Assembly: GCA_003104935.1 (NCBI GenBank)
Contig: PQAE01000007.1
Location: 47,221-111,220, forward strand
DNA: 64,000 bases
Source of the DNA: Parcubacteria group bacterium
Lineage (GTDB): Bacteria > Patescibacteriota > Patescibacteriia > UBA1558 > GWA2-36-10
Reading direction: 5' to 3'
This document shows, in pieces, positions 1-64,000 of the stretch; within the stretch, counting starts at the first letter, position 1, and the number at the start of each line of letters is the position of its first letter. The notes under the pieces are model-generated. The model did no database searches. It saw nothing but the letters and a program-made list of their open reading frames with translations, and had not been told where the DNA came from. The translations under genes and the position numbers were made by a program.

Positions 1-1620
1 AAGAGATGCAAGTTGGTGTGCTCCATACCGCCGTTGTACCAATCCACCGGTAGCCAATACTTGGCTTTTTTAGGATCCACTAATTGCTTTTTATTTCTGG
101 GATCAGTATAGCGGATAAAATACCAATTTGATCCGCCCCAGTTGGGCATGACATCAGTCTCCCGCCTGGCCGGTCCGCCACAAACCGGGCACTTGGTATT
201 AATCCACTTATCCAGCTTAGCTAAAGGTGATTGACCGTCAGCCGTGGGCTTAAAATCTTTGATGTCGGGAAGTACAACCGGCAGATCTTTTTCCGGGACT
301 GCTTGCCAATTATCTTTTTCACAATAAACCATCGGTATCGGCTCGCCCCAATATCTTTGCCGGGAAAAAATCCAGTCGTGGAGTTTATAATTGACAGTTT
401 TTTTGCCAATTTTGTTCTTGGATAGCCAACCAGTAATTTCTTTCTGAAACTTCTTGACGCTGAAACCATTATATTTGTCCGAATTTATCATCTGGCCGCT
501 CTCGGTGTCCGTATAAGCTTCTTTTTTAATATCGCCGCCCGAGATTACAGGGACAATATTTAATTTGTATTTTTTAGCAAACTCCCAGTCCCGCTGGTCA
601 TGCGCCGGCACCGCCATAATCGCACCCGTACCATAGCTCATCATCACATAGTCGGCCACAAAAATGGGGATTTCTTTTTTATTAACAGGATTAATGGCCG
701 ATACTCCCTCTAATTTCAGGCCGCTTTTTTCTTTGCCTCGGTCAATATCGGATTTACCGCGAGCGGCACTGATATACTTTTTTATGGCAGACAAATTCTT
801 TATCTGTCCTTCTAGCCGATGAATTATCGGATGCTCCGGCGCCAATACCATAAAAGTCACGCCAAACAAAGTGTCCGGCCGGGTGGTAAACACTTTCAGT
901 TTTTGATCGCTGTTAGTAATGGCAAAATCAACTTCAACACCTTCACTGCGGCCGATCCAGTCAGTTTGTTGTTTTTTTATAGGTTCCAGGAAATCAATTC
1001 GCTTCAAACCATCAATCAATCTATCGGCATATTTGCTAATGCGTAGTAACCACTGTTCTTTTTCTTTTTTGACTATTGCTCCGCCGCAACGTTCGCAGAC
1101 TCCGCCCACTACTTCTTCATTGGCCAGACCGATCTGGCAGGACAGACACCAATTAATATTTTCCTTAGCTTTATAAGCTAAACCATTTTTCCAAAGCTGA
1201 ATAAAAATCCACTGCGTCCAATGGTAATAATCTTCGTCGGAAGTGGAAAAGAACCGCGACCAATCAAAACTATAGCCCAACATCTGTAATTGGCGGTTAA
1301 AATTAGCGATATTTCTTTTGGTCGCTACTTTGGGCGGTGTATTGGTCTTGATGGCGTAGTTTTCCGCCGGCAAACCAAAAGTATCCATACCGATGGGGTA
1401 TAAAACATTTTCTCCGGCCATGCGTCGCTGACGGCTGATGACATCCATAGCCGTGATCGGACGCAAATGTCCGACGTGCAGACCGTCGCCGGAAGGATAA
1501 GGAAATTCGATCAGACTATAAAACTTTTTTTTCTTAGAATTATCCAAAGCCAGCCAGGTCTGCTCTCTCTGCCAATACTGCTGCCACTTCTTTTCCGTTG
1601 CCTTAAAATTATATTTCATA
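1..1620 (-). CDS. leuS: leucyl-tRNA synthetase, N-terminal part; the gene runs off the window start
   Basis: Minus-strand translation from ATG (rc of cat at 1618-1620) reads MKYNFKATEKKWQQYWQ...FPYPSGDGLHVGHLRPITAMDV..., giving the class I HIGH motif and a LeuRS-type N-terminus. It is absent from the ORF track because there is no stop inside the window. Confidence 0.85.
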
Positions 1621-1653
1621 AAATATCTTCAAATATAAAGCAATTTTAACATT

Positions 1654-3144
1654 ATGGGTACTAAAAATCAACCGTGCACCGATACTGGTGCACGGTTGCC
1701 CCCGCGCAAGCGGGGGCCCAGCTTAAATAATGGCACTACAATTTTTTTGGAGATTATGTTATTATCACTAATACTTTTTAACCCCACTATTATTAACCTA
1801 TTTATCCAAAAAATTCTCAATAAATTAGCCATTTTTTTAGCCGATTCTTTGCTGTGGTTAAAAAATAAGCTGGGCTCCGGACTAAGAGGGTTTGGCCGAC
1901 TGCTGGCCGGCGCCGGTAAAGTTACTATCCTGCCGATAATTTTATTTTTGTATAAAAACATTTTGCTGACCAAAATCCGGTTGAAAAATTTTGACTGGCT
2001 AAAGTTACGCTATCTTACTTTTTTCAAAAAATATCTGCCCGGCCTGATCATCATCATGATCATCACTATCGCCACCTCACATAATATCCTAGCCAAAAAC
2101 TACACCGCGGAAGAATATGTCAACCGTACTTTATTACCGGCCATGATTCAAAGTAGCGATGAAGAACGCAGTACTATCGTAGAAGAAAAAGCTCCGGTCA
2201 CGGCGACCACCGGAATTATTAATTATCTGGATGAACAAGGTAGTCTCCAGGAAATAGTTATCTCCACCCCCTTCCAATCGGATGCCGGCTCCGGTTATGG
2301 GGATGTTACGGCCGATGCCTCCAGCCTGGTCTTAAACACTCCGGAAAACTCCGCGGAAACGTCCGGTGAAGACTTTGGCGACAGCGCCCCGGTCCGTAGC
2401 GAAAATATCAGCTACACTGTCCAGGCCGGCGATGTCTTGGGATCTATTGCCGAAAAATTTGACATCAGCGTTAATACTATCCTCTGGGCCAATGGCCTAA
2501 ACTGGAGTAGCACTATCAGGCCCGGACAAAAACTAGTCATCCTGCCGGGTTCGGGTATAAACTATGAAGTCAAAAAAGGAGATGTCCTCTCCAGCGTGGC
2601 TAAAAAATATCAGGCGGACGTGGAAAAAATAATCCCTGCTAATAACCTGGCCAACGCTTCCAATATTAATGCCGGAGATCTCATCTTTATCCCCGACGGC
2701 GTCAAACCGACCGCCGTGGTTTCCTCTTATAAACCGGCTAAAACCGAAACTATTCCGTCGGTGGTTAGTAAACCAATGGATTTGGGAACCAAATTTTTAT
2801 GGCCGGCCGTCAGCACCCGTATCACCCAATATTTTAGCTGGCGCCATACCGGAGTTGATATCGGTGATAAAACCGGCAATCCGATCTATGCGGCGGAAGA
2901 CGGCAAGGTAACCCGAGCCGGCTGGTCACGGGGCTATGGCAATAACGTTATCATCAATCACGGCAACGGCGTAGAAACTCTCTATGGTCATGCCAGTAAA
3001 TTGCTGGTTGAAGAAGGAGAAACCGTGTCCCGTGGCCAGTTGATCGCCTTGATCGGCTCCACCGGCTGGTCTACCGGACCGCACTTGCACTTTGAGGTGC
3101 GAGTAAATGGCGTCCGGCAAAATGGATTGAACTATATTAAATAA
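1654..3144 (+). CDS. LysM-repeat / M23 family metallopeptidase (cell-wall hydrolase); the true start is probably internal, near 1755
   Basis: Three LysM-like segments (YTVQAGDVLGSIAEKF, YEVKKGDVLSSVAKKY, NINAGDLIFIP) and a C-terminal M23 motif (HTGVDIG...GYGNNVIINHGNG...GSTGWSTGPHLHFEV). The first ~30 codons overlap two GC hairpins and are unlikely to be translated. Confidence 0.8.
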   Translation: MGTKNQPCTDTGARLPPRKRGPSLNNGTTIFLEIMLLSLILFNPTIINLFIQKILNKLAIFLADSLLWLKNKLGSGLRGFGRLLAGAGKVTILPIILFLYKNILLTKIRLKNFDWLKLRYLTFFKKYLPGLIIIMIITIATSHNILAKNYTAEEYVNRTLLPAMIQSSDEERSTIVEEKAPVTATTGIINYLDEQGSLQEIVISTPFQSDAGSGYGDVTADASSLVLNTPENSAETSGEDFGDSAPVRSENISYTVQAGDVLGSIAEKFDISVNTILWANGLNWSSTIRPGQKLVILPGSGINYEVKKGDVLSSVAKKYQADVEKIIPANNLANASNINAGDLIFIPDGVKPTAVVSSYKPAKTETIPSVVSKPMDLGTKFLWPAVSTRITQYFSWRHTGVDIGDKTGNPIYAAEDGKVTRAGWSRGYGNNVIINHGNGVETLYGHASKLLVEEGETVSRGQLIALIGSTGWSTGPHLHFEVRVNGVRQNGLNYIK

Positions 3145-3157
3145 ATCAGGCACCGGG

Positions 3158-3183
3158 CCCGCTAATCCAGCGGGCTTTTTATA
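3158..3183. terminator. bidirectional rho-independent terminator between the M23 peptidase gene and the recombinase gene
   Basis: GCCCGCTAATCCAGCGGGC hairpin followed by TTTTTA; the A-run on the other side serves the convergent minus-strand gene. Confidence 0.5.
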
Positions 3184-4073
3184 TTACGCAAATACGAATG
3201 CGCTACACTAGTATAGCCCTGGGTGGTGCGAATACTGCCGTGACCTAATAATTTCTGGATGTAGCGAATATCCAAGCCACTTTCCAATAAATGCGTGGCA
3301 AAGCTGTGCCGCAAACTGTGGCAAGTGGCCGCTGCGTTAATACCCGCTTTGGTCATGGCAGTAGTAAAAATTTTTTGGGCGGTGCGCTGACTGATGTGCG
3401 AACGATTGCCGGCACCCGGAAAAATATATTCCGAATAATCCGCTCTTTGTTTACTATACGCTTCCCACAGATCAAGACTCTGTAGGCTTAATAAAGTATA
3501 GCGATCCTTGTGTCCTTTGGCGTCCTTAACCAGTAATAATTTTTCGGCGGGTCGCAAATGATCCGGCTTTAATTTTACTACCTCGGAGACCCGCAAGCCC
3601 GATCCGTAAAGCAAGGACAAAAGCAGACGATGTTTAATATTGATCGGAACATTTATAATTCTTATAATCTGCTCGCGCGCTAAAATTGTCGGCAAAAATT
3701 TTTCCCGCCGCGGCCGGCGGACATGAGTGAAGAGACGGCGATGCAAAAAATCATCGTAGTAAAAACGCAAGGCAGAAATAACCAAATTTAAAGAAGTGTT
3801 GGAATACCCACGAGACTTGAGATATAAAAGATAATTTTTTATATCTTGAGCGTTCACTTCTTTGGCCGATTTAGAGACAAAATCCAAAAACCTCTGATTA
3901 TGCCCCAAATAAGCCTTGACAGTCCGATGTGAAAAACCTCTAATAATGAGCTCCTGAACTAAAAAAGCCAAGGGATGAGCCCGAGGCACTAACTCAACTG
4001 TCTTTTTAGCTAAATCTGGACTATTGGTTAAGTCCGACTGACCATTATAGTCAGCAAAAAAATCGCTTTTCAT
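3162..4073 (-). CDS. tyrosine site-specific recombinase, XerC/XerD-like, encoded divergently from the cassette array (candidate array recombinase)
   Basis: Catalytic residues present: RVSEV (Arg), KDAKGHKDRYTLL (Lys hairpin), HSLRHSFATHLL (HxxR), LGHGSIRTTQGYTSV (Tyr). The Lys-to-HxxR spacing is ~55 aa, so the IntI-specific insertion appears absent. Confidence 0.8.
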   Translation of the reverse strand: MKSDFFADYNGQSDLTNSPDLAKKTVELVPRAHPLAFLVQELIIRGFSHRTVKAYLGHNQRFLDFVSKSAKEVNAQDIKNYLLYLKSRGYSNTSLNLVISALRFYYDDFLHRRLFTHVRRPRREKFLPTILAREQIIRIINVPINIKHRLLLSLLYGSGLRVSEVVKLKPDHLRPAEKLLLVKDAKGHKDRYTLLSLQSLDLWEAYSKQRADYSEYIFPGAGNRSHISQRTAQKIFTTAMTKAGINAAATCHSLRHSFATHLLESGLDIRYIQKLLGHGSIRTTQGYTSVAHSYLRNIKSPLD

Positions 4074-4098
4074 ACTTTCTTCCGATTAATAATTATTG

Positions 4099-4127
4099 TT
4101 TACATTTTGGCTAATTAGAGCTATTAT
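4099..4127 (+). promoter_or_regulatory. sigma70-like promoter TTTACA-17-TATTAT facing the cassette array (Pc-like)
   Basis: TTTACA at 4099-4104, a 17-nt spacer, then TATTAT at 4122-4127, located between the recombinase start and the first cassette. Confidence 0.35.
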
Positions 4128-4187
4128 GTCAATAGGTTCGCAAAGCAACTGTTGTACGCCATAATAAAAAGCCCTAAATAAAATACT

Positions 4188-4871
4188 ATGGAAAACCCCG
4201 AAATAATGCCCGCTAATCAATTGACAAAGGCCGAAAGAGAGCGTCAAAATATCGAACAACAATCACGTTCAAGAATTTATGAAATTTTTGATAAATTTAA
4301 TACTGCAAATGAAAGAGTGGATGATATATTTAATAACTTAAAAAATATATTGACAAAAATGCCAAACTCTGAAGAAATAAAAAGTGAATTAGAGGCTCTA
4401 AGACAAATAGAAGAAAAAGGACATTTTTGTGAAAAAGCTTTCACTATTCTTGAACAAATAATTGAATGGCGGGAAAATAATTTACAAGAATTTGAGGAAA
4501 TTAGACGAAACGATTTTAATGAGCAGGGTGATTTTATTGAATTAAATAAAATGCTTTCTTACAATATTGACGGAGATTCTATTCATATTCATGTTCCGCC
4601 CAACGTATCAACATCAAACTCCGAAAAAATAAACTTAGTATATGATGGCCTAAAAAAACTGGCTCAAATAGTAGATCAAAATCCTGCTATAAAAACAATC
4701 GTTGGCACATCGTGGATAGTAGCTGAACATCCAGCATTAATGACTAAACTACATTTTACCTTGGAAGGTAAAATAGACGAGACAAGTAGAGCGGAACATT
4801 TTCCTGCTGAAAATAGAGAAATTGCTGTAGCTACGATGTCTAGAGATGAATTAATTAAACACTATTTATAA
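4188..4871 (+). CDS. hypothetical protein (cassette 1)
   Basis: 227-aa ORF flanked by a 23-bp inverted repeat GTTGTACGCCATAATAAAAAGCC (4151-4173) / GGCTTTTTATTACGGCGCACAAC (4884-4906). Confidence 0.55.
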   Translation: MENPEIMPANQLTKAERERQNIEQQSRSRIYEIFDKFNTANERVDDIFNNLKNILTKMPNSEEIKSELEALRQIEEKGHFCEKAFTILEQIIEWRENNLQEFEEIRRNDFNEQGDFIELNKMLSYNIDGDSIHIHVPPNVSTSNSEKINLVYDGLKKLAQIVDQNPAIKTIVGTSWIVAEHPALMTKLHFTLEGKIDETSRAEHFPAENREIAVATMSRDELIKHYL

Positions 4872-4970
4872 ATACTACAGTTTGGCTTTTTATTACGGCG
4901 CACAACACCGCGTATCTGGTTCGCGGACTAAATTATATTTTTATCTTAATAATAATTAAACATAAATTAT

Positions 4971-5231
4971 ATGAAACACAACATTTATTCTAGTGGCGGA
5001 GTTCAAAACATTGAATTTACTGATAATCAATCCGACAAATCCGTAGGCGTTGTTGATCCTGGCAGTTATACATTTACTACTGAACGTGAAGAAACTGTGC
5101 AATGTCTGACTGGATCATTAGAAATAAACAACAATCAGTGTTTACCTGGTCAAAAAGTTGTAATTCCAAAAGGAGAATCTTTTACTATTTCAGCAAAAGA
5201 AGCTTCAAGTTATTTGTGTTTATATAAATAA
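4971..5231 (+). CDS. ppnP: pyrimidine/purine nucleoside phosphorylase PpnP (DUF1255 cupin)
   Basis: 86 aa; ...GVVDPGSYTFTTEREETVQCLTGSLEI...SYLCLYK matches the PpnP/YaiE pattern (GEYTF...E.M.V..G.L...SYLCRY). Confidence 0.7.
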   Translation: MKHNIYSSGGVQNIEFTDNQSDKSVGVVDPGSYTFTTEREETVQCLTGSLEINNNQCLPGQKVVIPKGESFTISAKEASSYLCLYK

Positions 5232-5376
5232 AAATATAATTTAGTCCGCTCACTGAAATTCCTCGCCCATTAATAATTAATGGCCGCTCGGAACTTCAGA
5301 TACGCTGGCCTGTTATGTGAAATAAATAAATTCTTTTCTGCTATCGCAGAAAAATTATCCGTTCAATTTTTAATTT

Positions 5377-6519
5377 ATGTATCCAGAAAAATACAATCCG
5401 ACGCAAGAAGAAATTAACAAGGCTGAAAGCATAATGACAGACGAACAACGTCAAGCTTCTGAAATTCGGGCTGAAAATTACGAACAGGTGCAACCCCCGT
5501 GGAAAGATTTTACGGAAAAGATTGATGAAAATTTTGTCCGCAAAAGACCATCCCCTGAAGTTGTTAAAGCAATGAATCAGAGCCTAGAGGAATTGGGCCA
5601 GACATTTGAGGGGTCTGGTTTGAATTGGCACCTTGATGGAGCTTTAAATATATCCTTAATGAATGGCGCCGGCGAAAACCCTGAAAAATACATCGGCGAA
5701 CACAAGGATGTTGATATCTCCGTAGAGAAAGACGAACTTGAGGCATTAGAGGCGCAATTGCTTAAAAACGGTTATGGCTTATTTTTATCTCGCACAGGAG
5801 ATAAAATAAAAAATAAAATAATGAGGCGAGTTGGACATGGGGATTTCGCCGAATCAGATACAGAACATATGCTAATTGCCGCTATAGATGAAAACGGTAA
5901 AATCCGCCAAGATAAAGCCTTAAATTTTGTAGATATCCATATTATCCAAAGAGATGAGGCTGGGAAACCCTTGGGCGTATCAGGTACGCCCATCCCTGAA
6001 AAATGGGTTCAACCGCAGCCAATGGAATTTCATAGCAAACAAATAAATGTTTCACATCCTGGAAAAGTGCTTTATTTCAAGCTCCACCAAGATAGAAATT
6101 ATGATGTTACCGACGCGGAAAAATTAATTGAAACAGGTAAAATCATTGAAGAAGATATTGATGATATAGAAAAAGTATATAGGGATGAATTTAAAGCAAA
6201 TGTTGAGCGCGGTCGAAAAATTTTTGAGGGTTATACCAATCAACTCAAACCAGAAATGAGTGCGGACGAAATTTTTAATCTTATGCAAAGCCAGCCCGAA
6301 TTTCAAAAACGAGGAGATATGGCAGTGGGGTTAAAGAAATTAGCAGAAAAAATTGCAGAATCTGAAAATAAATCAGTTGATAATATATTATCTATTGCTA
6401 TCACCTTTTTTGGAATTGAAGAAAAGTATAATCAAAAGCGTCAAATATTAAACAGGATGAAACAAAGGGTAAAGGATATTAAAGAAATGGAACGAATTTG
6501 CGGAGAATTACAAAAATAA
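5377..6519 (+). CDS. hypothetical protein (cassette), possibly a nucleotidyltransferase fold
   Basis: 380-aa ORF; GSGLNWHLDGALNISLMNG...HKDVDISV resembles a GS-x(n)-D-x-D nucleotidyltransferase motif. This is a weak call. Confidence 0.45.
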   Translation: MYPEKYNPTQEEINKAESIMTDEQRQASEIRAENYEQVQPPWKDFTEKIDENFVRKRPSPEVVKAMNQSLEELGQTFEGSGLNWHLDGALNISLMNGAGENPEKYIGEHKDVDISVEKDELEALEAQLLKNGYGLFLSRTGDKIKNKIMRRVGHGDFAESDTEHMLIAAIDENGKIRQDKALNFVDIHIIQRDEAGKPLGVSGTPIPEKWVQPQPMEFHSKQINVSHPGKVLYFKLHQDRNYDVTDAEKLIETGKIIEEDIDDIEKVYRDEFKANVERGRKIFEGYTNQLKPEMSADEIFNLMQSQPEFQKRGDMAVGLKKLAEKIAESENKSVDNILSIAITFFGIEEKYNQKRQILNRMKQRVKDIKEMERICGELQK

Positions 6520-6622
6520 AATTTGCCTGAATAATGCCTGCTATCGCTCGCGAATTTATTTACATCAGCTAACACTGCGTATCTGGTTAATAGAATAAAT
6601 GATTTATTATTAATTTAAAAAT

Positions 6623-6979
6623 ATGGAAAAACTAATAGAATTAGCGCAGTCTCCATCAAGTCCTGGGATAGAGACCGTTGATAAAATGGTTATGAAATTA
6701 CATGTACCCTGTTCTGAAAAAAGTGTAACTGTGCAAATAAATCCATTTTTACAAGATTATGAAGAAAATGCAGACCAGCCAAATGTTCAAATAAGACAAA
6801 TGCAAATAACGAGTACTACATCAGATACAAAAACTCTTACTTTTGATTTTGAAAATAACTCTACTCATAACATAGATATAGATGGAGAAAATTATCAAAT
6901 AACCCTAATGAATATTGGAAAAGAAAAAACTCAAGATGGTGAATTTCCCGCTTTTGAATTTCTAGTCAAAAAAGATTAA
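6623..6979 (+). CDS. hypothetical protein (cassette; inside palindrome 6567-7106)
   Basis: 118-aa ORF between arm AGCTAACACTGCGTATCTGGTTAATAGAATAAATGAT and its complement, which is split at 6980-6999 / 7081-7106. Confidence 0.5.
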   Translation: MEKLIELAQSPSSPGIETVDKMVMKLHVPCSEKSVTVQINPFLQDYEENADQPNVQIRQMQITSTTSDTKTLTFDFENNSTHNIDIDGENYQITLMNIGKEKTQDGEFPAFEFLVKKD

Positions 6980-7125
6980 ATCATTTATTCTATTAACCCA
7001 AATCCCTCATTCCCCTTCGACTCGTTCCGGTGGTCACTTCGTGAAAGTTTACCACTTCCACTTGCTCAGGGTCATTCGGGACTTCAGATACGCTGACCTG
7101 TTAGGAGAAATTAAGTTTCAAAAAT

Positions 7126-7491
7126 ATGAATAAAAAATTTAAAAAAATGTTATTCCAAATGTATCGAAGCTTTCCTAATTCTTTTTGGTCAGACTCTGAA
7201 TTAAAAAAAATTGCTACCAAGGAAGCTATAGATGCTCTGGTCGAGGCTCATTATCTTTTTAAGATAAAAGTAGAATTTATTGAAAAAGGAAAGATCAAGG
7301 TGGACGGAGGCACATATATGAATACTGAAAACAAGGCTCTTCATAATCCCGGTTTTAAAGATTGTTACGGACTTGGACCAAACTCAATAAACATAATATA
7401 CGCTCATAGACTACAAATTCTTACTTATTGGATTATTGCACTGACAGTATTTACAACGGTTTTAACAATTTTCACAATTTTTGAAACTTAA
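7126..7491 (+). CDS. hypothetical protein (cassette), C-terminal transmembrane segment
   Basis: 121-aa ORF; hydrophobic C-terminus ILTYWIIALTVFTTVLTIFTIF; flanked by GTTAGGAGA / TCGCCCAAC. Confidence 0.5.
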   Translation: MNKKFKKMLFQMYRSFPNSFWSDSELKKIATKEAIDALVEAHYLFKIKVEFIEKGKIKVDGGTYMNTENKALHNPGFKDCYGLGPNSINIIYAHRLQILTYWIIALTVFTTVLTIFTIFET

Positions 7492-7547
7492 CATCGCCCA
7501 ACACCGGATATCCGAGGATCGAGCTAGAATAAAATTATTAAAAAAAT

Positions 7548-8090
7548 ATGAAAAAGATAATAAAATTTTTTAAAAAGCCATCCACTTTAGTAATAATCGT
7601 ACTTCTAGTTACTATATTCGTTTTATCTTTAAAAAACTCCGATTTAAAATATTCACGTCTTTACGAAGTGGAGACTATTCCTGATATAAATCTTACAAAT
7701 TCGTTATATAATTATTCTAATGATAATTATAGTGCGGGCTCTATTAGCGGATTTGTTGCATTTTATGATAAAGACAGCCAGCCAAAGGGATTAAAACAAT
7801 ATTATATTATTGGGCCATTAAATAAATTAGATGAAAATTTAAATCGAATATTTTCTCTTGAAGAAATAGTTAAAATGGATTATTTACCTCCAACAAGTAT
7901 CAATAAGTACGAGCTCAGAGAAACCAGCGAATCATATCAAATGTTGACACTAGAAGATGAAACTGGAAATATGTTTTTTATAAACAAAAATTCAGATGAA
8001 GTTACTATGAGGGATGTAGGTGGTGATAATACTAGATTAATTACCAACCAATCAGATTATAAAAATTTTATAATTAACCTTTTAAAATAA
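7548..8090 (+). CDS. hypothetical membrane-anchored protein (cassette; inside palindrome 7496-8212)
   Basis: 180-aa ORF with an N-terminal transmembrane helix LVIIVLLVTIFVLSL. Confidence 0.5.
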   Translation: MKKIIKFFKKPSTLVIIVLLVTIFVLSLKNSDLKYSRLYEVETIPDINLTNSLYNYSNDNYSAGSISGFVAFYDKDSQPKGLKQYYIIGPLNKLDENLNRIFSLEEIVKMDYLPPTSINKYELRETSESYQMLTLEDETGNMFFINKNSDEVTMRDVGGDNTRLITNQSDYKNFIINLLK

Positions 8091-8239
8091 TTTTATTCTT
8101 TACGCTCGCTCCTCTACATCCCTTCGCCTCCTAATATGATGTTGGCTTTTAAAAGCCAAATATTATATCATATTAGTAGGCTCGGGACGTCGGATATCCT
8201 GGCCTGTTAGGCGAAATTTACTCATCTTTTTATTAAAAT

Positions 8240-8752
8240 ATGCCAATTTACTTTTCAGTTGATCGTAATAAAACCTTACAAAAAGGAACAGAGATTGCTT
8301 TAATTCAGCACAATGATATTAGTCCAGTAGAGCTACAAAATTATATAAATACGCTGTTTCCAGATGGAGTAACGAATCACGGTGAAAGATATATGTTGCA
8401 ACCATGTCCGGCAAATCAAGTTAATTCCGTAATTGAACTGATTTTTGAATATGAAAGACGGAATAATTTCATAAGCTGCCCTTCTAGAATGCAATCTGTA
8501 TTTGCCTTTGATAATCTTGAATCAGCAAAAAAATTTCGCGAAATATACGGGAACAATCAAGGCGCTATAGTAAAAATTGACGCAATCTCTGCTTTCAAAG
8601 CTGATATGAATTTATTAACTTTAAAAGATTCATTATTACAACTGTCTTATAATGCTCATAAATATTGGAAAGGTGAAGCCTCTGATAGTCCATTTTGGGA
8701 ACATCTATTGATTCCGCCAGTTAAAGTAATTGATATAATAAAAGATGAGTAA
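8240..8752 (+). CDS. hypothetical protein (cassette)
   Basis: 170-aa ORF in the array, bounded by GTTAGGCGA (8206) and CTCGCCCAAC (8755-8764). Confidence 0.5.
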   Translation: MPIYFSVDRNKTLQKGTEIALIQHNDISPVELQNYINTLFPDGVTNHGERYMLQPCPANQVNSVIELIFEYERRNNFISCPSRMQSVFAFDNLESAKKFREIYGNNQGAIVKIDAISAFKADMNLLTLKDSLLQLSYNAHKYWKGEASDSPFWEHLLIPPVKVIDIIKDE

Positions 8753-8841
8753 ACCTCGCCCAACACCGGATATCCGAGGAGCGAGCTAGAATAAAATTAT
8801 TAAATAAAAGTAATATGCTTCATAAATAATAAATACAAAAT

Positions 8842-9066
8842 ATGGATATCAAAACAACACTTTACATTATAGAAAAAAGACGTGGTAATAATTACGCAAA
8901 AATGATTGATATGGTTGCGTTCGGACTAACGAATGGTGGTACAAAAACCGCTTTAATATTGGAAGAAACAGCTCAAGCCCTAGAAAAAGCCCAAACCAAC
9001 CCAACTAAAGAAAATTGGGAAAATTTAAAAAAATCACTTATTAATAATCCGCCAAGAGATATTTAA
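8842..9066 (+). CDS. hypothetical small protein (cassette; inside palindrome 8758-9192)
   Basis: 74-aa ORF; the flanking arms are near-identical to those around 7548-8090. Confidence 0.45.
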   Translation: MDIKTTLYIIEKRRGNNYAKMIDMVAFGLTNGGTKTALILEETAQALEKAQTNPTKENWENLKKSLINNPPRDI

Positions 9067-9209
9067 TACTTTTATTCCTTGACGCTCACTCCTCTACATC
9101 CCTTCGCCTCCTAATATGATGTTGGCTTTAAAAAGCCAAATATTATATCATATTAGTAGGCTCGGGACGTCGGATATCCTGAACCGTTAGCTGAAATATT
9201 TTAAATTTA

Positions 9210-9470
9210 GTGCCACAGATCATGTTTAATTATAAAGAAAAAATTGGAGAAGATTTAAAGAAAGAGGCGCGAGCCCTCGGCCTTAGTGAAGAAGGTTGGT
9301 ACGAACATAAAGGAACAGTTCGTGAAGTATTCAGAGAAGCCGCCGTTCAGACGCGAGTAAGAGAAGCAAAAAGAGCGCGTCGAGAAAATAGATTGTGGAT
9401 CTTCGCTGTAATCTCCGCTTTAAATGCTCTTTTTAGTGCTGCGGCCGCATGGCTCGCTGTGCTAAAATAA
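9210..9470 (+). CDS. hypothetical small protein (cassette)
   Basis: 86-aa ORF flanked by a 22-bp inverted repeat GTTAGCTGAAATATTTTAAATT / AATTTAAAATACATCGCCCAAC. Confidence 0.45.
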   Translation: MPQIMFNYKEKIGEDLKKEARALGLSEEGWYEHKGTVREVFREAAVQTRVREAKRARRENRLWIFAVISALNALFSAAAAWLAVLK

Positions 9471-9588
9471 AATTTAAAATACATCGCCCAACACCGCGTA
9501 TGCGCTTAGAGAAATACCCCTATTTGACAAGGTTTTTAATCTATGATAATGTGTGTAATACAAAGTATTACAATTAATATATAAATAT

Positions 9589-9804
9589 ATGCGACAAGTA
9601 ATAAATATCTCCCTGCCTGATACTATGGCTAAAACAGTTAAAAAAGCTGTTAAAACTGGTGACTATTCCTCTACCAGCGAATTTTTTCGTCATTTAATAA
9701 GAGACTGGCAAGAAAATAAGCTAATGACTGAATTAAGTGAGAGTAGATTAGAACTAGCTAGTGGAAAAGGAATGGTTTTAAAATCCTTAAAAGATTTGCG
9801 ATAA
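9589..9804 (+). CDS. ribbon-helix-helix antitoxin (ParD/CopG-like)
   Basis: 71 aa; 10 bp upstream of a RelE/ParE toxin gene; N-terminal RHH-like segment ISLPDTMAKTVKKAV. Confidence 0.6.
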   Translation: MRQVINISLPDTMAKTVKKAVKTGDYSSTSEFFRHLIRDWQENKLMTELSESRLELASGKGMVLKSLKDLR

Positions 9805-9814
9805 TCCATTTTCT

Positions 9815-10075
9815 ATGGAAATTATTTATAGCTCAAAATTCGCTAGAGAGTATAGAAGGCTGCCAAAGGATGTGAAAGCTCTAGCTGAAACACAAGAAGC
9901 TATTTTTCGTAAAGATCCTTATGATCCGAGGCTAAAAACCCACAAGCTAAAAGGAAAGTTTGATGGGTTTTTATCTTTTTCTATTGGCTATAAATATAGG
10001 ATAATATTTGAATTCGCCAAAGGTAGAAAAACGGTATATTTTCACATAGTAGGAGATCATGATATTTATCAATAG
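9815..10075 (+). CDS. type II toxin-antitoxin system RelE/ParE family toxin
   Basis: 86 aa; YKYRIIFEF...VYFHIVGDHDIY is a typical RelE/ParE C-terminus. Confidence 0.7.
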   Translation: MEIIYSSKFAREYRRLPKDVKALAETQEAIFRKDPYDPRLKTHKLKGKFDGFLSFSIGYKYRIIFEFAKGRKTVYFHIVGDHDIYQ

Positions 10076-10205
10076 ACCGGGTATTTCTCTAAAGCAAATT
10101 ATCTTTTCGCTACGGTGGTTTGTCCCGCAAAATTATACCACCTACGCTCAAAGATAACTTCGCATACGCACATCTGTTAGCTGGAAATATTCCTTTTCAA
10201 AAATC

Positions 10206-10580
10206 ATGAAAAATAAAAGAGCTGTTATAATAATTACAATGCTGATTATTGCCGGAATCTTTGTAATCGGCGCTGATTGGGCGAATGAGACAATTCATCG
10301 TTTCTTTCACAGCTATTTTGCTGATATTATTATTCCATTTGGATTTTACTTGCTCTTAATTTTAAATGAAGAAAATTTTGTTTTTCTTAAAAAATGGCAG
10401 GTAAAAGCCGGGACAGTATTTGCTTTATGTGCCCTATCTGAAACACTGCAATACTTTGATATTTATGCATTAGCAAGGGTTTTTGATCCTATAGACTATG
10501 TAATGTATGGTCTGGGAGTAATTTTTGCTGTTTTCGTTGATAGAGTTATTTTAAAAAAAATGTTCAGTTTCTGGCATTAA
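10206..10580 (+). CDS. hypothetical membrane protein (last cassette; no closing site identified)
   Basis: 124-aa ORF with multiple hydrophobic helices; preceded by the GTTAGCTGGAAAT core at 10176. Confidence 0.5.
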   Translation: MKNKRAVIIITMLIIAGIFVIGADWANETIHRFFHSYFADIIIPFGFYLLLILNEENFVFLKKWQVKAGTVFALCALSETLQYFDIYALARVFDPIDYVMYGLGVIFAVFVDRVILKKMFSFWH

Positions 10581-10665
10581 AAAGTTGTAATACAAAAAAT
10601 TGCCAAATAATATTAAAGATATTGCATCAATTCTTTAGCCCTAAAATTTAAGAAAAAATAATTCA

Positions 10666-10700
10666 AACAAAAAATCCGGCGCTAGAGGCGCCGGATTTTT
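10666..10700. terminator. bidirectional rho-independent terminator
   Basis: AAAAAATCCGGCGCTAGAGGCGCCGGATTTTTTG, a perfect hairpin with A/T runs on both sides. Confidence 0.7.
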
Positions 10701-10702
10701 TG

Positions 10703-12307
10703 TTAATATTGACCTGGACACACAAACCCAGATTTTACCAAACTAGGATCGCTTTCATAAATCTTTAACGCGTTGGGACAATCACAATAGCTTCTAGCCG
10801 GCGCACATATATTTGGTTGGACAAAACGATTCCAGTAACAACCGGCATCGTTTGCACAAACACTATCACTAGCATAAAGCAAACATTGTTCTGTACTTTT
10901 TGGGATAGCCGCAAACCATTTTCCTCCCCCATTTTCGCAGATAGTACTAAAATTTGGTTTAATATCATTTAAGGGTACTAATAATCCTGCACCCAAAGGA
11001 TTATGTCCCGTCTGCATCTCTTGCCCATCAAGATATCCATCACCATCGGTATCCGGATTGCGAGGATCGGTGCCATAATAAGCTTCCAACTGATCGGTCA
11101 GACCGTCATTATCCGAATCTAACATACTATTTGTGGTAGTGGTTAACTCGGTCGGCATCAGGCTGGTCATAAACTGCTCCAGAGTCATAGCATCAGCCGG
11201 TGCGGCCAGTTGTTTGTCTGGGATAGACTCTATCATCAGACTAATTTCAAAACTAATGACAATATTATCGGCCGCAGACATTACTTGAAAATTATTATTT
11301 ATGAGTTCTAGGCCGTAGATAATATTATCCTTGGTTCCCAGCCACATATTTATTTCCATACCTTCCAGTGACATGACGATTTCTCCCAGAGCTTTAGGAT
11401 CTTCCTTGATTTTAGAAAAATAGGCCTGATCTAATTCCGTGCTGGCATAAGTTTGCGATAATAAATTAAAAAAATCTTGACCCTTGCCCGGAATGATGCG
11501 ATACTTTATTTTTTTTGCCTGGGCGGCGGAAATTTTTTTTATTTCGTGAGTATCGGTTATGGAAATAAGATTACTACGTCTTAATTTATTTATAAAATCT
11601 GTGTACTTTTTACTATACTGCTGAGCTAAATCACTCTGTTGTTGTCCCATGTTCGACTCAGGAATCGCTCCCCGTAATGACAACCATTTGTTCATCAAAT
11701 TATTAGGATCGCCTAAAATTCCCTGCAGTCCCGCTATACTTTTATCATCAAGACTGGTTAACTGCAAATAATAATCCGGGCCAATGGCAATATAATTTAA
11801 GCTAGCCAAAGTATTAAAATAATCGCTTTTAAAATCTACCTTAAAATCGCCTTCTGATCCTTTTTCATAGACATTAAAATTTGAACTGATTGTGTAGCTA
11901 GTATCTTTAAGATTATTAACCCCGAGTGGCAACAGAGTTCCTAGCTCACTGCCGGAACTCACCTGACTATTTCCAGCAAGGTTGAACTTAAGAGACGCCT
12001 GATATTCTCCGGTAACTTTAAAATTCTTCTCCGTCGTGCCCCAGGGCCAACTCATCTGTCGGCTCATCAGCATTGCCTGTCCCTGGGCATAATACCACCA
12101 TCCGCCTACGCCCGCTAAGACTAAAACAATCACCGCGATAATACCAATAATTAGCAATTTCTTACTGCCTCCCGTTTTTTGACTTTGCAGACGCTCGGTC
12201 AGGCCGGCCGGCGGCTGAGGCATGCCCGGATAGGCTTTAAAATTTGTCAGCTCCGGTGCGGCCGGACTAGGGTTGGTTTGATTAGCTTGGGGAGTTTGAT
12301 TTTCCAT
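10703..12307 (-). CDS. membrane-anchored secreted protein with thrombospondin type-3-like calcium-binding repeats and a Cys-rich C-terminus
   Basis: N-terminal transmembrane helix LLIIGIIAVIVLVLAGV; DSDNDGLTDQLE...DPRNPDTDGDGYLDGQE repeats; C-terminal Cys-rich region. Confidence 0.6.
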   Translation of the reverse strand: MENQTPQANQTNPSPAAPELTNFKAYPGMPQPPAGLTERLQSQKTGGSKKLLIIGIIAVIVLVLAGVGGWWYYAQGQAMLMSRQMSWPWGTTEKNFKVTGEYQASLKFNLAGNSQVSSGSELGTLLPLGVNNLKDTSYTISSNFNVYEKGSEGDFKVDFKSDYFNTLASLNYIAIGPDYYLQLTSLDDKSIAGLQGILGDPNNLMNKWLSLRGAIPESNMGQQQSDLAQQYSKKYTDFINKLRRSNLISITDTHEIKKISAAQAKKIKYRIIPGKGQDFFNLLSQTYASTELDQAYFSKIKEDPKALGEIVMSLEGMEINMWLGTKDNIIYGLELINNNFQVMSAADNIVISFEISLMIESIPDKQLAAPADAMTLEQFMTSLMPTELTTTTNSMLDSDNDGLTDQLEAYYGTDPRNPDTDGDGYLDGQEMQTGHNPLGAGLLVPLNDIKPNFSTICENGGGKWFAAIPKSTEQCLLYASDSVCANDAGCYWNRFVQPNICAPARSYCDCPNALKIYESDPSLVKSGFVCPGQY

Positions 12308-12349
12308 ATAAAATTTTAATACTTATTGCCTTTATTATAGCACAAATTA

Positions 12350-13045
12350 TTATTTTAATCTTTTTTGAACTGCCTTGCTCTGCAATTCCCGCAGAGCATC
12401 GGCCGCTATCCAACGGGCGCTTTTAGAATGCGATCGACTGATATCTCGGGCGGATTTTATAGCTAAGACATTGAGTTTTTTATTTCTTTTTCCGACTTGG
12501 CGCAAGGCCCAGTTGACGGCTTTGCGGACAAAATTCCGCTCATCAGTAGAATATTTTTTTATGATTGGGAAAAATTGAATAAATTTTGTGTTCGGGGAAA
12601 ACTTGTCGCCGATCGCTAAACAGGCGATAAGGGCAAAGCCGGCGCGACGGACATATTCCCGTCTGTCCTTTGACCATTTTTTTACTTTTTGAAAAGCCCG
12701 AGGTGTACGGCGGTAAAGATTTAGGCAAACCTGATCACAGACATCCCAAGAATCAAAATCTTGAGTCCAACTATCCATCTGTTGACTGGTAATTTTGTGT
12801 GGCTCGGCGATCATGCCAGCTAGGATGCGGGCCTCATGGATCTCTGTCCGCCACAAAGACAAAGCCAGACCATGGTCTTGGCCAATTTGTCTGGCTAGTT
12901 GACGAAGTATGGGGATTTTTACCCCCCAAGGTTTTTTAGCTTTAATACCGAAAGCCATCATCCCCTGCACCGTCTTCGGCTGGCGATATCTTTTGAGATG
13001 TGCGATGACCTGTGCTGTAGTCATTATTTTAATTCCAGAGAACAC
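12350..13045 (-). CDS. DNA alkylation repair enzyme (AlkC/AlkD-like HEAT-repeat glycosylase family)
   Basis: 231 aa; family-like segments ...RILAGMIAEP..., WDVCDQVC, AVNWALRQVGK. Confidence 0.6.
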   Translation of the reverse strand: MFSGIKIMTTAQVIAHLKRYRQPKTVQGMMAFGIKAKKPWGVKIPILRQLARQIGQDHGLALSLWRTEIHEARILAGMIAEPHKITSQQMDSWTQDFDSWDVCDQVCLNLYRRTPRAFQKVKKWSKDRREYVRRAGFALIACLAIGDKFSPNTKFIQFFPIIKKYSTDERNFVRKAVNWALRQVGKRNKKLNVLAIKSARDISRSHSKSARWIAADALRELQSKAVQKRLK

Positions 13046-13770
13046 GGCTGATCATCAGCACAATCATAATACAAACTCAGTTCTAATATTTTACCCGGTC
13101 TCCAGGAGGAAATAAAACTGTAGAGATTTATATTTTTGCCGGCGCCGAAAAGTTTTAACGCATCAAGCTCACTGGGCGTTCGGCTCTCATCATAAGGAAT
13201 GGCTGGTAGATAACTTATTTTTTCCAGGGGGAATAATAATTCCGTAGCGTCGCTATTTGGTGTAGCCAATGTATTTGGACGGAAAAGGTGCCCTCCAAAA
13301 TTTGCTAACTTTAGATAAAAACTATCAAATTTGGTCATTTTTTTGTCCTCCACGACGGCTCTGACATAGACATAAGCGTCGGCGATTTCCCCGTTCTGAC
13401 GGATATTTACTATTTTGATTTTACTGTTATCCAAAACCGAATTCGGCGTCCAAGAAACAAAATCTTTGGCTATTTCCAGTTTTTGCATCTGAGACAAGCG
13501 CGCATAATCCGGAAAATTTGCCAGGTCCTGACTGATATTATCCGTACTGGTAGCATTGGCGTTTTGATTATTGGTATTAAGGGACGGTTTCCAATTTTTT
13601 ATTACCAGAAAAAATAAAACTATGATCACCGCTATGATGCCGGCGATTAATTTCCAGCGGCTCTGGCCGCGGCTGGCTCCCTCTATCTCAGCGCTATAGT
13701 CCGGGTGGTGCTGAGGCGTGGCACTGGGTGGTGTGGACTGATTTTGACTGAGATCTTTTTCTTCTTCCAT
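13024..13770 (-). CDS. hypothetical membrane-anchored protein
   Basis: 248 aa with a single transmembrane helix LIAGIIAVIIVLFFLVI. Confidence 0.5.
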   Translation of the reverse strand: MEEEKDLSQNQSTPPSATPQHHPDYSAEIEGASRGQSRWKLIAGIIAVIIVLFFLVIKNWKPSLNTNNQNANATSTDNISQDLANFPDYARLSQMQKLEIAKDFVSWTPNSVLDNSKIKIVNIRQNGEIADAYVYVRAVVEDKKMTKFDSFYLKLANFGGHLFRPNTLATPNSDATELLFPLEKISYLPAIPYDESRTPSELDALKLFGAGKNINLYSFISSWRPGKILELSLYYDCADDQPCSLELK

Positions 13771-13785
13771 AGCTGAAATATTAAA

Positions 13786-14703
13786 TTATAAATTAACCGA
13801 TATTTTTTTTAAATTATGCTGATCCAATAAACGAAAACTATACCAAGCCACTACGCCCAGGACTACCAAACCGACCAACCCTCCTGGGCCGCCTATAAAG
13901 TGATTAAAGGCCGGAAATATCATCGCCCAGATACCATAGGCTTGAGAATTGAAAACGCCGTGGGCCCAACCGGCCAATATACTACTACCCGAGTGTAAAC
14001 GTAAATATCCGATATAAATTCCTAGGAAGGTGGCCATAGCTATAAAGAATAAAGCTCCCAGCCAAACATTAGAATATCCGCCAAAACCCAGGAGGACAAC
14101 AAAGGGCACGTGCCACAATCCCCAAATCAGTCCGCTGATGACCAGAGCTTTTTTTTCGCCGAGCGGCAACAAGTGTGGTAAGAGATGACCTCGCCAGCCC
14201 AGTTCCTCTCCTAGACCAGCTACGGAATTGACAAAAGGGGTAAATAAAAAGGTGAACAGAAATATTATCAGCACGATCAGCGGACCGGGCAAAGGTAAGG
14301 TCAGACCATATTGGGAGGCAAATCCGCTTAAAGAAAAATCCACCGGCGCTCCCAAAATGTAGGTTAAGGTATAGATTATAATAAACACGGCCGGTATGAG
14401 TAGCCAGACATTAAGATAATTTTTGAAAGCTCCCCAGTGCCAGCCCGCAGTCGCCCAACCCTCTTTAGTGATAAACTGCCGGGTGATAATCGTGGCGATG
14501 GTCGGCAAAAACATTAAACCGGCTAAAACCAGCTGAGCGGACAAAGCTCCGGCTACCATCTTCATCTGCAAGCCAGCCATCACCCCGACGACTATCAAGG
14601 TCAGGCCAAAAGTGATGATAATATAGGAATATAGGGATTTTTTGTTGATTTTCTGATCCATATTTATCCCCTCTATTCTATCGCATTCATCAAAATAATC
14701 CAA
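13786..14703 (-). CDS. CPBP family intramembrane glutamic endopeptidase (CAAX protease/Abi)
   Basis: EELGWRGHLLPHL (EExxxR), GLIWGLWH (FxxxH) and a further His (HGVFN); multi-pass membrane protein. Confidence 0.75.
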   Translation of the reverse strand: MDYFDECDRIEGINMDQKINKKSLYSYIIITFGLTLIVVGVMAGLQMKMVAGALSAQLVLAGLMFLPTIATIITRQFITKEGWATAGWHWGAFKNYLNVWLLIPAVFIIIYTLTYILGAPVDFSLSGFASQYGLTLPLPGPLIVLIIFLFTFLFTPFVNSVAGLGEELGWRGHLLPHLLPLGEKKALVISGLIWGLWHVPFVVLLGFGGYSNVWLGALFFIAMATFLGIYIGYLRLHSGSSILAGWAHGVFNSQAYGIWAMIFPAFNHFIGGPGGLVGLVVLGVVAWYSFRLLDQHNLKKISVNL

Positions 14704-14799
14704 TCCCTCAAATAAAGTTTGACAAATAGTCTTAATCAGATGAAAATATAACCATTAATCGTTCTATACAACCTCTACCTTTCTCTGCGGAGGAAAAAA

Positions 14800-15144
14800 A
14801 TGAGAACCGATAATGTCGTCGCTATCACCCATCTTTGGCAAGCCACCTACATGAATGAACTGCCGCTTATCAAGTGCGGTCTCGTGGACCGCTGGATGAT
14901 CCTATCGTCGGAATACCACCTTCAAGTTTTACCCGATGACTATGTCGAGTTCAGCGGACGGGTTCTCTGCCGAATCACTGGTGTTCGCCGGTATGACAGT
15001 TTTGCCGCGCTACTGGCGCGCGAAGATACCGCGCGGATCGACCCCGACTCCAGCGCCGAGGAACTCCTCGGTCTCTGGAGGGCTAAGTATAGCCCCGAGC
15101 AAGAAAATGAAGGAGTGTTTATCGCTCAATTTTGTGTTGTTTAA
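14800..15144 (+). CDS. hypothetical protein, GC-rich (~52%) relative to its neighbours
   Basis: 114-aa ORF followed by an imperfect hairpin at 15159-15195; higher GC than flanking genes. Confidence 0.45.
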   Translation: MRTDNVVAITHLWQATYMNELPLIKCGLVDRWMILSSEYHLQVLPDDYVEFSGRVLCRITGVRRYDSFAALLAREDTARIDPDSSAEELLGLWRAKYSPEQENEGVFIAQFCVV

Positions 15145-15256
15145 AACAACGCAATATCTATAGACCCTGTCGCGCTTAGCGTGACGGGGTCTATACAAAT
15201 AAAAGCTTTATTTTTTCTCATTTTACCGCTATAATCAAGATAAATTATAGCAATTC

Positions 15257-15346
15257 GGTGGGCTGGCCGAGTGGTTGAAGGCGCTAGTCTCGAAAACTGG
15301 TATACCTGTAAGGGTATCGTGAGTTCGAATCTCACGCCCACCGCCA
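15257..15346 (+). tRNA. tRNA-Ser (anticodon CGA)
   Basis: GGTGGGC acceptor stem, D-arm GCCGAGTGGTTGAAGGC, anticodon loop CTCGAAA, long variable arm, T-arm GTGAGTTCGAATCTCAC, 3' GCCCACC-G-CCA. Confidence 0.85.
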
Positions 15347-15380
15347 CACTTCGCGTCAGCCAAGGAAATAAAATAAAAAT

Positions 15381-15932
15381 ATGCCCAACAACGAATATCA
15401 AAATCTCGGACCAAAAACATTATTTATTTTCATCTTTGGCAATACTATGCTGGCGGTGATGGTTTTGTTGGTTTTATTAGTTGCCTGGTGGCTGATAAAT
15501 TTTTTCGGCAATAGCCAATTGATTGATCAATCGTTGCCACTAATCAATTCCCTGATGCCTCTGCTAATAATTGTTGATTTGATTTTTTTTATTATCATGA
15601 CCCTGATTGCCCGTTGGCAATATACAAATTACAAATTTAAAATTGACGATGACGCTTTTCGAGTAATGCATGGCATCCTGACTCGCGAAGAAATCGCCAT
15701 GCCCTATCGCCGGATAGAAAGCGTGGATTTGAAGCAGACTTTATTTTACCAAATACTGGGTGTCAGCTAGGTCACGATTGAAACCGTGTCCGATATGGAG
15801 TCAGAGGGCGATGTGAAAAATTATAACCGTGATGATGAGGTCCTGCCGGCCATTGACCGCCATCTGGCCGAGACTATACAACACGAGCTGACTAGCCGGG
15901 CCAATATCCAAAAAATGCATTTACACGATTAA
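15381..15932 (+). pseudogene. bacterial PH domain (bPH_2/YdbS-like) membrane protein interrupted by an in-frame TAG at 15768-15770
   Basis: ORF 15381-15770 ends ...LFYQILGVS*; the same frame continues VTIETVSDMESEGD... to TAA at 15930, which restores the conserved bPH_2 C-terminus. Confidence 0.5.
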
Positions 15933-15948
15933 AATTTAAAAAAAATAT

Positions 15949-16098
15949 ATGAGAAAAAATTGGGCTCTAGGATTCCTGGGATTTATGGGCATCAGAGGAA
16001 TCGTCGGAATTATGCACGGCGACTGGTTAGAAGCTGTTTGGATCTGTTGGCTAGCCTGGTTTGCCGCCTTTATTCCGGAGAAAGATGATAAAAATTAG
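15949..16098 (+). CDS. small hydrophobic protein (49 aa)
   Basis: MRKNWALGFLGFMGIRGIVGIMHGDWLEAVWICWLAWFAAFIPEKDDKN; paralogous to the next gene. Too short for the ORF track. Confidence 0.4.
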   Translation: MRKNWALGFLGFMGIRGIVGIMHGDWLEAVWICWLAWFAAFIPEKDDKN

Positions 16099-16290
16099 TT
16101 GAAAACTATGGACAACCAAAAAAAGGGTAGCAGCGTGGCCAGTGGCGCTTATGGCCTGGGTTTTATCGGGGCGGCCATTTATTTTATCCAACATGCCGGC
16201 GATTTTTGGCTGGGAGTGCTGGGAGTGCTCAAGGCGCTAGTCTGGCCGGCTTTCCTGGTTTATAAACTACTGGAGTTTCTAAAGATGTAA
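16099..16290 (+). CDS. small hydrophobic protein (63 aa)
   Basis: Shares the GLGFIGAAIYF pattern with the preceding small ORF. Confidence 0.4.
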   Translation: MKTMDNQKKGSSVASGAYGLGFIGAAIYFIQHAGDFWLGVLGVLKALVWPAFLVYKLLEFLKM

Positions 16291-16315
16291 GATAATTTTA
16301 TAATCAAAAATAAAA

Positions 16316-17245
16316 ATGTTTAACCTAATACTGCTTTTAGCCGCTCTTTTATTATTAATCGTCAGTGCTAATTTTGCCAACAAATACGCCACTAGATTAG
16401 CCCAGGCCTTGCGACTACCCAAATATATTGTCGGCTTTATTGTGGTGGCCATTATATCTATCCTTCCGGAAACATTTATAGCCATAAACTCCGCCTTGGC
16501 GGGCGTACCCTCTTTTGGCTTAGGTACACTCTTTGGTTCCAACGTGGCTGATCTTACTCTGGTCTTTACTATTATAATATTTACTACTACCCGTGGCCTG
16601 AAAATCAGTAGCCAGATTTTAGATAATAATAAATGGTATCCGAGTATGCTGGCGCTGCCGATTCTGGTAGGCTGGGACGGTTACTACTCGCGTACCGAGG
16701 GCGTTATGCTTATCATCGCCGGTTTTTTATTTTACTTTTGGGTCTTGCGTCGTAATCCCCGTCTGCCCCTGAGCGACAAAAAAATAAATACTCATTTGCT
16801 CGCAGACATTTTTTTCTTGCTGGTGAGTATGGCCACACTGCTCTGGGCCTCGTACCTGACGGTAGAATATGGCGTAGCCTTTGCCCAGACGATACGGCTA
16901 AACCCGGCTCTGATCGCCATGTTGATCGTCGGCGTCGGCACCACTTTACCGGAGTTGTCTTTTTCTCTGATTGCCGTGCGCCACAAGGGCGAGGGTTTGG
17001 CTCTGGGAGACATCCTCGGCACGGTCATTTCTGACGCGACTATCGCCGTAGGTATCATCGCCATAATCAGCCCATTTTATTTCCCCCAAAGAATTATCTA
17101 TATTACCGCCATGTTTATGGTCGTGGCCGCTATGCTACTTTTCACTCTGATGCGCTCAGGAAAATTACTTACCAAGCAGGAAGGAGTGTTTCTCCTTTTA
17201 TTCTACATATTTTTTATTTTGACGGAGTATCTGCTAAATGGATAA
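16316..17245 (+). CDS. CaCA family Na+/Ca2+ exchanger membrane protein (YrbG-like)
   Basis: Two alpha-repeats: GLGTLFGSNVADLTLVF and GVGTTLPELSFSLIAV...GDILGTVISD. Confidence 0.75.
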   Translation: MFNLILLLAALLLLIVSANFANKYATRLAQALRLPKYIVGFIVVAIISILPETFIAINSALAGVPSFGLGTLFGSNVADLTLVFTIIIFTTTRGLKISSQILDNNKWYPSMLALPILVGWDGYYSRTEGVMLIIAGFLFYFWVLRRNPRLPLSDKKINTHLLADIFFLLVSMATLLWASYLTVEYGVAFAQTIRLNPALIAMLIVGVGTTLPELSFSLIAVRHKGEGLALGDILGTVISDATIAVGIIAIISPFYFPQRIIYITAMFMVVAAMLLFTLMRSGKLLTKQEGVFLLLFYIFFILTEYLLNG

Positions 17246-17247
17246 TT

Positions 17248-17718
17248 ATGAGGAATCTAAAAATACCCTACCACCGCCAACAAAATAATTTTTATTGCGG
17301 TCCGGCCAGTTTGCAGATGGCTCTGGCTTTTTTTAAATACTTTCAGCCGCAGACTAGCCTGGCTCGACAATTAAAAACTAGTCCCCGGCTGGGTACAAAT
17401 AATCAGCGTATGGTCAAGGTCGCTCAGGAGCACGGCTTTGCCAGTTTTGCCAAAAAAAATTCTAAGTTATCCGATATTAAATTTTTTTTGAAAAATAAAC
17501 TGCCGGTAATCATCAACTATCGGGAACCATCAGAAAACGAATATCACTTTGCCCTGATCTCCGGCTTGGATGACCAAGCAGTGCGTCTGGCCGACCCGCA
17601 TAACGGCCACAATTTTAAATTAAAAAAAACTATCTTTTTACGCCGCTGGCGGGACAGTCGTAATATCTATAAAAAGTGGTTTATGGTGATCGCCCCTAAA
17701 AAATATATTAACAAATAA
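17248..17718 (+). CDS. peptidase C39-like domain protein
   Basis: YHRQQNNFYCGPASLQMALAFF, with a Cys in the C39_2-type context. Confidence 0.55.
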   Translation: MRNLKIPYHRQQNNFYCGPASLQMALAFFKYFQPQTSLARQLKTSPRLGTNNQRMVKVAQEHGFASFAKKNSKLSDIKFFLKNKLPVIINYREPSENEYHFALISGLDDQAVRLADPHNGHNFKLKKTIFLRRWRDSRNIYKKWFMVIAPKKYINK

Positions 17719-17722
17719 GCTT

Positions 17723-18241
17723 ATGATAAAAAATAAATTTTTCTGGATAGCCCTGATCTTTATGCTGGTCGCCCTGATAATATATCTGGGTACACCTAAA
17801 AAAACCGTGGCTCCGGGTGCACCGAACACCGCGGTACCGGAAACGATATCCTATGATAATTCCCAATATGGCTTTTCTTTTGCCCTAGCAAATAGCTGGA
17901 GGGGATATTCTGTTATTAGTAGTGAATGGCGGGGCCTGACGACCGATGCCCAAAATGGTGAAGTCGCCACTACCACCGGCCCGCTAATTTCCATCCGCCA
18001 CCCGCTTTGGACTGGAGAAAATCCTCGACAAGATATACCGATTATGGTTCTGACAATATACCAGTGGAATGAATTACAACAAGACAAATTTCACATCGGT
18101 GCCGCCCCGATCAGACCGAGTGAACTGGGACGCAATGACAAATACGTTTTTGCCTTACCGGCACGCTATAATTTTGCTTTTCCGACCGGGTATGAAGAGG
18201 TAGAACAAATCCTGCAAGCTAAACCCCTAAAAGCTTATTAA
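17723..18241 (+). CDS. hypothetical membrane-anchored protein
   Basis: 172 aa with an N-terminal transmembrane helix FWIALIFMLVALIIYL. Confidence 0.45.
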   Translation: MIKNKFFWIALIFMLVALIIYLGTPKKTVAPGAPNTAVPETISYDNSQYGFSFALANSWRGYSVISSEWRGLTTDAQNGEVATTTGPLISIRHPLWTGENPRQDIPIMVLTIYQWNELQQDKFHIGAAPIRPSELGRNDKYVFALPARYNFAFPTGYEEVEQILQAKPLKAY

Positions 18242-18246
18242 TATTT

Positions 18247-18462
18247 ATGAAAAATCCTTGGTTTAAAAAAGCCTGCTGGATTCATTATCCGGTTTCATTC
18301 AGCGGCTATGTCATCACTATATTGATCTTAGCTTTTTGCGTGCAGGTTTTTATGGCCGTTGATTCCCGCTCCCACTCGGTTAGTGATACTCTCTATGGAG
18401 CATTCCCTTTTATCGTGCCGGCTTTGTTGGTTTGGGATTGGATAGCCGAGAAAACTAGCTAA
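18247..18462 (+). CDS. small membrane protein
   Basis: 71 aa with two hydrophobic helices. Confidence 0.35.
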   Translation: MKNPWFKKACWIHYPVSFSGYVITILILAFCVQVFMAVDSRSHSVSDTLYGAFPFIVPALLVWDWIAEKTS

Positions 18463-18465
18463 TAA

Positions 18466-18882
18466 ATGACTATGAAAATATATTTTGCCGGATCCATCCG
18501 CTCGGGTCGTCAGGATCGCGACTGGTACAGACAAATTATTGAACTCCTCAAAAACTACGGCCGGGTTTTAACTGAGCATATCGGCGATCCTAAAATTACC
18601 GGCCAGGGTGAGCATTGGCTAGATGATCAGGTAATCTTTAAACGGGACATCGAGTGGCTTTTGGAAGCCGATGTTTTAGTAGCTGATATCACACAACCGA
18701 GCACCGGCGTTGGCTACGAGATAGCACGGGCTGAACAGGCTACTAAAAAAGTGCTTTGCCTGTTCCGAAAAAATAGTAAGACCTCATTGTCTGGCATGAT
18801 TAACGGTAATAAAAAAATCACTACCAAGCTATATTCAAATATGGAGGATGTTAAAACTATCCTAGAACAATTTTTTCAATAG
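18466..18882 (+). CDS. nucleoside 2-deoxyribosyltransferase-like protein (DNPH1/Rcl-like)
   Basis: MKIYFAGSIRSGRQDRDWY... is the characteristic N-terminal motif of this family. Confidence 0.65.
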   Translation: MTMKIYFAGSIRSGRQDRDWYRQIIELLKNYGRVLTEHIGDPKITGQGEHWLDDQVIFKRDIEWLLEADVLVADITQPSTGVGYEIARAEQATKKVLCLFRKNSKTSLSGMINGNKKITTKLYSNMEDVKTILEQFFQ

Positions 18883-18883
18883 T

Positions 18884-19207
18884 ATGCCGGCAAAATTGAT
18901 TTTTTTCAGCTTAATTATTCTGGCCGTATTTTTAGAAGTAGTCGGTGATACCTATCTAAAAAAATGGTCTCTGGAAAGTAAAAATTTATGGCTCCTTATT
19001 GGCCTGCTAATTTATTTTGTCGGCTCCATTTTTTGGATAGTTTCCCTGAAATATGATTATCTCTCCCGAGCCATTACTATCTTTACAGTACTCAACCTCA
19101 TCTTAGTGGTCCTGGTCGGTGTTTTGTATTTTAAAGAGGACTTATCTTTGATTAACAAATTCGGCATTGCTCTCGCTGTCCTCAGTGTGATCTTAATCGA
19201 ACTATAA
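18884..19207 (+). CDS. small DMT/SMR-like membrane protein
   Basis: 107 aa, four predicted transmembrane helices, EamA/SMR-like. Confidence 0.5.
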   Translation: MPAKLIFFSLIILAVFLEVVGDTYLKKWSLESKNLWLLIGLLIYFVGSIFWIVSLKYDYLSRAITIFTVLNLILVVLVGVLYFKEDLSLINKFGIALAVLSVILIEL

Positions 19208-19214
19208 CTATAGA

Positions 19215-19262
19215 ATATTATTTATCAAGAGCCGCCGCCGCGTCAGACGCGGCGGCGGCTTT
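19215..19262. terminator. bidirectional terminator
   Basis: GCCGCCGCCGCGTCAGACGCGGCGGCGGC perfect hairpin followed by TTTATT. Confidence 0.65.
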
Positions 19263-19289
19263 ATTAATCATAAAAAAGGTAATCCCATT

Positions 19290-19697
19290 CTAATTGAAGT
19301 TTATCTTAAAACTATACATACCCATACCACAGAGGCCTTGCATCGTACCCTTGGCCTGATCGGCGACAATAGCTATTTCTTTGACCCCGGTAGGCTCCAG
19401 GCTACCCCGCCAGCCAAGCTTAGGAATTACCAAGCTGGACGAACAATCATAAGTGCCGTTGGTAGAAACTCTCAAAGTAGTGGCTATATTTGCCTTAGCG
19501 TCGATTACCCGAGGAGTGTAGCCGCCTTTGGCGGTGATATCAATCACTTGCTTATCGCCGATTTGCGAAACTACGTTTGATACTCCTACATCAGATTTAT
19601 CATTAGCCGGCTCGCCTCCCAGGGTAAAGCCGACACCGATAGCGCCGCCCAAAACTACGATGGCTATAATTATAAAAAATATGTTTTTACTTTTCAT
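19290..19697 (-). CDS. secreted hypothetical protein, last gene of the copper cluster; start assigned to the ATG at 19697 (MKSKNIFF...)
   Basis: Signal-peptide-like N-terminus; C-terminal QGLCGMGMYSF. The ORF-track start at 19712 is a TTG. The ATG lies inside the inverted-repeat arm GATCTTTAACGGGATGAA. Confidence 0.5.
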   Translation of the reverse strand: MKSKNIFFIIIAIVVLGGAIGVGFTLGGEPANDKSDVGVSNVVSQIGDKQVIDITAKGGYTPRVIDAKANIATTLRVSTNGTYDCSSSLVIPKLGWRGSLEPTGVKEIAIVADQAKGTMQGLCGMGMYSFKINFN

Positions 19698-19802
19698 CCC
19701 GTTAAAGATCAAATGATTAAATAATTTACAAGTAAATTATTATGCTAAATTTTATAACCGCCAGTGATATGTTTTAAAAAAGATCTCTAACGGGCTTCAT
19801 AT

Positions 19803-20822
19803 TTATAAATTAAAAATAGGATTGATAATACCGGCTACCGCCAGCAGATTAAGCAGATTAAATATGGCCATGGCCATAACTATCAGTCCGGCTGTCTTAA
19901 AAAATATCCCTTGCCAGGGTTTGCTGATAATGCTGAAGGAACTAAAAGATAATAGGGACAACATCGGCAAGGTGCCCAACACAAAAATAAGCATCGTCAA
20001 TGCCCCTTTAAAAAAACTGCCGGTAGATAAAGCGTAAATTTGCATAGATTGCGTAAAACCGCAGGGCATAAAAAAAGTCAGCCCACCCACTAAAAACGGG
20101 GTAAAAAAATTAAATACTTCCCGCGGCGCCAAAACTTTTTTAGCAATATGTTTGGGCATAACTATTTGAAACTTTTGCGTAAAATCTGTTAAATCCAAAA
20201 GGTTAAAACCTAAGACTAGCATCACCAACCCGACTACCATACTAATAATTAAATTAACAGTCCAGTTTAGATGCAAGGCACTGCCGATAGTGCCGATCAC
20301 TCCGCCCAGCACAAAAAAAGTTAGCAGGCGTCCCAGGTGAAACATGATTTGGGTGCGGGCTTTGGCTCCGCTTTTAGCATAAGAAGCTGACAGTGATAAA
20401 ACCAGACCACCGACTATTGCCAGGCAAGTGGAGACTGAAGCGATAAGCCCGATTACTAAAGCCGTGGAATAACTGACATTATTGCCGCTCACTAGATTAA
20501 CCAGCCCTAGTTTTTGTAGCCAGATAAAAACAGCAATTAGGGTGGTAGCCATGGGTAGGGCATAATAAAACTCCGACCAAACAATGGTTTTTTTTGTTTT
20601 GTTAGTAGATAAGGTATAACCGTCTGATTTTAAGATCAGATTTAAATCTTGAATTACTTTTTCTTGGTCTCCAATCAAATTGCCGGTGATTATTATTTCC
20701 CGGCGTGCCAAATCAGCCCGAGCGCTCGTTACTCCCGGATATTCTTTGAGCCGGTCGTCAATGAGCATGACGCAGGCGCGACAATGCATGCCACTAACGT
20801 AAAATTTATATGTTTGTTCCAT
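19803..20822 (-). CDS. heavy-metal-associated (HMA) domain fused to a CcdA/DsbD-like cytochrome c biogenesis transmembrane domain
   Basis: YKFYVSGMHCRACVMLIDDRLKEYPGV (HMA, MxCxxC) followed by a multi-pass membrane region; start taken at MEQTYK, 1 nt after the copA stop. Confidence 0.65.
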   Translation of the reverse strand: MEQTYKFYVSGMHCRACVMLIDDRLKEYPGVTSARADLARREIIITGNLIGDQEKVIQDLNLILKSDGYTLSTNKTKKTIVWSEFYYALPMATTLIAVFIWLQKLGLVNLVSGNNVSYSTALVIGLIASVSTCLAIVGGLVLSLSASYAKSGAKARTQIMFHLGRLLTFFVLGGVIGTIGSALHLNWTVNLIISMVVGLVMLVLGFNLLDLTDFTQKFQIVMPKHIAKKVLAPREVFNFFTPFLVGGLTFFMPCGFTQSMQIYALSTGSFFKGALTMLIFVLGTLPMLSLLSFSSFSIISKPWQGIFFKTAGLIVMAMAIFNLLNLLAVAGIINPIFNL

Positions 20823-20823
20823 T

Positions 20824-23073
20824 TTATAATTTTTTAGTTTTAAGTCTAAGAGAATTACTGACAACCGACACGCTAGACAGAGCCATGGCTAATCCAGCTA
20901 AGACTGGTGACAAAACCCAGCCAAATATAGGATAAAATAATCCGCTAGCTATGGGAATGCCAATAATATTATAGATAAAAGCCCAAAAAAGATTTTGCTT
21001 GACCGTGGCCATAGTCAGACGGGAAAGTTTGATGGCCTGGGCAATCTTACTAATATCGCCATTGAGCAGAGTAACGTCGCTGGTTTCAATAGAGACGTCG
21101 GTGCCGGTAGACATAGTCAGACCGACGTCAGCCTGCGCCAGAGCCGGAGCATCGTTTACCCCGTCGCCCGCCATAGCCACTACTTGCCCCTGGCTTTGCA
21201 GAGCTTTAATTTTAGCTAGTTTATCAGCCGGCATAGTTTGAGCTAATACTTCATCAATTCCCAATTGATCGGCGATATTTTGGGCGGCACGCTGATTATC
21301 ACCGGTAGCCATAATCACCCGGGTGCCGGATTGGTGCAAATTATCAATAGCGGCCTTGGCCTCCGGTTTTAATTTGTCGCCAATATTGACCTGGGCTAAC
21401 AATTGTTTCTCGGTAGTTAAATACACTATAGTCTGGTTGTTTCTATCGTCACTACCAGCCAATTTAAATTTGGCCAATAGGGCCGGACCACCGACATAAT
21501 AGTTCTGCCCCTCCACTTTTCCGCTGATGCCTTGCCCAGGCAAATTTTTGAAATCCGTCGTTTTGAGTAAATTGATTTTTTTGCTGATAGCGTTCTGAAC
21601 AATGCATTCGCCCAAGGGATGTTCGGAATTTTTTTCCAACGAAGCTAAAATTTGCAAAGCTTTATCTGAATCTAACTGGGCTAAAGTTTTTAGAGAAATT
21701 AATTCCGGCCGACCGACAGTCAGGGTTCCTGTTTTGTCTATCACTAGGGTTGTAACCTTGTGTAATTTTTCTAAAACCTCGGCGTTTTTGATCAAGATGC
21801 CGTTGCTCGCCCCCTTGCCCACGCCGACGATAATCGCCGTGGGCGTAGCCAGACCCAAGGCACAGGGACAGGCAATAATAAGGACACCGACAAAACTAGT
21901 CAATCCAAAAGATAAAGCTTCACTAAAAACCATATAACGGGAACCTATCAGCAACCAAGAGGCTACAGATAAAAAAGAAATAATTAACACCGCCGGCACA
22001 AAAATTGCCGCGATTTTGTCCGCTAATTTTTGGATCGGCGCTTTGGATCCCTGGGCATCTTCCACCATTTTTATAATATGGGCTAAGAGCGTTTCCGATC
22101 CGACATTGGTTGCTTTCAGGGTAAAAGATCCGGTGGTATTAATTGTGCCGGCCGCTACCTTATCACCGACATTTTTTGACACCGGCATGGGCTCGCCGGT
22201 GAGCATAGATTCGTTAATATTTGAATGACCGTCGGTAATAATTCCGTCCACCGGTACTTTCATGCCCGGTTTGACTAAAATCAAATCGCCATGTTGCACT
22301 TGATCAATAAAAATTTCCTGCTCTTTCCCATTGCGAACAATCAAGGCGGTCTTTACCTGTAGACCCATTAACTTCTTGATCGCCTCGCCGGTTTTTAATT
22401 TTGCCCGCGCTTCCAAATATTTTCCTAGAGTAATCAAACCTATAACGATGATAGTAACATCATAATAAGTATGTTCGATATTGATATAATTTCTTAGCGA
22501 CTGTCCGAAAACCGAAACCACAAAACTATAGAGAAAGGCGGCTAGTGTGCCGATGCCTACCAGAGTGTCCATATTAGCCGCGCCACGCCGGATAAAAATC
22601 CAAACTCCCCGCAAATATTGTCGGCCGATAAAAAATAAGGAGTAGGCCGCCAATAAGGGCATTAACCACATTAGCAAGCTGGTCAGGGCAAACGGCATTT
22701 CCGGAATAAGTTTAATCCCGGACGATAAATCCCAAACCATGAACAAGGCGCTAATAATGACTAGGGGCATGGCGATTTGCACTTTGTGCCGCAAGCTACC
22801 CAGCTCCTGCTGTTTCAGCATTTTACTGTGGTCATGACCGGGCATAGACATCTGATCAGTCCCGGATTCCTCAAAGGTGTACCCTAAAGGTTTGATTACC
22901 GCCGATAATTTTGTCAAATCGGTAATCTGTGAATCAAAGTCTAGTTGGGCCTTTTCTGTGCCATAACTGACAGCCACTGATTTTACACCGGCTTGTTTTT
23001 GTAATTTTCTTTCTATGATGCTGGCACACGAAGCGCAGTGCATCCCTCTAATTTGATATGTATTACCTGACAT
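20824..23073 (-). CDS. copA: copper-translocating P1B-type ATPase
   Basis: N-terminal HMA GMHCASCASII; CPCALGLATP; DKTGTLT; GDGVNDAPAL; 749 aa. Confidence 0.9.
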   Translation of the reverse strand: MSGNTYQIRGMHCASCASIIERKLQKQAGVKSVAVSYGTEKAQLDFDSQITDLTKLSAVIKPLGYTFEESGTDQMSMPGHDHSKMLKQQELGSLRHKVQIAMPLVIISALFMVWDLSSGIKLIPEMPFALTSLLMWLMPLLAAYSLFFIGRQYLRGVWIFIRRGAANMDTLVGIGTLAAFLYSFVVSVFGQSLRNYINIEHTYYDVTIIVIGLITLGKYLEARAKLKTGEAIKKLMGLQVKTALIVRNGKEQEIFIDQVQHGDLILVKPGMKVPVDGIITDGHSNINESMLTGEPMPVSKNVGDKVAAGTINTTGSFTLKATNVGSETLLAHIIKMVEDAQGSKAPIQKLADKIAAIFVPAVLIISFLSVASWLLIGSRYMVFSEALSFGLTSFVGVLIIACPCALGLATPTAIIVGVGKGASNGILIKNAEVLEKLHKVTTLVIDKTGTLTVGRPELISLKTLAQLDSDKALQILASLEKNSEHPLGECIVQNAISKKINLLKTTDFKNLPGQGISGKVEGQNYYVGGPALLAKFKLAGSDDRNNQTIVYLTTEKQLLAQVNIGDKLKPEAKAAIDNLHQSGTRVIMATGDNQRAAQNIADQLGIDEVLAQTMPADKLAKIKALQSQGQVVAMAGDGVNDAPALAQADVGLTMSTGTDVSIETSDVTLLNGDISKIAQAIKLSRLTMATVKQNLFWAFIYNIIGIPIASGLFYPIFGWVLSPVLAGLAMALSSVSVVSNSLRLKTKKL

Positions 23074-23235
23074 AATTGTTACCGATTAATATGCTATATC
23101 TATAGGGAAGCGAAGCCTCGAGCGTAGTCGAGAGGAGAGGCACAGTGCATGCCCTGAATTTTATATGTGTTGGTACCCATATTTTTATATATCGCATCCC
23201 CCGCGCAAGCGGGGCCCAAAAAAACAAATTAATAA

Positions 23236-23502
23236 TTATTTGCGCTTTAGTTTATAAACCTTAAGAATCTCACTTTTGGCCTTAGCGGTTTGTCCGGCCT
23301 GCATCTGATGGATAACACAATGCCCCAAATGGCTTTCCATCATCAAATCCTCAATATTGGAAAGAGCTTGCTTGACCGCCGAGGTCTGAGTGATGATGTC
23401 AATGCAGTATTTACCCCGGGCGACCATTTCCTGCAAACCGCGAATCTGCCCTTCGACTATTTTCAGCCGGCGAATTAACTTCTTTTGATTGGAGTTTAAC
23501 AT
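23236..23502 (-). CDS. csoR: CsoR/RcnR family metal-sensing transcriptional repressor
   Basis: ...KKLIRRLKIVEGQIRGLQEMVARGKYCIDIITQTSAVKQAL...HLGHCV (DUF156; C-H-C ligand set). Start taken at MLNSNQ; an alternative ATG at 23514 overlaps the operator. Confidence 0.75.
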   Translation of the reverse strand: MLNSNQKKLIRRLKIVEGQIRGLQEMVARGKYCIDIITQTSAVKQALSNIEDLMMESHLGHCVIHQMQAGQTAKAKSEILKVYKLKRK

Positions 23503-23512
23503 ATTTAATAAC

Positions 23513-23532
23513 ATACACCCCCTGGGGGGTAT
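23513..23532. promoter_or_regulatory. CsoR-type operator palindrome
   Basis: ATACACCCCCTGGGGGGTAT is a perfect GC-rich inverted repeat of the CsoR-box type (TACCC-N-GGGTA), sited at the csoR start. Confidence 0.55.
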
Positions 23533-23593
23533 TGTCAAATATAAAACAAAAAACCACGAAGCCGATTTGACTTCGTGGTTTGGCCCTAACGGG

Positions 23594-23923
23594 CTAAGAT
23601 TTTTGACGCCTGACGACTCTGATATTGGCGCTGAAGTTGCCCTTGGTCTCGTGGCTCTGCTGACAACGCTCACTGCAGTAAAAGAAAACTCGCCAGAACG
23701 GCAAGCCGTCACGCGTGCCGCTACGCCACTTCACGGCCACTACCGGATCGCCAGGAGTGATGAACTTCTCCCCTTCGGCCACGGGATGGTTCTTGCAAAC
23801 CACGATATCGCCGTTAACGATCAACTGACGCCAGTGTCCTCGTTCGGGCAAAAAAAGCAAGATACTTTCATCAAACAGCCCCTTATAGACTGCGGGTTGC
23901 GGCAAGCTCTTATTACTCGGCAT
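23594..23923 (-). CDS. YHS/TRASH-type metal-binding domain protein (GC-rich)
   Basis: ...DPVVAVKWRSGTRDGLPFWRVFFYCSERCQQ matches the YHS/TRASH pattern (DPVCGM...YYFCSxxC); upstream of csoR-copA on the same strand. Confidence 0.45.
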   Translation of the reverse strand: MPSNKSLPQPAVYKGLFDESILLFLPERGHWRQLIVNGDIVVCKNHPVAEGEKFITPGDPVVAVKWRSGTRDGLPFWRVFFYCSERCQQSHETKGNFSANIRVVRRQKS

Positions 23924-24183
23924 TGCGGACCTCCTTTGAGACGAACTAAAGACGGCGCTATCTTAAAATAAAAATCCAATAAAGTCAAAATAGAAAAGCC
24001 AGCCATGGGCAATCATAAAAAAAATGGTCGTCCTGCTGCCTGTCCGCCTTTGGTGGAGGACTCGGACCTAGGACCCCCACATTACCCGCCGTCGCTAAAG
24101 TTCTGGCAGGCAGGTAAGTGTGGCCTTATTTATTTTATTACTATCTTCACTAGCGGCGGGCCATCCGCAGCCTTGGTGAAGAA

Positions 24184-24261
24184 TGGTGCGCATAGATGGA
24201 TTTGAACCATCGACCCCCACATTATAAGTGTGATGCTCTAACCAAGCTGAGCTATATGCGC
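24184..24261 (-). tRNA. tRNA-Ile (anticodon UAU)
   Basis: Minus strand GCGCATA-TA-GCTC-AGCTTGGTTA-GAGC-A-TCACA-CTTATAA-TGTGG-GGGTC-GATGG-TTCAAAT-CCATC-TATGCGC-A-CCA: perfect acceptor stem, canonical T-loop, anticodon TAT. Confidence 0.8.
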
Positions 24262-24313
24262 AAAAAATAAAAGGCTATAACAATTATAGTGAAGATATGA
24301 CCTTTTGTGAAGC

Positions 24314-25429
24314 CTAAAGTGTATTATTTATTATTCTGAGTTTATCGCTCAGTTTTTCCAAAATAATTTCTTTAGCACCATCCAGAGTGTGCCCCAAGAC
24401 AATCTGGGCAAAACGCCGATGTCCTTTGGGATTAAACTCCCTGACTAGTTCCAGGGCATCGACATTATCGATAGTGTAGAGCCAAACCTCGGTCTGGTCC
24501 AGGGCTAATTGGTAAAAGATAGCCGCAACTTGTGTCTCGGGATTGGCTAGGATCAGATCGCGGACTAAATCCTGAAAGTCCTGAGGCAGGTTTTCTAATT
24601 CTTCATGCTTTAAAAAAGAAGTAATGACGTGCTCGCTTTGGCTCAAACGAGATAAAACTCGTCCCCAATTTTTTAAAGTCTTGATGTCCTTGGTACGATA
24701 AAGCGACTCTATAATCAACTCCCGATTAGCCCCCTGCACGATCAATTGGCTGGCCAGCTCCAAAGTGGCTGGTGTAACCTGGGAAGACTGAAAACTGTTA
24801 GTAGCGGCGATCATGCCGCCCAAGAGATTAGTAGCGATGTTTTTATCCAGCTCCCCAGCCATCAGCCCATAGCTGATCTCCGCCAGCGAAGTGGCCTTGG
24901 CATCAATAATATTTAGCTGGCCATAATTTTCATTAATCACCGATCGGTCGATATTGATCACCGGGACCTCATGAAAAAAATGTCGATGTTCGCTAAAAAC
25001 GTGACCTAAGAGCTCCAAACTAACCGCTCCCAAAACTAGTACCAAATCATATTTATAATCACCTTGCTCGGTACGGACATCTCCGGCGCTAAAAACGCCG
25101 CCGTCGGATACAATATTTATTTCCAAGGCCTGGCCCCGGACATCATAGCTAAGCTGTTTGACCTGAGTCCGAGAAACGTCCAACACTATTTTAAAACGAT
25201 TTAAATTTTCCAGTTTTTGAATCCAATCTATTTTTTCCGGCAAAAAAGCAAAGCGATGGACCGTGCCGTCAAAGACCACCTCCGCCGGTTTATTTTTCTT
25301 GGCAAAATAAAGCCACCAAGCGGCCGCCGTGCAAATCACATCCGTATTAGGATTGGCCGGACCGGCGACCAAAATACTGCGGGCTCCTGCTACTAAAGTT
25401 TTAAATTCTTGGTGACTGGTATCAGGCAT
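24314..25429 (-). CDS. DHH-family phosphoesterase-like protein (NrnA-like), DHH motif degenerate
   Basis: 371 aa with DHH/DHHA1-like architecture, but no canonical DHH motif or GGGH signature. Confidence 0.45.
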   Translation of the reverse strand: MPDTSHQEFKTLVAGARSILVAGPANPNTDVICTAAAWWLYFAKKNKPAEVVFDGTVHRFAFLPEKIDWIQKLENLNRFKIVLDVSRTQVKQLSYDVRGQALEINIVSDGGVFSAGDVRTEQGDYKYDLVLVLGAVSLELLGHVFSEHRHFFHEVPVINIDRSVINENYGQLNIIDAKATSLAEISYGLMAGELDKNIATNLLGGMIAATNSFQSSQVTPATLELASQLIVQGANRELIIESLYRTKDIKTLKNWGRVLSRLSQSEHVITSFLKHEELENLPQDFQDLVRDLILANPETQVAAIFYQLALDQTEVWLYTIDNVDALELVREFNPKGHRRFAQIVLGHTLDGAKEIILEKLSDKLRIINNTL

Positions 25430-25700
25430 ATTTTATTTATTTGACTTTTCAGAATAACTTATTAACAGCAGTTTGTCAATCATTTATTTAAAATCCGAAC
25501 CATAATCTGCCCGGTTTGTCTAGAGTCTGACCAATCCGTTATTATTGACTTTAAGTATAAAATATTGTAAGGTGAGAGCGACTAAAAAATTTTAGCAAAT
25601 GCGCATTAGGCGCCTTTTTAAATAAAATCATTCATCCCGTTAGAGATATAGAGCACAATTCTAAGGGGTAAAGTGAATTTAAACATTAATCTCTAACGGG

Positions 25701-27665
25701 ATGAACGTCAGCGCCCTGGCCCGACAACTTAAAGTGACAGTCAGCGAACTTCTGGAAAAATTGCCGGAGCTGGGTTTTGACGTCGGAGCCCGCGCCATAA
25801 AAATCGATGACAAGCTGGTACCGAAGATTATAGAAGCCTGGCGCCGGGCTGACCGCAAAGAAAGTTTCAAAAAAGAACTTTCCCAAATCGAGGAAAGAGG
25901 CCGGGAAAAAAACGACGAAAAAACTGTAGTAGAAAAACAGATCTCCGTCGGCGAAACCATAGTTGTTAAAGATATGGCTGAACTGATGAAACTGCCTGTA
26001 GCCCGACTGATGGGTGAGTTGATGAAAAACGGAATCATGGTTTCTCTAAATGAAAAAGTCGATTTTGATACGGCCACTATCATTGCTGAGGATTTGGGCT
26101 TTAAAGTCGTAAAAACCGATCACGAAGCTCTGGAAGAAATAAGTAAAAAAGCACGCTTGGCTGAATTACTAACGGAAAGAACAGCCACTATCACCAAACC
26201 ACCTGTGGTTGTGGTAATGGGCCATGTCGATCACGGCAAAACTAAACTACTCGATGCTATCCGGTCAACTAATGTGGTAGATCAAGAGGCCGGCGGTATT
26301 ACCCAGCATATCGGTGCCTATCAGGTAGAAACCAAAGGCAAGTTGATCACTTTTTTGGATACGCCCGGACATGAGGCTTTTAAGGCTATGCGTAGCCGCG
26401 GCGGACAAATCGCCGATATCGCTATCTTAGTAGTAGCGGCCGATGACGGCCTGCAACCACAGACTCTGGAAAGCATTTCGGTAATCCAAAAAGAGAGCTT
26501 ATCTTTTATAGTAGCGATTAATAAAATTGACAAAGAAGGCGCCGATCCAGACCGCATCAAACAACAACTGACCGAATTAAATCTAACTCCTGAAGACTGG
26601 GGCGGCAAAACCGTTACCTGTCTGATTTCCGCCAAACAAAAACAGGGCATTAGCGAACTATTAGACCTGGTGTTGCTCATCGCCGATATGGAAAACCTGC
26701 GCGCCGATACGGAAGGGTCGGCCATCGGCACGATCATCGAATCCCATATTGATAAAAGCGCTGGTCCGGTGACCACAGTGCTGGTCCAAGCCGGAACTTT
26801 GCGTGTGGGTGATATGTTTATCGTCGGCGAAGTGCCAGGTAAGATAAAAACTCTACAAAATTGGATGGCTAAGGATGTGGCCGCGGCCACTCCGGGTATG
26901 CCTGTTAAAATACTAGGCTTAAAACTATCCCCAGCTGTGGGCGAAATATTACAGGTTATCTCTGACAAAAAACAATTTAAAGACAAACTAAAGAATCTCA
27001 GCCACCGAGGTCACACTTCCAACAATAACGTCAAACAAAGCGAAGACGAAGACCGTGCCGATGTGACTGTTCTCAACCTGATCATTAAATCCGACGTTTT
27101 GGGCTCGGCCGAAGCCATCGAAGAAGCCCTGTCAAAAATCAAGGTGTCTGACACCAAAGTTAAGGTTATCAAAAAAGGCCTGGGCCAAATTACCGACGCC
27201 GATATTTTGCAGGCCGAAGCTACCGGCGCCATGGTCATCGGCTTTCATATCAAAGAAAATAAGAGTCTGATTTCGCTGATAGATCAAAAAGGCGTCATTG
27301 TCCTCTATTTTGATATTATCTATAAACTACTGGAACACATCGAGGAAACCCTTCAAAATATCAGGGGCAAAAAAACGATTCATAAATTTATCGGCCGCAT
27401 GGAAGTCTTGGCCATCTTTAAAACCACCAAAAAGGGCATGATCGTCGGCGGTAAGGTCATTGAAGGAAAAATAACCAAAAACGCCAAAATTAAGGTCTTG
27501 AAAAGTGGCGAGGTAGAAACCATCGGCCAGCTGATCAATCTCCAAGCCGGCAAGGAAAACGTTTCCGAAGTAATCAGCGGCACCCAGGCCGGTATCGAAT
27601 ATCACGGCGACCCGATCATCGCAGTGGGCGATACATTGGAATTTTTTGAAGAGATCTATGAGTAA
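25701..27665 (+). CDS. infB: translation initiation factor IF-2
   Basis: IF2_N (KVTVSELLEKL); G-domain VVVMGHVDHGKTKLLD, DTPGHEAF, NKID. Confidence 0.9.
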   Translation: MNVSALARQLKVTVSELLEKLPELGFDVGARAIKIDDKLVPKIIEAWRRADRKESFKKELSQIEERGREKNDEKTVVEKQISVGETIVVKDMAELMKLPVARLMGELMKNGIMVSLNEKVDFDTATIIAEDLGFKVVKTDHEALEEISKKARLAELLTERTATITKPPVVVVMGHVDHGKTKLLDAIRSTNVVDQEAGGITQHIGAYQVETKGKLITFLDTPGHEAFKAMRSRGGQIADIAILVVAADDGLQPQTLESISVIQKESLSFIVAINKIDKEGADPDRIKQQLTELNLTPEDWGGKTVTCLISAKQKQGISELLDLVLLIADMENLRADTEGSAIGTIIESHIDKSAGPVTTVLVQAGTLRVGDMFIVGEVPGKIKTLQNWMAKDVAAATPGMPVKILGLKLSPAVGEILQVISDKKQFKDKLKNLSHRGHTSNNNVKQSEDEDRADVTVLNLIIKSDVLGSAEAIEEALSKIKVSDTKVKVIKKGLGQITDADILQAEATGAMVIGFHIKENKSLISLIDQKGVIVLYFDIIYKLLEHIEETLQNIRGKKTIHKFIGRMEVLAIFKTTKKGMIVGGKVIEGKITKNAKIKVLKSGEVETIGQLINLQAGKENVSEVISGTQAGIEYHGDPIIAVGDTLEFFEEIYE

Positions 27666-27984
27666 GAGAACAGAACAGATCGCTTCGCTCTTGGAAAGAA
27701 TTATCAATGAAATACTATTGCGCGACTTTGAACCCCCTTTAGGCACATTGGTCAGCGTCACTAGTGTCACCGTGGCCCCGGACATGAAAAATGCCACCGC
27801 CTATGTCAGTGTCATTCCTACTAATAAGTTGGGTTCTACGTTTGCTCTGGTAAAAAAATTCGGCTCCCACGTCCAGCATCAGCTCCGCCAAAAAATGCAG
27901 ACTAAAATCATCCCCAATATACACTGGGAGATCGATGACCGCGATCTCAAATATGCCAAGATAGACGAGGCACTACGAAGCTAA
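27646..27984 (+). CDS. rbfA: ribosome-binding factor A
   Basis: ...RTEQIASLLERIINEILLRDF...VSVTSVTVAPDMKNATAYVSV; follows infB. Confidence 0.8.
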   Translation: MKRSMSKRTEQIASLLERIINEILLRDFEPPLGTLVSVTSVTVAPDMKNATAYVSVIPTNKLGSTFALVKKFGSHVQHQLRQKMQTKIIPNIHWEIDDRDLKYAKIDEALRS

Positions 27985-28072
27985 AAACTCTCCTTGCCGG
28001 GTGAGTTTTTTAAAAATAAAGGATAAATCCCAGGGTTGACCCCAGTCCTTTTATCGGCTATAATGACCGGCT

Positions 28073-29038
28073 ATGGAAATCAACAAACTCACTAGTCGCG
28101 CCATCCTAACCGCTGTCCAACAAGCGACTAATATTTTAGTTATCGCTCATAAAAAACCGGATGGTGATACTCTGGGTTCCAACCTAGCCTTTACCAAATA
28201 TCTGCTTAGTGTCGGTAAAAAATTTACCAGCTTTTGCCTACACCCGGCACCATCCCACCTAGCCTTTCTACCTAATAGCCATCTGATCAGTAATGATCAC
28301 CTCACCTTTAGCCAAACTTTTGACCTGGTTATTTTGCTGGATTCCAGTAATTTAGAATATGCCGGCGTTGACAAGCTCATGACCGCACTCCGGCCGGGTT
28401 ATAAAATAATTAATATTGACCACCATGTATCCAATACTATGTTTGGCGATATTAATCTGGTGATCTATGAAGCCTCTTCTACCGCCGAGGTGGTCTACCG
28501 TCTTTTTAAAGACTGGGACATAGACTGGAGTGCGGGTATCGCTTCTTGCCTGGCCTGCGGCATGATCACCGACACCGGCGGATTTAAAAATCCTGCTACC
28601 AACTATATTACACTGCTGGCCGCTTCCGATTTAAAAAGCAAAGGAGCAAATATCCATCAGATTACCAAACAAGCTCTAGGTAGTACAAAGCTCAATAATC
28701 TCCGTTTGTGGGGACGGGCTCTAGAGCGGCTCAGGGACGTGCCACACTATAATCTGATTTATACTTGGCTGACTGAACAGGATTTTACAGAATGCGCTAC
28801 GGATGAATCGGCCGTGGACGGACTGTCAAACTTTTTGCATATTATCAAGGAGGGAAAAATAATTATGGTTCTGCGCCAAAGCAAGGTCGATACCATCAAG
28901 GGGTCACTGCGCACTACCAGTAATATTGACCTGACAAAAATAGCGGAAATTTTCGGTGGCGGCGGACACAAAAAGGCCGCCGGTTTCAGCTTGTCAGGCC
29001 GGCTAGAATGTAATGATGGTCAGTTAATTATCAAATAG
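28073..29038 (+). CDS. nrnA: DHH/DHHA1 bifunctional oligoribonuclease / pAp phosphatase
   Basis: NIDHHVSNTMFGD (DHH) and GGGHKKAAGF (DHHA1 GGGH). Confidence 0.75.
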   Translation: MEINKLTSRAILTAVQQATNILVIAHKKPDGDTLGSNLAFTKYLLSVGKKFTSFCLHPAPSHLAFLPNSHLISNDHLTFSQTFDLVILLDSSNLEYAGVDKLMTALRPGYKIINIDHHVSNTMFGDINLVIYEASSTAEVVYRLFKDWDIDWSAGIASCLACGMITDTGGFKNPATNYITLLAASDLKSKGANIHQITKQALGSTKLNNLRLWGRALERLRDVPHYNLIYTWLTEQDFTECATDESAVDGLSNFLHIIKEGKIIMVLRQSKVDTIKGSLRTTSNIDLTKIAEIFGGGGHKKAAGFSLSGRLECNDGQLIIK

Positions 29039-29953
29039 GAAAATCTTACTTAATAATTCTTTCCTTAATTCCCAAGTATTGGCGTGTTTCAGCACACCGA
29101 GGTACGACGGTGCGTTATTTTTATTTACTAAGCGTAAAATTCTTCTCTTTGTCTTAGTTCGTAAAACTCTATAATGCGGCAAGGTCACATAGCCCAAAAA
29201 ATCTATACCTTGACTGACTTTTCTGATACTTATTTTCCCTGGGTGTATATCTAATCGTAATTGATCCTTTAAAAATGTGTTTAATTCTTTCAAAATATTT
29301 GCTAAATAACCTTTATCTTTATGCAAAATTATAAAATCGTCACAATAACGAATATAAAATTTCTGTTTTAACCCGTGTTTTACAAATTGATCTAATTCAT
29401 TTAGATAAATATTGCCAAAAAGCTGACTAGTTACATTGCCTAAGGGTAGTCCCTTATTATCTGCCGAAGAAAAACTATTAATTATTTTCTTAATTAACCA
29501 CATAACATCGACTTCTTCCACTCTATTCTCTAACAAAGCTAATAGTATCTTATGATCTATATTATTGAAAAACTTCTTGATATCACATTTTAAAGCATAG
29601 ATCTTTTGGCTATAATTCAGGCTCGCTCTAAGCACAAAATTTCCTAATCGTTTAACCCCCTTGTGCGTGCCTTTTCCTATCCGACATGAATAAGAATCAT
29701 ATATAAATTGCTTGTTAAAAATATGATATAATATTCTATATAAAGCTTGATGAACCACTCGATCTCGCACCCCTGCTTTATGGATATGCCTGAGCTTGGG
29801 GTCACAAACATAAAAGGCCTGATAAGGTGCGTGATTATAAGTCTTGTCCACTAATTCTTGGTGAAGTTGAAAAATATTATCTTCAAGATTAAACTCAAAT
29901 TCCTGTGTTTCCACCTTTCTGGTCTTACCCCTTTTAAATTCACGCCAGGCCAA
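29024..29953 (-). CDS. diversity-generating retroelement reverse transcriptase (DGR-1); N-terminus lacks an ATG in the conserved frame
   Basis: RT motifs YALKCDIKKFFNNIDH, GLPLGNVTSQLFGNIYLNELD (the DGR-type xGxxxSQ rather than QGxxxSP) and YIRYCDDFIIL; ~50% identical to the RT at 45002-45988. The ORF-track start is TTG. Confidence 0.85.
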   Translation of the reverse strand: MAWREFKRGKTRKVETQEFEFNLEDNIFQLHQELVDKTYNHAPYQAFYVCDPKLRHIHKAGVRDRVVHQALYRILYHIFNKQFIYDSYSCRIGKGTHKGVKRLGNFVLRASLNYSQKIYALKCDIKKFFNNIDHKILLALLENRVEEVDVMWLIKKIINSFSSADNKGLPLGNVTSQLFGNIYLNELDQFVKHGLKQKFYIRYCDDFIILHKDKGYLANILKELNTFLKDQLRLDIHPGKISIRKVSQGIDFLGYVTLPHYRVLRTKTKRRILRLVNKNNAPSYLGVLKHANTWELRKELLSKIFLFDN

Positions 29954-30027
29954 AAATAAATTATCTAAAGAAATAACTTCATTAAAAAGACTATTATGAT
30001 TATACCCCCCCCCCTCATAAGATAGGT

Positions 30028-30369
30028 TTGCCTATTGTCCATGAGATTACTAATTTATACCGAGAATTATATATCACCCGCCACCAAATACCAAAGGCCG
30101 AACGCTATGGGATTTTTCAGAAAATAGAAAACACAGTATTAGACTGCCTAGAGATTGCCCTCACCGCGGCCTTGACCGAGAAAGACAAAAAATCAATATT
30201 ATTGGTGAGACTAAAAATAAAGATTGAAATCATACAAAAATTAGTAAGATTAATTAGAGAATTAGAAATTATCTCGGAAAGAAAACATATTCTTTTTTCA
30301 CAAAAATCCATAACAATTTCTAAAATGACCAGTGGCTGGCTTAAGTATTTAAATAAAGAGCCTATCTAG
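30028..30369 (+). CDS. Avd-like four-helix-bundle protein (accessory variability determinant), divergent from the RT
   Basis: 113 aa; PKAERYGIFQKIENTVLDCLEIALTAA resembles the Avd / 23S-IVS four-helix-bundle family; paralogous to 46050-46364 at the protein level only. Confidence 0.6.
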   Translation: MPIVHEITNLYRELYITRHQIPKAERYGIFQKIENTVLDCLEIALTAALTEKDKKSILLVRLKIKIEIIQKLVRLIRELEIISERKHILFSQKSITISKMTSGWLKYLNKEPI

Positions 30370-30385
30370 GCCCTTTATTTTTTGT

Positions 30386-30511
30386 GGAAACTTCTGCGCG
30401 ACCCCGCAAGTTGTCGTTGGCGTTATCCGGATTGTACCAGTTGACGTTCAGCTTGCTGTTGTCGCTGTTCCAGTTCACGTTCGGCACGTTACCATTGCGG
30501 TTACGCGAACC
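30386..30511 (-). repeat. DGR-1 template repeat (TR1)
   Basis: 126 bp matching 30840-30965 with about 20 mismatches; every mismatch is a T on the plus strand, i.e. an A on the transcribed minus strand. Confidence 0.85.
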
Positions 30512-30836
30512 TATTTTTTGTTAAGTCCCATCCAAAAACGTTAGATTATATCTATATAACCCAACGCCCCGGCTCTTTGACCGGGCAATGTGTGTGGATC
30601 TTTAAATCCAACCAGAATTTAACAAGCAGTTTCCTTTACCCCGTTAGAGACTTATCTCTAATGGGGTATTTTTTGGCAAATCGCTACCGAGCTAAGCCCG
30701 ACCGATTATATTAGCCATATCTTTATTATACGAAAAGGCGCCGATGATGCCAAGCTTGGTATAGCTTGTTCACCGACGCCTTATGTTTTGTACTTTCTAC
30801 CCCAACCCCGAGGGTTAAAGTAAAAAGTTACAAGGC

Positions 30837-31523
30837 TTAGGAAACTACTGCGCGACCCCGCAAGCCGTCGTCGGCGCTATCCGGATGGCACCAGTCGACG
30901 CACAGCTTGCCGAGGCCGCTGCTCCAGTACACGCACGGCACGCTACCATTGCGGTGACGCGAACCGGCGCAGAGCGTGGTGTTCTGGATGTCCAGATGCT
31001 TGTTGGTCTCCGAGTAGTATTTCAACTCGTAGACCAGTCTTTCCAGCAAAGTGATGCTGGAGATTTTTCGCTTCTGGAGATCATTGGCCGAGAGATTCTT
31101 CAGCTCTTCGTCTGCTTCCACGCGGTCGCGGACACGGATGGCGTAGGACGCCTCGGTGTTGCGATCGTTGTTAGGCACATCTTTGTCCAGATCATTTGTG
31201 TATGACCAAGACTTGAAGGCCTTGGAGCAGGCTTGGAAAGCCTGATTGATGGTCAGACCCTGGGGGATGAAGAGGACTCTGGTGAAGTCTTCTTGCTCTT
31301 CGGGAATGGAGACATCCGAGAAGTCCACGGACAGACGGAAGTACTTGCGGTAGAACTCCTGCCATTCCTCTTGGATGGAGTTGATGGCGAAGGGGTTTTG
31401 GCGCTGAGCAAAGAGATCCAGCTCCCGCGGCGTGATGACTCCGCTCTTGATCTTGAGCAAAATATCGCTCATGGTACCAAGCACAGTGCCCGGCACCATA
31501 CCGACCGTCGCCTGCTTAGGCAT
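30837..31523 (-). CDS. DGR-1 target (variable) protein with a C-terminal C-type-lectin/FGE-like variable region
   Basis: C-terminus ...CAGSRHRNGSVPCVYWSSGLGKLCVDWCHPDSADDGLRGRAVVS is encoded by VR1 at 30840-30965, up to the stop at 30837. Confidence 0.8.
   Translation of the reverse strand: MPKQATVGMVPGTVLGTMSDILLKIKSGVITPRELDLFAQRQNPFAINSIQEEWQEFYRKYFRLSVDFSDVSIPEEQEDFTRVLFIPQGLTINQAFQACSKAFKSWSYTNDLDKDVPNNDRNTEASYAIRVRDRVEADEELKNLSANDLQKRKISSITLLERLVYELKYYSETNKHLDIQNTTLCAGSRHRNGSVPCVYWSSGLGKLCVDWCHPDSADDGLRGRAVVS
30840..30965 (-). repeat. DGR-1 variable repeat (VR1)
   Basis: Covers the 3' end of the target ORF; differs from TR1 only at TR adenine positions; GC-rich IMH-like 3' end CTTGCGGGGTCGCGCAG. 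Confidence 0.85.
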
Positions 31524-31627
31524 GATCAGTTTCCTTTATTTTGAGGTACAATTCTAGGTATTTCCTAGAACATATAATAATATCATATATTCACGATTTT
31601 GTCAATAGTTGCTAGTCCCCTATTATT

Positions 31628-31945
31628 ATGCTAAAAATAACAAGAAGAAAAGCGATGCGATATAAACAATACTATATCTATATTCTGGCCACATATAAAA
31701 ACGGTACGCTCTATACTGGTGTAACAAACAATTTAGTTAGAAGGGTTTGGGAGCATAAAAATAATATAACAAAAGGATTTACTGCTCGATACAATATTCA
31801 TAAATTAGTATATTTCGAAATATTTGAAGATATCTACGAAGCTATTTCTAGAGAAAAACAAATAAAAGCTGGTCCAAGAAAAAAGAAATTAGATTTAATA
31901 TACAACTTTAACCCTTTGTGGAAAGATTTATATAATAACCTCTAA
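31628..31945 (+). CDS. GIY-YIG nuclease family protein
   Basis: YYIYILATYKNGTLYTGVTNNLVRRVWEHK. Confidence 0.75.
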   Translation: MLKITRRKAMRYKQYYIYILATYKNGTLYTGVTNNLVRRVWEHKNNITKGFTARYNIHKLVYFEIFEDIYEAISREKQIKAGPRKKKLDLIYNFNPLWKDLYNNL

Positions 31946-32039
31946 CTAGCGTCTTTGCGAGGACGCAGGACGAAGCAAACCATAAGATTTTAGATTGCTT
32001 CGCCTGCAGTGCAGTCTCGCAATAGACTTACAAAAAAAT

Positions 32040-32612
32040 ATGCTCATACCAACAGTAATTGACAAAGTGCCCGGCGGAGAAAGAATCTATGATATCTACT
32101 CCCGTCTGCTCAAGGATAGAATTATTTTTTTAGGCGACCCTATTGACGACCATGTAGCCAATACGGTCATAGCCCAGCTCCTGTTTTTAGACGCCCAGGA
32201 CAAAACCAAACCCATTAAGATGTATATAAACTCTCCCGGCGGTTCTGTTACCGATGGCCTGGCTATTTATGATACTATGCAACACGTCAAAAGTCCGGTG
32301 TCCACGATTTGCGTGGGTATGGCCGCCTCCATGGGCGCCTTGCTCTTGGCCGCTGGCGCTTTCGGACAAAGATTTGCCTTGCCTAACTCGGAAATCCTAA
32401 TCCATCAGATCATGGGCGGCGCCACTGGTCAGGCTTCGGATATTAAAATAAAAGCCGAACAGATTTTGAAATTAAAAGATAAAATAAATAAAATTTTACA
32501 ACTACATACCAAACAACCGCTAAAAAAAATTGAGCAGGATGCTGACCGTGATTATTATATGACTGCCGAGGAGGCGCGCACTTACGGAATTATTGATAAA
32601 ATTATCAAATAA
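32040..32612 (+). CDS. clpP: ATP-dependent Clp protease proteolytic subunit
   Basis: [31 protein letters not shown]...[24 protein letters not shown]...[14 protein letters not shown] (Ser-His active-site context). Confidence 0.9.
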
Positions 32613-33177
32613 AACTTTCCCTACTTTTCATTATTTTTAAAATATGCTATTATAGTGGCCAAGATGAGCTTGAGGGTTTTTCAATCCTCGCTATAAACAG
32701 CTTGTCCAGGGACTGTCAGTGCCTGACACCATTTATAGTCGAAAGACTTTGCTTGATGTCAAGCTAAAAACTGACAGTCTTTTATTTTAAAAGTAGCGTG
32801 GGTCGAGTACCGACCCACACACCCCCTCTATCTCCCCTTGGTAAGGGGGAGGAGATTGAAGCGAAGCGGAAATCGAGGGGGTATTATCAGCTATCTGCCC
32901 TTGATTTTAATTAACCTTTATGTTAGAGTAGCCATTGAGGTTAAATAACCTCAATCAGATTTAATAAATAATTTACTGTTGTTTGGGAGATTGGATTATA
33001 CGCCTTTTGATTATCTGCTGACCAATGCCTCATTATTTGCACAGCCAGTCAATAGATTAATGACCCTAATAAAAAATTCTCTCTTATTAAATACCATTAT
33101 TTACTCTAAAGCCTAAGGTTTTGGTATTTTAGGTTATTTTTGACTCTCTCCCACAGTAAAAAGAAGGATACACTATC

Positions 33178-34692
33178 ATGGATCTTTTATGGTTAGGCAT
33201 CATGCTCTTAGCCGGTATGGTTATCGGCTATTTCGCCAAACAGATGCTGACCAGCCGAGCCATCCGTCTGGCCCAACAAAAGGCCGAGGCTCTTTTAAAT
33301 GATGCAAAAAAAGAAGCTAAGGATGTTGTTTTGGATTCCAAAGATAAAGCTTTACAGATTATCGAGGAGGCCAAGCAAGAAGAAAAGTTACGGCGTCAGC
33401 AACTCAATGATTTGGAAGACCGAGTGAGTAAAAGAGAATCTCTTTTTGACAAAAAAATCCTGGAGATCGAAGAAAGCAAACAAAAAATAGAACACGCTAA
33501 CCGCCAGTTAGTGAAAACTCGCGAAGAGATAACCAAGATAAAAGAAGAACAGCTGGCCAAACTGGAAAAAATCGCCGGTTTGAACCAGGAGGAGGCCAAG
33601 GAAATCCTGCTCAAAAACACCGAGGTACGCATCAAAGACGATTTGCTGAATCGCATCCGCAAATTGGAAAATGAGTCCAGCGAAGAGTTGGAAGCCCGCG
33701 CCCGTGACATCTTAAGCTCCGTCATCGAAAGGTGTGCTGCTCCTCACACGGTGGAAACTACCACTACGGCGGTTACTCTGCCAAATGATGAAATGAAAGG
33801 CCGAATCATCGGTCGTGAAGGCAGGAATATCAAAACCATCGAGCAATTAACCGGTGTAGAAATCATTATTGACGACACTCCCGGATCTATTTTAATTTCC
33901 GCGTTTAATCCGGTGCGCCGCCAGTTGGCCAAACGGGCTTTAGAACACCTTATGGCCGACGGACGCATCCACCCGGGACGCATCGAGGAAACTGTGGCGC
34001 AATCCAAAAAAGAACTGGCCTTAGACATCAAGCGGGCCGGTGAAGAAGCCGCTTATCAAACTGGTGTGGTCGGCCTGGATAATAAATTGATCCAAATCCT
34101 GGGACGCCTGAAATACCGTACCAGCTACGGGCAAAACCAATTACAGCATGCTATGGAGGTTTCCTACCTCTCGGGACTATTAGCTTCCGAACTCAAGGCC
34201 GACGTCACCGTCTGTAAAAAAGGCGGATTACTGCATGATATCGGCAAGGCTCTGGACCACGAAATCCAGGGTGCTCACCCCGATATCGGCTATGACCTGA
34301 TGAAAAAATTTGGTCTGCCGGAAGAAGTGGCCTATATGTCCGTAGCCCACCATGAAGACAAACCTCGGACACTGGAAGGCGTGATTGTAAAAATCGCTGA
34401 CGCCATCAGCGGCTCGCGCCCCGGCGCTCGCCGCGACTCTTTAGAAGAATATATTCAACGCCTAACCGAGCTGGAAGATACCGCTAAATCTTTTGCCGGG
34501 GTAGATAAAGCTTATGCTATCCAGGCCGGAAGGGAAATCCGCGTGTTTGTTTCTCCCGAACAGATAGACGACTTTGCCGCGGAAAAACTAGCCCAAGATA
34601 TAGCTCACAAGATAGAAAACGAGCTCAAGTACCCCGGTGAAATCCGCGTGACCGTCATCCGGGAAAAACGCACTATCGAATATGCCCGCTAA
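33178..34692 (+). CDS. rny: ribonuclease Y
   Basis: N-terminal transmembrane helix, coiled coil, KH (GRIIGREGRNIKTIE) and HD domain (HAMEVSYLSGLLA...GLLHDIGKA). Confidence 0.9.
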   Translation: MDLLWLGIMLLAGMVIGYFAKQMLTSRAIRLAQQKAEALLNDAKKEAKDVVLDSKDKALQIIEEAKQEEKLRRQQLNDLEDRVSKRESLFDKKILEIEESKQKIEHANRQLVKTREEITKIKEEQLAKLEKIAGLNQEEAKEILLKNTEVRIKDDLLNRIRKLENESSEELEARARDILSSVIERCAAPHTVETTTTAVTLPNDEMKGRIIGREGRNIKTIEQLTGVEIIIDDTPGSILISAFNPVRRQLAKRALEHLMADGRIHPGRIEETVAQSKKELALDIKRAGEEAAYQTGVVGLDNKLIQILGRLKYRTSYGQNQLQHAMEVSYLSGLLASELKADVTVCKKGGLLHDIGKALDHEIQGAHPDIGYDLMKKFGLPEEVAYMSVAHHEDKPRTLEGVIVKIADAISGSRPGARRDSLEEYIQRLTELEDTAKSFAGVDKAYAIQAGREIRVFVSPEQIDDFAAEKLAQDIAHKIENELKYPGEIRVTVIREKRTIEYAR

Positions 34693-35488
34693 AAAAACAA
34701 CTAAAATTATTTTTTTCGGTGATGTAGCCGGATCCTTTGGCCGCCGAGGAGTAAAAAAAATCATACCACTCTGGCAGGGAAAATATCAGCCCGATATTTT
34801 TGTGGCCAATGTAGAAAATCTGGCCCATCACAAGGGTGTGACCATCAAAACTCTGGAAGAATTGCGCTCGGCCGGGATAAAAGCCATGACCGGGGGCAAC
34901 CACATCTGGTCCAAACACGATATTGGCGATTTAGCCCGGGACACTGACTTTGCTTTAGCTTGTCCGCTCAATGATTCACGCACTCCTAAAAAATATTCCT
35001 TTCAATCTGTTCCGGTGGGTGATCAGCAATTGATTTTTATCAACTTGCAGGGCCAGACCTTTATGGAATCGGATTATACCAGCAACCCATTCCTGGCGAT
35101 TGACAAATTACTGCCTGAGTTGCCGGCTGAGGCGATGATTATTGTTGATGTCCATGCGGAAGCCACCAGCGAAAAACGGGCTCTGGGTTTTTATTTGGCT
35201 GGACGGATAGCGGCGGTCATCGGCACCCACACTCATGTGCCTACAGCCGACTCCCAGATTCTGGAAGGCGGCACTGCCTACATCTCTGATATCGGCATGA
35301 CCGGTCCGCTGGACTCTATCTTGGGTATAAAAAAGGAAGTGATTATTGAAAAATTTCTATCTAGTGATCGTATCCGCCATGAATTGCCGGAATCTGGTCA
35401 AACGGAAGTAAATGCGGTATTATTAGAAATAGATAATAGGAGTAAAAAAGCCGTACGAATCGAACACCTTCGCGAAATTATAGATTAA
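34682..35488 (+). CDS. ymdB: YmdB-family metallophosphoesterase (2',3'-cyclic-nucleotide phosphodiesterase)
   Basis: IIFFGDVAGSFGRRGV...GGNHIWSKHD...GTHTHVPTAD; conserved rny-ymdB pairing. Confidence 0.8.
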   Translation: MPAKKTTKIIFFGDVAGSFGRRGVKKIIPLWQGKYQPDIFVANVENLAHHKGVTIKTLEELRSAGIKAMTGGNHIWSKHDIGDLARDTDFALACPLNDSRTPKKYSFQSVPVGDQQLIFINLQGQTFMESDYTSNPFLAIDKLLPELPAEAMIIVDVHAEATSEKRALGFYLAGRIAAVIGTHTHVPTADSQILEGGTAYISDIGMTGPLDSILGIKKEVIIEKFLSSDRIRHELPESGQTEVNAVLLEIDNRSKKAVRIEHLREIID

Positions 35489-35560
35489 AATATACGAATC
35501 CTGTTAGAAGTTTACTGCCTATAACAGGATGAATACATAAAATAAGTAATCTCTAACAGG

Positions 35561-35839
35561 ATGAAGAAAGCCCAACTTATAGAAACTCTAGCCATCAAAG
35601 CCGGAGTAAGCAAAAAGCAAGCCGAGGACCTACTAGATGCTCTGCAAAGTTTAATTATCGAGAGAATGAAGCAAAGCCAGGAAACAACTCTGACCGGTTT
35701 TGGTACTTTTTCCGCCCGCGTACGCTCCGCTCGTTTAGGCGTCAGCCCCCAGCATCCGGACCAAAAAATTCAGATCCCCCAAGTCATCGTGCCCAAATTT
35801 AAAGCGGGTAAAACTCTCAAGGACGCTTTAAAAAAATAA
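35561..35839 (+). CDS. hupB: HU family DNA-binding protein
   Basis: MKKAQLIETLAIKAGVSKKQAEDLLDAL...GFGTFSARVRSARLG...NPQ...PKFKAGK. Confidence 0.85.
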   Translation: MKKAQLIETLAIKAGVSKKQAEDLLDALQSLIIERMKQSQETTLTGFGTFSARVRSARLGVSPQHPDQKIQIPQVIVPKFKAGKTLKDALKK

Positions 35840-35850
35840 TAAATAAAATT

Positions 35851-35905
35851 ACCCCGTCGCGCTCTGGTTGAGCTTAACTCGATTGAGTAAGACGGGGGTT
35901 TTTTG
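35851..35905 (+). terminator. rho-independent terminator after hupB
   Basis: CCCCGTCGCGC...GACGGGGG hairpin followed by TTTTTTG. Confidence 0.6.
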
Positions 35906-35913
35906 TTTTAAAA

Positions 35914-36729
35914 TTATTTTCGTCGCAGTATCAGACCCACACTGGGACCGCTAGCCTTGTTTTGAATTGTGTCCCAATCATGAATTGAGGACATCAAATT
36001 ATTTTCGGTATAGACAAAGTCGTGCCCCTTTCTGGTACCAGGGTCGTCGGTGATAAATTTATCGTCAACATAGCCCTTGATAACTAACATGTGATATTCC
36101 GGGCCGCCGTTTCTGAAATTTGGATTATCTAGTTCCTGGCCGTCGGCCGGCACTATCACCGGTAGGCCTTTATCCAGATAATTACGGATTTTATCCGCCG
36201 TAAGATCACTCACCACCTCGGCGCGCAGAGAAAAATTTAGCCTGGCAAACTCCGCTACCTTGGCGACCGGTAAATTATTATGCCCGCCCCAATTTTCTAT
36301 TTGCCATTGGACCAGATTAACTAATATATTTTCTGTTTCCGGCTGGGAAGGAAAATCTTTATTGGAAAAATAATAATCCACCATCAACACACTCGCTTCC
36401 TCGCAGGCGTTTTGAAAGGGCTCGGCCCAATTAGCGGTCGGTGCCTGGGAGGTAAAAGGCACATCCAGATTGATGGATTTTTTTTCGGTCAGCACATCCT
36501 TTACTTCCGTCTGCGACGGTTCCGGTGCAGGAAAGTCCAGGTTGACTAAAGGCACAACGCTGGTAGCGGTATTGCTAGCAGTATCCGTCCCGACAGTGCT
36601 GGTGCTAAAATCCAGAAAATCATGAGCCGGCGGCATGTCAATCTTCACTATACTACCCGCTTGGCGATGATAATACCAAAAACTAACACCGAAAATTAAT
36701 ATAATTAAAATGACATATATTTTTTTCAT
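35914..36729 (-). CDS. peptidase C39-like domain protein, membrane-anchored
   Basis: N-terminal transmembrane helix; VPFTSQAPTANWAEPFQNACEEASVLMVDYY (C39_2-like). Confidence 0.55.
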   Translation of the reverse strand: MKKIYVILIILIFGVSFWYYHRQAGSIVKIDMPPAHDFLDFSTSTVGTDTASNTATSVVPLVNLDFPAPEPSQTEVKDVLTEKKSINLDVPFTSQAPTANWAEPFQNACEEASVLMVDYYFSNKDFPSQPETENILVNLVQWQIENWGGHNNLPVAKVAEFARLNFSLRAEVVSDLTADKIRNYLDKGLPVIVPADGQELDNPNFRNGGPEYHMLVIKGYVDDKFITDDPGTRKGHDFVYTENNLMSSIHDWDTIQNKASGPSVGLILRRK

Positions 36730-36830
36730 AATGCCATAATAACAATATTACCACATTTTGGCAAAAAATTGACATAATCAACGATTGTTATATAATTTAA
36801 CCATCTTCGTGTTCCTGTCATCACCCGCGG

Positions 36831-37130
36831 TTGGAGGAAATAGCTATGCCCCTAAAGCTAGTGTTTGGCCTCTGCCCCATCTTGGCTATCATCACTCTCT
36901 GCCTGCTATTTTGGCGGGTAGAAGAAAAACTCCATGACGTCGAGATGTGTTGCATCAAGCTCGGACTGCTCGTCTGGGCCATCGGCTTCTGGTTCGCCCT
37001 AGGCACAGCTGCGCACTGGGCTCTAACCGGCCAATGGCACCCCACGACTATCGTCGCTTTCTCGTGCTTTGCACTGACCACATTGGCTTTTCTGGAGCCG
37101 ATCATCCGCCCTCACCTGCGCCTTCGCTAG
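36831..37130 (+). CDS. hypothetical membrane protein in a GC-rich (~57%) island
   Basis: 99 aa with three hydrophobic helices; followed by terminator AAGACCCG...CGGGTCTT + TCCTTTTTT (37147-37190). Confidence 0.45.
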   Translation: MEEIAMPLKLVFGLCPILAIITLCLLFWRVEEKLHDVEMCCIKLGLLVWAIGFWFALGTAAHWALTGQWHPTTIVAFSCFALTTLAFLEPIIRPHLRLR

Positions 37131-37636
37131 CTTTATCCCCACCGGGTACCATCTCTAAAGACCCGTTGCTCACCAGTAGCGGGTCTTTCCTTTTTTAAAA
37201 ATAAACAAAAAAAGATCAGCCGAAGCCGATCTCTTTTCTTGCTTTATACTCCCGTGGGCGGGAATATATTAGTGGTACCCGATTGACCCAGGGCTAAGAT
37301 GATGTTATTCATCAAAACCAGCACGTTGGTCACGAGTTCCACCGAAAGCACAAAGACACTTGGAGCAAATAACTTGAAGAGTAGCAACAGGAATATTAGG
37401 TTGAAAAACCCATAGAGTGCTCGAAACATATTTCTGTTGTTAGCTTCCAGGCCCGAGGAGAAATATCCAAGGATATTCGACGACTATCCCCAGACGCGGA
37501 AGCGTCCAAGATATTCTCTGCAGGCAACTGGGTCCTAATATATTAAGAACCAGCTCCCTACAGAGAAATAATCTGCTCTATGTTAATGAACCTTCTCTAA
37601 TTTAGGCATAACATATAATAAAAAATAAGGCAAGTT

Positions 37637-39157
37637 TTAGCGGCTAAAAATCTTATTTCTATACTGCAAAGCCTCTAAAATATGACTGGGGCTAATTTGT
37701 TCACAGCCCTCTAAATCGGCGATAGTCCGCGCCACTTTTAGTATTTTAAAATAGGCCCGGGCGGACAAATCCAGCTGGTCAGTGGCCCGACTAAGTATCT
37801 GACGGGACTGATCATCGATAGCACAGAACTTTTTTATTTGCTGGACAGATAATTGATTGTTTAATTTTGCGCCCATACCGTTATATCTTTTATTTTGCCT
37901 ATTCCGCGCCGTGGCCACTCTTTGCCGAATAGACTCTGATGATTCTGTATTAATATTGACGCAATCTAATTCCTCACTCTTTACCTTGGAGACAAACAAA
38001 TGTAAATCTATCCGGTCCAAGAGCGGTCCGGATAATCTTTTTTGATAACGCTTGATGTCGTGGTTACTACAATGGCACTTATTGGTACTATCCAATAAGT
38101 ATCCGCAAGGGCAGGGATTGGCCGTGGCTAATAATATAAAATCCGCCGGAAAATCAAAACTGCCTTTGGCCCGAGATACGGTAATTATCTTATCTTCCAG
38201 GGGCTGGCGCAAAGCTTCTAAAACCGTACGGGGGAATTCCAATATTTCATCCAAAAATAAAACATTTTTGTGCGCCAGGCTGATTTCTCCGGGACGAGGC
38301 CAAGAGCCGCCGCCGACTATTGCCGAGACCGAAGCGCTGTGGTGGGGACTCCGCAAAAGCCGCTGGGAAATCAAGTGCTTTTGCCCAGTTAAAAGTCCGG
38401 CCAAACTAAAAATTTTTCCTATTTCCAAGGCTTCGGCTAAATCCAGAGGCGGTAAGATCGATAGAAAACTTTTGGCAAGCAATGTTTTGCCCGCTCCGGG
38501 CGGTCCGACCATCAGCACATTGTGCCCACCGGCGGCGGCGATCTCTAATACCCGTTTGGCTTCGGCCTGTCCCCTAACTTCGCTAAAATCTAGAGTGGAC
38601 TCCGCCAACGTGGGACAAAAATCAGTCTGGATTAGTGGATTAACGATAATTTTTTTATTTAAAAAATCCACCAGCTGTCGCAAGTGGCTAATCGGGTATA
38701 TTTCCAGGCCGCGAATCAGTGCCGCTTCAGCGGCGTTGGCCTCGGGAATGAAAACTTTGGAAAATCCGGCTTCTTGCAGAGCCGCTACCATGACCAAAAC
38801 TCCGGGTACGGCCTTGAGATCACCGGCTAATGATAATTCGCCGATAAAAGCCAACTTTTCTGTCGGTAAAATAAGCTCACCGCTGGCTAATAAAATACTG
38901 ACGGCGATCGGCAGGTCATAAGAACCGCCTTCTTTGCGGATTTGGGCCGGGGCCAGATTGACCACCACTTTTTTGCGGGGAAAATCTAAATCACTACTTT
39001 CAATAGCCGCCCAAACCCGCTCTTTGGCCTCTTGTACCGAAGTATCAGGCAGGCCGACAAAGATTATTTTGGGCAAATGGCGGGATAAATTTGCTTCTAC
39101 TTCTACCAATACTCCCTGCAAACCCAGCGGGGCCATGGTATAGACTTTTTCTGACAT
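37637..39157 (-). CDS. YifB/ComM family Mg-chelatase-like AAA+ ATPase
   Basis: Lon-like N-terminal domain; Walker A VGPPGAGKTLLAKSF; 506 aa. Confidence 0.85.
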   Translation of the reverse strand: MSEKVYTMAPLGLQGVLVEVEANLSRHLPKIIFVGLPDTSVQEAKERVWAAIESSDLDFPRKKVVVNLAPAQIRKEGGSYDLPIAVSILLASGELILPTEKLAFIGELSLAGDLKAVPGVLVMVAALQEAGFSKVFIPEANAAEAALIRGLEIYPISHLRQLVDFLNKKIIVNPLIQTDFCPTLAESTLDFSEVRGQAEAKRVLEIAAAGGHNVLMVGPPGAGKTLLAKSFLSILPPLDLAEALEIGKIFSLAGLLTGQKHLISQRLLRSPHHSASVSAIVGGGSWPRPGEISLAHKNVLFLDEILEFPRTVLEALRQPLEDKIITVSRAKGSFDFPADFILLATANPCPCGYLLDSTNKCHCSNHDIKRYQKRLSGPLLDRIDLHLFVSKVKSEELDCVNINTESSESIRQRVATARNRQNKRYNGMGAKLNNQLSVQQIKKFCAIDDQSRQILSRATDQLDLSARAYFKILKVARTIADLEGCEQISPSHILEALQYRNKIFSR

Positions 39158-39261
39158 AAAATCGCTTTCTCACCTAACAAAAAACTAACATTACTCTCCG
39201 ACGTTTTCTTCATAAACGCCAATCACTTCTTCAAATTAGCTTTAATCTTAGTAAAATTTGC

Positions 39262-39699
39262 CTAAACTGTCAAACCAGAATCATCTTTTTTACTTTTAGG
39301 CAAATTAAACAACAAAAGCCAGACCACCCCAATAGTAATATAACTATCCGCCAGATTAAACACAAAAAAATTGGGCCAACTCAAAAAATCTATCACCCCA
39401 TGATAAAATAAACGGTCAATCAGGTTACTGATCGCTCCGATGATGATCAAAGACCATGGCCAAAGCATGATACTTTTATTTTTCCGACTCTTGTCGGCAT
39501 AGTAAAACAGAAAAAATAAAATAATAACCGCCAGAGGATAATACATCCAGGCGATCATGGGCCAGGAAAAGGCCATGTGCGGATTGATACTAAAACTAAT
39601 AAAGCCCCCGCGACTGCCAGAGAGCGATGGGCTTATGAAGAAAATTAATTTAGTAACCCGATCAATGACAAATAGTAATAAAATGCCCCAATAGAACAT
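39262..39699 (-). CDS. lspA: lipoprotein signal peptidase II
   Basis: INPHMAFSW, VIDFLSW, FNLADS; start taken at MFYWGILL. Confidence 0.8.
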   Translation of the reverse strand: MFYWGILLLFVIDRVTKLIFFISPSLSGSRGGFISFSINPHMAFSWPMIAWMYYPLAVIILFFLFYYADKSRKNKSIMLWPWSLIIIGAISNLIDRLFYHGVIDFLSWPNFFVFNLADSYITIGVVWLLLFNLPKSKKDDSGLTV

Positions 39700-40061
39700 T
39701 ATAATGATTTTTGCTTGCAACTCATGCAAGAAGTGGCCGAGGGGAAAGCTTCTAGTCTCTCCAGAGAAATAGGTTGCCCGCACCTTTCACATAGGCCATA
39801 CTTACCCTGCTCTATCTTTTCAATGGCTTTATTGACATTAAAAAGAGAGACCTCTAGGGTCTTTTCTAATGACAGATTTTTCTCAAAAGTGGCTACCTCC
39901 GCCGCGTTTTCGTCATCCTTATCGCCGAAGTCCACAAATTTGGCGTCATAATTATTATCACCAACCTGCTCGGCATCGACGTTTAATTCCCGCAGCAGTT
40001 CCTCGCGGCGTTTTTCCAAATCTTTTTTCCTTTCAGCTATAAATTTTGCGTCCATTTTCAT
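39699..40061 (-). CDS. DksA/TraR family C4-type zinc-finger protein
   Basis: C-terminal CERCGQPISLERLEAFPSATSCMSCK four-Cys zinc finger. Confidence 0.75.
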   Translation of the reverse strand: MKMDAKFIAERKKDLEKRREELLRELNVDAEQVGDNNYDAKFVDFGDKDDENAAEVATFEKNLSLEKTLEVSLFNVNKAIEKIEQGKYGLCERCGQPISLERLEAFPSATSCMSCKQKSL

Positions 40062-40062
40062 A

Positions 40063-40503
40063 TTAGTGCTTTCTACACCCCTTTAAACATATTAACATAT
40101 TAGCAAATAAAGCCAATAAAATCAATTGCCCGGAGGGCAATTGCCCCGGCCGAACAAAGTGAAGCGCTGGGGCCCATATCGTAAAATTTCTAAAAGTTTT
40201 TATCAATAATCTTATTGTTTCTAAAATTGAAACGACAAAATTTTTTTCATATTTTGGTAAATTAATAAGGCGCACTCTGGTGCCCCTAAAAGCTAATGTT
40301 TTAAGTGGGCGGTGGTACGCCTTATACCTCTGCAATACAGCAGCTTTGACTTTTTGTAAGTCGAAATTGGACTGCATGTTGTGATGCAAAGATCTGATGC
40401 CCCTACTCTTACTCAAGAGGCTATAGCTAACTACCGAACCACGGTTGTTTCTCCGCTTTTTAGGCGAGGATGAACCTTTTTGTTTTTGTTTTATTTCGCC
40501 CAT
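40063..40503 (-). CDS. hypothetical basic protein
   Basis: 146-aa ORF with a Lys/Arg-rich N-terminus; no recognisable family. Confidence 0.3.
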   Translation of the reverse strand: MGEIKQKQKGSSSPKKRRNNRGSVVSYSLLSKSRGIRSLHHNMQSNFDLQKVKAAVLQRYKAYHRPLKTLAFRGTRVRLINLPKYEKNFVVSILETIRLLIKTFRNFTIWAPALHFVRPGQLPSGQLILLALFANMLICLKGCRKH

Positions 40504-40785
40504 GGGGCGACCACCCTATGGGTGATGTTGGTGAAGCGGTAAGGGCGCTTCTATTTTTTTTGCTGGTTCAGTAACTAGCAAAGAGTTACCCATTAATCTA
40601 AACTAATGGCCAATTCCTTGGTGATATAAAGGTACTTATCTACTGTAAGTATATCATATTGTGAACAATGTGTCAATAATAATTATTGGCTAATTTTAGC
40701 AAAAAAAATGATTAAAAAAAGTATATATTGACACAACAACAATAATATCTTCTGAGAAATCAACAGGTTATCCACAGCACTAATA

Positions 40786-42135
40786 CTAAAAACATAATTG
40801 CCAACCTCGGCTCTGTTCCTCTGACAATCCAAAAATCTCTAAAAGACCTATGTTTTCCGACTTCAAATAATCTTTTATAGCCCCTTGGGGCAACTTATCT
40901 ACCTGCCAGATCATAAAATCCTTGATTTTAGGAGCCTCTGACTGGTCACATTGATTCCACCAGTCACTCACAAAGGAGCTGCGGCTGATAAACTGCTCCA
41001 ACCATAGTTGAGAATTGCCTACATAATAGGTAGTGTTGCTCTGCCAACCAAACAAATTGTCAAACTGCCAATATTGCTGATCACGATAGTCGTGTTTGCT
41101 CACATTTTCTGGCTTTTCGGCCATTAATTCAGTATATTTTGTACCGTCGGACAAGGTTTTAGTCCTTTCAGCTAGGGTAAGCTGGCTAGCCAGATCTATC
41201 AGCAGGGACTGCCAGTCGCTGGAGCCGGCGATAAGCCAATCCGGACCCCTTTGTAACACCAGGTTACCCCCGGTCAAAAGCTGTTGATCCGTGCCATATA
41301 AACTATCATATGGTAGACTCTGAAAAATTGGCTTTATCAGATATTCTTTAATAAAAGTAAGGTTATCCGCTGAATCCGTACTATAACCCAGAGCTAATTC
41401 AAAGTCGGTAGGTATAGGCACACTCTCCCAGAATGGTTGGTTAAGGTCTGCCCGCGCTTGACCGGACAGAGGTTGGCTCAATTTTATTATTTTTTTATTA
41501 CCCCGACTATAAAAATTTAGATAAAACTCCGGGCCATCAACAAAAGTATTTAGCCAACCTGCGAGCGGATCTAGCACGGGCCAAGATTTGTCCGTATGCC
41601 AGTAGATATTTATACCGACCTTATTCGGCATCTGATCCCAATGAGTGTTGGGCTGGTCAGAAATATCCGCCGCCGCTTCCGTTTGGTTGCTAATAGCCAA
41701 AATATTGTTTGCCAACTGACGATAATAATAATCGGGTTGATCTTTTTTTAATTTTTTAATCAGCGGAGAGACTGGTTCGTTTAAAACCAATAGCCAAGAA
41801 TTAGCGGAAAGGTGGTTTGCCGTCTTAAACCATAATCTATCCTTAATTTTACTGTAGTCACCGGACAAGATGTTCTGCAAAAACCGGTCTTGATCGAGCC
41901 AGGCCTGATAATTGATGATGTTTTTGTCTTTAACCCAATTGACCATGGGATCGCTGACCGTTGCCGGCTGATAATAAAAAATAGTATCCTCCGGCAGGAA
42001 AGAAAATACCGAAAATGTCTTTTTTGGCCAAGCCCAAAATATAATAACGGCTAATAATAAAACGGCCAGGGCTACTACCAAACCGATTAAGCCCGGCCGT
42101 TTTATATAACCTAATATAACTGCTTTACTAAGCAT
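40786..42135 (-). CDS. hypothetical membrane-anchored protein
   Basis: 449 aa with an N-terminal transmembrane helix LIGLVVALAVLLLAVIIF. Confidence 0.5.
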   Translation of the reverse strand: MLSKAVILGYIKRPGLIGLVVALAVLLLAVIIFWAWPKKTFSVFSFLPEDTIFYYQPATVSDPMVNWVKDKNIINYQAWLDQDRFLQNILSGDYSKIKDRLWFKTANHLSANSWLLVLNEPVSPLIKKLKKDQPDYYYRQLANNILAISNQTEAAADISDQPNTHWDQMPNKVGINIYWHTDKSWPVLDPLAGWLNTFVDGPEFYLNFYSRGNKKIIKLSQPLSGQARADLNQPFWESVPIPTDFELALGYSTDSADNLTFIKEYLIKPIFQSLPYDSLYGTDQQLLTGGNLVLQRGPDWLIAGSSDWQSLLIDLASQLTLAERTKTLSDGTKYTELMAEKPENVSKHDYRDQQYWQFDNLFGWQSNTTYYVGNSQLWLEQFISRSSFVSDWWNQCDQSEAPKIKDFMIWQVDKLPQGAIKDYLKSENIGLLEIFGLSEEQSRGWQLCF

Positions 42136-42147
42136 TAAAATTGATAA

Positions 42148-44358
42148 CTAGTGGCGATTAAAGCGCGGACGGCGGTCATGATCGCGGGTCGGACGCCGCG
42201 GACGATCTACATAACCCTCCGGACGGGGCAAAAGCGCCTTGATGGACAGGCCGACGCGGCCTTTTTCCTTGTCCACTTCCATTACTTTTACCTTAACTTT
42301 ATCGCCCAGTTTCAAAACATCGCTGATTTTCTCTACGCGGGTATAAGAGATCTCGGAAATATGCACCATGCCGTCCTTACCGGGTAAAAGCTGGGCAATG
42401 GCTCCGATTTCGGCCCCGGTATTTTTATCCGTAACAATACGGACTATTTCACCGTCATAAATCTCGCCTACTTGAAGTTCTTTGACGATATTTTCAATCC
42501 ACTCTTTGGCCCGGCGCGCACCGTCCTCGTCGGTAGAAGTGATCATCACTAATCCATCTTGTTCTACGTCGATGGTGACACCGCATTTTTCGATAATTTC
42601 ATTGATTACTTTGCCGCCACTGCCGATAACATCGCGGATTTTTTCCGGATCAATACGCAGAGTAGTAATGCGGGGAGCATATTGGGAAAGTTCTGGCCGG
42701 GGCTGAGCGATCACGGCGTCCATCACATCCAAAACTTGATGGCGGGCTTTTTTAGCACCGGCTAAAGCTTCTTCTAAAACCTTGTAGGCTACACCGCCGA
42801 GCTTGATGTCTAATTGGATGGCGGTAATGCCGTTTCTGGTACCGGCTACTTTAAAATCCATATGACCGGAATGGTCCTCAATACCCTGAATATCGGTCAG
42901 GATCTGATATTTATTTTTATCATTATCATCAACTACTAGCCCCATGGCAATGCCAGCCACGGCGGCTTTGATCGGCACCCCGGCATCCATCAAAGATAAA
43001 CTGGAACCACAAACTGAAGCCTGGGAAGAAGAACCGTTTGATCCTAACACCTCGGAAACAACGCGGATGGTATAGGGAAAATCCTCATCCGCCGGCAATA
43101 CCGGTTCAATAGCTTTTTCCGCCAAAGCCCCGTGGCCGATTTCCCGGCGTCCGGGACCACGCAAAGGCCGTACTTCTCCCACGGAAAATCCGGGAAAGTT
43201 ATAATGATGCATATATTTCTTGGTGCCGGACTCTTCCATAGTATCCAAAGTCTGTTCGTCGCCCGGAGCGCCCAGGGTTACCACGGACAACACTTGCGTT
43301 TCGCCACGATTAAATAAGGCGCTGCCATGGGTACGCGGTAACAGTGCGACTTCGGCCGAAAGATTTCTGATTTCATCAAATTTTCTTTTGTCCGGTCTTT
43401 GTTTTTTTTGCAGAACTAAAGATTTAAAGGCTCTGGTTAGAGCTTCATCAATCATAGACACTCCCATCGCTCGCATATCTTTGGTAACTTCATTATCGGC
43501 CTTGAGCACGGCATCTATTTTTTCAGTAATAGCTGTAATAGCGGCCTTAGTTTTGGATTTATCGGGATTAAAACAATCCTCCAGATTTTCCTGAGCCAAA
43601 AGTTCTTCCACTTTAGCACTGACCTTATCGCGCAGAGCTTGTTTTTCCGGATCTAATTCGGTTTCCACCTTACGCTCACCCACTTCACTGATGATCTGCT
43701 CGATAAAAGGCATGATTTTTTTGATATGCCGTCCGGCAAACTCAATTCCGGCAAACATATCATCCTCCGAGACCTGCTGGGCGCCGGCTTCGATCATTAT
43801 CACTTCTTCTTTATTGCCGACGACAAATAATTCCAAATCACTTTTTGCTTTAGCCTCCACCGTCGGGTTCAAAACCCACTCCGTGCCGATCCGTCCGACC
43901 TGGACACCGGCCAAAGGGCCACCCCAGGGGATAGAGGAAATACCCAAGGCAATAGAAGAAGCAATGACCGCGGGAAAATCGGGGTCATTGATCCCATCAT
44001 AAGATAAAACCGTGACTACCACCTGCACATCATTACGTTCACTCTCCTTAAATAAGGGACGGATAGAACGATCGATCAGGCGGGCGGTCAAAACTGCCTC
44101 GTCGGTAGCCCGACCTTCGCGCTTGATAAAACGCGAACCCTTGATCTTGCCGGCGGCATAGAGCTTTTCTTCATAATCGACCATCAGCGGAAAGTAATCG
44201 ATGCCTTCGCGGATGGCAGACGAGCTCACGGCAGTAGCTAAAACTACAGTATCGCCGTAACTTACTGTACAGGACCCTTGGGCCTGCTGGGCTAGTTTGC
44301 CGACCTCTACTTTGAGCTCTTGGCCGGCCACTTCCATATTAAATTGTTTGATTGACAT
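42148..44358 (-). CDS. pnp: polynucleotide phosphorylase
   Basis: Two RNase PH domains, KH (GSGGKVINEI) and S1; ...RPLRGPGRREIGHGALAEKA. Start taken at MSIKQFNMEVAG. Confidence 0.9.
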   Translation of the reverse strand: MSIKQFNMEVAGQELKVEVGKLAQQAQGSCTVSYGDTVVLATAVSSSAIREGIDYFPLMVDYEEKLYAAGKIKGSRFIKREGRATDEAVLTARLIDRSIRPLFKESERNDVQVVVTVLSYDGINDPDFPAVIASSIALGISSIPWGGPLAGVQVGRIGTEWVLNPTVEAKAKSDLELFVVGNKEEVIMIEAGAQQVSEDDMFAGIEFAGRHIKKIMPFIEQIISEVGERKVETELDPEKQALRDKVSAKVEELLAQENLEDCFNPDKSKTKAAITAITEKIDAVLKADNEVTKDMRAMGVSMIDEALTRAFKSLVLQKKQRPDKRKFDEIRNLSAEVALLPRTHGSALFNRGETQVLSVVTLGAPGDEQTLDTMEESGTKKYMHHYNFPGFSVGEVRPLRGPGRREIGHGALAEKAIEPVLPADEDFPYTIRVVSEVLGSNGSSSQASVCGSSLSLMDAGVPIKAAVAGIAMGLVVDDNDKNKYQILTDIQGIEDHSGHMDFKVAGTRNGITAIQLDIKLGGVAYKVLEEALAGAKKARHQVLDVMDAVIAQPRPELSQYAPRITTLRIDPEKIRDVIGSGGKVINEIIEKCGVTIDVEQDGLVMITSTDEDGARRAKEWIENIVKELQVGEIYDGEIVRIVTDKNTGAEIGAIAQLLPGKDGMVHISEISYTRVEKISDVLKLGDKVKVKVMEVDKEKGRVGLSIKALLPRPEGYVDRPRRPTRDHDRRPRFNRH

Positions 44359-44524
44359 AAATGTCTCCTCAGACTGACTAGAGAATTGATGCGACAAATA
44401 TCAACGCGGTAAATTTTACCGGACTAATATCTGCCTACCAATACTCTGCCCCAGTCTATTAATTAATGAATTAAAGGCCCCGCCAGCTCCGCCACCCGGC
44501 AGATCAAACAGGGCCGCTATATTA

Positions 44525-44881
44525 TTACTCTTTTACTTCTTCGTTCTCTTCGATGACTTCCTCTTCCGGGGTTTCCAAACCCAGGTCAATAGCGTCCTCC
44601 AACTTTTGGCCGCTCTTGATCTTTAGTTTTAAAATCTTGACCAGCTTGGTAAAGCGCTTTTCATCTTCGCGCTCCAGATAGCGGAGCAGTTTGTGACGGA
44701 GCGATACTTTGGCCAACAAACCGCGGCGGGAAGAATAATCTTTTTTGTTTTCCCGCAAGTGTTTGGTCAGTTCTTTTATTTCTTCGGTCAAAATCGCAAT
44801 TTGGACTTCAGTGGAACCGGTATCGCTCTTGTGGGTCTTGAACTTCTCGATAATTTGCTGTTTTTTTCTCTTTTCTAACAT
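44525..44881 (-). CDS. rpsO: 30S ribosomal protein S15 with an acidic C-terminal extension
   Basis: ...GSTEVQIAILTEEIKELTKHLRENKKDYSSRRGLLAKVSLRHKLLRYL; upstream of pnp. Confidence 0.85.
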   Translation of the reverse strand: MLEKRKKQQIIEKFKTHKSDTGSTEVQIAILTEEIKELTKHLRENKKDYSSRRGLLAKVSLRHKLLRYLEREDEKRFTKLVKILKLKIKSGQKLEDAIDLGLETPEEEVIEENEEVKE

Positions 44882-45001
44882 ATTTTTCCTTTTACGCCTT
44901 TGACCGAGCTTAGCCCCGAGTTAGCGATGTCGGGCCAGACCAAGCCAGAGGTAATTAATTAAGTGTCTATAAACTAACATTTTGAAGGGGAAAAGTCAAT
45001 C

Positions 45002-45988
45002 CTACAAAGGAAAGTCTAAAAGGCCTTTTAACTTCATAGTATTACCGTAACCAAATAGCCCTAAATACGATTGTTTAGTAAATTCATTGTAGTTTTTTAA
45101 TTTGAGCCTGGTCAACATTCTTTTTTTACTTGTTGTCCTCAAAACACGATGATCTGTAAAATGTACCCACCCTAAAAAATCTATACCGGAATACAGGGTT
45201 TTAATAAAAACCTTATCGGGATGTAATTGTAATCGCAAATCATTATTTAAAAAATGTTTTATCACGCCCAAAATATTTTCTAACCATTTTTTGTCCTTAG
45301 ATAATATAACAAAATCATCGGCATATCGAATATAATATTTGGCTTTTAGCTTATGTTTTACAAACTGGTCAAATGTATTCATATAAACATTGACTAGTAG
45401 TTGTGATGTCAAATTTCCTAAAGGTAAACCTTTGTTATTGATGTGAAAACTATCAATCACTCTATTTAATAGCCATAAAATATTTTCATCAGCTATATAC
45501 TGACTTAAAATATCTATTAATATACTATGATCAATATTGGCAAAAAATTTCTTAATATCTCCTTTCAACACCCAAGCTGTTTTGGTATGATTTTGAGATG
45601 CTCGATAAGCAAAATTACAAAACTTGTTTATGGCCTTGTGAGTCCCTTTACCTAAACGGCAGGAATAAGAATCAGCAATAAATGTCGTGTCAAAAAAAGG
45701 ATACAAAACCCTATAGATAGCGTGATGTAATAGTCTATCGCGAACACTGGCCTTATGAATGTTTCTTGGTTTAGGGTCAGAAATATTGAAAGCCTGATAA
45801 TCCGAATGCCAATAAGTCTTATTTTTCAAATCACTATGTAGAGCTATAATATTACTCATTAAATCTAATTCAAATTCTTGGACATCCCGACGACTTCTTT
45901 TGCCTTTGATAAACTCCTGCCAGGCTAAAAGCAAATTTTCCAAAGAAATGATATAATCATAACTATAATTAAATTTAATTTTGCTCAT
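45002..45988 (-). CDS. diversity-generating retroelement reverse transcriptase (DGR-2)
   Basis: GLPLGNLTSQLLVNVYMNTFD (xGxxxSQ), YIRYADDFVIL; ATG start preceded by a G10-TATAAT element. Confidence 0.85.
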   Translation of the reverse strand: MSKIKFNYSYDYIISLENLLLAWQEFIKGKRSRRDVQEFELDLMSNIIALHSDLKNKTYWHSDYQAFNISDPKPRNIHKASVRDRLLHHAIYRVLYPFFDTTFIADSYSCRLGKGTHKAINKFCNFAYRASQNHTKTAWVLKGDIKKFFANIDHSILIDILSQYIADENILWLLNRVIDSFHINNKGLPLGNLTSQLLVNVYMNTFDQFVKHKLKAKYYIRYADDFVILSKDKKWLENILGVIKHFLNNDLRLQLHPDKVFIKTLYSGIDFLGWVHFTDHRVLRTTSKKRMLTRLKLKNYNEFTKQSYLGLFGYGNTMKLKGLLDFPL

Positions 45989-46049
45989 ATGACAGATTAT
46001 ACCCCCCCCCCGTCTATTACCAGTACTTCAAAAACTAAAAAGTGTTTAT

Positions 46050-46364
46050 TTGCTATGGTATAGCTATTACCAAGTTTTGCCAAAAAATCATCGCTATTCT
46101 CTGGGAATAAAAGTTGATAATTTACTGACGGAAACAATAGAATCAGTGGCTACGGCTATTTTCTTGGTACCCAACGACAAATTACCATACGTGCGACGAG
46201 GCATTCAGAAATTAGACACCTTAAAAATATTTCTAATGATTCTCTGGGAAACGAAATCTTTAGACGATAATAAATATATCGCCTTGTCAGTAAAAATAGA
46301 CGAGGTTGGCAAAATGTTGGGTGGCTGGCAAGGACAGATATTAAAACAAAACTCTCCTAAATAA
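46050..46364 (+). CDS. Avd-like four-helix-bundle protein, divergent from RT-2
   Basis: 104 aa; PKNHRYSLGIKVDNLLTETIESVATA; homologous to 30028-30369. Confidence 0.6.
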   Translation: MLWYSYYQVLPKNHRYSLGIKVDNLLTETIESVATAIFLVPNDKLPYVRRGIQKLDTLKIFLMILWETKSLDDNKYIALSVKIDEVGKMLGGWQGQILKQNSPK

Positions 46365-46385
46365 ATTAGGAGAGAAACGAAGTAT

Positions 46386-46507
46386 TTGCAGACCGCCGCG
46401 GGGTTGTTGTCGTTGAAGTTGTTGTCCAGGTAGTTGTAGTTCCAGTTCCACTGCTGGCCATTCCAGTAGAGATAGCGGACGTACAAGTTGCCGTTGGAGT
46501 TGCGGTA
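46386..46507 (-). repeat. DGR-2 template repeat (TR2)
   Basis: 122 bp matching 46929-47050; all 14 mismatches are T on the plus strand (A on the minus strand). Confidence 0.85.
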
Positions 46508-46818
46508 TTATATATAATGCCGTCTATAGCACTGCCCATAGACCCGTTCGACTCCATCCCGCGATGCGGGACTTCGCTCAGGGTCATCCCGAATTTATTG
46601 AAGGATGAATACTCGCCGGGCTGTATCGTATTTGTGATCTAAAATCACTTAGCACTATATACCAAGTATCTTCATTTTTTGAGTTTCTAGGCATCTCTCT
46701 ATCTTAAACCGCAGTCTAAGCTATTCTCAATGCATAGATACTGGATTCGGCCGTAAAAAACCTTGATCTTTTACTGATTAGCCTAGTACCAATTATACTT
46801 TATCATAAATTGAAGAAG

Positions 46819-46855
46819 CCTCATACATTACTGTATGAGGCTTCTCGTTTTTGTA
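46819..46855 (+). terminator. plus-strand rho-independent terminator
   Basis: GAAGCCTCATACATTACTGTATGAGGCTTC followed by TCGTTTTTG. Confidence 0.55.
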
Positions 46856-46924
46856 TAGCTACAAAGTCTAAGGTCAAAGGACTTAAGGGTAAGTCCTAAG
46901 AACCAAAGCACTAAGTGCTATATG

Positions 46925-47503
46925 TTACTTGCAGACCGCCGCGGGGTTGCCGTCGTTGAAGTAGCTGCCCAGGTAGTAGTAGTTCCAGTTCCACTGCTGG
47001 CCATCCCAGTAGAGATAGCGGACGCACAAGTCGCCGTAGGAGCTGCGGTAGATGGTACCCCAGAAGTAGGTGTACTTTCCTTTCCACTCCTCGGGAATGA
47101 ACTGGGGATTTTTCAGATACCAATCCAAGAGATTGGCATTGAAGACCGGCTGGCCCTGGAGCTCCTTACGGAGATCGTGGCCTATGATCCAGCGACCGTC
47201 CTTCTTCCTCTCGGAGAGGTAGAGGCTGATCTTGGTGGGATCAAACTCCAACTTCCCACCACGGATGTGCTCCTCGACCTTCCAGCCGTCAGGCACGAAG
47301 GGGTTGGCGTCGAGGTCGACGATGTGTTTGGTGACGACGATCTGGGCCAGGCCGTGAAGCAGGGCTTTGATGTCGATGAGTTGAGGGTACTGACCCAGCA
47401 AAGTGATTTCTGCCGGAGTAAAATCCTTCGCCTCCAGAGCGTTCATCAGCTGATGAGTCTGACCCTCAGAATAAGAAGACATGTCTTCTCTCCTTTTTGG
47501 CAC
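46925..47503 (-). CDS. DGR-2 target (variable) protein with a Tyr/Trp-rich C-terminus
   Basis: C-terminus ...CVRYLYWDGQQWNWNYYYLGSYFNDGNPAAVCK is encoded by VR2. Confidence 0.75.
   Translation of the reverse strand: MPKRREDMSSYSEGQTHQLMNALEAKDFTPAEITLLGQYPQLIDIKALLHGLAQIVVTKHIVDLDANPFVPDGWKVEEHIRGGKLEFDPTKISLYLSERKKDGRWIIGHDLRKELQGQPVFNANLLDWYLKNPQFIPEEWKGKYTYFWGTIYRSSYGDLCVRYLYWDGQQWNWNYYYLGSYFNDGNPAAVCK
46929..47050 (-). repeat. DGR-2 variable repeat (VR2)
   Basis: Covers the 3' end of the target ORF and differs from TR2 only at TR adenine positions. Confidence 0.85.
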
Positions 47504-47856
47504 ATGTGCCTTGATTCGCCAGAGGGCTCCATTTGGTAGCCATAGCTACAAAAGTCCAATCTTCTTTACCGTCACCCTGAATTTATTTCAGGGTCTGGTA
47601 TGTGAGACTCTGAAACAAGTTCAGAGTGACCATCATTTATTAGGCTTTTGTAGCTATGGCTAGCCAAAATATGCAAGTAAGATATTAATGTACTAACATA
47701 TAATGTTAGCATATTTTATGAATTTTGTCAATAGTAGGTAAATACCCTATATAAAGCCTGTTACTCTGGAGTCTGTAGGACGATAGAGTCTATATGTATA
47801 TAATCTTATGGATTCTATCGCCGCGCTAAGCGCGGCTCCAGAATGACAAATAAAAA

Positions 47857-47973
47857 TGCGGCCAGCCACGCTTGTTCACGGTCATTGCGAGCCCGTCTCA
47901 GGGCGTGGCAATCTAAATGTTTTAGATTGCTTCGTCGCCGTAGGCTCCTCGCAATGACTATTAATTTCCGTGG
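47857..47973. repeat. nested palindromic element; its inner part is shared with 31950-32020
   Basis: GCGGCCAGCCACG...GTCATTGCGAG...TTTTAGATTGCTTCG...CTCGCAATGAC...CGTGGCTGGCCGC. Confidence 0.5.
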
Positions 47974-48025
47974 CTGGCCGCCGCAACTTTTTCTATTTTG
48001 TGTCGCTTTATGTTAAGATATAAGT

Positions 48026-48805
48026 ATGTCTGGAATAAAAGAATATACAAAATATCTCAAAGCCGGTGGTCTAAAAAAACAAACTGTCGAAAATTACCTC
48101 TGGCACACCAGTAAATTTTTGAATTGGCTGGGCACTAATGACTTAAATACGGAAAAAATTAAATCTTATCAGAAAGACTTAGTCCGCTCCGCTTATAGTC
48201 CGGCTACCGTCAACCTTCATCTCATTAGTATCAATAAATATTTAGACTATCGCGGGCTAAAATCAAAGCTTCATCTTGTGGCCGAGCCAACTAAAGAACT
48301 TGATTATCTAAATAAACGCCAGCTGTCTCTCTTTGTGGAGGCCGTGCCCAATACTTCGAAGTTTATTCATCTGCGCGACCGGGCGCTGCTGGAAATACTC
48401 TATACTACCGGGCTTAAAGTGGGGCAGATTATTTTACTAAAAAAGCATCATATTGATACCGTCAAGCAAGAAATAATTTTAGATAATAAAAAACAACTCC
48501 TCCTGCCACCTCTAGCCTGGTCGGCTCTGAAAAAATATCTGGACAGAAGAGTTGACGATATAGATTATTTATTTGTCAATCTGGATAGAGCACAAAAGGG
48601 TAAAGAAATGATGCTATCTATCCGCTCAGTCGAGAGAATTATTGAAAAATACGGCCGCCAGATCGGCTTGGAGGTAACACCGCAAATTTTACGCAATACT
48701 CTGGCCAAAAATCTAAAAAATGACGGCGCCGACCGCGGTCAATTACAAGCACAGCTGCATTTTCATACCAAACTGGGTGCGGAAAATTATCTCAAGAGAA
48801 TTTAA
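48026..48805 (+). CDS. tyrosine recombinase-like protein (small, possibly degenerate active site)
   Basis: 259 aa; N-terminal SAM-like core-binding region; RDRALLEILYTTGLKVGQ (Arg), QILRNTLA (R present, H replaced by Q), ...ENYLKRI (Tyr). Confidence 0.55.
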   Translation: MSGIKEYTKYLKAGGLKKQTVENYLWHTSKFLNWLGTNDLNTEKIKSYQKDLVRSAYSPATVNLHLISINKYLDYRGLKSKLHLVAEPTKELDYLNKRQLSLFVEAVPNTSKFIHLRDRALLEILYTTGLKVGQIILLKKHHIDTVKQEIILDNKKQLLLPPLAWSALKKYLDRRVDDIDYLFVNLDRAQKGKEMMLSIRSVERIIEKYGRQIGLEVTPQILRNTLAKNLKNDGADRGQLQAQLHFHTKLGAENYLKRI

Positions 48806-48896
48806 AATAAAAAAAACGTTGACCCCCTCTTCCGTCTCCCCCTTGGTAAGGGGGAGAAAAAGCAGGGTTATTAAGTGCGCCGTTTTTGAATTGCTA

Positions 48897-49442
48897 TTAT
48901 CTTTTGTAAATCCCAATAAGCTGTGCCGTGTCCAAAACATGCCCCTGTATTTCTTTGAGCACATCGGCTTTAGTGGAATTGAACGGCAGGTCTAATAAAT
49001 TATCCAGAGCGTAAAGTGTAAAAACATAAGAATGTTCCCCGTCTGGCGGGCAGGGACCGCCATAAGCTTGTTTACCACCGCTATTCATACCGACGATGCC
49101 GGCCGGTTTGGTATCTTCGGCAATACTAAGATTGCCCGGCATAATATTCCAGACTAACCAGTGATCCCAGACCTTGCCGGCGGGTTTGATAGCATCCGGA
49201 TCATCCATAATCAGTACCAAACTCTGCGTGCCCTCAGGAATTTCCGCAAAACTCAGAGGTGGATTTATATTTTGTCCGTCGCACGTATACTTTGCAGGTA
49301 TTAAATCGTTATTTTGAAAAGCAGTTGATGTAATATTCATATGATTATTGTTTATATTAAAATTTTTGACCGGAGCAGTTTGCTCCTGAGAAGTGCAACC
49401 GGTCAAGAACAATACCAAGGTTATTAATAAAAAAACCCTCAT
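48897..49442 (-). CDS. YbhB/YbcL (PEBP) family protein, lipoprotein
   Basis: Lipobox LTGC; YTCDGQNINPPLSF...DDPDA...WDHWLVWNI...YGGPCPPDGEHSYVFTLYALD. Confidence 0.75.
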   Translation of the reverse strand: MRVFLLITLVLFLTGCTSQEQTAPVKNFNINNNHMNITSTAFQNNDLIPAKYTCDGQNINPPLSFAEIPEGTQSLVLIMDDPDAIKPAGKVWDHWLVWNIMPGNLSIAEDTKPAGIVGMNSGGKQAYGGPCPPDGEHSYVFTLYALDNLLDLPFNSTKADVLKEIQGHVLDTAQLIGIYKR

Positions 49443-49578
49443 AACGATATTATAGCCATTTTAGGCCCAGTAGTAAAATCAATATCCGGCCGTCATATTT
49501 GACAAATCAGTTAAATAGGCTTAAATTAAGGCATTATTTAAGTTCATCAAAACCTGAGTTATTGAAGGAGGCAAAAAA

Positions 49579-50628
49579 ATGATCAACCCCGGCCAGTTTG
49601 TGATCATGAGCGGCACCGGGAATCATGATCTTGCTCAGCGCGTTCTGGACGTGGTCAACGGATTGGGCTTCAATAAACTGAAGTTCAACCATTTGTCCAA
49701 GGATTCTTACCAAGACGGTGAGGACGATACCAGCATCGAGAAACCGGAATCGCTCCACGGAAAAGATCTGGTCTTTTTTCAGAGCATCTTTGGCATCCCC
49801 TTGCTGTTGGAGTTTCTCCAGATCGTCTGGGCCGCCAAGTTCCAATATGGCGCTCGTTCGGTCACGGCTGTGTTGCCGTTTTTCATCTACCGGCGCCAGG
49901 ATCATCCGGAAATCATCGAGGAGATCTATCGCAACCAGTGGCTAGTGGCGATGATGAAGGCCTCTGGCGTCGATCGGGTGCTTTTCTGCGACGTCCATTC
50001 TCAGCGCAGTTTGCAAAATTGCGCCCAGTACGGCATCGAAGCCTATAACGTCATTCCGTCCACGGCTTTTGCCGAGCATCTCAGTCCGCTGGTGGAAACC
50101 GCCCATGAGCAAGGCCGGAAGTTTTACGTCTATGCGCCGGATGAAGGGGCGCTAGTCAGAGCTGTTGATCTGGCCAAAACCCTGAAAGTCAAGTTAGTGG
50201 CCACTCTCAAAAGGAGAGATTACAAGGGCGATCTGGTCATCTACAAAGATTTGGTCAGATTGCAAGAACTTTCCCGGCAACACAGCTTCCCGATTGCCTG
50301 GGCTGATAAACGGCGCATCAAAGGACATGACGTCTGTGTCCGCGACGATGAGCTTGCCACCGGCAGCACCGCTCACAAGACAGGTTGGTATGCCCGTAAG
50401 CATCTGGGCGCCAACAAAGTCTTTTTCTGCGCTTCATCTGCTGTCTGCGCGCCCGGTTGGCGCAGGAAATTCCTGCGCAATACTCCCTTTGACCACGCTT
50501 TCTTGGGGAATTGTATCCCCCGCGACTATCCTCGCAGTACGGGCGGTCACGCCACTACGGTCCATGTTTCCCGACCTTTGGGAAACCAGCTCTTCAAAAT
50601 CATGGCCGGCATTCCCAAAGCCGACTAA
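49579..50628 (+). CDS. ribose-phosphate pyrophosphokinase-like protein (Prs family), GC-rich
   Basis: VIMSGTGNHDLAQRV, FCDVHSQRS, VRDDELATGSTAH (PRPP-binding loop); ~55% GC. Confidence 0.55.
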   Translation: MINPGQFVIMSGTGNHDLAQRVLDVVNGLGFNKLKFNHLSKDSYQDGEDDTSIEKPESLHGKDLVFFQSIFGIPLLLEFLQIVWAAKFQYGARSVTAVLPFFIYRRQDHPEIIEEIYRNQWLVAMMKASGVDRVLFCDVHSQRSLQNCAQYGIEAYNVIPSTAFAEHLSPLVETAHEQGRKFYVYAPDEGALVRAVDLAKTLKVKLVATLKRRDYKGDLVIYKDLVRLQELSRQHSFPIAWADKRRIKGHDVCVRDDELATGSTAHKTGWYARKHLGANKVFFCASSAVCAPGWRRKFLRNTPFDHAFLGNCIPRDYPRSTGGHATTVHVSRPLGNQLFKIMAGIPKAD

Positions 50629-50685
50629 AAAGCCCCCCAGTATCAAGCGTCAAACGCAGGTACTGGGGGGTTTTGCATTTATGAA

Positions 50686-51147
50686 TTAGGGGATTAGCTC
50701 AAACCAGCGGCAATTGGAAATGTCGTTGTTACAAGTATATTTTACTTTTCGCGTCGCTCCGGTGCTACTAGCTGTGGCTTCTATATTGGTCAGACAATCA
50801 GTGCCACAATCCAGATCATCGACAAAAACAGTATTAACTTCAAAACCACTGACCGTCATAGTGGCAAAAATGAAATTAGTCGGTTCGCGACGGAGTTGCA
50901 TGATCGCTTCACCTAAACCGGATTCCGAAGCGTAAAAAGCTTGAGTGGAATCCAAAAAAGATTTGGTACTGATCTGATTGTTATTAGCCGTCACCGCCGT
51001 AGAAATCGCGATGGTTAGTACCGCCGCCGATATTACCATAGCGGCTATGATCGCCGCGGCTCCGGATCTTTTGTGATTTGTTTTAAACATCTTAGCGAAT
51101 GCTGATAAAAGTCTGATAAGTTTGCTGCAAATATCTGAGAGGGTCAA
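50686..51147 (-). CDS. pilus-assembly PilX-like minor pilin, membrane-anchored
   Basis: KRSGAAAIIAAMVISAAVLTIAIS N-terminal helix; within the type IV pilus cluster. Confidence 0.4.
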   Translation of the reverse strand: MTLSDICSKLIRLLSAFAKMFKTNHKRSGAAAIIAAMVISAAVLTIAISTAVTANNNQISTKSFLDSTQAFYASESGLGEAIMQLRREPTNFIFATMTVSGFEVNTVFVDDLDCGTDCLTNIEATASSTGATRKVKYTCNNDISNCRWFELIP

Positions 51148-51625
51148 CGGTAGCGGCGGTGGTTAGTGTAAAACCTATCTCTACTCCTTTGTTCGCCACG
51201 CCGGCGTTATTGGTCAGACTCTGCAAAGTCAAACCCGAAACACTTATGTTGGACGAATTTAGTATCACTGGTGTGACACTGGACTGGGCCGGAAAACCGC
51301 CACCCTGATCGTCAGATTGGCGATAAACCAACTTGTCGGATTCCAAAGTGATGCTAAAACGTGAAGTACTGGAAGTATAAAATAATAATTTTTCTATTGC
51401 CGGAGAAACATCTTCCATATAATCCACATTATGCACGCGGTTGGCTATAAAATTCAAAATAAAACGGGCATTGTGGTTTACCGAGTCCGACGATTGTTGC
51501 ATCTTCTTGGCGTTATAAATATTAATCACCAAACTGCCGACGGTAATTAAAATAATGGCCGTAATGGAAAAATACATTATAGTTTCTATGAGAGTAAAGC
51601 CTTTTTTTATTTTCTTACCCTTCAT
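51092..51625 (-). CDS. prepilin-type N-terminal cleavage/methylation domain protein (pseudopilin)
   Basis: MKGKKIKKGFTLIETIMYFSITAIIL. Confidence 0.7.
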   Translation of the reverse strand: MKGKKIKKGFTLIETIMYFSITAIILITVGSLVINIYNAKKMQQSSDSVNHNARFILNFIANRVHNVDYMEDVSPAIEKLLFYTSSTSRFSITLESDKLVYRQSDDQGGGFPAQSSVTPVILNSSNISVSGLTLQSLTNNAGVANKGVEIGFTLTTAATVDPLRYLQQTYQTFISIR

Positions 51626-51626
51626 C

Positions 51627-53525
51627 TCAATTAATGCTATAACTGATGGTTACTTCCTCCAACACGGGCGCCAACAATTCCGCTGTGCTGGACATAAATA
51701 ATTTGTATCTAATATACCTTTGATTAACATGCTGGCTATAGTTTATATATTCATGAGCGCCGACGGTATAGTAAGTAGCCGCTGTGCCATTCGGCCCGGC
51801 ATAATTCCAGGGGCCGCCGATGTCGTTGCTGGTGGCCAATTGAAACTTCATAACGGTATTATCCGGCATGGTGCCGGTCCAAGATATCCAATTATAAACA
51901 GTTTGATTGCTACCGGTGTCGTAAGTCGATGACTCTAGAGTGCCGGCAACGGAATATCCGCAATTGGAAACCTGTGTCCAGATTATAAAAAATTCCTTTT
52001 GATTGCCGGAAGTAGCGGCATAAATCACCGAACAGTTAGCCGACATACCCAAAACAAAACCGTATAGATTAAAACCCGATATTTTAGTAATCGCCGCCGG
52101 GTTAGCAATATCAATAACTACCAATTCCTCGTCCAAAAAATTCGTGCCTAATAAAGCGTATTGACCGACAATTGCAAAAGAATGAACTGACTCCCCGACC
52201 TCATACGAGCCTAATAAAACCGGAGCGGATGGGTCAGTAATGTCAAAAACATAAAATTCAGGATAAGAACCGTTATTTTCCGTAGCTAAATAAGCCCGGG
52301 TACCCCGCACATTAACATCGGTAGCTTTGAGATTGCCCGATAAATTATATTGCCCCCGCGGCAACAAGTTGGCCGGGTTAGTAGCGTCTATTATTTGCAG
52401 TTCCTTGTCGCTATCTTGAGTAGCGATAAAGACGTTATTTTCCGCTAAATACAATTCCCAGGCATTATCATCGACGGAAATGCTATCTAACAACAGTGGA
52501 GCCGCTGGATTAGCCAGTGAAAAAGCATAGAGGTTAGCCCCCTGTACCACAAAAACCTGGGAGTTGTTCAATACTAAATCCCGGGCATCATCGTTTGAGG
52601 GTAGGTTATAGGTATAAATAATATGGGGATTCTGTCTATCAGAAACATCAACCACGGTTATTTCCGAATTATTTCCTCGGGTAGACAAATAGGCATAATT
52701 GCCCTGAGTCACTACCGAGGTGACTCCATCGCCGATATCCAAAGAAGAAATTAATACCGGACTGCCGATATTACTGACATCCAATATGTAAAACTCTGAA
52801 CCGGAGGGATTATTTTCCGTCACTAAATAGGCGATACCGTTAACCTCAAAAACATCGGTATCGTCAAAATTTCCCGGCGTATCAAAATATGCTGTGGTTG
52901 TGGCCTGGGTCCAATCAATATGACCGGCCGACAAGGTGGCTGTACCGGCAAAGGAAACATCAATACCACTGTCTTTAGTATAAAATTTAGTGGGATCGGA
53001 CCACTGGTTTTGACCCGCGCCGCCGGACCAGTCCGTCTGGATCCAACGAGTCGCCCCCCAGCGATACCGAAAATTCTCTAAAGCTACGCTTTTTTCTTGA
53101 CCAATGGCGCTGGGCCAGGTTATATCCACGGTTATTTTTTTGGTATCTGGATCGAGATAGCCACCCGTAGCAACTATCGCTCCGTGTACCTGACCATTAG
53201 TAGAACTAGCTCTATAAACATCACTGACTGTTAAAAGACGGGTGTATTTGCCATCAAGAAGCTCGCTACCCGAAGCCAGGTTCCAAGTACCGCCGCTAAC
53301 TACCGGATGGTATTGCCCGCTACTGAGGTTGGACCAGGAAATCAAATTAGCCGCCTCAATACCCTCGGTGGCGTCAAAAATTGCCTGTGTGCGTTCCTGA
53401 TTAAAACGGCGTAACTGAAAACTATGTCCGCTGATACTGATGGTTAGGACGATAATGACCGCCACAAAAGATATAGCCACCAACAATTCAATCAGTGAAA
53501 ATCCTTTTTTATTTTTACCGATCAT
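51627..53525 (-). CDS. large prepilin-type protein with a beta-propeller-like (LVIVD-repeat-like) domain; candidate tip adhesin
   Basis: MIGKNKKGFSLIELLVAISFVAVI followed by ~600 aa carrying repeated ...Y(A/L)...VVDVS... units. Confidence 0.6.
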   Translation of the reverse strand: MIGKNKKGFSLIELLVAISFVAVIIVLTISISGHSFQLRRFNQERTQAIFDATEGIEAANLISWSNLSSGQYHPVVSGGTWNLASGSELLDGKYTRLLTVSDVYRASSTNGQVHGAIVATGGYLDPDTKKITVDITWPSAIGQEKSVALENFRYRWGATRWIQTDWSGGAGQNQWSDPTKFYTKDSGIDVSFAGTATLSAGHIDWTQATTTAYFDTPGNFDDTDVFEVNGIAYLVTENNPSGSEFYILDVSNIGSPVLISSLDIGDGVTSVVTQGNYAYLSTRGNNSEITVVDVSDRQNPHIIYTYNLPSNDDARDLVLNNSQVFVVQGANLYAFSLANPAAPLLLDSISVDDNAWELYLAENNVFIATQDSDKELQIIDATNPANLLPRGQYNLSGNLKATDVNVRGTRAYLATENNGSYPEFYVFDITDPSAPVLLGSYEVGESVHSFAIVGQYALLGTNFLDEELVVIDIANPAAITKISGFNLYGFVLGMSANCSVIYAATSGNQKEFFIIWTQVSNCGYSVAGTLESSTYDTGSNQTVYNWISWTGTMPDNTVMKFQLATSNDIGGPWNYAGPNGTAATYYTVGAHEYINYSQHVNQRYIRYKLFMSSTAELLAPVLEEVTISYSIN

Positions 53526-54001
53526 AAATCAATCAGGCCTGAGGCCTCTATTTTTATTTCCTGAATTTGGTTATTGTCCGGGATGAAAAAAAGAGTGATT
53601 GTTCCGGTGTTGTTTGTCTCTCCGGTAAATTTGCCGAAGATCACGTCTGCCCCGCGCAAACTTAGGTCTTTAGCAAAGGTAGAGGTAGGTCTAAACACAG
53701 CTACTTTATCTAGATACCAAATTTTGTTGGTGGGATCGAGACTATCGTAGGTACTGCTGGCAAAAAGCGTATAGCTATTTTCTTCCAGATGCACTCCCCA
53801 GTCTTTGCCTCCGGCCGCCGCCGTAGCTAACTGCTGTGCCCGATACAAAACACTGGCTAAATTTTCCTTGCTGGTCACTAGTTGCTGATAGTATCGCCAA
53901 TGCTGATAGGTGGTAAAACCAAAGTAAGATATTATCCCTAATATAGCTATGACTACCAGTACTTCGATGATGCTAAATCCTCGATGTTTGATCATGCTCA
54001 A
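53522..54001 (-). CDS. prepilin-type pseudopilin
   Basis: MSMIKHRGFSIIEVLVVIAILGII. Confidence 0.7.
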   Translation of the reverse strand: MSMIKHRGFSIIEVLVVIAILGIISYFGFTTYQHWRYYQQLVTSKENLASVLYRAQQLATAAAGGKDWGVHLEENSYTLFASSTYDSLDPTNKIWYLDKVAVFRPTSTFAKDLSLRGADVIFGKFTGETNNTGTITLFFIPDNNQIQEIKIEASGLIDL

Positions 54002-55257
54002 TCCGCAAAGCTAAGAGTTAATTGGTACATCGGGCTAATCACTGAGACCGCGATAAAACCCACGGCCACACCTACAAGCAGTAGTAAAACCGGCTCGATG
54101 ATAGTAGATAAATTTGCCAAGGTGTTGGTCACCCGGTCCTCATAATACTCGCCGATTTTTGCTAAGATACTTTCCAGTTCTCCGGTCTTGGCTCCGACCT
54201 GGCAAAGCTGAATAGCTAGTGACGGGAATAAATTGGAACGCTCGCTCATGGTCTTGTCCAGGGGCTCTCCTTTTTCCAACTCCTTGGCCATGTCCAGCAC
54301 TGCCAACCGATATTTCATATTACCCAATGTCTTACCGACTATTTCCATCGAGGTGACAATCGCCAAACCAGCTCCTAATAGCGTATGTAGGTTGCTGGCA
54401 TATCTGGTGAGATTAATATCTTTGATAATCCGTCCAGCGATAGGCATTTTTAACAAAAAACTGTGTAATAATAACTTTGGTTTTGGCAGTTTAAAAATAA
54501 TTTTGAACAAAATAAACAAAATGACTAGGGCCAGCAGAATATAGATATAATAATTTCTGATAGTATTACTGATAAAGCGAACCGCCACTAACGTAAATGG
54601 TAATTTAACTCCGGCGTCTTCAAACATGGTAACTAATTGAGGGAAAACCATCGTGGCCAGAACCAAGCTGACCACCACTAAAGCGATTAAAACAATGCAG
54701 GGATACATCAGGGCGCCCAATACCTTGCTCTTTAGGGCCTTTTGCGATTTAAGGGTGATAGCCAAGCGCGCCAGAGTTTCTGGCAACATACCGGTATTTT
54801 CTCCCACTTCGACCGAAGCGATGATCATCTCGGAAAAAACTTTAGGATAAAGCTTCATACCTTTGGATAAGAGCTGTCCGTTTTCCACGTTGTCTTCCAG
54901 ATGCGCTAATATTTTTTTAAAATATTTATTTTTTGTTTCCTGAGCTAAAGTATGGAGTGCCGGCGCTAAAGGCAGACCGGCCTTAAGCATGGTGGAGAGG
55001 TTGTCCACAAACATCATCTCTTCAGTCAAGGAAACCCGGCTAAAAAATTCTCTCAGCCGTCCGACTCTTTTTTCATCCGTTTTTTTGACGGGCGGGTTGG
55101 GGTGCTTCTCCTCCTTGTCCGGCTTAGCAGCATGACGATTGTAAGGGGCCGGTGGCGCTTTGGGCGCGGCCTTGACCGGAACTTCTTTAGAGGTCTCGGC
55201 CTTTTTTTGAAGGTCGGTATCGTCGATCAGGTGGTGTTTAGTGTCTAAATATTCCAT
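53998..55257 (-). CDS. pilC: type IV pilus / type II secretion platform protein (GspF/PilC family)
   Basis: Two T2SSF-like repeats and three transmembrane segments; 419 aa; immediately downstream of the ATPase gene. Confidence 0.8.
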   Translation of the reverse strand: MEYLDTKHHLIDDTDLQKKAETSKEVPVKAAPKAPPAPYNRHAAKPDKEEKHPNPPVKKTDEKRVGRLREFFSRVSLTEEMMFVDNLSTMLKAGLPLAPALHTLAQETKNKYFKKILAHLEDNVENGQLLSKGMKLYPKVFSEMIIASVEVGENTGMLPETLARLAITLKSQKALKSKVLGALMYPCIVLIALVVVSLVLATMVFPQLVTMFEDAGVKLPFTLVAVRFISNTIRNYYIYILLALVILFILFKIIFKLPKPKLLLHSFLLKMPIAGRIIKDINLTRYASNLHTLLGAGLAIVTSMEIVGKTLGNMKYRLAVLDMAKELEKGEPLDKTMSERSNLFPSLAIQLCQVGAKTGELESILAKIGEYYEDRVTNTLANLSTIIEPVLLLLVGVAVGFIAVSVISPMYQLTLSFAD

Positions 55258-55258
55258 A

Positions 55259-56992
55259 TTATTCTCGTTTGATGCTTAAGACTTCGTCGATAGTGGTCAT
55301 GCCCATCAGCGCTTTTTGCATACCGTCTTCAAAAATGGTGATCATGCCCTCTTCTTTGGCGATATCTTCAATATCCCCGGAGGAAGCGTTGTTGATTATT
55401 TTATGCTGGACACGATCGGTGTTTTCCAATATCTCTAAAACCGACAATCTCTTGCGATAGCCGGTACCGTTGCACTGATCACAACCCTTGCCCCGGTAAA
55501 AAGTCAGTTCGGCAAAAGATTTAAATTTATCTTCAATGATATTTAACTTCTTAAAACGCTCCAGCATTTCTTCCAGATTAAACTCCTTGCTCAAAACCTT
55601 GAGTTCATCTTTAGATAACATATAGGAATAAATGCAACCCTGACAAACACGACGCACCAATCTTTGAGCCAGCACCACATTTAAAGTCGAGGCTACTAGA
55701 TACGGCTCTACGCCCATATCCAGGAGACGTGGCGGGGCGCCGGCGGCATTGTTGGTATGCAAGGTGGACAAAACCAAATGTCCGGTCAAACCGGCGCGTA
55801 CGGAAATCTGAGCCGTGTCGCTGTCGCGGATTTCACCGATCATGATAATGTCCGGATCTTGACGAAGTAGGGCGCGCAGGCCGTTGACAAAGTCGTAACC
55901 GGCTTTGATGTTAACCTGAGTTTGATTAACCCGATTGATACCATATTCGATCGGATCTTCGATGGTACAAATATTAACGTCTTCCGTATTTAAAATGTTT
56001 AGCACGGCATAAAGGGTAGTGGTCTTGCCGGAACCGGTCGGTCCGACTACCAAAATCATGCCAAAAGGTTTTTTAATCTGACGGTCCATAATCTCAATGT
56101 GTCGATCGGTAAAACCGATATCGGACAAAGTCATATCCTGGGCTTCATCGGTCATCAGCCGCATCTCTACTTTCTCCCCATAAAAAGCCGGGATGACCGA
56201 AACGCGTACCGATTCCTCTTCTTCATCCACTTTAAAAGAAAAACGTCCGTCCTGGGGAACGCGATGTTCATCGGTCCGCAGATTGGCTAATATTTTAATG
56301 CGCGCAACCAAAGCATCGTGCACTGTGGTGGGTAATTCGATCTTATCCTGCAGTTCACCGTCCACCCGAAAACGCACCACGACCGCATCGGGCAACGCTT
56401 CAATGTGAATATCCGAAGCCTGCTCAAACATAGCCGCTTCTAAGATGGCATCAATTATTTTTATGATCGGCACTTCGGCCTTAACTGTCTTTTCCGCTTC
56501 GGTCTGGGGAAACTTAGTGGCTAAAATCTTGGTAATCTCCGCCTTCATGTCTTTTTTATACAGACGCGAGGCAAAGCGGTAACTTTTGTAATTAGTAATA
56601 TAAGGAACTACCGTCTTTTTAGTGGCTTTTTTAACCAGGGCGATATTTTCCTCGTTAATCGGATCGATAAAAGCTACGTTTATCTTTTTGCCCTTAACTT
56701 CAAAAGGTATAGCCCGCGCCTGACGGACGGTTTCATCGTCTAGCTCCTGCAACACTGTCATATCCATTTTATATTTGCGCAGGTTGACATAGGGGATCTT
56801 GAGATTATCCCCAATTAATTCATATAAATAACGCTCATTAAAAAAACCGCGCTCAATCAAGACTTCTTCAATGCCCCGGCGACGCCGGTTAGCGTTGTGT
56901 TCAGCATCTTTCCAGTCTTGGGCGCTGATGACCTTAGCCTTAATAAGGACTTCTTTTAATTTTTCCAGAGATATTGGCAATGTTGCCGCCAT
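55259..56992 (-). CDS. pilB: type IV pilus assembly ATPase (GspE/PilB family)
   Basis: Walker A VVGPTGSGKTTTLYA; Asp/His boxes; tetracysteine CQGC...CDQCNGTGY. Confidence 0.9.
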   Translation of the reverse strand: MAATLPISLEKLKEVLIKAKVISAQDWKDAEHNANRRRRGIEEVLIERGFFNERYLYELIGDNLKIPYVNLRKYKMDMTVLQELDDETVRQARAIPFEVKGKKINVAFIDPINEENIALVKKATKKTVVPYITNYKSYRFASRLYKKDMKAEITKILATKFPQTEAEKTVKAEVPIIKIIDAILEAAMFEQASDIHIEALPDAVVVRFRVDGELQDKIELPTTVHDALVARIKILANLRTDEHRVPQDGRFSFKVDEEEESVRVSVIPAFYGEKVEMRLMTDEAQDMTLSDIGFTDRHIEIMDRQIKKPFGMILVVGPTGSGKTTTLYAVLNILNTEDVNICTIEDPIEYGINRVNQTQVNIKAGYDFVNGLRALLRQDPDIIMIGEIRDSDTAQISVRAGLTGHLVLSTLHTNNAAGAPPRLLDMGVEPYLVASTLNVVLAQRLVRRVCQGCIYSYMLSKDELKVLSKEFNLEEMLERFKKLNIIEDKFKSFAELTFYRGKGCDQCNGTGYRKRLSVLEILENTDRVQHKIINNASSGDIEDIAKEEGMITIFEDGMQKALMGMTTIDEVLSIKRE

Positions 56993-57061
56993 ATTAAGCT
57001 TTCCAAAGAATATTAATGACTAAATTATACCAAAAATCGGCTATTTATACAAAATAAATAA

Positions 57062-57092
57062 AAACCCCACGCCCGACAGTGTGGGGTTCTTA
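57062..57092 (-). terminator. rho-independent terminator of the protease gene
   Basis: Minus strand: CCCCACACTGTCGGGCGTGGGG followed by TTTTTATTT. Confidence 0.65.
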
Positions 57093-57110
57093 ATAATTAT
57101 TGTCAAAATA

Positions 57111-58364
57111 TTAGTTCGGGGACTTTTCTAGTTTTAATTTTACTTCTTTTTCCTGACCTTTACTCAGAACTCTTAGAGTCACTGAATCGCCGATTTTCTT
57201 TTGACGAATTATATAAGCCAGAGTCTGACTGCCGTCACTTGTTAGCTTTTGACCATCAATACTTAAAATAATATCGTTCTCTACCAAACCGGCCTTATCC
57301 GCCGGCGAACCTGGAATAACCGCTAATTCGCCGGGGTTAATTCCACGCGCAATCAGTACTCCGTAGTCAACGCTTAAATTATTTTTATCTTTCAAGGCTT
57401 GATCGATCTGCACATAACGAATACCCAAATATGGTCGGAAAATCGAGCCGTATTGTTTGACCGAATCGACCACACCTTTGACAATACTGATCGGCAGGGC
57501 AAAACCGACATTTTCTGAACCCTGAGCCACAGCCACATTAACGCCGATTACTTTTCCCTGTAAGTCTAACAATGGCCCGCCGGAATTACCAGGGTTGATG
57601 GCGGCGTCAGTTTGAATTACTTGGTCCAAATTTTCAGAACTACCTCCGTCGCCGGCCACAATAGAGCGGGACAAGCCTGATACTACTCCCACGGAAATTG
57701 AATTTCTAAATTGCCCCAGAGCATTACCGATGGCGATCACACTCTGACCGAGCTTAAGTTGGTCCGAATTTCCTAACTCCAGATACGGTGTATCTTTTTT
57801 GTCTATTTTTACAATAGCAACATCCAGAAAAGGATCGCGCGCTAAGACGGTCGCTGTATATTTTTTATTGTCGCTAGTGATGACAGTATATTCGGCCTGC
57901 GTATCAGACACTACATGTTTATTGGTTACCACCAGACCATCGGAAGAAACAAAAAATCCTGAGCCGCTACCGATCTCCTGTTTTTGCGTGCCATTTTGCC
58001 GATACTGTGGAATCTGCATACCAAAAAAATCTCCGAACGGACTACTATTATCAAAATATTGCTCGATCACCGGTACATCTTTACTGGCCACGATAGACAC
58101 AACGGCTGGATTGACCTTAGCCACCACACCCTCCACACTAAGGTCTCCGCCCATAATCTTATTACCCAAAACTTTATTTAGGTCGACTGATTTAGAGGAA
58201 TTATTTTTGCCCGCGGCAGAAGAGTCGGTTATATATTGATTGGCAAAATTGCCAAAGATACTGGTACGATGATCATAGACATACCAGCTCGCCGCCCCAA
58301 AAACCAGGGTGCTAACTAGGATATTTAGACCCACCAGCATTAGAATATTTTTTACGTTTTTCAT
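57111..58364 (-). CDS. HtrA/DegP family serine protease with a PDZ domain
   Basis: TNKHVV (His), catalytic Asp in DVAIVKI, GNSGGPLLD (Ser); C-terminal PDZ. Confidence 0.85.
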   Translation of the reverse strand: MKNVKNILMLVGLNILVSTLVFGAASWYVYDHRTSIFGNFANQYITDSSAAGKNNSSKSVDLNKVLGNKIMGGDLSVEGVVAKVNPAVVSIVASKDVPVIEQYFDNSSPFGDFFGMQIPQYRQNGTQKQEIGSGSGFFVSSDGLVVTNKHVVSDTQAEYTVITSDNKKYTATVLARDPFLDVAIVKIDKKDTPYLELGNSDQLKLGQSVIAIGNALGQFRNSISVGVVSGLSRSIVAGDGGSSENLDQVIQTDAAINPGNSGGPLLDLQGKVIGVNVAVAQGSENVGFALPISIVKGVVDSVKQYGSIFRPYLGIRYVQIDQALKDKNNLSVDYGVLIARGINPGELAVIPGSPADKAGLVENDIILSIDGQKLTSDGSQTLAYIIRQKKIGDSVTLRVLSKGQEKEVKLKLEKSPN

Positions 58365-58522
58365 ATTTAAAATATGCTATGTTTTCTATAATATATATTT
58401 TTTCCAAAAAAATCAAGACTGGCTGTTTATTATTTTATTACGAACAAAAGCCAATATTTATTTCAAAATAAAAAGGGACTAAATACCCCCTAAAATATTA
58501 TTATTTTTTAAAAAAGACTTGG

Positions 58523-60475
58523 TTAAAAAAACTGAAGATAAGCCAAAAGGCGATTGGTCCCGGGCCAGCGTAGCCCTGATAATAGACCGGTCATAAAACG
58601 AGAAATATTATTATACTCTCCGGCCAAAATATCATATTTACTTAGTGAGGCCAGTCCTAGATTCGACCAAGATTTTGCCAGGACAAACAAATGATTAAAG
58701 GCCAAACTAAGTTGACGGGTATTGCCAGCAATTTTGGAATTGAAATCGAATTTTACTAATCTATTTTGATCACCCTGCTCATTCCTACTGACGCCGCCCT
58801 GATATTGGATATAAACAATTTCCTTATAGGACGGCCTATTATCGGTATTGGCGTCGGCCGTGACGGTGGCGCTACCGGTCGTACCGCCGCCAGTAACTGA
58901 CAGTGTATGGGTATGAGACTGGCTGGCGATGGTAGTACCGTCAGCATCTCCTCCTAATTCATATTTAGCTGAGGTGCCGGCACTGACTGTAAAACTATGA
59001 CTATGGGAATTAATAGTATGAGTATGACCGGTTCCCGCCGAGTGGGTATGAGTAGCGGCTCCACCAGTGCCATTGATTTCACTATCGGCATTAGCTCCCT
59101 TGATAAATTTATCATTTAAATTAGGACAACCATTATTACCGTCACAAAGTACCCAACCACTGGGAATACTAGCGGTAGTGCCTGACCACATGGCAATAAT
59201 GTTGTTTGGATAATTAGCGCTACCGGTGTCATTTTGAATAATATTTAATTTGTAAAATGGAGGCTGACCATCGCCATTAGCTAATACGCCCACTCCGGAA
59301 ACCTCGGTAGCGGTTTGATTACCGCTTGATATGGTGTGTGTATGACTAGTGCGAGCTCCTCCAGCTACAGTAGAAGAAATTAAACTTCCGCCAACACTGG
59401 CTGATCCAGTGGTTCCAGTATGGGTATGAGCACTTTCGGTATGGGTATGACCGTTGTCCGTATGAGAATGATCATTTGCTGACCCGCCGGTTCCGCCACC
59501 GTTTCCGCTAGCCGCCGCTCCCTTAAGAAATCTATTGCCACTCTGACGTGACCAGCTAGCGGGTAGAGTATCAGAATCAAATAGAGCCCAAGCGCCGTTT
59601 GGTACACCGGCGGCCGTGCCATTTGATTGTATCCAGATTACTTCCGTATAAGGCGGATCATTGGATATGGCGCCTAAGTCGGCAGACGCCGCCACATTAC
59701 TACCCGAGGCATTAGCGGTAGTGATGGTTTGAGTATGAGCATTGGCCGCTCCCCCTATTCCCTCGGCAGTGTCATAAGTACCAGAGGCTGCTCCGGTGGT
59801 GCCGGTATGAGTATGGGCAATAGTGTGAGTATGCGTCGCAGAAGTATGGGTGTGAGTAGTATTACCGCCGGCTACAGCCGAAGGATTAGCCGTGGTACCC
59901 TCCAAATAATAAGCATCTAGATCCGTGACTCTGGTCCAGCCCGAGGGTATATTGATATTGGTAGAAGGCCAGGCGACGATGACTCCCGAGGGCACAGTCG
60001 CCGCCGGCGTACTGGCCACCGGAATAGTCGGCACTACATAACTATAACAATTATTAACTGCGTAGCTATTGCCCTGTTTTACAATATAATATCCCGTATC
60101 ATTACTATCACTACTTAGAGTGGGGTCCTTTATCGCCGCCGGCAAATAAGTCGCTAAATCACCTAAAATATCCGCCTTGGCGATCGGTTCAGTACTAGTG
60201 CAAGCACTGGTGCCGGAGGTACTGCCGCCTCTTTTCACGATCATATAGGGCGTATCCGCCGCCAGACTGCTTAAGCTCGCCGGAAAACCGTAGTTATCAA
60301 TGGCATACTGTTGGATAGCTCTTTGGATAGCCAGCACATCGGTGGTACGCACCGAATTCCAAGCCTCACCCATCCGTCTGGCCGGATTCATCGCCCGAAT
60401 CATAATAGTAGCGGTGATAGCTAACACGGCCACGACCAATATTATTTCCAAAAGCGTAAACCCTTTTTTAAGCAT
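58523..60475 (-). CDS. prepilin-type protein with a long Gly/Thr/His-rich repetitive domain (HTHT repeats)
   Basis: MLKKGFTLLEIILVVAVLAI; repeats NTTHTHTSATHTHTIAHTHTGTTG / HSHTDNGHTHTESAHTHTGTTG / ATHTHSAGTGHTHTINSHSHS. Confidence 0.7.
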   Translation of the reverse strand: MLKKGFTLLEIILVVAVLAITATIMIRAMNPARRMGEAWNSVRTTDVLAIQRAIQQYAIDNYGFPASLSSLAADTPYMIVKRGGSTSGTSACTSTEPIAKADILGDLATYLPAAIKDPTLSSDSNDTGYYIVKQGNSYAVNNCYSYVVPTIPVASTPAATVPSGVIVAWPSTNINIPSGWTRVTDLDAYYLEGTTANPSAVAGGNTTHTHTSATHTHTIAHTHTGTTGAASGTYDTAEGIGGAANAHTQTITTANASGSNVAASADLGAISNDPPYTEVIWIQSNGTAAGVPNGAWALFDSDTLPASWSRQSGNRFLKGAAASGNGGGTGGSANDHSHTDNGHTHTESAHTHTGTTGSASVGGSLISSTVAGGARTSHTHTISSGNQTATEVSGVGVLANGDGQPPFYKLNIIQNDTGSANYPNNIIAMWSGTTASIPSGWVLCDGNNGCPNLNDKFIKGANADSEINGTGGAATHTHSAGTGHTHTINSHSHSFTVSAGTSAKYELGGDADGTTIASQSHTHTLSVTGGGTTGSATVTADANTDNRPSYKEIVYIQYQGGVSRNEQGDQNRLVKFDFNSKIAGNTRQLSLAFNHLFVLAKSWSNLGLASLSKYDILAGEYNNISRFMTGLLSGLRWPGTNRLLAYLQFF

Positions 60476-60804
60476 GAATACAAAGCCTTTTAATTCTTTC
60501 TCTAAGGGGTCTCAACCCTGCTTCATTATAACATTTTTTAAAATAAACAAAAAATCATCCCAAAAAATCTCAGAGAGATGATTTTTTGTTTCCTTTTTAT
60601 AGAAACAAATAATGAGCTAGATTAACCCCAGATCTTAACAGCAGTAATGAACAATATAGCAACGAAGACTACCACCACTAAAAGCTCATAGACGTTTACT
60701 TTGGCTTTCATTTTTCCCCTCTTAATGATTATAAATATATTATAGCACAATTTTTAACAAAACAGAATAGTTCCGGACACCAGAAAACTTCCGGCGGCGA
60801 TATT

Positions 60805-62004
60805 CTATCCGAAAGACAACCACTGATGTTTAAAGATTAGAAGCAAACCGATGAGAATCATCAACGCGCCGCCGATCAGACTGGAATATTTGGCATATTT
60901 ATTACTCAGACCTGTAGCTCGCAGGGTAATCATGGCGCCGGCAAAAACCAAAAGATCGTCCATCATGAAAAATAATATATAAAGTAATATGTATGAATAA
61001 TATTCCCAGCCGCTCAGATGATTTATGGCTAAAACCTGGACGTACACCGCGGGAAAACCGGCGGAACAGACCAGTTCCAGCAAATTAACGGCACACGCTA
61101 GGACGATAATGCCTAAGATTGCCAAAACGTATTTTTCCCTAAGCGCCGCTTTTTTCAAACCTTCAAAAATGCGGCGGCGGGATGGCGCTTGGGTAATTTT
61201 ACAAGTACCGCGGCTCTGGTACCAAGATTTGATGTTCCAGGAACCGCCGCCTATGGCCACCAGACCGATGATGATTCGGACCCAGAATATAAACCCCAAA
61301 AATAAAATTATATTTAGCCAGGCGGCCATAAATAAAAAATAGACTACTGCTGAGGTGACCAAAAAAACTACGCCTAAAATCCACATACGCCGCCTATCTT
61401 TCAATCCGATCAACAGAGAGATTAAGAATATCAGGGCCCACATGGCGCAGGGATTAAAACCGTCTAAAATTCCCAGAACAATGGTCAGCGCCGGCAAAGA
61501 TAAATTATTTAATTCGATGTTTCCTATCCTCGGCAAACTTGATAAGGCCTTATTGGGGTCAGGTATCTGCTCGGAAGAGAGCGAATCATTGCTTTTCCTG
61601 AGGGCGTTTTGGATTAAATTTTCAATCTGTATTCCTGTAGTTTCCGCACTTAAAAACCCGGCAATATATTGGTCCCCGATCACTAAAAATGGCACCCCTG
61701 ACACATTGGCCTGCAATCGCTGGCCAAAATCCATCAGTAATTTTATGTTATCCTGGCTTTGGCTGACCTCAAAACGCTGGATATTGATCGCCGCGCCATA
61801 TTTTTTTTCCAGCTGGTCCAGAAAATAACCCTCCTTTATGCAGTGAGGACAAGTCTGGCTGTGAAAAAAATAAACTTCTAGAGGCACTCCAGCTGAAGCT
61901 GTAATCGGCGTCAGGCAGAATAAAAAAACTAAAGCGATTATTATTTTTTTTAGGCCAAACATAAAAATTATTTTTATATTACTTGCAAGGATACGAATAA
62001 CCAA
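60805..62004 (-). CDS. thioredoxin-fold CxxC domain fused to a CcdA/DsbD-like transmembrane domain (thiol:disulfide interchange)
   Basis: HSQTCPHCIKEGYFL (CxxC) plus LGILDGFNPCAMWALIFLISLL (DsbD transmembrane Cys). Confidence 0.7.
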   Translation of the reverse strand: MVIRILASNIKIIFMFGLKKIIIALVFLFCLTPITASAGVPLEVYFFHSQTCPHCIKEGYFLDQLEKKYGAAINIQRFEVSQSQDNIKLLMDFGQRLQANVSGVPFLVIGDQYIAGFLSAETTGIQIENLIQNALRKSNDSLSSEQIPDPNKALSSLPRIGNIELNNLSLPALTIVLGILDGFNPCAMWALIFLISLLIGLKDRRRMWILGVVFLVTSAVVYFLFMAAWLNIILFLGFIFWVRIIIGLVAIGGGSWNIKSWYQSRGTCKITQAPSRRRIFEGLKKAALREKYVLAILGIIVLACAVNLLELVCSAGFPAVYVQVLAINHLSGWEYYSYILLYILFFMMDDLLVFAGAMITLRATGLSNKYAKYSSLIGGALMILIGLLLIFKHQWLSFG

Positions 62005-62297
62005 AACAAGAAAACCATTAGCAATAGGTACGCAAAGGTATAAGCCAAAACCCTGAGCCCCTCCTTGACCTTATGATTTATAAAAAGAAAGGTGGCATAG
62101 CCGAAAACTAGTGAACTGGTAATACCGGCCGAAAATACCAGGAGCATAAGCATCAGAGCTCCTCCCATCGCTCCGGTGGCTTCAACAAAATGCTGACTGC
62201 TATACTGCATAAACGAGGCCACCAAGGCGCAGTATATGGCCACGCCCAGGGCCTGCCAAAAACCGATAGCCGCCAGAGATAAATTTTTTAGTTTCAT
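61974..62297 (-). CDS. hypothetical membrane protein
   Basis: Start taken at MKLKNLSLAA; three hydrophobic helices. Confidence 0.4.
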   Translation of the reverse strand: MKLKNLSLAAIGFWQALGVAIYCALVASFMQYSSQHFVEATGAMGGALMLMLLVFSAGITSSLVFGYATFLFINHKVKEGLRVLAYTFAYLLLMVFLFWLFVSLQVI

Positions 62298-62321
62298 ATA
62301 TTTATATTTTAATTTATTTTT

Positions 62322-62462
62322 GCGCCGCCGACTTGACCGCGAATCTAGGTGTGCTAACATTCCCTATTGCCAGTCGCCCGACCTTGGTCTGCGTACTAGC
62401 ATCCAGCGGGGTCAACGGAATCACATCTGAAGGCTTCCCGAAGGGGTGGTTCGCCACCCCTT
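62322..62462. ncRNA. candidate GC-rich structured RNA or leader ending in a UUCG-capped hairpin
   Basis: ~140-nt GC-rich non-coding stretch in an AT-rich genome; AAGGGGTGG-TTCG-CCACCCCTT perfect stem followed by TTAATTTTA. Confidence 0.3.
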
Positions 62463-62468
62463 TTAATT

Positions 62469-63116
62469 TTATTCTCTGCTGAAGACTATTGGTATTTCCA
62501 AAGCGTCATCATTGGCCGGCAGACCAGAAGGATTATCCTTCTTTAAAATCAAAGACCCGTTATTATAAACTGTCGGTTTTTCAAAAGTAATACTGACATA
62601 AAAAGGCACAAAATCCTCGGTCATCCACTCGCCGTCAGCTTTGGCTACACCTTGACCAATGATCTTACCGTCCCAGTCGGTGATCATGATCGGAAAAGAA
62701 CCCTCAAAAAACCACGTGCCCCTGGCCTGTCCGGAAATTAACATCGGACTACTAATTTTCTGATAAGGAATGATGGAATTTAATTTGACCAAATCGGCTT
62801 TGGCCTTAGCATTGCCGCTCTCTCCGGTAAATAGCTCCCCTTTGGCGCTAATGCAGGTGCTGGGGTCAGCTCCGACTACCGGATTACCCAAGCGAACACA
62901 ATCCATAAAGGAAGTAGGATCGGACAGAACCAAGCTGGAACCGGTTGATGTTTCTTGCTTTGACCGCTCGATGATACGCAACGCCTGCCCGGTGATTTCA
63001 TTTAGGCGGTAAAAATTTTTAATTTCCTGACCAACATAAACTCCGGCAATAAAAATAATTGCTACAAAAATTATAGCCGTTAAGACAGAGATATTGGTAC
63101 TTCCTCGCTGAGACAT
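62469..63116 (-). CDS. membrane-anchored protein with a Gmad2-type Ig-like domain
   Basis: N-terminal transmembrane helix; GTWFFEGSFPIMITDWDGKIIGQGVAKADGEWMTEDFVPF. Confidence 0.5.
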   Translation of the reverse strand: MSQRGSTNISVLTAIIFVAIIFIAGVYVGQEIKNFYRLNEITGQALRIIERSKQETSTGSSLVLSDPTSFMDCVRLGNPVVGADPSTCISAKGELFTGESGNAKAKADLVKLNSIIPYQKISSPMLISGQARGTWFFEGSFPIMITDWDGKIIGQGVAKADGEWMTEDFVPFYVSITFEKPTVYNNGSLILKKDNPSGLPANDDALEIPIVFSRE

Positions 63117-63276
63117 ATTTTTGTTTTACTTGCTTAAATATATACAAAAGTAAAAACAATTTTCCAACTGCTTTTCTATTATAGCAAATTGGCAAAAAAT
63201 ATGATAGAAACAACCAGACGTACTAAATCACCTCGCAAAAAAACGAATTCATTATGAGCTCGCTCTTTAGAAAATT

Positions 63277-63699
63277 CTATTTTTTCAGCAAATCCCTGAT
63301 TTCTTCCAAAAGTTGTACCTCCGGACTAGGCTGAGCTATTGCCGCCGTTTCTTCGGACTTCTTTTTTAGCTTATTAAAAAATCTCACGAGTAAAAACACG
63401 GCAAAAGCCACAATTATAAAACTAATAATCACACTGATAAAACTGCCGTAGTTTATGGTCACAGCTCCAGCCGCCCGGGCGTCAGCCAGAGTATGATAGG
63501 GCCCGGCCGACGATCCCGCTTTTAACAGAATGTACAAATTTGTAAAATCCACGCTACCCAAGAGCAAACCGATGGGTGGCATGATCAGGTCATCAACCAG
63601 CGATTTGACGATGGTAGAAAAAGAAGCTCCGATGATGATGCCGATGGCCATGTCCAGGACATTGCCTTTAAGGGCAAACTTTTTAAAATCGTCTAGCAT
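63277..63699 (-). CDS. mscL: large-conductance mechanosensitive channel
   Basis: MLDDFKKFALKGNVLDMAIGIIIGASFSTIVKSLVDDLIMPPIG. Confidence 0.9.
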   Translation of the reverse strand: MLDDFKKFALKGNVLDMAIGIIIGASFSTIVKSLVDDLIMPPIGLLLGSVDFTNLYILLKAGSSAGPYHTLADARAAGAVTINYGSFISVIISFIIVAFAVFLLVRFFNKLKKKSEETAAIAQPSPEVQLLEEIRDLLKK

Positions 63700-63709
63700 A
63701 TTTTTAATA

Positions 63710-63913
63710 TTAAAATCCCGTACCCACCGCCGAGGTAAGCACGCTCATATATTGCGGTAAAATAATAACCAGCCCGATTATCGGTAGGATAATCACTATA
63801 ATAGTGATAATCAAAGTCCAGAGAAAATACTGGCGCATTTTTTCCGAGGATTTATAAACCTGATCAATCTTGACCTCCAACACCGCTAATTTATCGGCTA
63901 TATCCTGTTCCAT
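63710..63913 (-). CDS. small membrane protein
   Basis: 67 aa with a hydrophobic helix LWTLIITIIVIILPIIGLVIIL. Confidence 0.35.
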   Translation of the reverse strand: MEQDIADKLAVLEVKIDQVYKSSEKMRQYFLWTLIITIIVIILPIIGLVIILPQYMSVLTSAVGTGF

Positions 63914-64000
63914 AAATATTTTTTAATAATTTTAGATTTATTTCAGTCATCTTCTCCGTCGTCACCCCGCGGTATAACGCTATTGGTGTTTTGGGTATTT

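Follow-up and report, generated by a model that had tools for sequence, protein, structure and literature searches.

The single-recombinase Xer systems, archaeal XerA, XerS/difSL and XerH/difH, and the 'Cand' subgroup have been described as resolving chromosome dimers at a single dif site, and the XerS and XerH genes adjoin their dif sites. The 'Cand' subgroup comprises Xer-related recombinases noted in candidate phyla (PMC8138268), to which the recombinase family studied here corresponds. In CTX-phi-type IMEX, XerC and XerD act on a folded single-stranded hairpin that mimics dif and on a double-stranded dif-like site (PMC5027507, PMC3089051), and in Acinetobacter plasmids small gene modules lie between alternating Xer-type pdif sites (PMC7399989, PMC9771954). 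The canonical integron features used for comparison are from PMC5027507 and PMC4889954; attC carries an unpaired spacer of 5-6 nt on each arm, with extrahelical bases near L'' (PMC5027507).

We have analyzed a locus in a 64,000-nt stretch of chromosomal DNA from an ultra-small Parcubacteria group bacterium (hereafter, the window), for which an initial annotation had proposed an undescribed, integron-like array beside a XerD-like recombinase. The locus is, in our judgment, probably an integron-like platform whose gene cassettes are handled by a Xer-type tyrosine recombinase, and the best reading of the related genomes is that such platforms would be widespread among Patescibacteria. No prior description of a Xer-type integron-like system was found in the searchable literature, which suggests that the system is indeed undescribed.

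The recombinase and the adjoining platform

The recombinase scored 217 bits with the NF040815 profile (cut-off 220) and 179 bits, split over two stretches, with TIGR02249 (cut-off 265), which true IntI proteins match in a single stretch with 408-486 bits. Its top match by both sequence and structure database was XerA (NF040815, PDB 4A8E). The alignment with 4A8E is in one stretch (150 bits), whereas VchIntIA (2A3V) aligns in two pieces, residues 196-223 of the query corresponding to IntIA 170-238, with ca. 41 residues absent. The missing insertion noticed in the initial annotation is thus borne out. Given its likeness to XerA and the absence of the IntI-specific domain, the protein is, as judged from these alignments, a Xer-type recombinase and not a canonical integron integrase.

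The divergent recombinase gene is followed by a conserved promoter-like site and an attI-like site, and then by five cassettes (window positions 4135-10182; Table 1). A second, divergent promoter candidate (4132-4104) overlaps the promoter-like site, whose hexamers and spacing are kept at all related loci. The junction of the attI-like site lies between G4151 and T4152, and the distance from the recombinase ATG to the G|WT of the first site is 80-83 nt in the 12 loci examined. The family consensus of this site agrees with E. coli dif in 16 of 28 positions, and the putative attI looks dif-like.

Table 1. Features of the locus, in window coordinates.
Feature	Position	Strand	Description
Tyrosine recombinase, 303 aa	3162..4073	-	XerA-like; IntI-specific insertion absent; C-terminal ...NIKSPLD
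Promoter-like site	4099..4127	+	TTTACA-17-TATTAT; top promoter match; putative Pc analogue reading into the array
attI-like double-stranded site	4135..4162	+	11-6-11: GGTTCGCAAAG CAACTG TTGTACGCCAT
Cassette 1	4152..5312	+	Outer ORF 4188-4871 (227 aa, orphan); folded site 4900-5318; Ppnp gene 4971-5231 in loop
Cassette 2	5313..7100	+	Outer ORF 5377-6519 (380 aa); folded site 6567-7106; loop ORF 6623-6979 (118 aa)
Cassette 3	7101..8206	+	Outer ORF 7126-7491 (121 aa); folded site 7496-8212, arm family A; loop ORF 7548-8090 (180 aa)
Cassette 4	8207..9186	+	Outer ORF 8240-8752 (DUF2441); folded site 8758-9192, arm family A; loop ORF 8842-9066 (74 aa)
Cassette 5	9187..10176	+	Outer ORF 9210-9470 (86 aa); folded site 9486-10182; loop with RHH antitoxin 9589-9804 and RelE/YafQ-like toxin 9815-10075
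Trailing segment	10177..10704	+	ORF 10206-10580 (124 aa, membrane-like), after last R' box

The array and its sites in the window

The eleven 7-nt cores were found where they had been placed before, at 4151, 4900, 5312, 6567, 7100, 7496, 8206, 8758, 9186, 9486 and 10176. The array contains 12 ORFs in 11 modules, all co-oriented, and not eleven ORFs, as first counted. Every ORF from 4188 to 10075 is enclosed by reverse-complementary arms, as had been claimed for the whole array (outer arms, I7, I15, I5, I6 and I23; inner arms, I1, I3 and I20). The exception is the ORF of the trailing segment, downstream of which there is no R''/L'' arm and which ends in a bidirectional terminator-like hairpin (10666-10704). 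This segment is either the last cassette, truncated, or the array boundary. Among the products, Ppnp, RHH_1 and DUF2441 exceed Pfam thresholds, which upholds the earlier ppnP and RHH assignments, while the RelE/YafQ-like toxin and the 'nucleotidyltransferase' stay below threshold. The inner ORF of cassette 3 has one homolog elsewhere (63% identity). The GC content of the array is 0.33 versus 0.44 in the flanks, and no GC-skew switch was seen at the array in the window.

Some of the cores conform strictly to the integron GTTRRRY and RYYYAAC boxes with which they had been equated, and others do not. Bare heptamers are scarcely enriched (0.49 vs 0.35 per kb and 1.14 vs 0.64 per kb). In a search of the entire 64 kb, however, a 16-nt composite left motif gave five matches against 0.8 expected and a composite right motif also gave five; all ten lie on the + strand within 4900-10180, with none elsewhere. 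What makes the array sites significant is the longer composite motif and its pairing, and not the 7-mers. As reported, two of the sites (7496-8212 and 8758-9192) are near-identical, with 95% over 57 nt and 91% over 127 nt.

Pairing of the site halves

Each cassette carries a split hairpin site with the layout R''(7)-3 nt-L''(9) ... L'(9)-6 or 7 nt-R'(7). The R and L boxes are thus split as the initial annotation had proposed, but this layout describes them better than its R''-5bp-L''(7bp) ... L'(7bp)-8bp-R'. In all 30 sites compared, the spacer is invariably 3 nt on the left and 6-7 nt on the right; the right halves, taken as duplex, have a central region of 9-10 nt. The L''-L' interval varies from 16 nt to 2.7 kb, and total span from 57 to 2785 nt. 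ORFs inside the palindromes are frequent (an ORF occupies the hairpin loop in 18 of 30 sites) but not obligatory, the sites of the closest relative, L081, being compact (57-74 nt).

L box pairing is perfect in 24 of 30 sites, over 17 distinct 9-mers. Among 24 permuted mini-sites, 89.7% of cells pair, compared to 64.1% in shuffles (0/500 as high) and 28-40% in slid controls, and both-sided changes occur in 23 of 30 pairs, these covariation statistics being inflated by kinship among the sequences. In addition, the cassette's own 5' end (TTRRRY and ca. 16 nt) is complementary to the sequence immediately before and including R'', which extends the R-box stem by ca. 16 bp. Cognate arms of these outer stems form Watson-Crick pairs at 13.1 of 20 positions and non-cognate arms at 7.3 of 20 (p = 2e-12). 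When whole permuted cassette junctions were subjected to unconstrained DNA folding, 28 of 30 bottom strands recovered the R box and 23 the L box, and the bottom strand was stabler than the top in 26 of 30. Mismatches in the R box favour A.C on the top strand, equivalent to G.T on the bottom strand, by 22 to 1 (12 to 1 over distinct box combinations). Judging from the covarying boxes, pairing is under selection, as expected of the attC-type folded sites first suggested.

Two points about folding count against the cassette platform. When the whole array was folded as a single strand, R'' paired with the upstream R' in four of five cases, so that the outer ORF is closed and the canonical R''/R' attC is not formed. 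Loops of 0.4-2.8 kb should also make it difficult for the hairpin to form from chromosomal DNA.

Cassette boundaries among related genomes

The same array occupies the same place in all 11 genomes that encode a homolog of the recombinase (53-87% identity) and extend 500 nt or more upstream of it. In each of them the alternating left and right sites are confined to the divergent strand, and the platform was found in at least seven different chromosomal neighbourhoods. In 11 contigs the contig ends 59-218 nt upstream of the recombinase ATG.

Cassette boundaries fall at the G|TT (or G|AT) of the 7-nt R' box, in keeping with the initial integron-like interpretation. At positions 2-7, R'' resembles the upstream R' more than the downstream R' (5.07 vs 3.6 of 6; p = 8e-5, with 22 wins to 3). 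Each of the five GAT-type R' boxes has a TATC-type R'' next, and none of the five has one before. The comparison of loci that had been called for gave a similar result: two assemblies (L103 and L104) are 100% identical across 4000 nt and 87 nt of platform, and no similarity remains from position 7 of the attI R' box onward. Conversely, the platforms of L082 and L083 differ while their first cassette is the same, and L083 contains a duplicate of a 156-nt cassette without an ORF. Family-A arms are 87-95% identical among genomes whose recombinases share 61-65% identity, and enclose five different ORFs. One inner module is present in both L083 and L089, with unrelated outer ORFs beside it; this and the identical arms around different ORFs imply some shuffling away from G|TT, or homologous recombination, which counts against the cassette platform. 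Several ORFs of other arrays are reverse-oriented.

Proposed mechanism and alternatives

An excised cassette could form, as a single strand, a dumbbell, with the bottom strand folding better. Its long central stem would consist of the outer stem, the R box, a 3x6 asymmetric loop and the L box. This stem would mimic a dif-like core in which one strand carries three additional bases, and cargo could be placed in either of the two dumbbell loops. The recombinase would pair the folded cassette site with attI and exchange one strand at the bottom-strand AA|C. The intermediate would then be resolved by replication, as happens when integrons recombine attI x attC and when XerCD integrates CTX phage. 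Expression of the cassettes may be driven by the platform promoter or by promoters of their own.

A pdif-type arrangement, in which each ORF is an independent module between inverted double-stranded dif-like sites and ordinary double-strand recombination at the R' and R'' cores shuffles or inverts modules without a folded single strand, seems unlikely. It would account for the inverted arms around every ORF, inner or outer, the Xer-like recombinase, the reverse-oriented ORFs of other arrays, and the L083/L089 inner module beside unrelated outer ORFs, with the same arms around different ORFs; as duplex, moreover, the left sites have the 6-bp central spacing of attI. However, the central region of right sites is always 9-10 nt, so left and right are not equivalent duplex substrates, and the L-box variants and module-specific stems covary pairwise, whereas protein-binding sites would converge on one consensus. 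The mismatch spectrum is strand-asymmetric (A.C vs G.T), the downstream R' never matches a TATC-type R'', and both the divergence of near-identical platforms and the duplicated cassette lie at R' and not at R''. The alternating orientation once compared with Xer dif modules is thus present, but as halves of one folded site. There is barely any chance that the recombinase inverts single ORF segments between arms, switching them on or off relative to a single upstream promoter in the manner of a shufflon or inverton: each ORF has inverted repeats on both sides, there is one conserved promoter-like site upstream and a few ORFs are inverted in other arrays, yet 12 of 12 window ORFs are co-oriented, spacer length differs between arms, near-identical platforms differ in gene content and not in orientation alone, and compact hairpins and cassettes without an ORF exist.

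We also see little chance that the recombinase is a housekeeping chromosome-dimer resolvase with attI as its dif, next to a variable genomic island whose palindromes are not sites of recombination but play structural roles in RNA or DNA (for instance terminators, processing sites or mRNA 5'-3' stems). Such a reading draws on the resemblance of attI to dif, on the XerS and XerH genes, which adjoin their own dif site, and on stems bracketing whole ORFs, which recall rRNA operon processing stems. The family is, in addition, near-universal in Patescibacteria and assumed to be their Xer (PMC8138268); being so widespread, it may be primarily a housekeeping Xer, which counts against the cassette platform. 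On the other hand, the attI half-sites recur in the stems, at fixed spacing, as conserved R and L boxes, the sense-strand A.C mismatches of the stems are unfavourable in mRNA, the sequence identity of identical platforms stops exactly in the R' box, the chromosomal neighbourhoods vary, and the window lacks a GC-skew switch at the array.

Comparison with described systems

Among single-recombinase Xer systems, XerA is the closest match in sequence and structure, and, as with XerS and XerH, the recombinase gene is beside its presumed site; searchable papers report neither cassette arrays nor folded partner sites for these or 'Cand' systems. Like Acinetobacter pdif modules, the modules are small, lie between Xer-type sites that alternate in orientation, and share sites with their neighbours, but their brackets are not equivalent 28-bp sites (central region of 6 nt vs 9-10 nt) and covary as a hairpin, and the array lies in the chromosome, has a polarity and is tied to attI and a recombinase gene. 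CTX-phi-type IMEX have in common with the locus a Xer-type recombinase, a hairpin with an imperfect central region and tandem accumulation of elements at a dif-like site. In contrast to these phages, the units here are promoter-dependent cassettes of 0.16-3.5 kb, with an array maximum of at least six; they adjoin the recombinase gene, under the platform promoter, there is one recombinase in place of XerC and XerD, and arms are common to several cassettes, like attC families.

With integrons, including sedentary chromosomal ones such as the Vibrio superintegron, the locus shares the divergent tyrosine recombinase gene, adjacent attI and outward promoter; the co-oriented array of mostly orphan cassettes with a toxin-antitoxin pair; sites defined by structure (covarying R and L boxes) and not by sequence; the G|TT junction; the better-folding bottom strand; near-identical sites on unrelated cassettes; and the low GC of the array. 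The differences are a 9-bp L box, a stem that continues for ca. 16 bp past the R box by means of the cassette's own 5' end, sites of up to 2785 nt, often with an ORF, compared to 57-141 bp for canonical attC, the occurrence of GAT/ATC in place of the 'invariant' GTT/AAC triplet, and a host genome of ca. 1 Mb. In the 3 x 6-7 nt spacer it is the L'-R' arm that has the extra bases, i.e., the other arm than in canonical attC, and the recombinase has no IntI-specific domain, by which extrahelical bases are read in canonical integrons; we count these two features together against the integron-like interpretation.

Alternating composite sites in the window

Between the window ORFs, two kinds of junction, termed here left and right sites, occur in alternation (see the table). 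A left site carries a 7-nt R'' box followed by a 9-nt L'' box, and a right site carries a 9-nt L' box followed by a 7-nt R' box; inverted arms of 20-30 nt bracket each ORF up to position 10075. ORFs located between L'' and L' are referred to as inner, and those located before R'' as outer. In the 64-kb window the 16-nt left motif has five matches, compared to 0.8 expected, and the 19-nt right motif also has five; all ten are on the plus strand inside the array, and neither composite motif is present in the rest of the window. The initial annotation had proposed attC-type heptamer cores at these positions. Bare heptamers are hardly enriched and fit strict GTTRRRY/RYYYAAC only in some cases, so that the signal resides in the composite motif and its pairing, and it is in this form that the proposed cores are specific to the array.

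Features of the window array and attI-like sites upstream of distant recombinase homologs
Feature	Position	Strand or description
Tyrosine recombinase gene, 303 aa	3162-4073	minus strand
Lone R' box GTTGTAC	4151	81 nt from recombinase start codon
Twelve co-oriented ORFs	4188 to 10580	plus strand
Left sites	4900, 6567, 7496, 8758, 9486	R'' (e.g. GCCCAAC), ACC, 9-nt L'' box
Right sites (position of R')	5312, 7100, 8206, 9186, 10176	9-nt L' box, 6 nt, R' (GTTAGGC-like), GAAAT
Genes enclosed in window sites	Ppnp 4971-5231	also three orphans and an RHH / RelE-like pair
attI-like sites of 41-42% identical homologs	L020:~420-450; L003:~440-470; L008:1-96	

The host is a Parcubacteria/Patescibacteria metagenome-assembled genome. 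GC content is 33% in the array versus about 44% in its flanks, and no GC-skew switch is seen there, only 4 kb of the window lying to the left of the array. PADLOC and NCBIfam searches with the cassette ORFs returned no defence or named families except Ppnp, and one of the three enclosed orphans has a 63%-identical homolog elsewhere. An Rfam search found nothing in the array region, tRNAs being the sole matches. A tRNA-Ile gene with a TAT anticodon is located at 24184-24261 on the minus strand; this anticodon is uncommon in bacteria, where AUA is usually read via a modified CAT anticodon.

The recombinase is Xer-like and lacks the IntI insertion

The recombinase matches PF00589 and scores 217.2 bits against NF040815 (archaeal XerA, cut-off 220), 177 bits against XerD (cut-off 330) and 175 bits against XerC (cut-off 335). 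The integron integrase profile TIGR02249 (cut-off 265) aligned with it in two stretches, for 179 bits, and with six true IntI controls, taken from distant matches, in one stretch, for 408-486 bits. Likewise, the protein aligns with the Pyrococcus XerA structure in one stretch and with the VchIntIA structure in two, residues 170-238 of IntIA (67 residues) corresponding to only 26 residues of the recombinase, i.e., about 41 are missing. It thus follows that the IntI-specific additional domain near patch III is absent, as had been supposed. A C-terminal ...SPL(D) motif is common to the recombinase and IntI. No paralog of the recombinase was detected in the window. Among the recombinases of candidate phyla, Smyshlyaev et al. 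listed a Xer-related subgroup, 'Cand', and they treated Xer-like groups as housekeeping; no mention of cassette arrays was found in that work (PMC8138268).

The platform recurs in related genomes with variable content

Contigs of other genomes that encode homologs of the recombinase (53-87% identity) were fetched. At least 500 nt of upstream DNA was available for the window and for contigs L081, L083, L085, L087, L089, L091, L103, L105, L115 and L116. All eleven genomes contain alternating left and right sites, which are confined to the strand reading away from the recombinase and to that side of it. At the 12 loci examined, the first G↓WT box (the arrow marks the junction discussed below) is located 80-83 nt from the ATG, and a conserved promoter-like TTTACA-N17-TAnnnT sequence ahead of it is directed into the array. 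The window and ten further genomes therefore share the arrangement that characterizes integrons, an integrase gene adjoining an attI site and a one-strand cassette array. Comparison of orthologous loci, suggested by the initial annotation, thus confirmed the divergent recombinase beside a co-oriented array of variable content. The neighbours of the platform (recombinase gene, promoter-like site and attI) vary by genome and include an M23 peptidase, FtsH, TyrRS, RNR, a ComM-like protein, ThrRS and YchF.

Eleven contigs from independent assemblies (L082, L084, L104, L106-L109, L111, L112, L114 and L117) stop 59-218 nt upstream of the ATG; the 153-kb contig L117 stops exactly at the ...GTTA of attI. 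Such contig ends are the expected effect of an array that is repetitive or varies within the population. On the other side of the recombinase gene, L081 carries an extra 1.2 kb (1980-3214) between the 3' ends of the M23 peptidase and recombinase genes, where the window has 17 nt only (3145-3161). This DNA encodes a 69-aa ORF, HicB, HicA and a methionine sulfoxide reductase, and no array-type sites were seen in it.

A scan of a genome collection with the family alignment retrieved homologs 29-44% identical among the matches listed, none of which carries the site motifs. A metagenome scan with the recombinase protein yielded no close relatives, and two scans of viral contigs for the arm families gave zero matches. 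Recombinases with 41-42% identity come from Peribacteraceae, other Patescibacteria and one bin labelled Pseudomonadales, and have an attI-like sequence, TGCGTATAGGAAGGAG↓TTGTACGACAT, lying upstream at a distance of about 60-110 nt. The upstream DNA of the three contigs listed in the table is short for seeing arrays, L008 terminating at its attI-like site. The presence of G↓TTGTACGACAT in these homologs suggests that the system may be broader than the sampled family.

The cassette boundary lies in the R' box

We curated 31 cassettes, 30 of which have both site halves. At positions 2-7, R'' complementarity averages 5.07/6 with the upstream R' box versus 3.6/6 with the downstream one; the upstream box wins 22 times, loses 3 times and ties 5 times (p = 8e-5). 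A minority of cassettes have GAT/ATC in place of GTT/AAC. A GAT-type R' is followed by a TATC-type R'' in 5/5 cases, and none of these R'' boxes is matched by the downstream R'. The matching and the GAT/TATC linkage assign R' positions 2-7 to the downstream unit. Judged from these comparisons, the cassette junction is at G↓TT (AA↓C on the bottom strand), in keeping with the integron rule.

The contigs L103 and L104, from two samples, are 100% identical over 4000 nt on the recombinase side and 87 nt of the platform; starting at position 7 of the attI R' box, their sequences differ entirely. The first cassette, which is ORF-less and starts at G↓ATAGAC, is the same in L082 and L083, but their platforms differ, and a 156-nt ORF-less cassette is found twice in L083 after different upstream L' boxes. 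Cleavage of the top strand at R'' was considered as the main route, since the extra bases are on the arm opposite to the canonical one; it was rejected because R' is the location to which platform divergence, the common first cassette and the cassette duplication all point.

Site halves are complementary and are predicted to fold on the bottom strand

The 9-nt L box is perfectly complementary in 24/30 sites despite 17 different sequences, across which it is 99% paired. The spacer of the R''-L'' arm is always 3 nt, and that of the L'-R' arm is 6 or 7 nt. When arms were joined as in an excised circle, 24 distinct mini-sites were obtained. Standard pairs occupy 89.7% of their cells versus 64.1% in column shuffles (0/500 reach this value), both sides change in 23/30 pairs, and sliding the partner by 1-3 columns reduces pairing to 28-40%, figures that overstate independence, since the mini-sites are related and the structure was read from the same sequences. 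The L-box variants are nevertheless clear cases of compensatory change. As in integrons, an imperfect R''/R' and L''/L' hairpin is conserved in structure rather than in sequence.

Full junction-permuted cassettes, loops of up to 2.8 kb included, were subjected to unconstrained minimum-free-energy folding with DNA parameters. The proposed bottom-strand fold was recovered, with the R box formed in 28/30 bottom strands and the L box in 23/30; the bottom strand is the more stable one in 26/30 cases, by a mean of 4.7 kcal/mol. Where the R box departs from Watson-Crick pairing, the mismatch is A.C on the top strand, i.e., G.T on the bottom strand, 22 times versus 1 (12 to 1 over 19 distinct R-box combinations). 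Such a bias favours a structure formed by bottom-strand DNA and disfavours an mRNA structure, a reading we rejected because the sense strand would have to tolerate A.C mismatches.

Complementarity also exists between the 20 nt that follow R' and the 20 nt that precede the next R''. This outer stem is cassette-specific, with 13.1/20 Watson-Crick pairs between cognate and 7.3/20 between non-cognate sequences (p = 2e-12); pairing is about 75-90% out to ~16 nt, with a conserved 2-nt bubble at +3 and +4. In an excised circle it would prolong the R-box helix. When the whole array was folded as one strand, R'' paired with the upstream R' in 4/5 cases, closing the outer ORF, and the L boxes closed the inner ORFs, which implies that outer stems and the canonical R''/R' hairpin would be in competition in the chromosome. 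The outer stems might lock cassettes in place, or excision might use a different geometry.

In the right arms of family A, a set of near-identical arms, a separate small hairpin, TTGGCTTTTAAAAGCCAA (window 8142-8159 and 9122-9139), is followed by a T-rich tract. It scores terminator-like, and the folded family-A site is thereby branched.

Genes inside the hairpin are frequent but optional

The region between L'' and L' is bimodal in length: 12 sites have 16-156 nt and the other 18 have 347-2744 nt. An ORF of 50 aa or more is present in each of the 18 long regions and, with few exceptions, is oriented like the array. In L081, the closest relative, sites are compact (57 and 74 nt), and loop genes are thus frequent but optional: the enclosure of ORFs within palindromes, initially taken to be general, applies to 18/30 sites.

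The family-A arms of the window, L083, L089 and L091 show 87-95% identity and enclose five unrelated ORFs; the recombinases of these genomes are only 61-65% identical. L083 and L089 have a common inner module (88% over 416 nt) beside unrelated outer ORFs. Such modules and arm families with differing ORFs indicate reshuffling also at points other than G↓TT, and homologous recombination between conserved junctions, or occasional R'' exchange, could be behind it.

Several cargo genes were recorded. A diversity-generating retroelement (RVT_1 reverse transcriptase, bAvd and target gene) is present in L083 (4852-7300), L087 (7346-9839) and also L088. In two different lineages it is the first cassette beside attI, inside a 2.8-kb hairpin loop in one and in the outer compartment in the other. 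L087 also contains a 527-nt duplicate (8193-8719 and 9477-10003, 99.8% identity) that consists of a right arm with the R' box and the first part of an outer ORF and lies behind two different inner ORFs. The outer arm pair GTTAGCTGAAATATTCCTTTTC ... GAAAAGGAATACATCAGCYAAC is common to L085 (4351-7257) and L087 (3191-6439) and surrounds large genes that differ, namely an Eco57I-type methyltransferase and an SMC_N/ABC-type ATPase; the L115 array has an Eco47II restriction-modification pair. The arrays thus seem to carry defence-type cargo.

The attI site resembles dif

Alignment of 12 first sites on the junction gave the attI consensus GGTGCACAAAT ACACTG TTAGACGAAAT, which matches E. coli dif, GGTGCGCATAA TGTATA TTATGTTAAAT (PMC3025954), at 16/28 positions. 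The best single attI sites match dif at 17/22 arm positions; the window attI matches at 13/22, which is not significant alone, random 28-mers of the window reaching at least 15/22 at 12 places. As its left arm, attI has an L'-like box located 5 nt from R', the spacing of the short arm of folded sites. As a lead, a folded cassette site may be viewed as a dif-like 11-6-11 core in which one strand of the central region has three additional bases.

Discussion

Patescibacteria may carry a second, independent or ancestral form of integron, one that relies on a Xer-type recombinase lacking the IntI domain to capture and express cassettes at a dif-like attI, via folded single-stranded sites that can have genes in both loops of a dumbbell; we give this account slightly less than an even chance. 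An excised, single-stranded cassette would fold into a dumbbell. Its central stem would be built from outer stem, R box, 3x6 loop and L box and would display a dif-like core; cargo could equally well be placed in either loop, which would account for the genes 'inside' the site. The recombinase would synapse the folded stem with duplex attI and exchange the bottom strand at AA↓C, and replication would resolve the intermediate, as happens when attI recombines with attC and when XerCD integrates the CTX phage (PMC5027507, PMC3089051).

Alternating sites are also found in Xer-dependent dif modules, and a pdif-like system of modules exchanged as double strands would account for the bracketing of genes and for the mosaicism. 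Two complete and equivalent inverted XerC/XerD sites would then be expected, but the central region is 6 nt in left sites and 9-10 nt in right sites in 30/30 cases, and neither this fixed difference nor the pairwise covariation and strand-asymmetric mismatches are explained; the independent dif-module sites envisaged initially thus gave way to halves of one site, and we regard a pdif-like system as unlikely. Still less probable is a housekeeping Xer recombinase that merely adjoins a structured island, since divergence exactly at the R' box and the reuse of attI half-sites in every junction would be left without explanation. An inversion switch of the shufflon or invertible-segment type, which keeps its content constant and shows both orientations, is very improbable: the window ORFs are co-oriented, and gene content differs between identical platforms.

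Capture of folded cassettes by a Xer-type enzyme, if true, means that structure-specific cassette recombination needs no IntI insertion, that Xer/IMEX recombination and integrons are two ends of one continuum, and that the smallest bacterial genomes possess a platform dedicated to gene capture. It provides a mechanism by which CPR bacteria could gain and lose genes and vary at the strain level, and would also explain CPR assembly breaks at the platform locus. Tools demanding an IntI domain and canonical attC size would probably miss such arrays. Besides integrons, our searches of the literature, which is incompletely searchable, retrieved Xer/IMEX and pdif systems, but no account in which Xer-like recombinases of CPR bacteria are linked to a cassette array, and an earlier description is possible.

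By definition, an integron integrase has a special domain, which is considered necessary for recombination of folded attC, and integrons are reported to be absent from very small genomes (PMC4889954, PMC9668308, PMC5027507); the integrons of Bacteria and Archaea retrieved in our searches all have the IntI domain (PMC9668308, PMC4889954). The present locus combines integron architecture, junctions and structure-defined sites with a plain Xer-like enzyme and recurs across Patescibacteria; if active, it would be a natural test case for the origin of integrons from Xer systems (compare PMC4792948). It would also widen the range of folded sites to those with genes in the hairpin and 16-bp stems beyond the R box. 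Canonical attC sites are 57-141 bp long, with a 5-6 nt unpaired spacer in each arm and extrahelical bases near L'' (PMC5027507), whereas the sites described here span 419-717 nt in the window and 57-2785 nt in the family, have spacers of 3 versus 6-7 nt and carry the extra bases on the L'-R' arm. Finally, canonical integrons have neither genes in the site nor, according to the published description of attC, an outer stem, and require no pairing beyond the R box, where the cassettes of this family have a 16-bp outer stem.

Follow-up and report, generated by a model that had tools for sequence, protein, structure and literature searches.

A fixed 75-nt hairpin forms the third arm of integron-like sites in a Patescibacteria cassette array and carries a −10-like element

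Integron attC sites are imperfect palindromes with the order R''/L''...L'/R', boxes of the form RYYYAAC / G|TTRRRY, an unpaired spacer and a boundary at G|TT, and the array lies beside a divergent tyrosine recombinase gene and an attI-like site; all of this recurs at the locus described here. Classical attC sites are about 60-140 nt long, which is far shorter than many of the sites considered here. A branched terminal structure of 65 nt has been described for VCR 2/1 (Vibrio cholerae repeat), and classical attC sites have extrahelical bases on the R''-L'' arm (PMC2727003), opposite to the arm that bears the extra hairpin in our sites. In the pdif modules of Acinetobacter plasmids, which involve a Xer-family recombinase, genes lie between alternating half-structures (PMC7399989), as they do here. 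Hairpins are also known as promoters or priming signals in single-stranded DNA, in particular the F plasmid Frpo, the ColIb-P9 ssi, the filamentous-phage minus-strand origin and the rolling-circle ssoA, where the hairpin displays promoter elements to the RNA polymerase of the host, with proposed roles in early transcription and primer synthesis (PMC12672017).

We analyzed a 64-kb stretch of Patescibacteria DNA (64,000 nt; the window), in which an array of five cassettes adjoins the gene of a tyrosine recombinase of the Xer / 'Cand' type (3162-4073, minus strand, 303 aa) that is divergent from the array. The protein contains the Pfam Phage_integrase and SAM-like domains, aligns end to end with the P. 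abyssi XerA (4a8e), and has XerA types as its best NCBIfam matches, with XerA_Arch at the top (217 bits). The integron integrase model TIGR02249 reaches 179 bits against a cut-off of 265, with the match split into two stretches, and the insertion of the integron integrases is absent, as residues 197-222 (26 aa) face residues 171-237 (67 aa) of VchIntIA. The window holds no second gene of this kind, and a search of the genome collection with the recombinase protein returned only two distant loci of no relevance (L006 and L007).

The attI-like region (4099-4152, plus strand) contains a promoter-like TTTACA-17-TATTAT at 4099-4127, found by promoter scan and reading into the array, together with a divergent promoter-like site for the recombinase at 4132-4104. 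The first cassette junction, CTG|TTGTACGCC, is located at about 4152, and 4150-4173 pairs with 4884-4907 on the R'' side of site 1. The motif ATGTCAAYAGGTKC is kept at the equivalent place in L002, L004, L014, L024, and L027. A divergent recombinase, an attI and a co-oriented array with a predicted promoter are present in the window and in relatives (L002, L004, L009, L010, L011, L013, L014, L024, L026, and L027). In one lineage, P0076, most contigs break at the array. A likeness of the attI region to repeats at 31569 and 47695 ('TGTCAATAG') was discarded, as it comes down to normal TTGACA −35 boxes of the opposite strand.

Minimum free energy folds gave a three-way junction of the helices P1, P2, and P3 in 16 of the 17 sites folded (five genomes), in agreement with the three-way asymmetry that a previous sequence-only reading had proposed, and more sites of this form were found in L014, L024, L026, L027, and L010. 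In a single-stranded site, the left arm R''-L'' would pair with the right arm L'-R' to make P1, which on the left strand would run straight into P2 with no unpaired bases; the ORF-proximal sequences would pair as P2, with the inner ORF in its loop; and the 75-nt unit would fold on itself between P2 and L' as P3. This model assumes pairing across loops of 0.3-2.7 kb. Such attC-like sites would punctuate an integron-like array, with boundaries at the G|TT of R' and the recombinase and the attI-like site at one end.

The comparison with attC made in the sequence-only reading holds for the surrounding sites in their R boxes, covarying L boxes, and asymmetric unpaired spacer. The R boxes fit RYYYAAC / G|TTRRRY, where R'' is GCCCAAC, GCACAAC, or AGCTAAC and R' is GTTAGGC, GTTATGT, or GTTAGCT, with TATC/GATA variants in relatives. 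Across 12 site types the L boxes are paired in 100% of cells, with double changes at 7 of 9 pairs, figures that come from sites whose finding partly required complementarity. More generally, the relatives' sites were found with patterns derived from the window, some of which required L''/L' complementarity, so they are not an unbiased sample. The central spacer is unpaired and asymmetric at all sites, with 3 nt from R to L on the left vs 5-7 nt on the right. The L stems are perfectly paired, no extrahelical bases occur on the R''-L'' arm of the examined sites, and all extra nucleotides as well as the side arm are on the L'-R' arm. In each cassette, the private sequence starts directly behind the G of R', and its pairing partner is the R'' flank of the next site.

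Two sites of one type ('type E') in the window, sites 3 and 4, contain the 75-nt unit. The left arm of site 3 (7496-7545, plus strand) consists of R'' GCCCAAC (7496-7502), the spacer ACC, L'' GGATATCCGA (7506-7515), and the 5' strand of P2 (7516-7545), and it pairs with 8080-8112 and 8191-8212. The P2 loop holds an inner ORF of 180 aa (7548-8090, plus strand) that has no family match. The 3' strand of this ORF-proximal stem (8080-8112, plus strand), which pairs with 7516-7545, is followed by copy 1 of the unit (8113-8187, plus strand), comprising the junction J2/3 (TCTACAT, 8113-8119), the side hairpin P3 (8120-8186), and the first base of J3/1 (ACGT, 8187-8190). Next on the plus strand are L' CGGATATCC (8191-8199), the unpaired spacer TGGCCT (8200-8205), and R' G|TTAGGC (8206-8212), which we infer to be the cassette boundary; 8205-8230 pairs with 8740-8765 of the next site. 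Site 4 repeats this order, with its left arm at 8758-8806 on the plus strand (R'' 8758-8764, L'' 8768-8777, P2 5' strand 8778-8806), an inner ORF of 74 aa in the P2 loop (8842-9066, plus strand), the P2 3' strand at 9060-9092 pairing with 8778-8806, copy 2 of the unit at 9093-9167 on the plus strand (J2/3 9093-9099, P3 9100-9166), and then L' (9171-9179), the spacer TGAACC, and R' GTTAGCT (9186-9192).

The 75-mer occurs exactly twice in the 64-kb window (chance expectation 0), and the only mismatch between the copies is located in the apical loop. The repeat itself is longer than 75 nt, since 8091-8217 and 9071-9197 match over 127 nt at 91%, and the left arms (7490-7546 and 8752-8808) are also 95% identical. 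In DNA folding, both copies give the same bulged hairpin on either strand (ΔG of −16.8 kcal/mol for the top and −17.7 kcal/mol for the bottom strand; z of −6.3 to −6.9), and none of 200 shuffled sequences folds equally well. Thus the copies are near-identical, each forms its own bulged hairpin, the unit is placed between the ORF-proximal stem and the L'/R' boxes, and the left arms in this window carry no insertion, all as had been read from the sequence. In Rfam, the unit matched no family, whether at the gathering threshold or with E ≤ 1.

The other three sites of the array have inserts of their own at this position. In site 1, a short hairpin (5260-5292, plus strand) comes after TCACTGAAAT and precedes ACTT and L' at 5297; its z is −1.5 for the top and −3.6 for the bottom strand, it has no −10 motif, and an ortholog occurs in L011. 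In site 2, the insert (7004-7080, plus strand) has a core GGTGGT...ACCAC, comes after CCCAAAT, and is followed by ACTT and L' at 7085; it shows no significant fold (z about 0) and a weak motif TGGTAAACT on the bottom strand (7054-7046). In site 5, whose P2 loop houses a ParD/RelE-like pair (9589-10075), the insert (10100-10156, plus strand) comes after GCAAAT and is followed by ACTT and L' at 10161, with z of −2.9 and −3.7 and a bottom-strand motif TGGTATAAT at 10140-10132. This fifth insert had been overlooked. The inserts that the sequence-only reading placed at 5251-5296 and 7000-7080 do exist, but its description of them as unrelated is too simple, because the inserts lie between common junctions (CAAAT before and ACTT after) and share a −10-like motif, specific to one strand, where the stem meets the loop.

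The same holds beyond the window, in that most other sites have a P3 of unrelated sequence between the conserved junctions CAAAT ... ACTT, for which type E has the variants ACAT and ACGT, respectively. Every lineage examined keeps these junctions, including those whose recombinase is as little as 52% identical. P3 is absent from some sites, namely the 'c' sites of L004, which lie within a P3-bearing array, and the L002 array, which is built of simple hairpins; a site can therefore exist without P3.

We found the 75-nt unit in five distinct copies, two in the window and one each in L004, L011, and L013, always in this site type and at one and the same place within it. Identity among the copies is 97-100% (alignment columns 12-110) vs 62-63% for the recombinase genes, and each copy goes with a different enclosed ORF (180 aa, 74 aa, GrpB, a UbiE-type methyltransferase, and a 224-aa protein). 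The apical stem is preserved by a compensatory change from GGCTT..AAGCC to GGCC..GGCC, the single such pair, which the MAFFT alignment of the five copies misplaced. With this one pair and two uncompensated changes, covariation within the unit is thin because the unit is near-invariant. From these results, we conclude that the 75-nt unit is the fixed third arm, P3, of an integron-like site and neither an insertion nor a MITE.

We also found that the conserved bulge of the unit has the sequence of a bacterial −10 promoter element on the opposite strand. The extended −10 motif TGATATAAT lies on the minus strand at 8162-8170 in copy 1, with TGAT paired in the stem and ATAAT forming the unpaired bulge, and at 9142-9150 in copy 2. 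On the top strand, the bulge of copy 1 reads ATATTA. Among 24 sequence-distinct P3 types from 10 genomes, 19 have [T/G]GNTAWAAT on the bottom strand; the full breakdown for this strand is TGNTAWAAT in 15, GGNTAWAAT in 4, TATAAT alone in 1, TGGTAAACT in 1, and no motif in three, and in 1 case the motif is on the top strand only. The background is 1.7e-4 per position, and the binomial P for 10 of 13 is about 4e-18. In every fold TGNT is paired and AWAAT is unpaired, so that the extended −10 element straddles the stem/loop junction with −15 to −12 base-paired and −11 to −7 unpaired. In fork-junction DNA bound by the holoenzyme, pairing likewise stops at −12 and the single strand starts from −11. 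The motif TGNTAWAAT resembles the sigma-70 extended −10 (TGnTATAAT) also in that hexamer positions 1, 2, and 6 are the most conserved and position 3 the least. It came from reading the aligned P3 sequences and was missed by a sigma-70 two-hexamer scan, in which the array showed no enrichment of promoter-like sites (33 found vs 29 expected); P3 has no −35 box. Elsewhere in this genome the motif is enriched ahead of gene starts, as outside the array, 5 of 20 motif matches sit 10-150 nt upstream of a gene on the same strand vs 1.3 expected (P = 0.008). In L004, the P3 motif at 4609 is upstream of the bottom-strand target gene (4852-5535) of a diversity-generating retroelement (DGR).

From sequence and predicted folds, P3 is probably an accessory module, a −10-bearing third helix of an attC-like site that acts as an entry hairpin for RNA polymerase. 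It would be an accessory rather than a core recognition element, as most sites have one and its sequence varies, and it may dock a sigma-70-type RNA polymerase. In duplex DNA, a P3 promoter would drive transcription to the left, in the direction of the P2 cargo and the recombinase; bottom-strand cargo such as the L004 DGR would be read in sense, and the top-strand ORFs, which are the rule, in antisense. When the bottom strand is folded, P3 would offer a ready-melted 'fork-junction' promoter. GC skew suggests that the bottom strand of this array is on the lagging-strand template. Against this reading, transcription to the left would at most sites run antisense to the inner ORF, for no obvious use, GG replaces TG in four of the motifs and three P3 types have no motif on the bottom strand, and the A/T block after a small G+C hairpin resembles an intrinsic terminator of the top strand. 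A wider proposal, which we put forward tentatively and which is rather doubtful as a whole, is that the locus represents an undescribed integron relative of Patescibacteria with a plain Xer-type recombinase and three-way-junction sites, in which the loop of one arm carries cargo genes and the other arm, i.e., the 75-nt unit and its analogs, is a pre-melted docking site for RNA polymerase on the recombinogenic bottom strand. If this is true, polymerase binding or primer synthesis would be coupled to single-strand recombination or to the conversion of an excised single-stranded cassette into duplex.

The side arm might instead be purely structural, as the sequence-only reading suggested, distinguishing the strands or the arms so that the recombinase picks the correct strand and orientation, a part played in attC by the extrahelical bases and the unpaired spacer. 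P3, where present, is always on the L'-R' arm beside the L box, its junction nucleotides are conserved, and the L stems have no extrahelical bases. The recombinase lacks the IntI domain that reads such bases and could therefore need another asymmetry. However, P3-less sites share the L004 array with P3 sites and compose the L002 array, and a role in strand choice is therefore not required. The spacer of 3 nt vs 5-7 nt already makes every site asymmetric, and a structural role leaves unexplained why the TAWAAT hexamer is exact and strand-biased and has T/G-G two bases upstream. We thus consider a solely structural role possible but rather unlikely.

It is improbable that P3 is an intrinsic terminator in which the apical G+C mini-hairpin of the top strand and a T-rich run end transcription of the inner ORF before L'/R' and the next cassette. 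A consensus scan does mark 8142-8159 and 9122-9139 on the plus strand as terminator-like, and several other P3s have GCGC-N3-GCGC followed by TATTTTA. The A/T block is nevertheless not a variable T run but a fixed ATTWTA with N-C-[A/C] after it, which is [T/G]GNTAWAAT in reverse complement. Furthermore, the apical mini-hairpin is missing from the P3s at L004 4587, L004 3930, and L011 5468, the apical stems are just 4-7 bp, and the region is not clearly enriched in terminator-like sites (8 vs 4.2 ± 2.0 expected).

The arms alternate strictly, the 'inner' and 'outer' ORFs are both bounded by private inverted repeats, the recombinase is Xer-like, and closing loops of up to 2.7 kb is difficult, all of which would suit palindromes that never fold. 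The arms would then be separate duplex recombinase sites in alternating orientation, as in pdif, with each ORF a module of its own and the 75-nt unit regulatory DNA at a module end. As duplex sites, however, the arms are inequivalent everywhere (R-to-L spacing of 3 nt on the left vs 5-7 nt on the right), sites without an ORF have compact P2/P3 hairpins (L004 4041/3930, L011 5575/5468, and L014), and the private sequence begins precisely at the G|TT of R' in the manner of integron cassettes. Inverted duplex sites would also flip the inner ORFs, yet all 13 of the 13 non-DGR inner ORFs are co-oriented. This account is very improbable. The same co-orientation led us to reject an inversion switch in which the inner ORF is flipped between the P2 arms toward the P3 promoter. 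We also set aside a HUH/Rep nick site in the loop (TAATATTAC-like motif), since the genes called in the inspected arrays include none that is Rep-like.

An independent small mobile repeat (a MITE or palindromic element) inserted secondarily in two sites, which the sequence-only reading had allowed for, would suit the near-identity of the window copies and the self-complementarity of the unit but is extremely improbable, as no copy lies outside the array in the window and all five copies are bound to sites, at one nucleotide position of one site type with equally conserved flanking site sequence, without target duplications or terminal repeats apart from the hairpin itself, while other site types have P3s of different sequence at the equivalent position, BLAST with the whole right arm gave no match among phage or plasmid records, and the 25-nt apical-stem probe GTTGGCTTTNAAAAGCCAAATATTA, which missed the L011/L013 variant because it was taken from the window's own stem, hit no viral contig and a single JGI metagenome contig, from the L004 genome.

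If the reading of P3 as a −10-bearing third arm is true, the 75-nt unit is one visible part of an integron-like system that would probably escape the standard detectors. Integron detectors key on the IntI domain and on the usual attC length limit, whereas this recombinase lacks the domain and many of the sites are longer. Our literature searches turned up no earlier account of arrays like these from the candidate phyla radiation, which does not prove that there is none. The system raises the question of how a Xer-type enzyme without the IntI insertion reads folded sites, and how genes came to lie inside the loops of recombination hairpins bears on the unsolved origin of gene cassettes. In addition, the question of why most sites carry a strand-specific −10 element at a hairpin apex would tie RNA polymerase to the substrates of single-strand recombination in a concrete and testable way.

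Compared with integrons, the Patescibacteria system has a recombinase without the IntI-specific insertion and places the extra material on the L'-R' arm. Branching in the classical attC sites differs in that here the junctions are conserved, one branch carries a promoter-like motif, and the other branch has room for complete ORFs or for a retroelement (up to 2.7 kb). The pdif sites are 28-bp duplex sites with fixed spacing and no hairpin arms, whereas the arms here differ in both spacing and content. Extra DNA within attC, as with the 75-nt unit, is also known from IS1111-attC insertion sequences and group IIC-attC introns, but these attC-targeting elements encode a transposase or reverse transcriptase and have defined ends, while the unit is non-coding and co-conserved with its site. 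Frpo-type hairpins rebuild a duplex −35 and −10 and direct transcription out of the hairpin base into the flanking strand. In P3 there is no −35, and the −10 is unpaired and points into the loop, so that it could mimic only the fork junction; unlike the Frpo type, its motif also reads as a normal extended −10 promoter in duplex DNA. In contrast to an ordinary extended −10 promoter, the P3 element is located at the apex of a hairpin in a recombination site and is mostly antisense to the neighboring ORF.

The near-identical 75-nt pair at 8113-8187 and 9093-9167, flagged in the sequence-only reading, was confirmed: the copies differ by 1 mismatch, have no further occurrence in the window (0 expected by chance), and each copy alone forms its own bulged hairpin, with the same fold on either strand. 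Folded as DNA, they gave dG values of -16.8 and -17.7 kcal/mol with z-scores of -6.3 to -6.9, and no shuffle was as good. The repeat exceeds this unit, as 8091-8217 and 9071-9197 share 91% identity over 127 nt; the left arms that belong to them, 7490-7546 and 8752-8808, match at 95%.

Folding of 17 sites from five genomes, with long inner regions swapped for a tetraloop, yielded a three-way junction in 16. The R and L boxes form P1 and the ORF-proximal stem forms P2, and a hairpin branching off the right strand, between P2 and L', is P3, which recovers the hairpin at the position originally proposed. The 5' arm is free of insertion, as had also been stated, in that left-strand P1 runs straight into P2 without unpaired bases. 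In type E sites, which carry the unit, the right strand reads J2/3 TCTACAT, P3 and J3/1 ACGT, J2/3 and J3/1 being the junctions flanking P3; therefore, the 75-nt unit consists of J2/3 plus P3, and it constitutes the P3 arm in a three-way-junction site that is conserved. The segments at 5251-5296 and 7000-7080, previously described as analogous but unrelated insertions, do occupy the same position as P3 arms of other sites and are unrelated in sequence, but P3 arms have common flanks and, in most types, a common bottom-strand motif asymmetry. A fifth such arm lies at 10100-10156. Among the 17 P3 sequences tested, 13 reached z <= -2 on at least one strand, 7004-7080 not among them. Covariation of the L boxes is perfect over 12 site types, 7 of 9 pairs showing double changes, a result qualified by the complementarity demanded in part of the site finding.

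The bottom strand was predicted to be 0-8 kcal/mol more stable than the top in 16 of the 17 sites, to which composition effects of the DNA energy parameters may contribute. We also noticed that the type E P2 (7516-7539 with 8091-8112) repeats the P1 architecture, with a 9-bp box, an internal loop, a further A/T box and then private sequence; its internal loop is 3 nt (TAG) versus 6-7 nt (CTTTAC, CTTGAC or CTTAAC), and its left strand reads GCTAGAAT, with a -10-like hexamer that precedes the start of the inner ORF by 20 nt.

At the stem/loop junction of the unit's P3 lies a -10 element that is biased to one strand. P3 sequences from different site types are not related to one another, yet their flanks are common: (TC)ACCCAAAT, GCAAAT or, in type E, CTACAT on the 5' side, and ACTT or, in type E, ACGT on the 3' side. 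TGNT forms the end of the distal stem's 5' strand on the bottom strand, and unpaired AWAAT comes next. The motif is TGATATAAT in type E (8170-8162 and 9150-9142, bottom strand), where the ATATTA bulge is its complement, and TGGTATAAT in the 10100-10156 arm (10140-10132, bottom strand). Across 24 sequence-distinct P3 types from 10 genomes, the bottom strand contains strict TGNTAWAAT in 15, GGNTAWAAT in 4, only TATAAT in 1, TGGTAAACT in 1 and no motif in 3, while a top-strand -10 hexamer is also present in 5 types and is top-only in one. Occurrence in 10 of 13 corresponds to a binomial P of ~4e-18 (background 1.7e-4 per position). The hexamer is invariant at positions 1, 2 and 6 and varies freely at position 3, which is likewise the conservation profile of sigma-70 -10 elements. 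Outside the array, 5 of 20 matches lie 10-150 nt upstream of a same-strand gene versus 1.3 expected (P = 0.008), so this organism apparently uses the motif as a type of promoter.

From these sequence features, we infer that P3 may dock RNA polymerase. In duplex DNA, its -10 would fire leftward, sense for bottom-strand cargo such as the target gene of a diversity-generating retroelement (DGR) 240 nt downstream in the related locus L004, and antisense for inner ORFs, which usually lie on the top strand. When the bottom strand is folded, P3 would be duplex to -12 and single-stranded from -11, mimicking a fork junction.

Downstream of the -10 on the bottom strand, 8113-8135 (minus strand) contains AGGAGG-N7-ATG-TAG, as does the second copy; here a Shine-Dalgarno sequence precedes a start-stop pair spanning J2/3. 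Top-strand extended -10 motifs, TGATATAAT and TGCTAAAAT at 8731-8739 and 9460-9468 (+), closely precede the left arms of sites 4 and 5 and are candidate inner-ORF promoters.

P3 is not needed for a site. Sites that are simple hairpins, with neither P2 nor P3, make up the L002 array and also occur in the duplicated ORF-less cassettes of L004, and the L009 site 9187/8825 keeps a small P2 with an ORF in its P3 loop. Sites of L004 (2637-3103) and L011 (4368-4809) have the left arm in common, and their inner ORFs (109 aa) are 86% identical, but they differ in P3 arms and outer ORFs, indicating that sites are mosaics. Taken together, P3 is a modular accessory, which weakens the proposed analogy with the bulges that set strand choice in attC; those bulges lie on the opposite arm (PMC2727003). 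We regard it as unlikely that P3 serves purely as structural asymmetry. That the P3 hairpin is a top-strand terminator appears more doubtful again. The exchange point of the L004/L011 mosaic is near the conserved J2/3 sequence.

The array (4150-10190) alternates left arms, composed of R'' (e.g. GCCCAAC), a 3-nt spacer and a 9-10-nt L'' box, with right arms, composed of an L' box, a 5-6-nt spacer and R' G|TTRRRY, and every interval holds an ORF. A private palindrome extension brackets each inner ORF. Around each outer ORF, an R' flank pairs with the following site's R'' flank, as integron-like cutting of cassettes at G|TT would predict. Alternation might also suggest duplex sites of the pdif kind, which we consider improbable, slightly more so than a terminator. 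At the left end lies an attI-like region, in which promoter-like sites point in both directions. G+C is 33-35% in the array bins (4001-10600) and 44-45% elsewhere, and plus-strand GC skew is negative in every non-array bin, which suggests that the bottom strand of the array sites is on the lagging-strand template.

Whole ORFs lie within recombination-site hairpin loops (window 4971-5231, 6623-6979, 7548-8090, 8842-9066 and 9589-10075; L004 4570-7340; L009 8825-9187), giving each cassette an outer and an inner compartment. Loop cargo includes a Ppnp-like protein, a ParD/RelE pair and, in L004, an entire 2.7-kb DGR.

Recombinase homologues 52-77% identical were fetched with flanks, and their arrays are all on the same side of the recombinase. 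The unit recurs in L004, L011/L012 and L013, each time at an identical nucleotide position within a type E site; right-arm identity is 97-100% over alignment columns 12-110, while the recombinase genes are only 62-63% identical to that of the window and the enclosed ORFs all differ. In L011/L013, the apical stem changes from GGCTT..AAGCC to GGCC..GGCC, one compensatory change, with two further, uncompensated substitutions. A 25-nt probe for the window's apical stem found no match in viral contigs and, in JGI metagenomes, only the L004 genome, the pattern being too specific for the L011/L013 variant; the whole right arm had no BLAST match in phage or plasmid records, and the unit none in Rfam. 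The suggested solitary MITE, for which repetition of the unit would speak, is therefore very improbable, as the window has no unit elsewhere and the relatives' copies all sit at one type E position, the single metagenome scan being over-specific.

In L004 (4852-7300) and L010 (7346-9839), a DGR (reverse transcriptase, bAvd and target gene) directly adjoins the recombinase, that of L004 being inside the array's first site. One array of L004 also has two copies (2455-2640 and 3748-3933, 97% identical) of a 186-nt cassette that lacks an ORF and bears a simple hairpin site. The window has DGR template-repeat/variable-repeat pairs outside the array (30386-30511/30840-30965 and 46383-46507/46926-47050), both at 3' ends of minus-strand genes (30837-31523 and 46925-47503), with differences at plus-strand T, i.e. 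coding-strand A. L015-L023 and L025 share one same recombinase, and most of these metagenome contigs terminate at the attI-like region, 100-220 nt ahead of its start, as expected if a strain-variable array breaks assemblies.

The divergent tyrosine recombinase at the array's left end (3162-4073), from a Parcubacteria/Patescibacteria genome, is Xer-like as judged by alignment. Among NCBIfam models it matches archaeal XerA best (217 bits), and it aligns with Pyrococcus XerA end to end; the integron-integrase model scored 179 bits in two pieces against a cut-off of 265. It has 26 residues opposite 67 in VchIntIA, and hence no IntI-specific insertion. One survey placed these recombinases in a Xer-related 'Cand' subgroup and suggested that simple recombinases, including this subgroup, may stand in for Xer (PMC8138268).

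No account of such arrays in the candidate phyla radiation came up in full-text literature searches. The system appears to work like an integron. However, two features that define integrons are absent, as the recombinase lacks the IntI insertion and the R''-L'' arm has no extrahelical bases. It also differs from one in that ORFs are held inside site loops and an arm is putatively promoter-bearing. The branch as such is not new, since VCR sites have branched terminal structures (PMC2727003). Unlike in most large chromosomal integrons (PMC5371416), the bottom strand is suggested here to be on the lagging-strand template. As a putative fork-junction mimic, folded P3 is reminiscent of single-strand promoters and priming signals (PMC12672017), but it is built differently, having no -35 and being oriented into the loop.

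Follow-up and report, generated by a model that had tools for sequence, protein, structure and literature searches.

Bacterial MITEs such as Correia/NEMIS, Nezha and MITEAba12 are short, lack a transposase gene and have terminal inverted repeats with a target-site duplication; they occur as dispersed copies with filled and empty orthologous sites, and they give a long RNA hairpin (PMC3184786, PMC10969869). The Rickettsia palindromic elements (RPEs) are selfish palindromes that are tolerated in frame, and translated, in unrelated housekeeping genes (PMC10969869). Neisseria REP2 and similar inverted-repeat sequences of Borrelia lie directly upstream of genes, contribute the ATG and have 5' internal stem-loops, and MIRUs, which are 40-100 bp long, occupy operon junctions, carry tetranucleotide direct repeats and overlap the flanking stop and start codons with their ends (PMC3184786). 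SPRITE is a pneumococcal element that resembles a rho-independent terminator (PMC3184786).

We analysed an inverted repeat that surrounds the infB start codon in a 64,000-nucleotide stretch of DNA from a Parcubacteria group bacterium (the window); the host is a Komeilibacteria-like member of the candidate phyla radiation. The repeat is very probably one copy of a MITE-like, non-autonomous foldback transposable element family. It shares with bacterial MITEs all of the features listed above, but no cognate insertion sequence was found in the 1.3 Mb searched, its repeats, at 13 bp, are very short and are very strongly conserved across hosts, and ~30% of its copies among the matches listed lie exactly on, and rebuild, a start codon. 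Like RPEs, it can be read in frame as a conserved peptide (...NPVRN...ISNGV...). RPEs, however, are ~100-150 bp long, Rickettsia-specific and not described on start codons, whereas the element is 50-100 bp long, occurs in candidate-phyla-radiation/groundwater bacteria and has clear 4-bp duplications; compared by description, it appears to work like RPEs, although the differences in host and size keep us from filing it as a member. The internal stem-loops of REP2 are comparable to the element's A:B hairpin, but REP2 brings a promoter and a ribosome-binding site with it and is tied to a co-regulated gene set, while the element contributes just one base, the first, to the start codon, precedes unrelated genes, and has terminal repeats and a target duplication. 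In the manner of MIRUs, the element can supply both a stop (TAG) and a start (A/G+TG); MIRUs consist mainly of direct-repeat units in tandem, whereas perfect inverted termini define the element, which is inserted within ORFs as well. A minimal copy in the window resembles SPRITE in combining a repeat-derived hairpin with a T-run, but this terminator-like copy is one degenerate member, and full-length members are not terminator-like. Our literature search found the repeat sequence in no paper and likewise no description of MITEs from the candidate phyla radiation; the family, which is common in groundwater bacteria, is apparently undescribed.

The infB start codon lies within a perfect hairpin

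The two arms at infB (25631-25647, TTCATCCCGTTAGAGAT, and 25689-25705, ATCTCTAACGGGATGAA) are 17 nt each, 100% complementary and 41 nt apart, and the infB ATG (25701-25703) is within the 3' arm, just as a preliminary description of this DNA had it. The IF-2 identity of the infB product is backed by Pfam. The copy ends on A25701, with which the infB ATG begins, and the adjoining TGAA (Table 1) gives the TG of the start and, with its AA, the first two positions of codon 2. On the left side the copy has no direct-repeat duplication: TTCA at 25631-25634 is the reverse complement of the right-hand TGAA, and T25635 doubles as the first base of the 5' repeat.

The ATTCAT at this junction corresponds to ATGAAT in relatives, which in one of them (L076) is likewise preceded by AAAATC, and it lies 57 nt from the conserved -10, the median leader in relatives being 53 nt. 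This comparison suggests that the inner GA of the left duplication became TC, a change that would have removed the old ATG and extended the stem from 13 to 17 bp, as might be expected of quasipalindrome template-switch repair. An empty infB allele would read across the junction as ...AAAATCATGAACGTC.

Among 73 related loci, 33 have a motif, TTGACW...TAGTAVAKT, upstream of infB, and the putative infB promoter in the window corresponds to it. Because this promoter lies upstream of the element, the whole element would enter the 5' leader of the transcript. The consensus promoter scan did not itself list the site. When the infB leader was folded as single-stranded RNA, the arm-to-arm hairpin was the minimum-free-energy fold (-40 kcal/mol, z -4.7), as it also was in the hupB and cupredoxin leaders; the infB B-box is able to pair locally with the 5' arm.

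Table 1. Positions of the element copies, their parts and adjoining features in the window
Feature	Position	Strand	Remarks
Retained ancestral cupredoxin start and uORF	19774..19800	-	ATG 19800-19798
Cupredoxin-gene copy	19697..19795	-	99 bp; reads G+CCCGTTAGAGAT ... ATCTTTAACGGG+A
Putative infB promoter	25544..25572	+	TTGACT, 17 nt, TAAGGT; proposed from conservation
ATTCAT, presumed place of the ancestral infB start	25630..25635	+	ATGAAT in relatives
infB copy of the element	25635..25701	+	Delimited by family anatomy
infB copy, 5' repeat	25635-25647		13 bp; T+CCCGTTAGAGAT
infB copy, core	between 25647 and 25689		41 nt
infB copy, B-box	25657..25668	+	AATTCTAAGGGG; degenerate third terminal repeat
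infB copy, 3' repeat	25689-25701		13 bp; ATCTCTAACGGG+A
Right target duplication at infB	25702..25705	+	TGAA
infB (IF-2)	25701..27665	+	Pfam
rbfA	27646-27984		Downstream of infB
Minimal copy	30639..30666	+	Repeats back to back (C+CCCGTTAGAGAC, TT, ATCTCTAATGGG+G); downstream of bAvd gene
ACGAA before the hupB copy	35494..35498	+	5 nt past ymdB stop codon (35486-35488)
hupB copy of the element	35499..35561	+	
hupB copy, 5' repeat	35499-35511		T+CCTGTTAGAAGT
hupB copy, B-box	35520-35534		TATAACAGGATGAAT
hupB copy, 3' repeat	35549-35561		ATCTCTAACAGG+A
Solo arm remnant	60498..60509	-	CCCCTTAGAGAA; leader of prepilin-like gene (MLKKGFTLLEII...)

Copies at hupB, at a cupredoxin gene and elsewhere in the window

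The preliminary description extended the same arrangement, including a perfect 17-bp stem, to hupB and to the gene that starts at 19697. The layout is indeed the same at both, but the perfect stem is particular to infB: the hupB stem is ~11 bp, imperfect and takes in just the AU of the AUG, and the stem at 19697 is 13 bp, imperfect and stops directly before the AUG. The products of the two genes match Bac_DNA_binding and Cupredoxin_1, respectively.

At hupB, the copy ends on A35561, the A of the hupB ATG, and one CCTG/CAGG variant is common to both arms and the B-box. The preceding ACGAA may be what is left of the ancestral start and left duplication (ATGAA, with T changed to C), giving a target duplication in which 3 of 4 bases match. 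The terminal A (19697) of the cupredoxin copy opens the ATG of the gene, and exact TGAA duplications flank the copy (19799-19796 and 19696-19693). Here the old ATG, 2 nt past the stop codon (19805-19803) of an upstream DsbD_2/HMA gene, now begins an upstream ORF of 8 codons, MKPVRDLF followed by a stop, that runs into the 5' arm. Empty alleles would read across the junctions as TAAAATATATGAAGAAAGCC at hupB and TAAATATGAAAAGT at the cupredoxin gene. A search for empty-site orthologues of these two copies, and with it for strain-level presence/absence at hupB, returned the same genome only, the hupB contig being found in run SRR5381729.

Across the window, the motif ATCTCTAACGGGATG occurs 11 times with <=3 mismatches, versus 1.4 expected, and 11 occurrences were reached in 0 of 100 shuffles. 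The loop-less copy noticed earlier is real: it forms a 14-pair stem (30637-30668) followed by TTTTTT, scored as terminator-like and looks like a putative intrinsic terminator.

The repeat belongs to a dispersed family with insertion footprints

A metagenome scan that was blind to the flanks and fixed the gap between arms at 25-55 nt recovered the element in at least 120 stretches; the family counts given here are based on 122 non-redundant copies among the matches listed. The terminal inverted repeats of the family are 13 bp, N-CCCGTTAGARAT ... ATYTCTAACGGG-N', with a complementary 13th (outer) base pair in 116 of the 122 listed copies. An exact 4-bp direct repeat immediately outside this pair was present in 88/122 listed copies, compared to 1/122 for a shifted control. 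Pairing between the arms ends abruptly at 13 bp, and among the listed copies the arms covary almost perfectly, the pair at position 10 being A-T in 105, G-C in 16 and G-T in 1. The 13-bp repeats are very strongly conserved across hosts of 29-57% GC. With the gap fixed at 25-55 nt, sampled copies span 49-79 bp across the outer ends of their 12-nt arm cores; the window and L016 also contain longer copies, of 99-140 bp, and the cores are too short for any protein.

Identical cores were found in unrelated flanks and in both orientations (L082, L085 twice, L086, L094 and L157). At infB itself, L007 carries a clean 74-bp insertion directly after ATGAAT, ending ...CGGGATGAAT (alignment A1), five empty leaders (L062, L010, L004, L076 and L033) read an uninterrupted ATGAATGT, and in L016 the old ATGAA is separated from the present start by two copies in tandem. 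Tandem or head-to-head copies were also seen in L099, L125 and L123. The suggestion that the repeat is a mobile palindrome contributing the translation start is thus borne out by filled and empty sites, 4-bp duplications, unrelated flanks and start codons made of the terminal base plus TG.

In the 1.3 Mb of sequence searched, neither a transposase nor an autonomous partner bearing these repeats turned up. Long-range repeat pairs with matching duplications in this sequence enclose ordinary genes (pilin-like, DUF6057 and LAGLIDADG), and the ORFs beside solitary arms are not transposases. Since no transposase was found, we infer the mechanism of transposition from its footprints only. Viral contigs gave only 3 matches to the element. 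Three further ideas were set aside: a 5- or 6-bp duplication, since most copies match over 4 bp only; a CRISPR-like array, since the tandem copies (L125, L099) have identical "spacers" and target-type junctions; and a TTTA/TAAA class preferring the prepilin G-F-T motif, which was found in 1 of 33, with two more similar by eye.

Copies on start codons, at gene ends and inside ORFs

A long outward ORF whose start uses the element's terminal base adjoins 36 of the 122 listed copies. The start codons of these ORFs (20 ATG, 16 GTG) consist of the last base of the element (A or G) and the duplicated TG. The downstream genes belong to diverse, functionally unrelated housekeeping families; among the 20 longest start-associated ORFs, 17 matched a housekeeping Pfam family and 18 had any Pfam match. 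In 28 cases among the matches listed, the TAG of the repeat closes an upstream gene near its natural end, and the element is also found in intergenic DNA. Of the matches listed, 16 are spanned by an ORF, and in 14 of these 16 the element plus its duplication is a multiple of 3. The resulting read-through peptides take the form ...PVRN...ISNGV (...NPVRN...ISNGV...) or ...PLEI...FLTG, and the ORFs bearing them look UvrB-, NuoG/Fdh-, LipA- and PrmC-like by eye.

Among the matches listed, start codons are occupied by 20 of 24 copies of the T/A-ended lineage vs. 16 of 86 copies of the C/G-ended lineage, and a TAAA duplication is dominant in the C/G-ended lineage and never seen in the T/A-ended one. 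The B-box of the T/A-ended lineage shares a lineage-specific base, and in start-codon copies the B-box lies on the upstream side, 19 to 0 among the matches listed. The terminal A of the T/A-ended lineage makes a fresh ATG from any xTGNN target. Start-codon copies are far more numerous than expected from a simple tolerated-site model, an excess that passive survival alone may not explain. The orientation bias and the near-confinement of the T/A-ended lineage to start codons hint at targeting of, or selection at, start codons; that this lineage homes to start codons instead of surviving there passively is a possibility that we regard as rather doubtful.

For infB, hupB and the cupredoxin gene, we propose that the ancestral start read ATGAA and that its TGAA was the target into which the element integrated. 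Duplication of the target would set a second TGAA at the right end of the element, and, with the frame unchanged, its last base would complete a new start codon, an ATG in the T/A-ended lineage (last base A) or a GTG in the C/G-ended lineage (last base G). Because the start would be rebuilt in frame, the ORF would survive intact, 70-105 nt from the old start, and because the new start codon would be made from the tip of the 3' repeat, the base of the long arm-to-arm hairpin would come to adjoin or include it. Old promoters and operons would read through the element and carry the hairpin into the mRNA, and the start-codon copies that survive may owe their compatible orientation to filtering or to targeting. 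The signatures of mobility, the rebuilt start codons and the breadth of the family are evident in the copies themselves, and the "buried start codon" is a consequence of the anatomy of the element, not a purpose-built regulator.

Alternative explanations

The other suggestion of the preliminary description was a conserved cis-regulatory hairpin of highly expressed genes. As a dedicated leader for infB, hupB and similar genes, such a hairpin would sequester the start codon and act as a thermosensor or attenuator, with A:B pairing set against A:C pairing. The arm-to-arm fold is far more stable than shuffles, the arms covary, the hupB variant forms a three-way match of arm, B-box and arm, the B-box is 5'-sided in start-codon copies and the infB stem has been lengthened, all of which would suit this explanation, and infB and hupB of E. 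coli are cold-shock-induced. The near-perfect covariation and the longer infB stem, being expected also under selection for a hairpin, weigh to that extent against a MITE-like origin, as does the missing direct-repeat duplication of the window's infB copy. However, the element is present at only 3 of 73 infB orthologue starts (L007, L016 and L070) and, apart from L002, absent from the rest, and the decayed copy in L002 implies that the pairing is not needed for infB. Its target duplications and clean insertion boundaries, its occurrence within ORFs, at gene ends and in intergenic DNA, and the unrelated genes downstream, which form no regulon, also argue against a dedicated leader. Rfam gave no match at the gathering threshold and just noise at E up to 1. 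We consider a regulatory leader improbable, and it is disfavoured as the origin of the element.

Folding at equilibrium gave no sign that the B-box relieves sequestration: the mean unpaired probability of the start region was 0.31 for the native core, 0.29 for a flipped core and 0.30 for a shuffled one, compared to 0.53 once the 5' arm was removed. The effect of B-box orientation is statistically detectable and tiny, and a kinetic, co-transcriptional effect is the one possible role that this modelling would leave to the B-box. Translational coupling through a retained old start was likewise rejected. Among the matches listed, 29 copies keep the upstream start, and the uORF, which ends at the TAA of the arm, ends in an overlapping ATGA or runs in frame, reaches the 3' arm in 12 of the 29; this is unconvincing, since a rough calculation gives ~29% by chance in AT-rich cores. 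We detected no Shine-Dalgarno sequence or promoter supplied by the element; a consensus scan for internal outward promoters found none in the infB and hupB copies and weak AT-rich matches only in the cupredoxin copy.

An origin as a REP/REPIN palindrome moved by a RAYT (Y1) transposase, or as an IS200/IS605-derived palindrome-associated element, would account for a short, abundant, hairpin-forming repeat that is intergenic as well as genic and occurs in tandem and head-to-head arrangements. To our knowledge, however, these single-strand systems make no target duplication, which the listed copies have in most cases. The conserved 5' GTAG-type tetranucleotide is absent, the two ends are true inverted copies of one another rather than distinct left and right hairpins, and the surroundings of the copies showed no RAYT or TnpA gene; we hold this origin to be very unlikely. 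It is scarcely credible that a DNA-binding regulator uses the arms as two operator half-sites to bracket promoters, repressing by looping or as a roadblock, even though a perfect palindrome with ~40-70 bp spacing beside gene starts has that appearance, as the spacing ranges from 2 to >100 bp, some copies are inside coding regions, insertions are polymorphic and flanked by target duplications, and both arms are entirely downstream of the conserved infB promoter.

Implications

Insertion of a MITE-like element explains a striking start-codon hairpin without a new regulator, and such palindromes in candidate-phyla-radiation genomes should be taken for riboregulators only with caution. It also defines an apparently undescribed and widespread family of mobile elements. 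The 13-bp ends are unusually compatible with genes: two frames are open, the third holds a TAG stop, and the terminal A/G restores an ATG or GTG, which would allow copies in very compact genomes to survive on a start codon, at the end of a gene or within an essential gene. Gene callers will place starts wrongly or annotate fused peptides at such sites, and strains can be tracked by the presence or absence of the insertions. New leader structures and insertions in proteins may arise from the element. If start-codon targeting is true, it would mean that a transposon chooses its targets in a new way. If insertion is directed to, or selected at, starts, the element would place a portable start-sequestering hairpin before essential genes such as infB and hupB, and the host could use such hairpins for translational control.

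Inverted repeats at three gene starts and other features of the window

The infB ATG at 25701 is the start of a 654-aa ORF whose domain set is that of IF-2, and this ATG lies within the 3' arm of an inverted repeat, as the preliminary description had proposed. The two arms are 100% complementary over 17 nt at a spacing of 41 nt, and the 15-mer ATCTCTAACGGGATG, with up to three mismatches allowed, occurs 11 times in the window versus 1.4 expected, a count of 11 or more being reached in 0 of 100 shuffles. We conclude that the inverted repeat is a real, statistically solid feature. Its reported recurrence at hupB (start 35561, Bac_DNA_binding) and at a minus-strand cupredoxin gene (start 19697) held for the layout upstream of the gene, which is that of infB, but not for a perfect 17-bp stem (the stems are imperfect, ~11 and 13 bp) or a buried start, the AUG being at the stem edge. 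A loop-less copy had also been placed near 30641-30668; there the arms stand back to back (30637-30668) and are followed by a T-run, with a terminator-like score. This minimal palindrome (30639-30666) lies ~270 nt downstream of the first of two bAvd genes.

Both bAvd genes belong to diversity-generating-retroelement-like cassettes, each with a poly-G/poly-C run beside TATAAT between the reverse transcriptase and the bAvd gene. An unrelated inverted repeat with a 26-nt spacer occurs twice, ~1 kb apart, in a low-GC (33-36%) segment with a run of small ORFs that have similar 3' ends, and two long imperfect inverted repeats (arms of 29 and 34 nt) lie just upstream of a tyrosine-recombinase gene.

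Features of the window, and loci in other contigs that carry element copies
Feature	Sequence	Coordinates	Strand	Remarks
infB 5' arm	window	25631-25647		TTCATCCCGTTAGAGAT, 17 nt
infB 3' arm	window	25689-25705		ATCTCTAACGGGATGAA, 17 nt
Promoter-like motif, infB	window	25544-25572		TTGACT-17-TAAGGT
Cassettes	window	29024-30369; 45002-46364
Reverse transcriptases	window	29024-29953; 45002-45988	minus
bAvd genes	window	30028-30369; 46050-46364	plus	divergent from reverse transcriptase
tRNA-Ile	window	24184-24261		TAT anticodon
Unrelated inverted repeat	window	8126-8181; 9106-9161		GCCTCCTAATATGAT / ATCATATTAGTAGGC
Long imperfect inverted repeats	window	47532-47981
Tyrosine recombinase	window	48026-48805		Phage_integrase
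Reverse-complement flanks	window	25631-25634 / 25702-25705		also in L094, L109, L120
Decayed infB copy	L002	2940-3000
Copy within -35 box	L009	5573-5635
Inverted contig ends	L113	122-171; 7532-7581
Prepilin-like leaders	L130; L091; L183; window	2159-2230; 4008-4070; ~958; 60440-60520		copies or arm remnants
In-frame copies, examples	L084; L151; L166; L180; L187	4134-4190; 2234-2299; 1045-1101; 739-789; 3961-4029		11 more
TAG-stop loci, examples	L087; L127; L147; L175	697; 3322; 4816; 557

Filled and empty infB sites in relatives

The infB relatives found in genome collections are Patescibacteria (candidate phyla radiation), mainly labelled Komeilibacteria or Parcubacteria, with at most 72% amino-acid identity. 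Comparison of 73 orthologous infB upstream regions revealed a promoter-like motif, TTGACW-N12-17-TAGTAVAKT, in 33 of them, its median distance from the ATG being 53 nt. From its window counterpart the distance is 57 nt to position 25630, but 128 nt to the start now in use. The palindrome stands at the infB start in just three relatives (L007, L016 and L070), and L002 has a decayed form. When L007 was aligned with five orthologues without the element, a single clean 74-bp block stood out directly after ATGAAT, ending in ...CGGGATGAAT; in L016, a tandem pair of these blocks separates the old ATGAA from the current start. Such an arrangement is that of a target-duplicating insertion. The decayed copy in L002, whose infB is among the two closest to that of the window (72% identity), has the same unusual variant, TCTAAGGG, of the B-box (an internal degenerate third copy of the terminal repeat) and a subterminal AATTAAATCTTAAT. 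On that basis, both lineages may share an old infB insertion, with perfect arms kept only in that of the window.

Most window genes lack a Shine-Dalgarno sequence, and their starts are preceded by A/T-rich stretches. Several have TATAAT just 7-10 nt ahead of the ATG and are possibly leaderless.

A family of palindromic elements in metagenomes

We scanned metagenome sequences for the two 12-nt arms only, CCCGTTAGARAT N25-55 ATYTCTAACGGG, leaving the flanks unspecified. At least 120 stretches matched, with 122 non-redundant copies among the matches listed. In these 122, the two bases just outside the arms are complementary to each other in 116 (C-G 86, T-A 24), the arm's one variable position forms an A-T pair in 105 and a G-C pair in 16, and pairing stops at the inner arm ends. 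An exact 4-bp direct repeat flanks the 13-bp repeats in 88 of the 122 listed copies versus 1 in a shifted control, most commonly TAAA/TTTA (33) and TGAA/TTCA (22). The same cores, the sequences between the arms, were found in unrelated flanks and in both orientations, and junction duplications are common to tandem copies. Complementary 13-bp ends, 4-bp duplications and recurring cores are, at the sequence level, the defining features of a MITE.

The GC content of host contigs ranges from 29 to 57%, and three viral contigs (IMG/VR; L202, L203 and L204) carry full copies. At the two ends of one metagenome contig, L113, the element recurs together with its flanks in long inverted copies, which represent a foldback artefact of assembly or else a composite structure. 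In 1.3 Mb of sequence, neither the stretches between long-range repeat pairs nor those beside solitary arms yielded a transposase; in the literature searched, the repeat sequence is in no relevant paper, and MITEs in the candidate phyla radiation are described in none.

Start codons at element ends

In 36 of the 122 listed copies, a long ORF begins at one end of the element and runs away from it. The start codon (ATG in 20, GTG in 16) consists of the element's terminal base and the first two bases of the duplication, and the upstream flank, in gene orientation, is nearly always an old start (ATGAAT, ATGAAC, ATGAGT, ATGTAT and similar) with the 5' repeat directly after it. Pfam matches were obtained for 18 of the 20 longest downstream ORFs, 17 of them to housekeeping families (PheT, amidase, MurG, RNase R, T2SSE ATPase, aldolase, mevalonate-diphosphate decarboxylase, D-Ala-D-Ala carboxypeptidase, ABC transporter components, PanC, MreC, cytidylyltransferase, ScpA, PP-loop protein and DsbB), and in several of these 17 the domain begins within the first few residues. 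The rebuilt start codons are therefore real, and the genes behind them form no regulon. The eighteenth match, L137, was rejected as a rebuilt start, the element there being inserted in frame within the gene of a glycogen-debranching enzyme.

All three window copies fit the start-rebuilding pattern of the metagenome copies. The cupredoxin copy has exact TGAA duplications, and the old ATG, 2 nt past the upstream stop, now opens an 8-codon upstream ORF. At hupB, ACGAA 5 nt past the ymdB stop is the old ATGAA with one change. At infB, ATTCAT replaces the expected ATGAAT, and the preceding AAAATC is identical in the relative L076. On the left, the 4-mer TTCA is the reverse complement of TGAA, the duplication on the right, and this two-base change removes the old ATG and lengthens the stem from 13 to 17 bp. 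Judging from established mutational mechanisms, one quasipalindrome template-switch event would yield exactly such a change, and an analogous TTTA...TAAA conversion is present in three metagenome copies. In this minority the flanking 4-mers are reverse complements, which makes the palindrome longer; such flanks could stem from quasipalindrome template-switch repair or from recombination between copies.

Copies within ORFs, at stop codons and in leaders

ORFs span 16 listed copies, and in 14 of the 16 the combined length of element and duplication is divisible by three; length remainders 0/1/2 over all listed copies are 58/32/32. The ORF-spanned copies would be translated as ...NPVRN(S)...ISNGV... 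or ...PLEI...FLTG... segments of ORFs that are, by eye, UvrB-, NuoG/Fdh-, LipA- and PrmC-like. The third frame of the terminal repeat holds TAG (CCCGT-TAG-A), which ends a long upstream ORF in 28 metagenome cases; when the element was removed in silico at these loci, the gene end fell a median of 8 codons later. The duplication's own TAA or TGA is the upstream stop in 11 further cases, and at some operon junctions one copy gives the upstream stop and the downstream start together.

At L009, the -35 box of a promoter-like site, TTGACT...TAGTCTAAA, holds a copy whose TTGA duplication restores TTGACT on the side nearer the gene. Some prepilin-like gene leaders have copies or arm remnants at the G-F-T motif, where GGG TTT ACx is similar to the junction of element and target; if in frame, an insertion at this motif would be lost together with the leader peptide. 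A general preference for this motif was rejected, since the motif test picked out 1 of 33 TTTA/TAAA copies, two more being alike by eye.

Regulatory hairpin or mobile palindrome

The preliminary description had offered two readings, a conserved cis-regulatory hairpin and a small mobile palindrome contributing the start of translation. When the three leaders (infB, hupB and cupredoxin) are folded as RNA, the long arm-to-arm hairpin has the minimum free energy in each, at -40 kcal/mol (z = -4.7) for infB, and the start codon is at its base by construction of the element. The whole element is probably present in the mRNA of these genes, because read-through is implied by where the conserved promoter lies and by the operons concerned (rny-ymdB-hupB; copper cluster); consensus scans for an internal promoter gave none that was clear. 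In equilibrium modelling, start-region accessibility was low with either core, at 0.31 for the native and 0.29 for a flipped one, and rose to 0.53 when the 5' arm was left out. Arm pairing is dispensable for infB, as the decayed copy in L002 shows. With the palindrome at the infB starts of just those few relatives and no regulon, a dedicated regulatory role as the element's origin is not supported; the hairpin may have acquired such a role. Filled and empty infB sites, 4-bp duplications and rebuilt starts bear out the mobile palindrome.

The B-box is present in half of the start-codon copies, on the upstream side in 19 and the downstream side in 0. The base at its end varies together with the outer pair that marks the lineage (G in 14 of 16 C/G copies, A in 7 of 10 T/A copies). 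Among listed copies, 20 of 24 T/A-ended versus 16 of 86 C/G-ended ones are at start codons (odds ratio 22, p = 8e-9), as are 18 of 22 with a TGAA duplication; equal tolerance of start-codon and intergenic TGAA sites in the window would predict ~9%. B-box orientation and the start occupancy of T/A-ended copies suggest something beyond neutral survival. They would point either to insertion directed at starts or to strong selection favouring start copies in one orientation, a reading that we retain though we rate it as rather unlikely.

The mobile palindrome is an apparently new family of MITE with unusually neat start-codon regeneration. Its gene-compatible behaviour resembles that of Rickettsia palindromic elements, MIRUs and Neisseria REP2 (PMC10969869, PMC3184786). 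The 13-bp end is compatible with genes in every frame, which explains the persistence of the element in compact genomes.
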